A DNA stretch of 30,099 bases from Candidatus Latescibacterota bacterium. Its GTDB lineage: Bacteria; Latescibacterota; UBA2968. A program made the translations under genes and the position numbers. Below are positions 1 to 30,099 of the stretch, piece by piece. Positions within the stretch are counted from its first letter, which is position 1. Every line of letters begins with the position of its first letter. Below the pieces are notes generated by a model, which worked only from the letters and a program-made list of their open reading frames with translations, was not told the origin of the DNA and did not search any database. The stretch spans positions 1 through 30,099 of the forward strand of contig JAYODI010000044.1 of assembly GCA_038279365.1 (NCBI GenBank), read 5' to 3'.

Positions 1-47
1 TGCCGTCTGCCCGTCTCAATTCTCACCTCTCCAACTCAAAGGTACAC

Positions 48-1031
48 ATGAACCCAGACCACATCCTCAAAGTTCGCAATCTAAAAAAATACTTCCCCAT
101 CCAAAAAGGTCTGTTGCGCCGTATTGTGGGGCATGTCAAATCCGTCGATGGTGTAGACTTTGATGTGGAACGCGGTGAAACATTGGGTTTGGCAGGTGAA
201 AGCGGTTGTGGCAAAACCACCACCATTCGCACCATATTGCGTGCCCATCCTCCCACAGATGGCCAAGTCACTTACAACAATGGTGGGCAAAACATCGACT
301 TGTTTGCCCTCTCAAATGAAGAACTCAAACCGCTTCGCGCCGAATTGCAATATGTCTTCCAAGATCCATTCGGCTCTCTCGACCCCCGAATGACCGTACG
401 CGACATCGTGGCCGAACCCCTCCAAATTCACAACCTGGCCACGGGCCGCGAACTCAGCGAACGGGTGGCCGATCTCATGCAACGCGTGGGCTTAAACCCA
501 GCCCACCTCAATCGCTACCCCCACGCCTTTAGTGGTGGACAGCGTCAGCGCATTGGCATTGCACGTGCCCTTGCACTGCGCCCCAAACTTATCATGCTCG
601 ACGAACCCGTGTCCGCACTCGATGTATCCGTGCGTGCCCAAGTGCTCAACCTCCTCATGGATTTGCAAGAAGAGTTTGAGCTCACGTATATCATCGTTGC
701 ACACGACTTGGCCATTCTCGAACGCATTTGTGATCGCATTGCCGTGATGTTTCTCGGCCACATCATGGAATTGACCGACAGCCATACCCTTTTTGCAAAC
801 CCCTTACACCCCTACACCAAAGCCCTGCTATCGGCCATTCCCATTCCCAACCCACGAATCCAAAACAAACGAGAAATTCTGCAAGGTGATGTGCCCGACC
901 CTGCCGACTCACCTGAAGGATGTAAATTTTGCAGCCGTTGCCCATTGGCAGAGTCGCGCTGTTTTAGCGAAGAACCCGCTTTAAGAGAAGTCCAACCCAA
1001 GCATTTTGTGCGGTGTCACTTGGTCACATGA
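48..1031 (+). CDS. oppF: Dipeptide/oligopeptide ABC transporter ATP-binding subunit (OppF/DppF type)
   Basis: Walker A GESGCGKTT, Q-loop FQDPFGSLDPR, signature FSGGQRQR, Walker B MLDEP, and a C-terminal HPYT motif with a Cys cluster (GCKFCSRC...C...C). The rest of the opp operon is presumably upstream of the window. Confidence 0.93.
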   Translation: MNPDHILKVRNLKKYFPIQKGLLRRIVGHVKSVDGVDFDVERGETLGLAGESGCGKTTTIRTILRAHPPTDGQVTYNNGGQNIDLFALSNEELKPLRAELQYVFQDPFGSLDPRMTVRDIVAEPLQIHNLATGRELSERVADLMQRVGLNPAHLNRYPHAFSGGQRQRIGIARALALRPKLIMLDEPVSALDVSVRAQVLNLLMDLQEEFELTYIIVAHDLAILERICDRIAVMFLGHIMELTDSHTLFANPLHPYTKALLSAIPIPNPRIQNKREILQGDVPDPADSPEGCKFCSRCPLAESRCFSEEPALREVQPKHFVRCHLVT

Positions 1032-2047
1032 TCCATCAAATCCAAATCTTATGGCCGACTCTTGTACCCAACCATTCTCAAATAGATGTCATCCAACCCA
1101 TCTCCGAATCGCGTTTCCATACCGTATGGAAAATAACCACTTCCGATCAAAGTCACTTTGTACTTAAACACCATCTTTTTGCCCATCTCACCAAAGACAA
1201 ACCTTATGACCTTATTGCCGTAGAAAACGACGTAACAACCCTTCTGCTCAAAGAAAATGCATCGGTTTCCCCAATCATCGCAACTTATCCAGAGCACGGG
1301 TTCACCATATACAAATGGTGCGGAGAAGATACTTTAGACGACCATTGCCAACACCACGCCACAGCCCCGATCACAAACAAAGTCATAGATACCCTTCTAA
1401 CTTTAGAGAACAGTTTTCAAAAACATACCCACACACTCCAATCGCGCATTGCACCTGGTAGCAACAGAGAAGATGTTCAAAACGCGTTTTCAGAAACCCT
1501 AAGTTCTCTCACCGATGTTTTACCCAATCTCATTTATACCCTAACGCAACAATCTCCACCCAATATATTTGCACACTGGCAACACATCTGCCAGCAGATA
1601 CAAGATATGCCGTTCACACTTGGCCCGACCGACTACAATGCGCGTAACATCGTATTGTCTGCCCATCACATTCCCTACATACTCGAATTATCCAAAATAG
1701 GATATGACTGGCCAGAACGCCGATTGATACAATACACCACCAGTTTAGGGGCTCATCTTTCAACAGGCCGTATCATTGGATTGATTACACCACAAAGTGC
1801 CTCCAGATATGCACAGAAATCGGCAACATACCGCTCTCAGTCTTCCGACCAAATCCTCACCAACCTCGATATACACCATCTTATTTTTTATCTGCTCGCA
1901 GCCCTACAATGTCTACAAGCAAGTACCCAGCCCCATCATCCTTGGAAAAATATAGATACCCGTTTAAACAATATTCAAACGGCCCTGTCCATACCGCTTT
2001 CACAAACACCATCAACTCTTTTTTTTCGCCATCTGTTTCAACCTTAA
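1028..2047 (+). CDS. Aminoglycoside-phosphotransferase/choline-kinase-like fold protein with atypical motifs
   Basis: Long ORF; ATG 1028 overlaps the oppF stop (ATGA), so it is preferred over 1013. Has a VLK lysine, a catalytic-loop-like TDYNARN, and ILELSK at the DFG-like position. Family call is by motif recognition only. Confidence 0.6.
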   Translation: MIHQIQILWPTLVPNHSQIDVIQPISESRFHTVWKITTSDQSHFVLKHHLFAHLTKDKPYDLIAVENDVTTLLLKENASVSPIIATYPEHGFTIYKWCGEDTLDDHCQHHATAPITNKVIDTLLTLENSFQKHTHTLQSRIAPGSNREDVQNAFSETLSSLTDVLPNLIYTLTQQSPPNIFAHWQHICQQIQDMPFTLGPTDYNARNIVLSAHHIPYILELSKIGYDWPERRLIQYTTSLGAHLSTGRIIGLITPQSASRYAQKSATYRSQSSDQILTNLDIHHLIFYLLAALQCLQASTQPHHPWKNIDTRLNNIQTALSIPLSQTPSTLFFRHLFQP

Positions 2048-2060
2048 AAATCCCCAAAAT

Positions 2061-2101
2061 AAAAAAAGGAACCAGCGGTCGGGAGTGCTGGTTCCTTTTT
2101 T
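2061..2101. terminator. Bidirectional intrinsic terminator
   Basis: A7-GGAACCAGC-loop-GCTGGTTCC-T6; can end both the + strand operon and the minus-strand candidate sRNA. Confidence 0.88.
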
Positions 2102-2242
2102 AATAGGGCGGGTCAAATAACCATCTTGCTTGTATAACATCAACCACGCCGTTTAAAAGGAGGGAAGCCCAGCAGTCGGGGTGCTGAGCTCCCTCACAAG
2201 GGCGACGGGTCGGGGCCGTCGCCTAATAATTGTTGATATGTC
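2061..2242 (-). ncRNA. Candidate sigma54-dependent small RNA with three CCCGAC-loop hairpins
   Basis: Sigma54 box at 2253-2269 (-) predicts +1 near 2242. Stems at 2201-2223, 2160-2195 and 2068-2095 have loops CCCCGAC, CCCCGAC and ACUCCCGACC. The last stem is followed by U7. U.G pairs form only on the minus strand. Confidence 0.7.
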
Positions 2243-2252
2243 TTTATACTTT

Positions 2253-2269
2253 TGCAAAGTGTATGCCAA
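2253..2269 (-). promoter_or_regulatory. Sigma54 (-24/-12) promoter
   Basis: Minus strand reads TTGGCATACACTTTGCA: GG-N10-GC with TGGCA and TTGCA boxes, close to the TGGCAC-N5-TTGC consensus. Confidence 0.78.
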
Positions 2270-2395
2270 TCAAAAAAACAAACTCGAAATACATATAATA
2301 TTTTATTTTATAAATACTTAAGGAGAGTCAATCCAATACCAAAATCTCTGCACCATCTACAATCAAGCAAATTTTGAAACATTTGCACCCACCAA

Positions 2396-2411
2396 TGGCG
2401 CATCTGCGCCA
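2396..2411. promoter_or_regulatory. Perfect palindrome, candidate enhancer-binding-protein site or operator
   Basis: TGGCGCA-TC-TGCGCCA, about 130-145 bp upstream of the sigma54 -24 box. Confidence 0.4.
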
Positions 2412-2530
2412 CCTTTTGCAAGGTACAAAATCAAAACTTAAAAATTGCGTATTCTGTAAATTGTTATGTCCAAAATTTGGGTACATAGACGCATACAAAA
2501 GATTCAATATTCACACGGTCAATTGTGTTA

Positions 2531-2559
2531 TTGACACCAGCAAAAAATTCAAATATCCT
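2531..2559 (+). promoter_or_regulatory. Sigma70-type promoter for the cupin gene
   Basis: TTGACA-17 bp-TATCCT. Confidence 0.65.
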
Positions 2560-2672
2560 AAGACAACTCAAAGATATAAGCATACCTATCAACACACTGG
2601 CTGCGTCTACAATGCACGTAACGCATCATCAGCAAAGCACCGTAGATTCGACATTCATACTAAGGAGCCATC

Positions 2673-3035
2673 ATGCCATCACCTGTTCAACACCTTGACC
2701 AAACATCAACCGATGAATTTCCTTGGGGCACGCTCAACTGGCTTATGGGACAAGCCTTAGACCCAGATGCCCAACAAACCTTTGGTATGGTCGTGATTGA
2801 ACCCGGCCAACAAAACCCACCACACTACCACCCCAACTGCGAAGAATTGCTTTACGTTCTTTCAGGCACCTGTGAACACACCTATGGCGATGACAGCTAT
2901 GACCTCAAACCCGGCGATCTGATTCGTGTGCCATCCGGTGTCATTCACCACGCCATCAACCATGGCAAAGAACCCCTAAGAGCCATCATTTCCTTTTCTG
3001 CGGGTGATCGCCAAACCGTTTTCCTCGACAAATAA
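2673..3035 (+). CDS. Cupin domain protein (Cupin_2-like)
   Basis: SD AAGGAG at 2662-2667. Cupin motif 1 PG...HYH...EELLYVLSG and motif 2 GDLIRVPSGVIH. Confidence 0.9.
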   Translation: MPSPVQHLDQTSTDEFPWGTLNWLMGQALDPDAQQTFGMVVIEPGQQNPPHYHPNCEELLYVLSGTCEHTYGDDSYDLKPGDLIRVPSGVIHHAINHGKEPLRAIISFSAGDRQTVFLDK

Positions 3036-3067
3036 CAACGAGATAGAACCCATACCCTAAACCGTTA

Positions 3068-3097
3068 GGGCATCCCCCAAGGATGCCCATTTCTTTT
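3068..3097 (+). terminator. Probable intrinsic terminator after the cupin gene
   Basis: GGGCATCC-CCCAA-GGATGCCC followed by ATTTCTTTT. Confidence 0.55.
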
Positions 3098-3135
3098 ATG
3101 TTCTAATCACGCAAACTCTGCCACCAGATATCGTC

Positions 3136-4149
3136 ATGAATTTCCCACCTGGCAAATTGCCCATTGATGTACTCGACAAACTCTTATCTACACACACAAC
3201 CCAAAAAGACCCACGCGTGGTGGTGGGCGCACGTGTGGGAGAAGATGCGGCCGTTATCGATTTTGGCAACCGATACCTCGTAGCCAAAACCGACCCCATC
3301 ACCTTTGCCACAAACGACATCGGTCACTATGCCATACACGTCAATGCCAACGACATTGCCACAATGGGGGCCATACCACGCTGGTTTCTATCCACTCTAT
3401 TACTGCCAGAATCCCGCACAGATGAAACGCTCGCTGAAACCATCTTTGCGTCCCTTCATAAAGCAGCACAAGAAATTGGCGTGTCCATTTGCGGTGGACA
3501 TACCGAAATCACCATCGGTCTCGACCGCCCTATTATTGTGGGCCAAATGTTAGGAGACGTTGCCAAAGAAGACCTCATTCAGGCAACCAACTTGGAACCA
3601 AATGATTGCATCTTACTCACCAAGGGATTGGGCATTGAAGCAACAGCCATTATTGCCAACGAAAAAACAAACATATTGGAAACATCCGATATTTCACCCA
3701 AAACCATTGCAAAAGCAACACAATACCTCTACAACCCAGGCATCAGCATCTTAAAAGAAGCCCGAATCGCCTGTCAGACAGCCCCTGTCAAAGCCATGCA
3801 TGACCCCACAGAAGGTGGCGTGGCAACCGCACTAAGAGAATGGGCACAAGCCGCAGATGTCGGCTTAGATATCAATGGCAATGCGTTGTATATCTCACCA
3901 GAAACCCAACAACTTTGCAACCATTTCCAATTAGACCCACTCGGTGTCATTTCATCGGGAGCCTTACTCATTGGTGTGTCACAAGCACACGCACAAACCG
4001 TTTGCAATGCCATTCAAAAAGCCCACATACCCTGTGCCATCATTGGGCACATACAAGAAAAATCATTTGGTTTAAAAATAACCTACAACAACACAACCAC
4101 AGATTTGCCCATTTTTGACAGAGACGAAATTGGCAAAATCTTCGCCTAA
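3136..4149 (+). CDS. AIR synthase-related protein (PurM/ThiL/HypE/SelD superfamily)
   Basis: GEDAAV, KTDP, NANDIATMG, GGHT and MHDPTEGG motifs typical of AIRS/AIRS_C proteins; substrate unknown. Confidence 0.85.
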   Translation: MNFPPGKLPIDVLDKLLSTHTTQKDPRVVVGARVGEDAAVIDFGNRYLVAKTDPITFATNDIGHYAIHVNANDIATMGAIPRWFLSTLLLPESRTDETLAETIFASLHKAAQEIGVSICGGHTEITIGLDRPIIVGQMLGDVAKEDLIQATNLEPNDCILLTKGLGIEATAIIANEKTNILETSDISPKTIAKATQYLYNPGISILKEARIACQTAPVKAMHDPTEGGVATALREWAQAADVGLDINGNALYISPETQQLCNHFQLDPLGVISSGALLIGVSQAHAQTVCNAIQKAHIPCAIIGHIQEKSFGLKITYNNTTTDLPIFDRDEIGKIFA

Positions 4150-4182
4150 CCATCAAACAGACCCTTCATCTGGAAACCGAAC

Positions 4183-5541
4183 ATGACCCCAATTCCAATT
4201 GCCAAAACACGCGAACCCTTTGTGGATAATCATCTGATAGATCACCTCACTGGGCTCACACACCAACTGCAAAAACCTGCCTCTCAAGAAATTTGCATTG
4301 TTCACAACGAACCTTGGGAAGGCAACACCTGCGGCTATCACACCGTTTTTCAAGACGGTGACATTTATCGCATGTATTACCGTGGCTCCCATCACGACCC
4401 CGACACCACCAAAACACCCCACGAAGTCACCTGTTATGCCGAAAGCACAGATGGCATCACCTGGACAAAACCCAATTTGGGTCTGTTTGAATTTGATGGC
4501 TCAAAAAACAACAACATTGTTTGGGTGGAAACGGGTGCTCACGATTTTTCGCCCTTCAAAGACCCCAATCCCAATGCCACATCCGATGCACAATACAAGG
4601 CACTTGCACGCGGCGATGGGGGGCTGCACACCTTCAAATCATCCGACGGCATTCATTGGTCTCGCATTGTAGATCACGCCGTTATCACCGAAGGCGCATT
4701 TGATTCACAAAACCTTGCCTTTTGGGATCCTCTCAAAAACTGCTATGTTGACTACCACCGTGGTTTTCGCCCTGTTGGTGACAAAAAAGTACGCGACATT
4801 CTCACCTGCACATCAACAGATTTCATCACCTGGACAGATCCCACATACATCACCCAAACAGGTGCACCCGTCGAACAGCTCTATACCAATCAAATTATAC
4901 CCTATTCACGCGCGCCGCATATCTACGTTGGTTTTCCCATGCGTTTTGTACCGGAACGAACCGTTTACGACATTGCCAAAGGCGGCGTTTCAGATGGTGT
5001 ATTGATGACCAGCCGCGATGGCCAAACCTTTCATCGTTGGCCCGAAGGATTCATTCGCCCAGGTCTCACAGATGAAAATTGGATTTGTCGCAACAACATG
5101 ACCGCTTGGGGCATTCTCGAAACGGCATCCAGCATTCCCAATCAAACAGAACTTTCTATTTACGCCACCGAACACTATTACAGCCGCACACAATGCGATC
5201 AACTGCGCCGTCACACCCTTCGCCTTGATGGCTTTGCATCTCTTCACGCCACTGCAAATGGCGGTGAACTGATCACAAAACCACTGACCTTTGAAGGCAA
5301 CACCCTCACCATAAACTTTTCCACCTCGGCAATCGGTTTTCTGCGCATCGAAATCCAAACACCTGAAGGCACACCCATCGACAATTTCACGCTTCAAAAT
5401 TGTGACGACATCTATGGCGATGCCATTGCCCGCACCATCACATGGCAAAACAACAGCGACCTAAGCCAACACGCAGGACAACCCATTCGATTACGCATCC
5501 AAATGAAAGATGCCGATCTTTTTGCCATTCAATTTCAATAG
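4183..5541 (+). CDS. Conserved hypothetical protein, probable beta-propeller glycoside-hydrolase-like fold
   Basis: 452-aa ORF with repeated Asp-box-like SxDGxxW motifs (STDGITW, SSDGIHW, STDFITW, SRDGQTF) and YRMYY; no obvious signal peptide. Confidence 0.65.
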   Translation: MTPIPIAKTREPFVDNHLIDHLTGLTHQLQKPASQEICIVHNEPWEGNTCGYHTVFQDGDIYRMYYRGSHHDPDTTKTPHEVTCYAESTDGITWTKPNLGLFEFDGSKNNNIVWVETGAHDFSPFKDPNPNATSDAQYKALARGDGGLHTFKSSDGIHWSRIVDHAVITEGAFDSQNLAFWDPLKNCYVDYHRGFRPVGDKKVRDILTCTSTDFITWTDPTYITQTGAPVEQLYTNQIIPYSRAPHIYVGFPMRFVPERTVYDIAKGGVSDGVLMTSRDGQTFHRWPEGFIRPGLTDENWICRNNMTAWGILETASSIPNQTELSIYATEHYYSRTQCDQLRRHTLRLDGFASLHATANGGELITKPLTFEGNTLTINFSTSAIGFLRIEIQTPEGTPIDNFTLQNCDDIYGDAIARTITWQNNSDLSQHAGQPIRLRIQMKDADLFAIQFQ

Positions 5542-5654
5542 AAAACCTTTCTCCGCTAAGGCAAATCGCGTTAGCAAACCGTTAAATAAGCCGTTGCCAT
5601 TGGGTCAAACACCCTTACCAGTTCTTCTTTCTCTTTTTCGAAAGCCAATCCCTT

Positions 5655-6221
5655 ATGCTCAAAGCTGTTATTTTTGATATGGACGGCACCCTCACCGTTC
5701 CATACATCAATTGGCAAGACCTGCGTGCCAAAATAGAATGCCCACCTACCCAAAACATCATCGACCACATCAACAGTCTGCCCCCAAAACGCGCCCAACA
5801 CGCCAACAACATTCTCCTATCCACCGAGCGCGAAGCCGCCGAAAATGCGGCCATGAATGAAGGGGCAACAGAAATCGTGCAAACGCTAAAAGATCTCGGT
5901 CTCAAACTCGCCTTGGTCACCAACAACCACCGCGAAGCCATGCACATCGTCCTTCAGCGTTATGGCCTCACCTTCGACATTGCACTCAGTCGCGACGACG
6001 GCACCCTCAAGCCCGCCCCCGACCTCATCATCAAAGCCCTACAAACCCTTCAAGTATCCGCCTCTGAAGCCATTGGCATTGGCGATAGCCAATACGACAT
6101 TCTCGCCTGCACAGCCGCAAATGTGCGCTGTATTTACCTCACCCACGGATCGCCCAAACTCAAACACGAACCCTCTGTTACCAACTTAAGTGATATGCTT
6201 GCCTTTATCGCACACCAATAA
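5655..6221 (+). CDS. HAD-superfamily hydrolase (phosphoglycolate phosphatase-like)
   Basis: Motif I DMDGT, motif II VTNN, motif III KP, motif IV GDSQYD. Confidence 0.9.
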   Translation: MLKAVIFDMDGTLTVPYINWQDLRAKIECPPTQNIIDHINSLPPKRAQHANNILLSTEREAAENAAMNEGATEIVQTLKDLGLKLALVTNNHREAMHIVLQRYGLTFDIALSRDDGTLKPAPDLIIKALQTLQVSASEAIGIGDSQYDILACTAANVRCIYLTHGSPKLKHEPSVTNLSDMLAFIAHQ

Positions 6222-6257
6222 AAAAGAGTCGCAAGCATTTAGCTTGCGACTCTTTTT
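6221..6257. terminator. Bidirectional intrinsic terminator between convergent genes
   Basis: AAAAAGAGTCGCAAGC-ATTTA-GCTTGCGACTCTTTTT, a perfect 16-bp inverted repeat. Confidence 0.9.
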
Positions 6258-6279
6258 ATTTACCTACAACCATCAAAAT

Positions 6280-7590
6280 CTAATCATCATCTCCTGGCAC
6301 AGGTTCCACAGCCGATACCTTATCGCCATAAGCTTCAATCGGTGGCAAGTTGCCATCGGGTCCCACTTCAAGCGGGCGCACATCCGAAATGATTTCCAAA
6401 TCATCGCGAATTTCTACTTGAGCCATATAAGCTTCCGAAACCTCAATTTCGCCCACATCTAAGGTGCTCTTAATCCAAACCACACGTGCATTTTCAGGTT
6501 CAATAAGTCCCAAAGACTCCAGCGCCACTGCAAGCACTTCGCGGTCGGTTTCATAATGCAATGGCACAGCACCAGCCGACACATGTTGACCTGTAATGAC
6601 ATTGGTATACATCGCATGAAAATCAATCTTATCCACCAAACGCTTGGTGGTAAACTCTGCCAAACCAATTCCAGTTGCATTGCCGTGTGTGGCTTCCGTT
6701 AAGTCACGCACAAAAATACGCAACACACGAGGTGTTTCGCCAGGCATCGCACAACGATCATTGCGCTTGCGCCCAATCACATTGGTGTCCATACCCGCAC
6801 CACTGATGTTTTTGCCCATCTCATCAATAATAAGCAAGTCCACATCTTCAAAGGGCAAACTGGGAAGCCACTTTTTAGATTGTGCCTGAAGCTTCTTTTC
6901 TTCTTCTTCAAAGTCATCAGCATGAATGGCTTGAATTAAGGCCGTTTCATCATAGGGGTTTTCAAGCGTGGCCACACCAAATCGAATGGGCATTTCTTCG
7001 CGTACGACCTTGCCCACAAGGCGTACAATCTTATCAAAGGAATGATGTATGATCGCACGGTGATAAACCGACGCCCCCTTGTGTTTGCCCAAACCAATGA
7101 GCATCATCTTCATCAAACCGCTCTCAATTTCGCCCACAAAGCCCGTGTGGGGTTTCACGCGATTAACCACCACCACATGGTCGGCCTCAGAAGCATTTTT
7201 ATCAAAATAAATGGGCATGCCAAAATCCGACATCCCAATCTGAATCACTTCCATAGACGACTTAATGGGACATCCCATATTTTCTTCATCAATGCCATAC
7301 CCCGCCAAAACACCGGCTTGCCCTTCGGCGGTCCCACCGCCATGAGAACCCATAGCAGGCACAATATAAGGCTTGGCACCAATGGCTTGCATCTCTTCTA
7401 CCACAGTCTTGACAATCACATTAATATTGGCAATGCCTCGACTGCCTGCGGCAATGGCCACCGTATCGCCAGCTTTAATCATCTTACCAGGGTTAATCTT
7501 GGCAATTTCTTCGCGCACCGCAGCGGCCACATCGTGAACACGGGGTGCATCAAAATGTTGCCGAACGCGAAACATATTGGGGTAATTCAT
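6280..7590 (-). CDS. Lactate-racemase (LarA) N-terminal domain / DUF362-like protein
   Basis: SD AGGAGG upstream. AGSRGI, PAMGSHGG, NRVKPHT, ESGLMKM and GKNISGAGMDTNVIGR motifs, recalled as typical of this uncharacterised family. Confidence 0.7.
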   Translation of the reverse strand: MNYPNMFRVRQHFDAPRVHDVAAAVREEIAKINPGKMIKAGDTVAIAAGSRGIANINVIVKTVVEEMQAIGAKPYIVPAMGSHGGGTAEGQAGVLAGYGIDEENMGCPIKSSMEVIQIGMSDFGMPIYFDKNASEADHVVVVNRVKPHTGFVGEIESGLMKMMLIGLGKHKGASVYHRAIIHHSFDKIVRLVGKVVREEMPIRFGVATLENPYDETALIQAIHADDFEEEEKKLQAQSKKWLPSLPFEDVDLLIIDEMGKNISGAGMDTNVIGRKRNDRCAMPGETPRVLRIFVRDLTEATHGNATGIGLAEFTTKRLVDKIDFHAMYTNVITGQHVSAGAVPLHYETDREVLAVALESLGLIEPENARVVWIKSTLDVGEIEVSEAYMAQVEIRDDLEIISDVRPLEVGPDGNLPPIEAYGDKVSAVEPVPGDDD

Positions 7591-7665
7591 ACGACCAGCC
7601 TCCTAAAAGGATGTGGAGATATATTTTGAAAATCACTATTATCCATCAAACCAACAAATAAAAAC

Positions 7666-8829
7666 TTACATTGCTTCTTCATATAATGCAATCACATCTT
7701 GAATCGTCGTCTTTCTTGGGTTAACAGCCACATTGCCACTTTTCATAGTATCTTCAGCCATCACAGCAATCCCTTCGGCCTTGACACCCACTTCGCTCAA
7801 TGAAGATGGAATGCCCACATCACCACCCAAATTCTCAACAGCCTCAACCGCAAGCATCGCCGCATCCACATCACCCAAACCCGCAATGTCTTCCCCCATC
7901 GCCACCGCAATATCGGCAAACTTAGCAGGGCAAGCATATCGGTTAAAGTCCATCACACGCGTAAGCAAAATCGCATTGGCCACACCGTGTGGCACACCAT
8001 AATGCCCACTTACAGGGTGAGACATCGCGTGCACATTGCCCAAACGCGTTTGCGAAAACGCAAACCCAGCCATTGCACTGGCCACCAACATATTTTGCGT
8101 GGCCTCATGGTTGTGATCGCTGTATGCCGCCTGTCGCAAATTTTGAGCAATCAACCGAATCGCATGCAACGCCATCCCTTCAGACACAATATTTGAAGCC
8201 AAAGACACATAAGACTCAATGGCATGGGTCAACGCATCCATACCCGTGGCCGCCGCAATAGGTCGTGGCAGAGCAACCGCCATATCGGCATCCAAAATAC
8301 CAACGTCGGGAATAATATTTGTGCCAGCAACAGCAGCCTTATATTTATTTTCATCTGTAATCACTGCAAAAGGTGTCACTTCACTGGCCGTACCATATGT
8401 TGTCGCAATGCAAACTAAATACGGAATGCGTTTGGGAACAGGACCGCCCGTACCAATAAAATAATCTGAAATTTGCCCCCCATTGCTAATAAGCACACCC
8501 GCCGTTTTTGCCACATCCATGGAAGAACCACCTCCAATGGCAATGAGGTGATCACAACCTTCTTTTTGGTATTGTGCCGCACAATCAATTACATTTTGAA
8601 TGGGTGGATTGGGTGCCACATCCGAAAATATGCTATGTGCCACATTGGCCTCATCCAAAAAAGCCGAAACGCGCCCCACCAAACCCGCATCTACCAAACC
8701 TTTGTCGGTCACAATAAGCGCCTTCTTGGAGCCCGTATTAGAAAGCAACTCAATCAAATTTCGAATACTGCCTCGGCCCATCAACAAACGTGTAGGCCCA
8801 TAATAGCTAAATTGATCTTGAAAAGCCAA
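7666..8829 (-). CDS. Iron-containing alcohol dehydrogenase family protein
   Basis: IGGGSSMD, GTASEVT, GMDALTHAIESY, HAMSH and HG metal-ligand motifs. TTG start with SD GAAGGAG. Confidence 0.93.
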   Translation of the reverse strand: MAFQDQFSYYGPTRLLMGRGSIRNLIELLSNTGSKKALIVTDKGLVDAGLVGRVSAFLDEANVAHSIFSDVAPNPPIQNVIDCAAQYQKEGCDHLIAIGGGSSMDVAKTAGVLISNGGQISDYFIGTGGPVPKRIPYLVCIATTYGTASEVTPFAVITDENKYKAAVAGTNIIPDVGILDADMAVALPRPIAAATGMDALTHAIESYVSLASNIVSEGMALHAIRLIAQNLRQAAYSDHNHEATQNMLVASAMAGFAFSQTRLGNVHAMSHPVSGHYGVPHGVANAILLTRVMDFNRYACPAKFADIAVAMGEDIAGLGDVDAAMLAVEAVENLGGDVGIPSSLSEVGVKAEGIAVMAEDTMKSGNVAVNPRKTTIQDVIALYEEAM

Positions 8830-8875
8830 GAGACTTCTCCTTCAAAGAGTTACGAGAAATAAATCGAACAGATCC

Positions 8876-8904
8876 AAAATACGTCGCTCAAGAAACATTG
8901 TCAA
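8876..8904 (-). promoter_or_regulatory. Sigma70-type promoter for the Fe-ADH/LarA-like pair
   Basis: Minus strand TTGACA-17 bp-TATTTT. Confidence 0.55.
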
Positions 8905-8999
8905 GATAAGGAAATATGTGATAAAAAAACAATTGCACATTATCCATTCTACCCTTTCTTAAAAACGCCCCGTGAGCCCAAACCCTAATCTCAAATACC

Positions 9000-10691
9000 A
9001 TGATCCAAATTCAAAATATTTCTTACACCTACCCTGGGGGAACATCTCCCTCCCTCAACAACATCACCCTCAACATTCACGAGGGACAATTTGTTGTGCT
9101 CATGGGGGCCAATGGCTCAGGAAAATCCACACTCTTGCGTTGTCTCAACGGCCTCATACAACCCCATCAGGGTCACATTCACATTGATGACCTCTCCACG
9201 CAAACCCATCAACATATCTCCAATATTCGTCAAAAAGTAGGCTTGGTCTTCCAAAACCCCGACGATCAAATCATAGCCAGCACCGTAGAACGCGAGATCG
9301 CTTTCGGTCTGGAAAACCTCGGTATTCCCCGTGCAGAAATGCATCAACGTGTTGCACACATGATGCAACAATTTCATCTCACACCCTACCAAAAACAAGA
9401 CCCAAACCAACTCTCAGGTGGTGAACGTCAGCGCTTGGCTCTGGCATCGATCATTGTCATGGCACCCAAATATTTACTCCTCGATGAACCAACTTCTCTT
9501 CTTGACCCAGGTGCGCGCCAAGATATTTTGGCACATCTACACATACTGCATAAAGAAAAAAACATCACGCCCATCTTGGTCACACAAATCCCCTCAGAAG
9601 CCGCACAAGCAGATCGCATTATTGTTTTAAAAAATGGGCAAATTGCGCTCGATGGCCCACCTGCCGATATTTTTGCCCAAATAGACACACTCGCAGAATT
9701 AGACTTACAGCCCCCATTGGCCACACACATTGCGCACAGCATCCATTTGCCCAAACCCTATCCGCTCACCATTGAAGCGTTATCAAATCGCCTACAAACA
9801 CTTCCGCCCATAACAGAGAACATCCCCAAATCCCCTCCCATAAAAAAACAAAACACGCCGATCATTTCAGCACGCGCCCTGTCTCACATATACGATCACA
9901 AAATGCCCAATCAAATTGTGGCACTTACCCACTTAAACATAGACATCTACCAAGGCGAAACAGCCGTTTTCATTGGCCCAAGTGGTTCAGGAAAATCTAC
10001 ATTTATCCAACACCTCAATGGCCTGCTCAAACCCACATCTGGCAGCCTTACTGTTTGCGACATCAACACCAGCACACATAAGAACCTGACAGACCTGCGC
10101 AAACGCGTTGGGCTTATCTTTCAATTTCCCGAAGCCCAACTCTTTGCCGAAACGGTTTTTGACGACATCGCATTTGGCCCACAAAACCTTCGCCTTTTAG
10201 ATATTCCTGCCCGTGTTTACAATGCACTTCAAATGGTTGGCCTTGATCCTGAGGCCTTCATCAAAAGAGATCCCCTCCGTCTTAGTGGTGGTGAAAAAAG
10301 GCGCATTGCTATTGCTGGCATATTGGCCATGCAACCCGAACTCATCATATTTGACGAACCCACCGCAGGGCTAGACCCCATAGGTGCCCAACGCATAGAA
10401 GCACTCATCTTGGCCCAAAAAGCCGAAAACCGTACCACCATCACCATCACACATGATCTTGACTTGGCCGCACGCATCGCAGATCGCATCTATCTCTTTC
10501 AAAAGGGGCAAATGGTGCAACAGGGTGCACCCGCAGACATGCTCACCTCTCAAACCTTAAACCCATTGGGGCTCCACCCACCAGAAATTGTGCACCTAAA
10601 AGAAACACTGATTCAAAAAAATTGGCCTATTCCACACACCTGCATCACCCCAGTTGCTCTTATTCACATTTTAAACGGAAACTCCCCTTGA
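9000..10691 (+). CDS. ecfA: Energy-coupling factor transporter ATPase with two fused NBDs (EcfA-EcfA' type)
   Basis: Two Walker A motifs (GANGSGKST, GPSGSGKST) and two LSGGE signatures. ECF-type Q-helix regions VFQNPDDQ...VEREIAFGLEN and IFQFPEAQLFAETVFDDIAFGPQN. Confidence 0.88.
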   Translation: MIQIQNISYTYPGGTSPSLNNITLNIHEGQFVVLMGANGSGKSTLLRCLNGLIQPHQGHIHIDDLSTQTHQHISNIRQKVGLVFQNPDDQIIASTVEREIAFGLENLGIPRAEMHQRVAHMMQQFHLTPYQKQDPNQLSGGERQRLALASIIVMAPKYLLLDEPTSLLDPGARQDILAHLHILHKEKNITPILVTQIPSEAAQADRIIVLKNGQIALDGPPADIFAQIDTLAELDLQPPLATHIAHSIHLPKPYPLTIEALSNRLQTLPPITENIPKSPPIKKQNTPIISARALSHIYDHKMPNQIVALTHLNIDIYQGETAVFIGPSGSGKSTFIQHLNGLLKPTSGSLTVCDINTSTHKNLTDLRKRVGLIFQFPEAQLFAETVFDDIAFGPQNLRLLDIPARVYNALQMVGLDPEAFIKRDPLRLSGGEKRRIAIAGILAMQPELIIFDEPTAGLDPIGAQRIEALILAQKAENRTTITITHDLDLAARIADRIYLFQKGQMVQQGAPADMLTSQTLNPLGLHPPEIVHLKETLIQKNWPIPHTCITPVALIHILNGNSP

Positions 10692-10716
10692 CAGAAACGG
10701 TTTCTGCCAATACTTT
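10688..10716 (+). promoter_or_regulatory. Sigma70-type promoter of pyrC with an overlapping palindrome
   Basis: TTGACA-17 bp-TACTTT; 10688-10710 is an 11-bp-arm inverted repeat with one mismatch. Confidence 0.6.
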
Positions 10717-10762
10717 TTCACCGATTTGCCTACCATTTTTCTTTTATACAAACGGGAACCAC

Positions 10763-12037
10763 ATGCCCAATATTCTGCTCAAAAATGGCCGCATCATCGA
10801 CCCTGCCAACAACCGCGACGAAATTTCCGATATCCTCATCCAAAACAATCGCATTGCCCAAATAGCGCACAACATCCCACCCACTGACGCACAAGTGATC
10901 GATGTTACAGGCAAACTGGTCACACCCGGCCTGATAGATATGCACGTACATTTACGTGATCCAGGATTTCCCGAAAAAGAAACCATCCAAACAGGGTGTG
11001 AATCGGCCGCCGCGGGTGGTTTTACTGCCGTTGCGTGTTTGCCCAACACCAACCCCACCATGGACAGCCCTGAAATTGTCCAATACATTCTCGACCAAGC
11101 CAAATCGGCAGATGCACGCATCTATCCCATCGCTTGTGCCACAGAAAAAATGCAAGGGCAAAAGCTCACTGATACAGATGCCTTACTCAAAGCCGGCGCC
11201 ATTGGTTTTTCAGACGATGGGTTGCCCATTGAATCCGAAGCCCTCATGCGCACCTTGCTCGAACGTGCCGCGTCCAATGGATTTGCCGTCTACCCGCACA
11301 GTGAAGTTTTTGAACTCACCAGAGGGGGGCACATGCACGAAGGCAAAGTCTCCAAAGAATTGGGCATCAAAGGCATGCCGGCAGAAGGCGAAGCGGCCAT
11401 GAACGAACGCGATATTGAACTTGTGCGCCAAACGGGAGGGCGGTTGCACATTCTGCACCTAAGTGTCAAACGCGCCGTAGACTTGGTACGCAAAGCCAAA
11501 CAAGAGGGTTTGCCCGTTACCGCAGAAGCAAGCCCACATCACATCGCCCTCACCGATGAAGATGTGCGCATTTATGGCACCGCAGGCAAAATGAGCCCAC
11601 CGCTTCGTGCCAAAGAAGATCAAGATGCCGTCATTGCAGGTTTACAAGATGGCACCATAGATGCCTTGGCCACAGATCATGCCCCCCATACCAACCAAGA
11701 AAAATTGCGCGCATTTACAGAAGCCCCAAATGGTATATTGGGGTTTGAAACGGCTGTGGGAATATTGTTTACCAAATTGGTACACACCCACATCCTCTCG
11801 CTCAACGACACCATTGCCAAACTCAGCATCGAACCTGCACGTATATTGGGCATAGAGGGTGGCACCCTCTCCATTGGCAAAATGGCAGACATCACCGTCA
11901 TTGACCCCAATCAAGAATGGATTGTCGATGCCAATCAATTCAAATCCAAATCGCGCAACACGCCCTTTCACGGTTGGACGCTTAAAGGCCGCGCCATACT
12001 CACCATGCTTGGCGGGCGCATCACACACCAAATTTAA
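10763..12037 (+). CDS. pyrC: Dihydroorotase (type I, long form)
   Basis: PGLIDMHVHLRDPG, AAAGGFT, FSDDG, KMSPPLR, ATDHAPH and SKSRNTPF motifs. Start moved to ATG 10763 (MPNILLKNG), downstream of the promoter. Adjacent to carA. Confidence 0.93.
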   Translation: MPNILLKNGRIIDPANNRDEISDILIQNNRIAQIAHNIPPTDAQVIDVTGKLVTPGLIDMHVHLRDPGFPEKETIQTGCESAAAGGFTAVACLPNTNPTMDSPEIVQYILDQAKSADARIYPIACATEKMQGQKLTDTDALLKAGAIGFSDDGLPIESEALMRTLLERAASNGFAVYPHSEVFELTRGGHMHEGKVSKELGIKGMPAEGEAAMNERDIELVRQTGGRLHILHLSVKRAVDLVRKAKQEGLPVTAEASPHHIALTDEDVRIYGTAGKMSPPLRAKEDQDAVIAGLQDGTIDALATDHAPHTNQEKLRAFTEAPNGILGFETAVGILFTKLVHTHILSLNDTIAKLSIEPARILGIEGGTLSIGKMADITVIDPNQEWIVDANQFKSKSRNTPFHGWTLKGRAILTMLGGRITHQI

Positions 12038-12043
12038 CAGGTA

Positions 12044-12118
12044 GGCAAACGACAAAAAGAACAGCGAAAATTCTACAGTATCGCAACCATTTCACGTTTG
12101 CCATTTGCCATTTCACTG
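12044..12118. repeat. Degenerate 7-nt tandem repeats, in both orientations
   Basis: GGCAAAC GACAAAA (12044-12057) and ATTTCAC GTTTGCC ATTTGCC ATTTCAC (12089-12116). Confidence 0.7.
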
Positions 12119-12145
12119 ATTTTTTGCAGTTCCAAAGGAGTTTGA

Positions 12146-13267
12146 ATGAAAGCCATACTCGCACTCGAAGACGGCACCCTCTTTGAAGGCACATCATTTG
12201 GCGCAAACGGTGAAAGTCTGGGAGAAGTTGTTTTTAATACCAGCATCACCGGATATCAAGAAATTTTGACCGATCCCAGTTACAACAGCCAAATCGTTAC
12301 CATGACGTATCCCCTTATTGGTAACTATGGCATCAACATCGACGATTTTGAGTCGAACAAACCCCAAGTAGCTGGTTTTGTGGTGAAAGAATATTGCCAT
12401 TACCCCAGCAACTGGCGCTCAAACCAATCTTTGGGTGATTTTCTTAAAGCGCACAACATTGTCGGCATTTCAGGCATTGACACACGTGCTGTGGTACGAC
12501 ACACACGCGAAAAAGGCGCCATGAAAGGTGTCTTATCCACCACCGATTTAGACCCAGACAGCCTCATCCAAAAAGCCCGCGATTATGAGGGGCTTGTCGG
12601 ACGCGACCTGGTCCAAGGGGTCACATGCAAAGAACCTTATCATTGGACAGAAGGTTTGCACGACTTAGATAAAAACGAAAAAACCTATCTCAAGGGCCAA
12701 GCCAAATACAAAATTGCGGCCTACGATTTTGGCATCAAACAAAATATTTTGCGTTACTTGGTCGATCGCGGTTGTGATGTCACGGTCTTTCCTGCCGATG
12801 CCCCCGCAGAACAGTTGCTCGCCATAGATCCCGATGGCATCTTTTTGTCCAACGGCCCTGGCGACCCAGAACCCATCACATATGCCATTCAAAACATTCA
12901 AAAACTTTCTACAGAGCGCCCCATGTTTGGCATTTGTTTGGGGCACCAACTGATGAGCCTTGCATTGGGTGGGTCTACGTACAAACTCAAATTTGGTCAC
13001 CGAGGTGCCAACCAACCCGTGCAACAAACCCGCACAGGCAAAGTGGAAATCACATCGCAAAATCACGGGTTTGCTGTAGATACCCACTCACTCGATACAG
13101 AAAAAATTGAGATCACACACATCAACCTCAACGACAACACGCTTGAGGGTTTGAAACATCGCGAACTGCCCCTATTTTGTGTGCAGTATCACCCAGAGGC
13201 TTCAGCAGGCCCCCACGATGCCGAATATCTTTTTGATGAATTTTCAAAATTGATGGATCAAAAATAA
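12146..13267 (+). CDS. carA: Carbamoyl-phosphate synthase small (glutaminase) subunit
   Basis: [35 protein letters not shown], catalytic GICLGHQ, SQNHGF and QYHPE motifs. Confidence 0.97.
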
Positions 13268-13287
13268 GGCTTCCGTTACACCCTTTT

Positions 13288-13334
13288 AAAAGGCGCATGA
13301 TCTTTCTTAATTAAGAAGACCATGCGCCTTTTTT
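13288..13334 (+). terminator. Intrinsic terminator after carA
   Basis: AAAAGGCGCATG...CATGCGCC followed by TTTTTT. Confidence 0.85.
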
Positions 13335-13386
13335 GTGCGCATTTGGAACGCATCTTTTATATGATGCGTCTAAAAAGACACAGACC

Positions 13387-13415
13387 TTGACATATTTTCT
13401 GAATTAATGTATTCT
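13387..13415 (+). promoter_or_regulatory. Sigma70-type promoter
   Basis: TTGACA-17 bp-TATTCT, upstream of SD AAGGAG at 13441. Confidence 0.65.
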
Positions 13416-13453
13416 ATCGTTGAAGTAAGCATCCGTTGCAAAGGAGAAATACA

Positions 13454-13912
13454 ATGCGTCAAAGAAGTATTTGGGCATTCATAATCATCGCATTTTTGGC
13501 CACCCAAGCCAGTGCCGAGTTGGGTTTAAAACCCAGTCAAAAATCGGGTTTCCAAATTCCTCTAACTGAGAATTTGCAAAAAACAGACAGTTTGCTCGAC
13601 TTAAGCAGGCTCTCATTTAACCATACCTTGGGCATGACATACAGTTCTTCTCAAGGAGGGGGACTCAGTCAGTATTATCTCAATGAGATGACCTATCAAA
13701 TATCCAAACCCCTCGTGATCAAAGCTCAAATTGGTGTGGCCAACAATCTCTCTTCGGCCACCAAATATGGGTCTGCAAGTGGTGTGCAAGTCATTGTACC
13801 CAATGTCAGCATCTTGTATCAACCCAAACCCAATTTGCGCATTGAATTTGGGTTCAGCAACATGCCCAACTACTATGGGCGTCCCAGTTATGGCCCTTAC
13901 GCGCCTTACTAA
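13454..13912 (+). CDS. Exported hypothetical protein
   Basis: SD AAGGAG then ATG 13454. Sec signal peptide MRQRSIWAFIIIAFLATQASA; alternating beta-strand-like segments. Confidence 0.75.
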   Translation: MRQRSIWAFIIIAFLATQASAELGLKPSQKSGFQIPLTENLQKTDSLLDLSRLSFNHTLGMTYSSSQGGGLSQYYLNEMTYQISKPLVIKAQIGVANNLSSATKYGSASGVQVIVPNVSILYQPKPNLRIEFGFSNMPNYYGRPSYGPYAPY

Positions 13913-13926
13913 ACATGTCAACACCA

Positions 13927-13969
13927 CAAAAAACGGGACATCATATGTACGCTGATGTCCCGTTTTTTG
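13927..13969 (+). terminator. Intrinsic terminator
   Basis: CAAAAAACGGGACATCA-loop-TGATGTCCCGTTTTTTG. Confidence 0.85.
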
Positions 13970-13997
13970 TTTTTGAGTGTTCGAAACCTAAAAACTT

Positions 13998-14414
13998 ATG
14001 AAACGATGGATTTGGATTGTCGGAGTTTGTCTTGTTGCCCTCTTCCTGTTTGGAATCAGCACACGTTGGCAACAAAAAGAAGAAGCAATAACCCAAACGC
14101 CCAAAACCTTTCAAAACATTCGCATCGAAATTCTCAACGGCTGTGGCAAAGATGGCATAGCAACACAGTTGGGTACCAAATTGCGTGAACAAGGTTTTGA
14201 TGTGATGACCTTAAGCAATGCCGAAAGTTTTGCTTTTGCACAAACACTGGTCATAGATCGGGTGGGCAAACTTCACTATGCCGAGCAAGTGGCCAAACTG
14301 TTAGGCACCCAAAACCTCATTCAGCAAATTACACCCGACCCATTTCGGTTAGAAGAAGTCACCATTATTGTTGGACGAGATTATGCCCATTTACCCATAC
14401 TAAAAAGGCAGTGA
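13998..14414 (+). CDS. LytR C-terminal domain protein with N-terminal membrane anchor
   Basis: TM helix followed by IEILNGCGKDGIA...L...GF...NA and a terminal VTIIVGRDY, characteristic of LytR_C. Confidence 0.82.
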   Translation: MKRWIWIVGVCLVALFLFGISTRWQQKEEAITQTPKTFQNIRIEILNGCGKDGIATQLGTKLREQGFDVMTLSNAESFAFAQTLVIDRVGKLHYAEQVAKLLGTQNLIQQITPDPFRLEEVTIIVGRDYAHLPILKRQ

Positions 14415-14481
14415 GAAGAGACAATAAAACAGATACACCCATCTTTTCTTTATTTTGCTCAATCATTTTAAGGAGTTCGTT

Positions 14482-14862
14482 TTGTCTGACCAAATTGAAA
14501 TCATACGCCAAAAATGCATCGAACACCTCCAATCACGCAAGGCCGAAGACCTTGCAGTTATCGATTTGCGAGGCATTGCAGATTTTTCTGACTACTTCAT
14601 AGTCTGCACAGGTACGGCCGATACGCAAGTGCGCGCATTGGCCGATGCGGTCATTGCTGGTCTCAAAGCAGAAGGGCATCGGCCTTGGCAAATAGAAGGC
14701 TACGACACGCGCAAATGGGTACTCATCGACTTTGTGGATGTGGTTGTACACATCTTCCAGCCCGAACCTCGTAAATTTTATGGCTTAGAACGGCTATGGG
14801 GCGATGCACCCATTGAATATATTGAAGATGAAGGCACAACCATAGAAATGCAAAATCAGTAA
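14482..14862 (+). CDS. rsfS: Ribosome silencing factor RsfS (Iojap)
   Basis: KAEDLAVIDL, DYFIVCTG, WVLIDFVDVVVHIF and RKFYGLERLWGDA motifs. TTG start at 14482 follows SD AAGGAG (14470-14475). Confidence 0.95.
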   Translation: MSDQIEIIRQKCIEHLQSRKAEDLAVIDLRGIADFSDYFIVCTGTADTQVRALADAVIAGLKAEGHRPWQIEGYDTRKWVLIDFVDVVVHIFQPEPRKFYGLERLWGDAPIEYIEDEGTTIEMQNQ

Positions 14863-14891
14863 CCGACCACTTTTCCTATGATGGAGCACGT

Positions 14892-15932
14892 ATGCCTGTA
14901 CCAACAATTTTGTGGGAAAACAATGCGCTTCGGCTCATTGATCAAACCCGATTGCCAGAAGAATACATCCAAATAGATTGCAAAGACATTCCCACCGTTG
15001 CAGAAGCCATCAAAAGCCTACGTGTAAGAGGTGCACCTGCCATTGGTGTTTCAGCTGCCTATGGCGTTGTCATTGCAGCCCAAGAAGCCATTGCAAGCAA
15101 CAAAGATTTTGATACCCACGTCAAAAACAGCATCCAAACACTTGCCCAAACACGCCCCACAGCCGTCAATTTGTTTTGGGCACTCGAAATTATGGAAAAA
15201 GTGCTCAACAGCACACAAGGCAAAACACCCCAGGAAAGACGCAACATACTCTTAGACAAGGCCAACGAAATCTTTGAAGAAGACAAACGCGTCTGCCGAA
15301 AAATTGGCACCCATGGGGCCACATTGCTCAATCAGAAAGCAACCATCTTAACCCATTGCAATGCCGGTGGATTGGCAACAGCAGATTACGGCACTGCACT
15401 GGCAGTCGTTTATGCTGCTGTAGAAGCGGGTAAAAATGTGGCCGTATATGCCGATGAAACACGTCCTCTGCTTCAAGGTTCACGCCTCACAGCCTGGGAA
15501 CTGCACCAAAGCGGCGTGGATGTTACCGTTATTTGTGACAACATGGCCGCCACAGTGCTGCGCCAAAAAAATATCGATTGCATTGTTGTCGGGTCCGATC
15601 GGATCGCCGCAAATGGCGATGTGGCCAACAAAATTGGCACATATGGGTTGGCCATCTTGGCACGCGAACACCAGGTACCATTTTATGTGGCCGCCCCCTT
15701 ATCCACCATTGACATGAGCTTAAGCAATGGCGATGCCATTCCCATTGAAGAACGCAACCCCGAAGAAGTCAGCCATGGTATGGGGCGTCAAACGGCGCCC
15801 AAAGGGGTAAAAGTATATAACCCAGCCTTTGATGTTACTCCAAACCATTTGGTCTCGGCCATCATCACAGAACAAGGTGTTGCCAAAGGAAACTATCAAG
15901 AGACTTTTAAAACTTGGTTTTCAAACCCATAA
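14892..15932 (+). CDS. mtnA: S-methyl-5-thioribose-1-phosphate isomerase
   Basis: IDQTRLP, VRGAPAIG, TRPTAVNL, THCNAGGLAT, DETRPLLQGSRLTAWEL, ANKIGTY and NPAFDVTP motifs. Confidence 0.96.
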   Translation: MPVPTILWENNALRLIDQTRLPEEYIQIDCKDIPTVAEAIKSLRVRGAPAIGVSAAYGVVIAAQEAIASNKDFDTHVKNSIQTLAQTRPTAVNLFWALEIMEKVLNSTQGKTPQERRNILLDKANEIFEEDKRVCRKIGTHGATLLNQKATILTHCNAGGLATADYGTALAVVYAAVEAGKNVAVYADETRPLLQGSRLTAWELHQSGVDVTVICDNMAATVLRQKNIDCIVVGSDRIAANGDVANKIGTYGLAILAREHQVPFYVAAPLSTIDMSLSNGDAIPIEERNPEEVSHGMGRQTAPKGVKVYNPAFDVTPNHLVSAIITEQGVAKGNYQETFKTWFSNP

Positions 15933-15990
15933 AGAGGGGTTTTGCCCCAAAATGAACCCAAAAGGCTGTTTTGGTTCTGATATGCCCGTC

Positions 15991-16042
15991 AAATACAAAA
16001 GCGCGTTGTTATCATAAAAGATAGCAACGCGCTTTTGTATTT
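15991..16042 (+). terminator. Long hairpin / intrinsic terminator after mtnA
   Basis: AAATACAAAAGCGCGTTGTTATC-ATAAAA-GATAGCAACGCGCTTTTGTATTT, with one U.G pair on the + strand. Confidence 0.8.
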
Positions 16043-16228
16043 GGCCTCATATTGTTTAAAATCCAATACTTGTACCTCAACAAAAAAATAATATCAAAAA
16101 AACGAAGAATTTTCTTTTTTCTTTTCAAAAACAGACAGAGTTTGTTATTTTACAATATCTTATGCCTACACGCTTTTACTTAGAATGTATGTAAACTCCT
16201 GATTTATCATAGACATGCCGATATTCGG

Positions 16229-16257
16229 TTGACAAACACATGGGAGTAGCTTAAAAT
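16229..16257 (+). promoter_or_regulatory. Sigma70-type promoter of the SPOR-mltD-mreD-mrdA-rodA unit
   Basis: TTGACA-17 bp-TAAAAT. Confidence 0.72.
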
Positions 16258-16323
16258 ATGCTTTACCTAAGATGTGTATTTGCAAGGGTTTTGGCCAATT
16301 TCAAACAAAAGACAGCTTCTTTT

Positions 16324-17097
16324 ATGAGACAAACACCACACAGACATTACTTTTTCTTATTATTAGGCTTGTTGCTGTGGAGCTGTGGCAGTTCTCAATC
16401 GGGTTTGGCCTTGCCTCAAACAGGGTCAGCCACCATTCGAGAAGAATTTGATCCTTATACCCTCAATGACGACGATTTTCTATTGCAGCCCCCAACACGC
16501 ACGCAAACCATATCAACACCAACAGCGCAGCCCCCTGTCGCATTGCCCGATCCCATCTCCACCTCCAAACGGGTTTCAGGTTATCGCGTACAAATAGCCG
16601 CTGTTTTAGATCGTACACGCGCAGAAGCACTCCAGCAAAATATTCAACGCCAGCTCCAAACACTCACATATGTGTATTACGACGAAGACACACACCTCTA
16701 CAAAATTCAGGCAGGCAACACCAGCACCCCCGCACAGGCAGAGAAATTGCGTGATGACATTCGCACGCAGGGTTTTCCTGAAGCCTATGTGGTGCGCACA
16801 CAAATAGAAATCACAGACACACAACCTCAGATGACCACACCCGTTAAAACGCGCGGGTTTCGTTTGCAAATCTTTTCGGCCTCCACACGACAAGCTGCCG
16901 AAGATGCACGCAATCGGGCCAAACAACAATTATCAAGAGACGACATATTTATCGATTTTGAGCCACCCTACTTTAAAGTGCGTGTTGGCAATTTTAAAAC
17001 GCGCAAAGATGCTGAAAAGCTCCTTGACACCATCAAAAAACAGGGGTATGAGACGCCCTTTGTCGTAGAGACACAAATACAAAACTCTCCCTCATAA
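16324..17097 (+). CDS. Lipoprotein with two SPOR domains
   Basis: Start moved to ATG 16324 because 16258 abuts the -10 box. Lipobox LLWSC; two SPOR repeats (GYRVQI...YKIQAGN...GFPEAYVV and GFRLQI...YFKVRVGNF...GYETPFVV). Confidence 0.85.
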   Translation: MRQTPHRHYFFLLLGLLLWSCGSSQSGLALPQTGSATIREEFDPYTLNDDDFLLQPPTRTQTISTPTAQPPVALPDPISTSKRVSGYRVQIAAVLDRTRAEALQQNIQRQLQTLTYVYYDEDTHLYKIQAGNTSTPAQAEKLRDDIRTQGFPEAYVVRTQIEITDTQPQMTTPVKTRGFRLQIFSASTRQAAEDARNRAKQQLSRDDIFIDFEPPYFKVRVGNFKTRKDAEKLLDTIKKQGYETPFVVETQIQNSPS

Positions 17098-17101
17098 AAC
17101 C

Positions 17102-18916
17102 GTGACTATACGCCCCAAATATGGCCTACTCATAACGCTTGCGCTTGTCATCTCTGGCTGTGCAACCAGTCGCCCTAAGACACCAGAACCACAGCAAGCA
17201 TTCGTTATGCCCGATACAACGGCCTTTCGTACACCGTCGCCAGATATGCCCATTTATCTGTTGGTGCGACATGCCATAGCCTTGCACAACGTCAAATCAC
17301 AACGCGTCTTAACCACACTCGACAGTGCGGCCGTATTGCTCTCCATCAGGTTTCAACAACAAGACTTAGGCAAAACCACCACCTCGCGCTTGGTGAGTCT
17401 CACCCGCGCAACCCTAGAACTCTATCACGCACACCTTCCCGACCCCAATCCGCTATCGCCACAATTGCCACTGTCAAACTTGCTCAACACACTGCCCATT
17501 CCTGTCAAAGCAGAGTTGGCAAACCACCCTCATTATCGCGACTTCTATGTGCGCAAATTGGCAGGTGAAGCCGATGTGCCCATAGACCTGACACCCGAAG
17601 TATTGGCCTATATTCGATTTTTCCGCACCGATGGACACAGTTTTTTTTCACGATGGTTGTCACGAGCCTCGGCTTATATGCCCATGATTCAAGCCGATCT
17701 TGAAAAAGCGGGCTTACCCAAAGATTTGGCCTATAAAGCCATGATCGAAAGTGGTTTTAATCCAAGAGCACGCTCACACGCAAATGCCGTGGGCATGTGG
17801 CAGTTTATGCAACACACTGGCAAACAATATCAACTGCAATATGACACTTGGATTGACGAACGCATGGCCCCCGAAAAAGCCACACCCGCCGCCGCACGTC
17901 ACCTGGCTTATCTTTACAAATACTTTGAAGACTGGCGCTTGGTCATTGCCGCTTACAATTGTGGGCAAGGCCGTATGGACCGTGCCATTCGCAAATCGAA
18001 CACGCGTAACTTTTGGGAAATAGACGCCCTGCCACGCGAAACACGCAACCATGTGCCCAAGTTTATGGCCAGTGTCATCATCAGCAAAGACCCTGCTTAC
18101 TTTGGTTTTGATGATATTGTCTTGCAGCCCCCTTTAAGTTATGACACCGTCGCACTGACAGAACCCGTAAGCCTGCGTTTGGCCGCCCAATGTGTGGGTA
18201 CCACACATGCCTGGATACAAGAACTCAATCCCGAACTGCGTCGTGCATATACCCCACCTTCATCATCCCAAAACCCCTATCTTTTGCGTGTGCCAAAGGG
18301 AACGGTTGAAAAATTTAAAACCAACTATGCACGTGTACCAGATGCCGAAAAAATACAAATGGTAGATTACACCATCAAACGCGGAGATACCATTTCGGGC
18401 ATTGCCAGCCGCTTAGGCACCAACACCCAAGCCATCTTAGATGCCAATGGCATTAAAGACCCCCGCAGAATTTGGGCAGGCCGCAAATTAAAAATTCCAA
18501 TGCAACCCGAAAGACGCACCCGAGTGGCTCAATGGCAAAAAGAAGGCATTGAGCGTATACCCAACAAAAACAATTTTTCGAAAACCCAATATACGGTCAA
18601 AAAAGGCGATACACTTTGGGATATTGCAAAAGCCGAAGGGTTAACACCCAAACATTTATTGGCGTGGAACACATTTGCAACGGATCGCCCCATTCGCCCT
18701 GGAGACAAACTCACCATTTACCTGCCCAATTCAGGCACAGAATCAAACACGCACTATACCGTTCGCAACGGTGACACATTGTGGGACATTGCACGTGAAT
18801 TTCAAACGAGCGTAACAGAGTTGAAAAATTGGAACAACATTAAAAACCCATCGGGGTTGCGCCCCGGAACGCGTATTCGCATTCGACCAGAATCAGAGCC
18901 ATCTCTTGCAGAGTAA
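17102..18916 (+). CDS. mltD: Membrane-bound lytic murein transglycosylase, MltD-like (SLT domain plus three LysM)
   Basis: Lipobox ISGC, catalytic IESGF, AVGMWQFM, AAYNCG and ETRNHVPK. Three LysM repeats (YTIKRGDT, YTVKKGDT, YTVRNGDT). Confidence 0.88.
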   Translation: MTIRPKYGLLITLALVISGCATSRPKTPEPQQAFVMPDTTAFRTPSPDMPIYLLVRHAIALHNVKSQRVLTTLDSAAVLLSIRFQQQDLGKTTTSRLVSLTRATLELYHAHLPDPNPLSPQLPLSNLLNTLPIPVKAELANHPHYRDFYVRKLAGEADVPIDLTPEVLAYIRFFRTDGHSFFSRWLSRASAYMPMIQADLEKAGLPKDLAYKAMIESGFNPRARSHANAVGMWQFMQHTGKQYQLQYDTWIDERMAPEKATPAAARHLAYLYKYFEDWRLVIAAYNCGQGRMDRAIRKSNTRNFWEIDALPRETRNHVPKFMASVIISKDPAYFGFDDIVLQPPLSYDTVALTEPVSLRLAAQCVGTTHAWIQELNPELRRAYTPPSSSQNPYLLRVPKGTVEKFKTNYARVPDAEKIQMVDYTIKRGDTISGIASRLGTNTQAILDANGIKDPRRIWAGRKLKIPMQPERRTRVAQWQKEGIERIPNKNNFSKTQYTVKKGDTLWDIAKAEGLTPKHLLAWNTFATDRPIRPGDKLTIYLPNSGTESNTHYTVRNGDTLWDIAREFQTSVTELKNWNNIKNPSGLRPGTRIRIRPESEPSLAE

Positions 18917-18926
18917 ATAAAAACAT

Positions 18927-19418
18927 ATGAAAATAACGCGAAACATTCTGCTCATTATTCTGGCTTTGTTTTTACAAGCATCTTGGACAAATCCACTTTC
19001 CCTATGGGACATCAAACCCGATTTGATTGTGCTCATTTTGGTTTTTGTAGGCATTACAAGTGGGCAAATAGAGGCCACCGTTTTAGGGTTTTTCTCTGGG
19101 TTTATGATTGACGTTTACAACCCCGAATGGATGGGCATGAACACCCTGTCGAACAGCCTGATTGGTTTTGCCGTTGGGTATAGCAGGGTGGGTGTGGTTG
19201 CAGAAGATATTCAAGTACAAGCAACCATCCTTTTTGTGGCAAGCCTCATGCGCGATCTTGTTTTTTTTCTTTGTTACACTTTTCCCGACCCGCTTCAAGC
19301 GTTCTATCTTGTTTTGCGGTATGGTTTGGGAACTGCCGTTTATACCGCCCTTTTGGGTACCCTGATTTCTTTGGGTATGTTGCACGTTTTCAACAAAAGG
19401 ATCGAAACACATGCATGA
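18927..19418 (+). CDS. mreD: Rod shape-determining protein MreD
   Basis: 163-aa multi-TM protein with KPDLIVL and GFFSGFMID motifs, overlapping the start of mrdA. Confidence 0.88.
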   Translation: MKITRNILLIILALFLQASWTNPLSLWDIKPDLIVLILVFVGITSGQIEATVLGFFSGFMIDVYNPEWMGMNTLSNSLIGFAVGYSRVGVVAEDIQVQATILFVASLMRDLVFFLCYTFPDPLQAFYLVLRYGLGTAVYTALLGTLISLGMLHVFNKRIETHA

Positions 19419-21246
19419 CGACTTTATGCACAATGGCACACGCGAGCGCAGAGCTTATGCGTTGTTTGGTGCGGTCATGCTCCTATTTGGCATTTTGATA
19501 CTCAGGCTGTATCTGCTCCAAATTGCCGATTGGGAACAATATCGTATTCAATCAGAAAAAAATACCATGCAACCAGTACCCATTGAGGCAAGTCGTGGCC
19601 TGATTAGAGACCGCAACAAAGTCATTTTGGTCGACAATCGCCCGTCTTATACCATTTCGGTTGTGCCACCTCGTCTATTAAGCAGTGCTGATGGTGCAGC
19701 ACTGGAAGAAATTATCACGCGCTTAAGCCAAATTGTTGGGTTGCCCAATACCGAAATTGACGAAAAACTGCATTCTAAAAATCGCTATTTTTATGAGCCC
19801 GTAAAGCTCAAACTCGATGTTGGGTTTGAAACCGTATCCATTGTTGAAGAAAACCGCTACGATTTGCCGGGTGTAGAAATTCAGGTAGAGTCCCGTCGTG
19901 GGTATCCCACATTTTCAGATGACCAGCCCATTGCCCCACACATTTTGGGTTATGTGGGTCTCATTGACGCCAACCAATACGCAAACATGAAAGCACAAGG
20001 CTATCGCTATGGCGATAAAATTGGCAAACGGGGTATCGAGCGCCTCAAAGAAACCCAAATGCGCGGTCAAGAAGGCGTCAAATATATTGAAGTCAATGCC
20101 AGAGGCCGAGAAGTGGGTAGTTTTCCAGACAAAACCCAACCACCTATTTCGGGTGCAGATATTGGCCTTACCCTTGACTGGCGCTTACAACAAATTGCCG
20201 AACAAGCCTTTGGCGACAGCTTAAGGGGCAGCCTTATTGCCATAGATCCTTCTACGGGCGAAATACTTGCCTTGGCCAGCCAACCCAGGTTTCATCCACG
20301 ATCTATTCGCGACATAAATGCTTGGCGCGCCCTACAAGCAGACCCTGCCACACCCTTACTCAATCGCAGTATGCAGGGCAAATATCCTCCGGCTTCTGTT
20401 TTTAAAATGATTACGGCAATAGCCGCCTTAGAAATGGGCATCTTAGAAGCCGATGAATATCATTTTAGCCCCTGTGAGGGAGAATTTGCATTTGGTGATC
20501 GCATCTTCCGTTGCCACAATTCTAATGGATGTGGTGAACTCAATTTGCGCGAAGCCCTCATCAAATCTTGCGACGTTTTCTTTTATCATCTTGGACGTGA
20601 AGTGGGCATTGAAAACTGGAGCCGTTATGCCCACCTCTTTGGTTTTGGTCAACCCACACAAATTGATATTGCTGCCGATGGTGAAGCCCACGGTTTGGTG
20701 CCAGATCGTGCCTACTATGAAAAACGACATGGCAAGTGGTTTGAAGGCAATATGCTCAATCTTTCCATTGGCCAGGGAGAACTCCTAACCACGCCACTCC
20801 AAGTGGCCCGATACAATGCCGCATTGGCATCGGGGCAACTCTTAAATCCACACGTGTTTTTAAATACGCCCCAAAAAGCCACACCCTTGCCCATTTCAGC
20901 AACCACACTGGAAGCCATTCGAAGCATTATGCACGATGTGGTCGCCCGTCCAACAGGCACGGGGCACTATGCACAAGTTGCAGACGTATCAGTTGCTGGC
21001 AAAACAGGCACCGCACAAAATCCTCATGGTAAGGATCACGCGTGGTTTGTCTCTTTTGCCCCAGTCGAAAACCCTCGTATTGCCGTTACCGTTCTGGTGG
21101 AAAATGGCGGATTTGGGAGTACGGTTGCTGCACCCATAGCCCAAAAAGTTCTAAAAGCCTACTTCGAATATTATGGCAAAGAAAACCTGCCCAACTTGGT
21201 AGCCGCACAAAAAGTGCCACCCCCCATTCAAGCCAACCCGAGGTAA
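19411..21246 (+). CDS. mrdA: Penicillin-binding protein 2 (class B transpeptidase)
   Basis: N-terminal TM, RGLIRDRN, SxxK (SVFK), SxD (SCD, PBP2-type) and KTGTAQ motifs. Confidence 0.95.
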   Translation: MHDDFMHNGTRERRAYALFGAVMLLFGILILRLYLLQIADWEQYRIQSEKNTMQPVPIEASRGLIRDRNKVILVDNRPSYTISVVPPRLLSSADGAALEEIITRLSQIVGLPNTEIDEKLHSKNRYFYEPVKLKLDVGFETVSIVEENRYDLPGVEIQVESRRGYPTFSDDQPIAPHILGYVGLIDANQYANMKAQGYRYGDKIGKRGIERLKETQMRGQEGVKYIEVNARGREVGSFPDKTQPPISGADIGLTLDWRLQQIAEQAFGDSLRGSLIAIDPSTGEILALASQPRFHPRSIRDINAWRALQADPATPLLNRSMQGKYPPASVFKMITAIAALEMGILEADEYHFSPCEGEFAFGDRIFRCHNSNGCGELNLREALIKSCDVFFYHLGREVGIENWSRYAHLFGFGQPTQIDIAADGEAHGLVPDRAYYEKRHGKWFEGNMLNLSIGQGELLTTPLQVARYNAALASGQLLNPHVFLNTPQKATPLPISATTLEAIRSIMHDVVARPTGTGHYAQVADVSVAGKTGTAQNPHGKDHAWFVSFAPVENPRIAVTVLVENGGFGSTVAAPIAQKVLKAYFEYYGKENLPNLVAAQKVPPPIQANPR

Positions 21247-21249
21247 TTT

Positions 21250-22470
21250 GTGGATATCTCCCGCTTCATTCGACGCGACCTCGACATCCCACTCATCACG
21301 ACCATTTGCCTCACCACCCTTATTGGCATAACCATGATCTACAGTGCCACCTACAACTGGGATTTGGGCACAGCAGGCAATGTATATGAAAAGCAAATTA
21401 CTTGGGCTGTTTTAGCCCTCATAGCGCTTGCCATCACGGTTGCCATTCCGATCAAATTCTTTTACGCACTGGCCTATATACTCTACGGTCTTTCGGTTAT
21501 GTTGTTGCTTTTGGTGCTCGAACTGGGAGATCGCCGATGGTTTAATTTGGGCCCCATACACATTCAGCCCTCAGAATTGGCCAAATTGGCCACGGTGCTT
21601 GTGTTGGCTCGCTACTTATCCGTAAGAAACCGAGATTTTACAAAAGTACGCACATTCGTACAGCCTTTTTTGCTCGTTCTTATACCAACTTTGCTGGTTT
21701 TTAAACAACCCGACTTAGGTACTGCACTCGTTTTTAGCTCTGTTATATTGCCATTGTTTTATTGGGCAGGCGTTCGCCCTGTTCATCTCTTTTTTATGGT
21801 CTCACCTGGGCTAACGCTCGTTTGTGCTTTCCATCCTTGGACATTGGCACCCATGGTCATTCTTTTGGTGGGATTGCTCTTTTTTCATCGCCCACGCCTC
21901 TTAACCACCAGTGTTTTGTTGCTCGTCAACCTCACGGTTGCTATTGGTGCCCCATATCTATGGACAAACAAACTACACGACTATCAAAAACGACGCATCC
22001 TCACCTTTCTCAACCCCGATATGGACCGTTTGGGAGCAGGTTATCAGTGTATACAATCCAAAGTAGCCATTGGTTCAGGTGGGTTACGTGGCAAAGGATT
22101 TTTAGAGGGCACACAAACCAAACTTGCCTTTTTGCCTGAACAACACACCGACTTTATCTTTTCAGTTGTGGGCGAAGAATTTGGTTTTGTGGGGGCCATG
22201 GTCATTATTGGTTTGTTCCTTTTTATTATTTGGCGTGCCTTTATGATTGCCGTACAGGTCAAAAGCCGCTTTGCCAGTCTTGTGGCCATAGGGCTTACTG
22301 TCATATTGATCTTCCATGTCTTTGTCAATATAGGTATGACCATTGGCGTGATGCCCGTAACAGGTTTGCCATTGCCCTTTCTCAGTTATGGGGGGTCAAC
22401 ACTCCTCATGAGCATGGTTTTGGTGGGTTTTCTGCTCAATATCTATGCCAATAGGCACGAAACGTTTTAG
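21250..22470 (+). CDS. rodA: SEDS peptidoglycan glycosyltransferase RodA
   Basis: QPSELAK, QPDLGT, SKVAIGSGG, LPEQHTDFIFS and TGLPLPFLSYGGS motifs; follows mrdA; GTG start. Confidence 0.95.
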   Translation: MDISRFIRRDLDIPLITTICLTTLIGITMIYSATYNWDLGTAGNVYEKQITWAVLALIALAITVAIPIKFFYALAYILYGLSVMLLLLVLELGDRRWFNLGPIHIQPSELAKLATVLVLARYLSVRNRDFTKVRTFVQPFLLVLIPTLLVFKQPDLGTALVFSSVILPLFYWAGVRPVHLFFMVSPGLTLVCAFHPWTLAPMVILLVGLLFFHRPRLLTTSVLLLVNLTVAIGAPYLWTNKLHDYQKRRILTFLNPDMDRLGAGYQCIQSKVAIGSGGLRGKGFLEGTQTKLAFLPEQHTDFIFSVVGEEFGFVGAMVIIGLFLFIIWRAFMIAVQVKSRFASLVAIGLTVILIFHVFVNIGMTIGVMPVTGLPLPFLSYGGSTLLMSMVLVGFLLNIYANRHETF

Positions 22471-22531
22471 ACTAAAATCCACTAAGTAATGTGATGTTTT
22501 CACAAGCTATTGTGCTCAACGACTTATGATT

Positions 22532-22576
22532 AAAAAAATGGCCGCCTGGATTATAAATCCAAGCAGCCATTTTTTT
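22532..22576. terminator. Bidirectional terminator between rodA and dnaE, stronger on the minus strand
   Basis: A7-TGGCCGCCTGGATT-ATA-AATCCAAGCAGCCA-T7. The two C/A mismatches on + are U.G pairs on the minus strand. Confidence 0.85.
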
Positions 22577-22580
22577 ATAT

Positions 22581-22619
22581 ATTTGCCTTCGACTTTCCTT
22601 CTGCCGTTTGCCCTTTGCC
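22581..22619. repeat. Degenerate 7-nt repeats directly after the dnaE stop
   Basis: ATTTGCC at 22581, then TTCTGCC GTTTGCC CTTTGCC at 22599-22619. Confidence 0.6.
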
Positions 22620-22622
22620 CTC

Positions 22623-25600
22623 TTAAGCCGTCATCAATTCCTCAGAATCAAAATCTTCATCCAACACATCCGTCATATCTGGCTCTGCAACCACAATCGG
22701 CTCCACCCGTCTGGCGGCACGCCGAGCACGCCCAGCTTCTTTGGATGCCCACGCCTTGACGTGGCCTTCGGCCAAATTGGTAATTTCGTTTAAAAGCACA
22801 TCTGAAGGTGCCACTTCCATACGCCGCGACACAACCACCGTTGGGTGATCCCCCCCCACATCGACATGCAAACGCAACTGACAATCGCCAGGAAAACGCA
22901 TACACAAGTTCTTAAGAGCCTCCAAACGCTCCAGGCGAATCACCTCAGCAGGCAACAGCACATTGACCGTATCGGCCAATGCCTCACGGGCCTGATCAAT
23001 GCCCAATATCTGTTCAACCTGTATGGATGTTCGGCCATTTCGCCCTGAAAAGCGCCCTTGCAAAACGACCATCTCATCAACCACAAACCGATCGCGTATC
23101 TTCTCAAATGCATCGGGAAACACCACCAAATCAACGGAACCCTGCATATCTTCTAAAGAACCAAAAGCCATGGCACGCCCATTTTTGTCAATATGAGGCT
23201 TCACCTCTAAAATCACCCCCCCCACTTGCACCTCACCACCATCGGGCAAACCCTCCAACTCTTTTACTGTGCGAATACCCATCTCCATCAAATCGGTCTG
23301 ATAACGTGCCAATGGGTGTCCCGACAGATAAAACCCTATCATATCTTTTTCGTGAGTTAATCGTTCTCGTTCACCCCATTCAGGCACATCGGGCAAAGTG
23401 AGGTCATTGACCATTGCGGCTTGGGCTTCCATGGCCACACCATCAAACAGAGAAATTTGACCCCGCGCCCGATCGGCCTGTGCACTTTGCGCCATATCTA
23501 AGGCTCGGCCCACACCTTCAAGCAACTGCGCCCGATGCCCACCCACATGGTCAAAAGCACCCGCCTTAATGAGGCTTTCAACCGCTCGACGATTTACTGC
23601 GCGCAAATCTACACGCTCACAAAAATCAAACAACGAGTCAAATGGCTCGCCTTCTTCACGCGCTTTAACAATCGCTTCTACAGCTGTGCGGCCCACATTG
23701 CGAATAGCGGCCATACCCATACGAATTTCACCTTTTTTGGCCACAAAATCGACTTGGCTCTCATTGACATCGGGTGGCAACACATCAAGGCCCATGCGAC
23801 GACATTCTTCAATTAAAACCACCAACCGTTCAATATCACCAATTTCGCTATTGAGATTAGATGCCATATATTCGGCAGGATAATGGGCTTTTAAATAAGC
23901 ACACTGATACGAAACAATGGCATAAGCCGCCGAGTGAGACTTGTTAAATGCATAACCGGCAAACACTTCAATATCTGCCCAAATCTTTTCGGCCACCGAC
24001 TTAGACACACCATTTCCCATTGCGCCTTCTACAAACCCAACACGCCATTTTTCCATTTCGGCAGCCAGCTTTTTACCCATCGCTTTGCGAATACCATCGG
24101 CTTGTCCCAGGCTAAAACCCGCCATATCGCGTCCAATACGCATCACCTGCTCTTGATACAAGATAATGCCATAAGTTTCTTCTAACGACGGCTCCAAAAT
24201 GGGGTGATCATACGTCACCTTTTCGCGCCCGTGTTTGCGCGCAATATAGTTGGGGATATACTTCATGGGCCCTGGGCGATACAGCGCTGTCATAGCAATG
24301 ATGTCTTCAATGCGGTCAGGCTGCAACTTAATCAAATAATCGCGCATACCATTGCTTTCAAACTGAAACACACCCGTGGTGTCTCCGCGGCCAAACAATT
24401 CATAGGTTTTTTTATCGTCCAAATGCAAATTGTCAATATCGACCGTTTCACCATAATTATGCGCAATCATCTTCACCGTATCTTCCAAAAGCGTGAGGTT
24501 GCGCAACCCCAAAAAGTCCATCTTCAAAAAACCCAAATCTTCCACGTGATGCCAGTTGTATTGGGTGACAACTTCACCGCCTTTGGGGGCTTTGTAAAGT
24601 GGCATAAATTCGGTAACGGGTTTGGGGGTAATCACCACAGCGGCCGCATGAATAGAAGCATGCCGTGCCAAGCCTTCAAGCTGTTTGCCAATGCCCAAAA
24701 GCTTTTCACCCACCCCACCACCTTGCGACATTTGTTTCAGCTCTGGCACCATGTCCAATGCTTTTTCAAGCGTCATCTTAAGCTCGGCAGGCACCAGCTT
24801 CGAAATTTTATCCACTTCAGAAAAAGGCAAATCCAACACACGCCCCACATCTCGAATCACACCCTTGGCACCCATGGTTCCAAACGTAATGATCTGACAC
24901 ACATTATCACGCCCATATTTTTCCACCACATAGTTGATCAATTTTTCGCGATCACGATCGGCCATATCAATATCGATATCGGGCGGAGAAATGCGTTCGG
25001 GATTTAAGAATCGCTCAAAATAAAGGCCATATTCCAACGGATCAACGGTAGAAATTCTCAACGCATAAGCCACCAAACTGCCCACTGCCGAACCGCGCGC
25101 CCCCGACCGAATACCGGCCTCACGGGCATAGCGAATAAAATCGCCCACAATTAAGAAATAACCCGGATAACCCGTTTCATTAATGATGCCCAACTCAAAC
25201 TTCAAACGTTCTTCGTGCTCGGGGGTCATTACTGTGCCGCGTTCTTCCAACCCCTTGCGTGTCAAATGCTCAAGATAGTCCCCCGCCGAAGAAAATTCGG
25301 GCGGAATGGGAAAGTCGGGGGGTTGATAATCATCAAACGAAATATCCAAGTACTTGCATTTTTCGGCAATTTCCAACGTGGGTTCCAACACATGCGGCAT
25401 ATCTTCAAACAAATCATACATCTCTTGTGCCGATTTAAAATACACCCCTTCGGGGTAACACATACGATTGGGATCGTTTAACGTCTTGCCCGTTTGAATG
25501 GCCACCAAAGCCGCGTGGGCTTCATGATCACCCGCACGTGTAAAATGTGAATCATTGGTCGCAACCAACGGCACGCCCATTTCTTTGTGCAATTTGATCA

Positions 25601-26177
25601 AGCCAGGATTAATCACTTTTTCTTTGTCTATGCCGTGCCGTTGAATTTCCAAATAATAATCATCACCAAAAATGTCGAGATAGACCTCAACCATTTTTTG
25701 AGCCGCTTTGTATCCTTCATTCTCCAAAATATAGGGGATCTCTCCCCCCACGCAGGCCGACAAACAAACCAATCCTTCCGAATGCTGGCGCAAAATTTCT
25801 TTATCAATACGTGGGTTGTAATAAAACCCTTCTAAATACCCAGCAGAGACCAATTTGATGAGGTTTTTATAACCCGTATTGTCTTTGGCCAACAACACCA
25901 AATGGTTGGAACCACTTTGCAATCCCGGAGCAGGTTTGCGGTCAAATCGGCTTTCACGTGCACAATAGACCTCACAGCCAATGATGGGTGTCACATTCAC
26001 AGCCTTCATCGCCCGATAAAAATCAATGGCCCCAAACATATTGCCGTGATCTGTCATTGCCACAGCAGGCATCCCCCATTCGGAGGCCACTTGCGCAATA
26101 TCGCCAAGCTTAGACGCACCATCGAGCAAGCTAAACATGGTATGGCTGTGCAAATGAACAAAATCGGAAGATTTCAT
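22623..26177 (-). CDS. dnaE: DNA polymerase III alpha subunit
   Basis: PHP domain (FVHLHSHT, TDHGN), RGSAVGS, FERFLNPER, catalytic PDIDID, KMDFLGL, GYAFNKSH and an OB fold. Start moved to ATG 26177 with SD GGGAG. About 1184 aa; no intein evident. Confidence 0.97.
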   Translation of the reverse strand: MKSSDFVHLHSHTMFSLLDGASKLGDIAQVASEWGMPAVAMTDHGNMFGAIDFYRAMKAVNVTPIIGCEVYCARESRFDRKPAPGLQSGSNHLVLLAKDNTGYKNLIKLVSAGYLEGFYYNPRIDKEILRQHSEGLVCLSACVGGEIPYILENEGYKAAQKMVEVYLDIFGDDYYLEIQRHGIDKEKVINPGLIKLHKEMGVPLVATNDSHFTRAGDHEAHAALVAIQTGKTLNDPNRMCYPEGVYFKSAQEMYDLFEDMPHVLEPTLEIAEKCKYLDISFDDYQPPDFPIPPEFSSAGDYLEHLTRKGLEERGTVMTPEHEERLKFELGIINETGYPGYFLIVGDFIRYAREAGIRSGARGSAVGSLVAYALRISTVDPLEYGLYFERFLNPERISPPDIDIDMADRDREKLINYVVEKYGRDNVCQIITFGTMGAKGVIRDVGRVLDLPFSEVDKISKLVPAELKMTLEKALDMVPELKQMSQGGGVGEKLLGIGKQLEGLARHASIHAAAVVITPKPVTEFMPLYKAPKGGEVVTQYNWHHVEDLGFLKMDFLGLRNLTLLEDTVKMIAHNYGETVDIDNLHLDDKKTYELFGRGDTTGVFQFESNGMRDYLIKLQPDRIEDIIAMTALYRPGPMKYIPNYIARKHGREKVTYDHPILEPSLEETYGIILYQEQVMRIGRDMAGFSLGQADGIRKAMGKKLAAEMEKWRVGFVEGAMGNGVSKSVAEKIWADIEVFAGYAFNKSHSAAYAIVSYQCAYLKAHYPAEYMASNLNSEIGDIERLVVLIEECRRMGLDVLPPDVNESQVDFVAKKGEIRMGMAAIRNVGRTAVEAIVKAREEGEPFDSLFDFCERVDLRAVNRRAVESLIKAGAFDHVGGHRAQLLEGVGRALDMAQSAQADRARGQISLFDGVAMEAQAAMVNDLTLPDVPEWGERERLTHEKDMIGFYLSGHPLARYQTDLMEMGIRTVKELEGLPDGGEVQVGGVILEVKPHIDKNGRAMAFGSLEDMQGSVDLVVFPDAFEKIRDRFVVDEMVVLQGRFSGRNGRTSIQVEQILGIDQAREALADTVNVLLPAEVIRLERLEALKNLCMRFPGDCQLRLHVDVGGDHPTVVVSRRMEVAPSDVLLNEITNLAEGHVKAWASKEAGRARRAARRVEPIVVAEPDMTDVLDEDFDSEELMTA

Positions 26178-26553
26178 GGACAAACTCCCACAGGGAAAAA
26201 ATGAGCAACACAATGAATCATTTGTGAAGTATGCTGTATTGAATATAGTCAGAAAATGGGAACGCAACATTCACGTGGGGAACGTGAACAAAACCAGATA
26301 GACTGGTCGGGTGCAAAGAGAGGGGGATGCACCATTGATGTTGATGAATAATCTAAAACGCTTATACAGAAAAATCAAGCGACAGAATGACAGGTCGCCA
26401 ACGTGTGAATTAACCAGCAGTTCCGACACATCCCATCAAAAGACTGCCACTATTGTTCTTGCAATATGATGGCCCAAAATTGATGTTTACAAAAAACAAA
26501 ATTACTCAGCATCGCCTTAAAACAACAAAATCTGCCCGATAAAGATAAACCCA

Positions 26554-28218
26554 TTACGACAACCCTATCTTTTTACCAATTTCTTCTAAAATATTGTGTA
26601 ATTCTTCAATCACAATAGGTTTAGAAATATAAGCATCCATGCCCGCTTGCAAACACCGTTGCCGATCTTCCGTCATTGCATGGGCAGTTAATGCAACAAT
26701 AGGCATGTGTCGTCCTGTTCTACGCTCATCACGCCGAATGGCCAACGTGGTTTCCAAGCCATCCAATTCGGGCATTTGCACATCCATCAAGATCGCATCA
26801 AACGATTTAAGTAACAAAATGTCCAAAACTTTTTTGCCCGTATCTACAACCGTCACGACATGGCCTTCTTTTTCTAATAAACGCACAGCCAAACGCTGAT
26901 TAACCGGGTTGTCTTCGGCCAAAAGCAAATTCATAGACTGCGAGGTGAATGTTGCATTCTTTTTTCGACTTGGCAATGTGTCCTTGTGATATTTTTCAAG
27001 GGTCAGTGAAAAACGAAACGTGCTGCCTTTTCCTTCTACACTTTCGACACCAAGCGTCCCCCCCATCATTTCAACCAACCGAGACGTAATGGCCAACCCC
27101 AATCCCGTTCCGCCATATTGTCGTGTATGCGACGTATCGGCTTGAGAAAATGCCTCAAAAATGACCGCCTGTTTATCTTCGGGAATGCCAATGCCCGTAT
27201 CGGTCACAGACGTGATTATAACTACCGTGTTGCCCCCTTCACTCATTTGCTCAAACACCACATCCACTTGACCTGTTTCCGTAAATTTAATGGCATTGCC
27301 AACCAAGTTAAATAAGATCTGTTGTAAACGGGCAGGATCACCCACCAACAAGTCGGGCACATCATCGGCCATCTGGTGGCGCAGTTGTAGGCCTTTCTCT
27401 CGTGCGCGCAACCCCAGAGAGCTCAGTGTGCCACTAACCGCTTCTTGCAAGCTAAAAGGAATTTGCTCAATCTCCAGTTTACCCGCTTCAATTTTCGAAA
27501 AATCAAGCACATCATTCACCACACGCATCAGCAAATCGCCCGACGATTGGAGCAAATCAATATACTCTTGCTGCTCATCGCTTAGCACCGTGTGGCCAAG
27601 CAATTGGGCCATGCCCAACATGCCATTAATGGGCGTACGAATTTCATGGCTCATATTGGCCAAAAATTCACTTTTGGCGCGGTTAGCAGCTTGGGCATCT
27701 TCCAGTGCCAAACGCAAGGCTTCGGTGCGTTCAGCAACACGCCGCTCCAATTCATCGTGGGCTTGTTGCAAGGCATCAGATGCCTTTTTTTGTTCCGTAA
27801 TATCTTCAGAAAACCCCACAGATCGATAATGCACACCGTTCTCATCACGCAATCCCAATATCCGACTACGAATCCAGCGCAAATCACCATTGGGTCGCAT
27901 GATGCGATATTCAAAGGTCACTTGTTTTTTAGATTGCCCCAAGCTGGTGGCTATCTGCATCACCGTGCGTCGATCTGCTTTATAAATAGACTGAAACCAT
28001 GAAACGGGCGCCGCATAGAGCGACTCACGGGTGCGCCCCCAAATGGTTTCATATGCAGGGCTCACATACAAGAACTGTTGCAAATCTGGGCTGGCCATAA
28101 AAAATGCTTCGCCCATGTTATCGACAATTTGTCGAAAACGCAGCTCCATTTCTTCATCGCCCAAGTTCAAGGCTTTTGCCACGCGCAAGGCGTCGTCTAT
28201 GTTTTGTTTATCTGGCAT
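26554..28218 (-). CDS. Cytoplasmic hybrid sensor histidine kinase (PAS-HisKA-HATPase-REC)
   Basis: PAS/PAC ([11 protein letters not shown]...DITEQK), H-box [11 protein letters not shown]-box [11 protein letters not shown] boxes DTGIGI and GGTGLGL, receiver AEDN...MDVQMP...SKP. No TM segment seen. Confidence 0.93.
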
Positions 28219-28256
28219 AGTGAAAATGTAACCTGCGCACCCATAAAAGTCAAAAG

Positions 28257-28285
28257 TTGAAAAAAACAGACCAAACCCCTATATT
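28257..28285 (+). promoter_or_regulatory. Sigma70-type promoter for the DASS transporter
   Basis: TTGAAA-17 bp-TATATT. Confidence 0.55.
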
Positions 28286-28325
28286 GTCGCGCCACCAAAC
28301 ACACAACCCCATATGGGAGAAAAGC

Positions 28326-29846
28326 GTGCCTTCTAAACAACATACCCACTTTACCCTATCCAGCACAGGTCTTTGGCTCGGCCCGCTCTTGGCCTTTTTC
28401 ATGATCACCTTTTTTGACCTCAAACCTGGCGAACCCGCCGTAACCCGCACAGCGGCCATTGCCATTTGGATGGCCATTTGGTGGATCACGGAGGCCGTGC
28501 CATTGGCAGCCACCGCACTTTTGCCCGTTGCGCTCTTTCCGCTTTTGGGCATCATGGATGGCAAAAGTGTGGCCCCGCTATATTTTAACCACATCATTTT
28601 TCTCTTTATGGGAGGTTTTCTGGTTGCTTTGGCTATGCAACACTGGCAATTGCACAGGCGCATTGCCCTTCGCCTCTTGTTGCTTTTTGGCGGTTGTCCA
28701 CGCTGCACCCTCACTGGGTTTATGCTTGCCACTGCCTTTTTGTCTATGTGGATATCCAACACAGCCACCACCATGATGATGGTCCCCATCGCCTTGGCCA
28801 TTGTCCTTAAAGTCGAAGAACAATCTAACCAGCAAGACACCCAATTTGGTACCGGTGTTTTTTTAGGGGTGGCTTATGCGGCTTCTATTGGGGGGCTTTC
28901 AACTTTGGTTGGCACCCCCCCCAATCTGTCTTTTGCACGTATTCTCACCATTCATTTTCCCAATGCACCCGATATCTCTTTTGCCACGTGGTTTGCCTTT
29001 GCTTTTCCCCTGTCTGTGCTCCTGCTCATTGTTGCAGGCATCACCATCTGTTGGCTATATAACATCAAAGGGCGCGGTGAAAACCTCGACACCCAAATGG
29101 TGCATACCCAATATGCCCAATTAGGCCCCATGTCTTTTGCCGAAAAAATAGTACTGATCGACTTCGTCCTCCTCGCCTTCCTTTGGCTAACCCGCCAAAG
29201 CATTACCATAGGCAGCCATACCCTGCCGGGTTGGTCACAGCTATTTGACAATGGCGCTTGGATCAACGACGGCACAGTGGCCATCTTTATGGCTCTATTG
29301 CTTTTTGTCATCCCAGCCAATAACAAAAGCCGCGTGCTCGATTGGAAAATAGCCGCTCACCTACCCTGGCATATCATTTTGCTTTTTGGAGGCGGTTTTG
29401 CCTTGGCCAGTGGCTTCAAAGAATCAGGTCTGTCATTGTGGTGCGCACAACAACTTCAAGGCTTGGGCACCATCCACCCCCTCATTCTTGTTGCCGCCCT
29501 CTGTTTGCTCATGACCTTTCTCACAGAACTTACATCTAATACCGCAACAGCCGAAATGTTTTTACCCATTCTGGCCGCACTGTCTGTTGCCGTAGAAGTC
29601 AACCCACTCTTGCTTATGATACCAGCAACACTGTCTTGCTCTTGTGCCTTTATGCTACCCGTAGCCACCCCACCCAATGCCATAGTCTTTGGCACAGACC
29701 GCATCCAAATGCGCGACATGGCACGCACAGGCATCATTCTCAATCTTGTCGGTGTGGTCTTAGTTACCGCAACCACCTGGATATTGGGGCGCATCGTATT
29801 GGGCATCGACCTTGCCACCATGCCAGATTGGGCCGTGTTACATTAA
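28326..29846 (+). CDS. DASS/SLC13 family sodium-coupled di/tricarboxylate or sulfate symporter
   Basis: WWITEAVP, SMWISNTAT, GTPPN, TELTSNTAT and MLPVATPPNAI motifs. GTG 28326 with SD GGGAG is preferred over TTG 28257, which is the -35 box. Confidence 0.92.
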   Translation: MPSKQHTHFTLSSTGLWLGPLLAFFMITFFDLKPGEPAVTRTAAIAIWMAIWWITEAVPLAATALLPVALFPLLGIMDGKSVAPLYFNHIIFLFMGGFLVALAMQHWQLHRRIALRLLLLFGGCPRCTLTGFMLATAFLSMWISNTATTMMMVPIALAIVLKVEEQSNQQDTQFGTGVFLGVAYAASIGGLSTLVGTPPNLSFARILTIHFPNAPDISFATWFAFAFPLSVLLLIVAGITICWLYNIKGRGENLDTQMVHTQYAQLGPMSFAEKIVLIDFVLLAFLWLTRQSITIGSHTLPGWSQLFDNGAWINDGTVAIFMALLLFVIPANNKSRVLDWKIAAHLPWHIILLFGGGFALASGFKESGLSLWCAQQLQGLGTIHPLILVAALCLLMTFLTELTSNTATAEMFLPILAALSVAVEVNPLLLMIPATLSCSCAFMLPVATPPNAIVFGTDRIQMRDMARTGIILNLVGVVLVTATTWILGRIVLGIDLATMPDWAVLH

Positions 29847-29849
29847 AGG

Positions 29850-29886
29850 CAGTGAAATGGCAAATGTGAAACGGCAAATGTAAAAA
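29850..29886. repeat. 7-nt tandem repeats after the DASS stop
   Basis: GTGAAAT GGCAAAT GTGAAAC GGCAAAT GTAAAAA. 29850-29866 is the exact reverse complement of 12102-12118. Confidence 0.75.
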
Positions 29887-29953
29887 CCTTTAAAGCAAAA
29901 ACCCAACAGACCACACAATCAAATCACACGGTTGACTATGAATTTTGTATAAA

Positions 29954-30061
29954 TAATTCGGTAATAGATTTGATTCGTTTTTGATCTTTAGTCCGCAGGA
30001 CTTTTCTTCTCGTAGCACCGAAATTTATTCCGGTGCGGTTGATCGAGTGATTACCGAATTA
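29954..30061. repeat. REP-like/MITE-like element with 12-bp terminal inverted repeats
   Basis: TAATTCGGTAAT...ATTACCGAATTA enclosing the hairpins AGTCC-GCA-GGACT and GTAG-CACCG-AAATTTATTC-CGGTG. Confidence 0.5.
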
Positions 30062-30078
30062 ATTTTTCAATCTCTATC

Positions 30079-30099
30079 ATTTGCCGTTTGCCATTTGCC
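30079..30099. repeat. 7-nt tandem repeats, inverted relative to 29852-29886 and running off the window end
   Basis: ATTTGCC GTTTGCC ATTTGCC. Confidence 0.7.

Follow-up and report, generated by a model that had tools for sequence, protein, structure and literature searches.

The minus strand of the DNA analysed here very likely carries a real small regulatory RNA gene that has no earlier description, in an uncultured estuarine bacterium. The window, by which we mean the whole stretch of 30,099 nt, comprises positions 1–30,099 of contig JAYODI010000044.1 from Candidatus Latescibacterota bacterium (assembly GCA_038279365.1, 6.03 Mb, coded G000). Judged by sequence comparison, the element is conserved, is selected as RNA and is undescribed within the scope of our Rfam and literature searches. 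The promoter class and the architecture of the RNA are well supported and its control by nitrogen is plausible; its position in relatives suggests a tie to nitrogen control. Sequence, fold, covariation, the conservation of promoter and upstream block, the range of the family and the gene neighbourhood were all obtained directly; we infer that the gene is transcribed, that nitrogen is the signal, which activator acts on it and that the RNA works by base-pairing. Our main reading, to which we give a probability of about 0.5, is that of an sRNA that acts in trans, depends on an activator, probably responds to nitrogen and carries redundant loop seeds for pairing with mRNA leaders.

Under this reading, an independent gene would be read by σ54-RNA polymerase into an sRNA of ~181 nt (predicted to run from 2242 to ~2061 on the minus strand), and an enhancer-binding activator on a conserved block 105–145 nt upstream would switch transcription on. 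The most likely signal would be nitrogen status, with an NtrBC-like pair as its sensor. The RNA would form a string of 2–5 hairpins per species, each presenting a single-stranded CCCCGAC heptaloop, and the loops would act as redundant seeds for loop-loop or loop-strand pairing with GUCGGGG-type sites in a few mRNA leaders. Such pairing would alter the translation or the stability of the target mRNA.

Architecture of the element

The first-pass annotation, which was made from the DNA letters, had proposed a σ54-driven sRNA that displays one motif in three hairpin loops. All the strings that it quoted are present on the minus strand where it had placed them. The features are collected in Table 1.

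Table 1. Features of the RNA gene and its promoter region in the window.
Feature	Position	Strand	Sequence	Details
σ54 box including flanking base	2269–2253	minus	TTGGCATACACTTTGCA	
σ54-type promoter	2253..2268	minus	TGGCATACACTTTGCA = TGGCAT-ACACT-TTGCA	−24 GG, −12 GC; predicted +1 ~2242
Hairpin 1	2201..2223	minus	GGCGACGG-CCCCGAC-CCGTCGCC	8-bp stem, 7-nt loop 2215–2209; from predicted fold
Hairpin 2	2160..2195	minus	GAGGGAGCTCAGCA-CCCCGAC-TGCTGGGCTTCCCTC	14-bp stem with one bulge, 7-nt loop 2181–2175; from predicted fold
Spacer hairpin without motif	2107..2150	minus		fourth hairpin of the MFE structure; from predicted fold
Terminator hairpin	2061..2101	minus	GGAACCAGC / GCUGGUUCC, loop ACUCCCGACC	flanked by an A-run and a U7 run; from predicted fold
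Conserved upstream block, candidate UAS	2374..2411	minus	TGGCGCAGATGCGCCA, 6 nt, GGTGCAAATGTTTCAA	105–143 nt upstream of the −24 box

The minus-strand fold of 2242–2058 has a minimum free energy (MFE) of −72.4 kcal/mol and a z-score of −6.87, and none of 200 shuffles folds as well. The MFE structure exactly recovers the three motif hairpins that had been proposed and adds the motif-less spacer hairpin as a fourth. Hairpin 1 starts ~37 nt past the σ54 box. The 5′ arm of hairpin 2 is GAGGGAG, and its 3′ arm ends in CCCUCC. The third loop presents UCCCGAC within a 10-nt loop, so the motif common to all three loops is CCCGAC, as the annotation had it. In the annotation the terminator had been divided as GGAACCAGC-ACTCCCGACC-GCTGGTTCC followed by a T-run (2095–2061, minus strand). 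It had also suggested a helix, AUAUCAAC/GUUGAUGU, that encloses the first two stems. This helix is absent from the MFE structure of the window, where forcing it costs ~4 kcal/mol (−68.2 versus −72.4); a helix does form at the same position in the MFE structure of one relative (G052).

No credible coding sequence lies downstream of the promoter, as had been claimed; the next gene (1013–2047) is on the plus strand and converges on the RNA from the downstream side. The terminator hairpin probably also ends this convergent gene. It looks two-way because sub-threshold plus-strand matches from Rfam fall on it.

A cmscan of the whole window against Rfam 15 (4227 models) gave no match at the gathering thresholds, the outcome that had been named in advance as favouring novelty. 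In E-value mode, the below-threshold matches over the whole window were terminator-like or junk only; the best of them, Thr_leader on the plus strand at the terminator hairpin, scored 22.8 bits where gathering requires 55. As far as full-text searching reached, the literature held nothing relevant on a CCCCGAC-type motif in an sRNA, and our searches found no regulatory RNA described for Latescibacterota as far as they reach.

The element is single-copy DNA: blastn found no second copy in the 6.03-Mb genome, and in a hairpin scan the RNA locus is the sole genomic spot with at least two clustered CCCGAC-loop hairpins (stem of at least 6). A dispersed REP-like repeat, which the annotation had named as a finding that would refute its claim, is ruled out by these two results, and neither revealed a paralogue. 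The heptamer CCCCGAC is not over-represented in the genome (544 observed versus 507 expected), and no CCCGAC hairpins were found behind nine other genomic σ54 boxes that lack a close downstream gene.

Distribution of the family

Nine distinct members, all from one order, were found: G000, G003, G005, G007, G042, G051, G052, M252 and M294. A blastn search with the hairpin region over 61 related genomes gave partial matches in G052, G003 and G007. The first two carry CCCCGAC loops on stems of different sequence, while five of the six hairpins in G007 have CCCCGAC loops; in each of the three, a σ54 box lies at the same distance as in the window. A pattern scan over one genome per prokaryote species returned 97 stretches, of which three are real (G052, G003 and G005) and the remaining 94 are chance matches in GC-rich coding DNA of unrelated phyla. 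When metagenomes were scanned with the pattern of hairpin 1 without the promoter, at least 120 stretches were returned, and three real ones are found among the matches listed. The first is identical to G051, the second (M252) is closely related to the window and the third (M294) adds a member to the family. Because the genome and the metagenome pattern both require exact loops, these scans overlook members that have diverged.

A covariance model of the promoter and hairpins 1 and 2 (model R1) matches 7 of the 53 genomes of the order, distributed over 7 of its 11 genera and both families. It matches none of the 21 genomes in genus g5, none of the 15 in g7 and, beyond the order, none of 102 genomes sampled from the phylum. 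Two genomes of the same genus as G000 (G001 and G002) also have no RNA by model R1; their assemblies are 88–90% complete, so this absence is unproven, and the RNA locus is rearranged in G001. As a family, the RNA could be submitted to Rfam.

Selection on stems and loops

The nine members contain 27 CCCGAC hairpins, 22 of which are exactly CCCCGAC. Each member has 2–5 motif hairpins with motif-less hairpins between them, and the folds of the members place the motif in 7-nt or slightly larger loops. In the nine-member alignment of the promoter and hairpins 1 and 2, 89.4% of the cells are paired, versus 42–59% with slid partners; these controls preserve relatedness, yet they stay far below the real pairing. 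Compensatory change, with both sides altered, is seen in 14 of the 22 pairs over the nine members. Helix 1 is 98.6% paired and accounts for 3 such pairs out of 8, and hairpin 2 for 11 out of 14. None of 500 shuffles reached the covariation score, a count that is not a probability because the member sequences are related. The annotation had read the identical loops on the differing stems 1 and 2 as a sign of selection on a displayed motif, and had expected homologues with variable stems and constant loops. Such relatives were found: the stems vary with compensation and covary while the loops stay invariant.

Copy number changes even between close relatives. In M252, the spacer hairpin is followed by an extra, fourth motif hairpin (GGCUG-CCCGAC-CAGCC), of which the window has only a decayed remnant at that place. 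A motif-bearing terminator is present in M252, G007, G042, G052 and M294 as well as in the window.

Inverted repeats that serve as operators or recombination sites, with no functional RNA, would also produce hairpins, and every hairpin here is indeed palindromic as DNA around a fixed centre of 7 bp; the plus strand of the same region folds well too (z = −4.26). Such a DNA-level feature is nonetheless hardly credible, because the arms alter their sequence yet stay complementary, which is the opposite of what a protein-read operator does, and because the repeats lie between a promoter and a U-run. The strand bias also opposes it. In the hairpins of the members, the promoter strand has 24 G·U pairs, all of which would be C·A mismatches on the other strand, versus 8 A·C mismatches. 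The promoter-bearing strand thus fits as the RNA strand, which bears out the earlier assignment of the RNA to the minus strand.

A σ54-type promoter and its upstream block

The −12 GC of the promoter is located at 2255/2254, which by the position rule that we assume puts +1 near 2242, the start that had been predicted before. Across the nine members, TGGCA and TTG are invariant columns (9/9). A TGGCAY-N5-TTG box stands at the same distance in all five members that were found by hairpins alone (G052, G003, G007, M252 and M294), and in M252 and M294 the σ54 box is perfect. The box in the window is of the TGGCAC-N5-TTGCW type, has GG and GC 10 nt apart and is conserved in the homologues. The σ54 consensus used here is the one quoted in a passage of PMC4253122.

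The genome encodes rpoN, with a PF04552 match of 204.6 bits in a 532-aa open frame. PF00158, the domain of σ54 activators, gives 30 matches, of which 26 are full-length with E below 1e-60. The search for rpoN and activator genes that the annotation had recommended thus turned up the factor and ~26 full-length activator genes. TGGCAY-N5-TTGCW occurs at 45 sites in the genome, 32 of them within the 12% of non-coding DNA. By these genomic signs, σ54 is in active use in G000.

Upstream of the promoter, a block of ~40 bp (−145 to −105) aligns in 7 of the 7 genome members despite their differing upstream genes. The alignment holds whatever the upstream gene is, which indicates that the block moves together with the promoter and the RNA as a unit. 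GGGTGCA is found exactly at −121/−122 in the block of G000, G042 and G052. We regard the block as a candidate activator-binding site.

A candidate activator is encoded on another contig of G000 (C193), where an ntrB-like kinase gene and an ntrC-like activator gene are followed by a σ54 promoter, a PtsN-like IIA gene, a sigma70-family gene and type I glnA. For the ntrC-like gene, NCBIfam ranks AtoC and NtrC highest, though neither reaches its cut-off. The palindrome GTGCAAA-N-TTTGCAC has its two best genome-wide matches at −100 and −133 of the C193 σ54 promoter, and the upstream block of the sRNA contains a weaker copy at −120, with 3 mismatches in 14. This likeness is suggestive only and is not independent, because the palindrome was noticed through its resemblance to the block. 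The ntrC-like product is a candidate for the activator of the sRNA.

Genomic neighbourhood

The RNA lies downstream of glnE, the gene of GS adenylyltransferase, in five of the nine members. In G007, G052, G005 and M294, it starts 100–300 nt past the glnE stop with the same orientation and no gene in between, whereas in G003 it is separated from glnE by two inserted genes. A P-II gene immediately precedes the RNA in G051, and glnE itself is preceded by a P-II gene where this is visible (G007 and G052). On the far side of P-II there is a divergent operon of cupin, AIR-synthase-like, HAD and Lar_N-like genes. In the window, M252 and G042, P-II and glnE are missing at the locus and the RNA is immediately next to this cupin operon. 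No glnE was found anywhere in the G000 genome by tblastn and search; the RNA is nevertheless retained. The conserved adjacency to P-II/glnE, like the upstream block, lay beyond the view of the annotation and emerged only through the relatives. The nitrogen link rests on this neighbourhood, and the upstream block is kept even where P-II/glnE is gone. No σ54 box was found in front of P-II.

The glnE gene occurs in 30 of the 53 genomes of the order, and all 21 genomes of g5, which have no RNA by model R1, contain it. No RNA was seen downstream of glnE in the 8 g5 loci that were read, and no diverged RNA downstream of glnE in 11 loci read from genomes without a model R1 match there. In G035, the upstream block alone persists, which looks like a recent loss.

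The position of the RNA directly behind glnE in 4 of the 9 members raises the alternative of a cis element, that is, a leader, an attenuator or a 3′ extension that belongs to glnE upstream or to whichever gene is downstream, or just a terminator stack between convergent genes. The RNA has its own σ54 box in 9/9 members and the upstream block in 7/7, and it is retained after the loss of glnE, all of which argues against such an element. The downstream genes differ between members and are convergent on the RNA in G000, G052, G005 and M294, whereas in M252 the next gene downstream is H-NOX on the same strand, which speaks for a cis element. G003 and G051 have no clear terminator past hairpin 2 and the last hairpin resembles a two-way terminator, which also fit a cis element; ordinary terminators, however, keep no invariant loop. 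On balance, we consider a cis element improbable and prefer an independent gene for a trans-acting sRNA.

Candidate targets and mode of action

Several results on complementary sites weigh against pairing with mRNA leaders. Genome-wide, GUCGGG(G) is not enriched near start codons and its position histogram is flat, so the enrichment in 5′UTRs to which the annotation had looked did not appear. Only 18 GTCGGGG sites fall within 100 nt of a start; 42 of the 544 sites are intergenic, versus 12% of non-coding DNA, and TCGGGG is found 112 times before starts, with 36–468 for control words. The ribosome-binding sites of the genome are of the AGGAG type (AGGA/GGAG), which indicates that the loops are not general anti-SD seeds.

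Two leaders stand out as leads, not findings, when complementarity to the loops is considered. All 4718 leaders of G000 were ranked by duplex energy (mean −12.5, sd 3.8 kcal/mol). The top duplex (−30.9 kcal/mol; the next best has −26.3) involves a perfect 13–14-nt complement of the hairpin-2 apex. This site precedes a CheY-like receiver gene by 24 nt and is itself presented as a small hairpin, GGCA-GUCGGGG-UGCC; the receiver gene is on contig C17, with its ATG at 133722. An exact 13-mer is expected by chance ~0.2 times per genome. Among orthologues, G001 preserves the GUCGGGG core, the site has decayed in G002, and G005, which bears the RNA, lacks it. The second putative target is the PtsN-like gene, in which (G)UCGGGGG(G) lies over the ribosome-binding site in G000, G001, G007 and G052; in G000 this gene starts at 27051 of C193. 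Two carriers of the RNA, G005 and G051, lack this site, as do G002, G010 and G033, and its duplex ranks 168th of 4718. The glnA, amtB, P-II and ntrB-like leaders of G000 have no site, and their duplex ranks are unremarkable. Complementary sites inside the sRNA loci themselves were not found. Over nine genomes, complements of the hairpin-2 apex (exact or with one mismatch) are overall no commoner than those of a reversed control and are not located at orthologous genes.

The repeated CCCCGAC loops may instead titrate an RNA-binding protein. CsrB, RsmY and RsmZ are multi-hairpin sponge RNAs that display a GGA loop motif and sequester CsrA or RsmA. Like these, the RNA described here is a multi-hairpin RNA that repeats one short loop motif, although its loops lack GGA and its repeats are fewer. 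A sponge would account for the invariance of the 6–7 loop nucleotides alone while loop context and stems drift, for a copy number that varies from 2 to 5, for a loop motif that is not anti-SD, and for the finding of no conserved or enriched complementary mRNA sites. On the other hand, no candidate protein was found, the flanks of the RNA in the nine loci share no gene for an RNA-binding protein, and 2–5 sites are few. Heptaloops on G-C-rich stems have the classical geometry of kissing complexes, which likewise speaks against a sponge. Pairing is favoured over the sponge mainly because NrsZ and NfeR1, two RNAs of the same architecture that are compared below, act by pairing, which is proposed for the former and shown for the latter in the parts of their reports used here. 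We therefore regard a σ54-induced decoy, with CCCCGAC heptaloops that are read by a protein or by another structured ligand and not used as antisense, as a possible but less likely explanation. If true, nitrogen would switch a titration system like that of CsrB but unrelated to it, the second of its kind, in a phylum without genetics. Two further ideas were dropped: the dual hexaloop of the ANTAR type, since its loop pattern does not appear to fit, and mimicry of a tRNA anticodon or codon, which was numerology only.

Comparison with known RNAs

Qrr, CrcZ and GlmY are other σ54-dependent sRNAs. In these RNAs, a −24/−12 promoter with an upstream activator site drives a non-coding RNA, an arrangement that the box and the candidate activator site here would match, but they have no similarity in sequence or structure to the RNA in the window and none was matched in Rfam. 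CrcZ is mentioned as an RNA with a σ54 promoter in a passage of PMC4253122.

The closest counterparts in design are NrsZ and NfeR1. NrsZ of Pseudomonas is described in the main text of PMC4253122 as an RNA with a σ54/NtrC promoter and 1–6 modules with identical loops, for which a kissing complex is proposed. As that text has it, NrsZ shares with the present RNA a σ54 promoter, a position next to a nitrogen-regulation gene, stem-loops with identical loops, motif-less spacer hairpins and a variable copy number (1–6 in NrsZ, 2–5 here). The differences are equally clear. The loop motif of NrsZ is ACAGGCAG in the same text versus CCCCGAC here, and the two RNAs are related neither by sequence nor in Rfam. 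NrsZ sits between ntrC and the next gene in that account, whereas the neighbours here are P-II/glnE or the cupin operon, and the ntrC-like gene of G000 lies away from the RNA locus, on C193. NrsZ is reported there to depend on NtrC, while NtrC-like control is a candidate here. Processing into single hairpins belongs to NrsZ as portrayed in that text, and we make no such claim for this RNA. NrsZ is gamma-proteobacterial, and the present RNA is from Latescibacterota.

NfeR1, one of the αr14 'cuckoo' sRNAs of alpha-proteobacteria, is described in passages of PMC10746234 as having three hairpins with identical loop motifs and variable stems, which provide redundant seeds in the nitrogen-stress response. 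It is wired into NtrBC according to those passages, with activation by LsrB and repression by NtrC. Both NfeR1, as presented there, and our RNA leave an ultraconserved C-rich motif unpaired in several hairpins whose stems differ. The NfeR1 motif is given there as anti-SD, CCUCCUCCC, and is directed at ribosome-binding sites, in contrast to CCCCGAC, which is not complementary to AGGAG. The passages of PMC10746234 do not mention a σ54 promoter for NfeR1, whereas a σ54 box precedes the RNA here.

The RNA is an analogue and not a homologue of NrsZ and NfeR1: the motifs differ, nothing is matched in Rfam and the phylum is another. A design like that of NrsZ and NfeR1 without a relation in sequence suggests that RNAs with repeated identical-loop hairpins arose several times in nitrogen circuits. 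The identical-loop hairpin design is thus already known, and the family itself is new within the scope of our Rfam and literature searches. For an uncultured group, the promoter, the upstream block, the ntrBC-like candidate and the two candidate leaders provide a concrete handle on σ54/nitrogen signalling.

Occurrence in public sequencing runs

One RNA run contains 5% of the sampled words of the stretch, and its assembled contigs cover the window only at 2622–2700, where the cupin gene begins. The stretch also occurs in DNA runs from 12 coded studies (P1–P12), all of them estuary, marine or marsh metagenomes, and one of these studies may be its source. Two DNA runs have an A-to-G variant (RNA strand) at 2086, which gives one more G-C pair in the terminator stem.

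Nitrogen-related genes and distribution of glnE

The genome that carries the RNA (G000) and its two congeners lack a detectable glnE, the GS adenylyltransferase gene, yet G000 has glnA (type I) and a pair of P-II genes. Within the order, glnE was detected in 30 of 53 genomes, including all 21 of genus g5 and none of the 15 of genus g7. The type I glnA ends the list of a cluster on contig C193 that comprises, in this order, genes for an ntrB-like kinase and an ntrC-like sigma54 activator, a sigma54 promoter, genes for a PtsN-like IIA protein, a sigma70-family protein and a 181-aa unknown, and then glnA. Two near-perfect GTGCAAA-N-TTTGCAC palindromes are located 100 and 133 nt upstream of this promoter, and a palindrome of the TGCAAnnnnTGCA type upstream of the PtsN-like gene recurs in 9/10 genomes examined.

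In the related genome G035, the conserved block found upstream of the sigma54 box of the RNA (CTGGCTGAGATGCGCCA ... GATGCAAATGTGACA) is retained just 3´ of glnE (locus L307), where neither the hairpins nor a sigma54 box remain. This locus looks like one from which the RNA gene has recently been deleted.

Other sigma54 boxes and a complementary hairpin

Four other intergenic sigma54 boxes of G000, none of which is accompanied by a CCCGAC hairpin (0/4), are followed by no ORF of at least 100 aa within 240 to 8200 nt, and they may drive further non-coding RNAs. On contig C138, a small hairpin occupies the gap between two co-directional genes, the start of a DHDPS-family gene being 26 nt further on; its loop is complementary to CCCCGA.

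Coordinates of features in G000 and at the RNA loci
Feature	Location	Detail
Intergenic sigma54 box	C18:20812(-)	
Intergenic sigma54 box	C52:32617(-)	
Intergenic sigma54 box	C104:56570(+)	
Intergenic sigma54 box	C17:63490(-)	
Gene cluster with glnA (L300)	C193:~24220-31211	
Sigma54 promoter of the cluster	C193:26856	TGGCATTCATGTTGCT
Small hairpin (L344)	C138:2696-2720	AAUGGGUG-UCGGGG-CACCUGUU
Convergent gene	window 1013-2047 (+)	
Convergent gene	L116:7555-8586	
Convergent gene	L117:2123-3259	
Convergent gene	L294:826-1875	

Neighbouring gene, hairpin arms and variants of the RNA

Genes for proteins of 343–378 aa that belong to no Pfam family converge on the RNA in 4/9 members. The arms of hairpin 2 (window 2160-2195 and its counterparts in relatives) pair a Shine-Dalgarno-like GAGGGAG or GGGAGGA with an anti-SD-like CCCUCC or CUCCUCC in six of the nine members, and no start codon follows. 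T>C changes (plus strand) at both window 2086 and 2118 appear in two DNA runs from different studies, each supported by a single contig per run at a depth below 5. The variant at 2086 gives the terminator stem an additional G-C pair.
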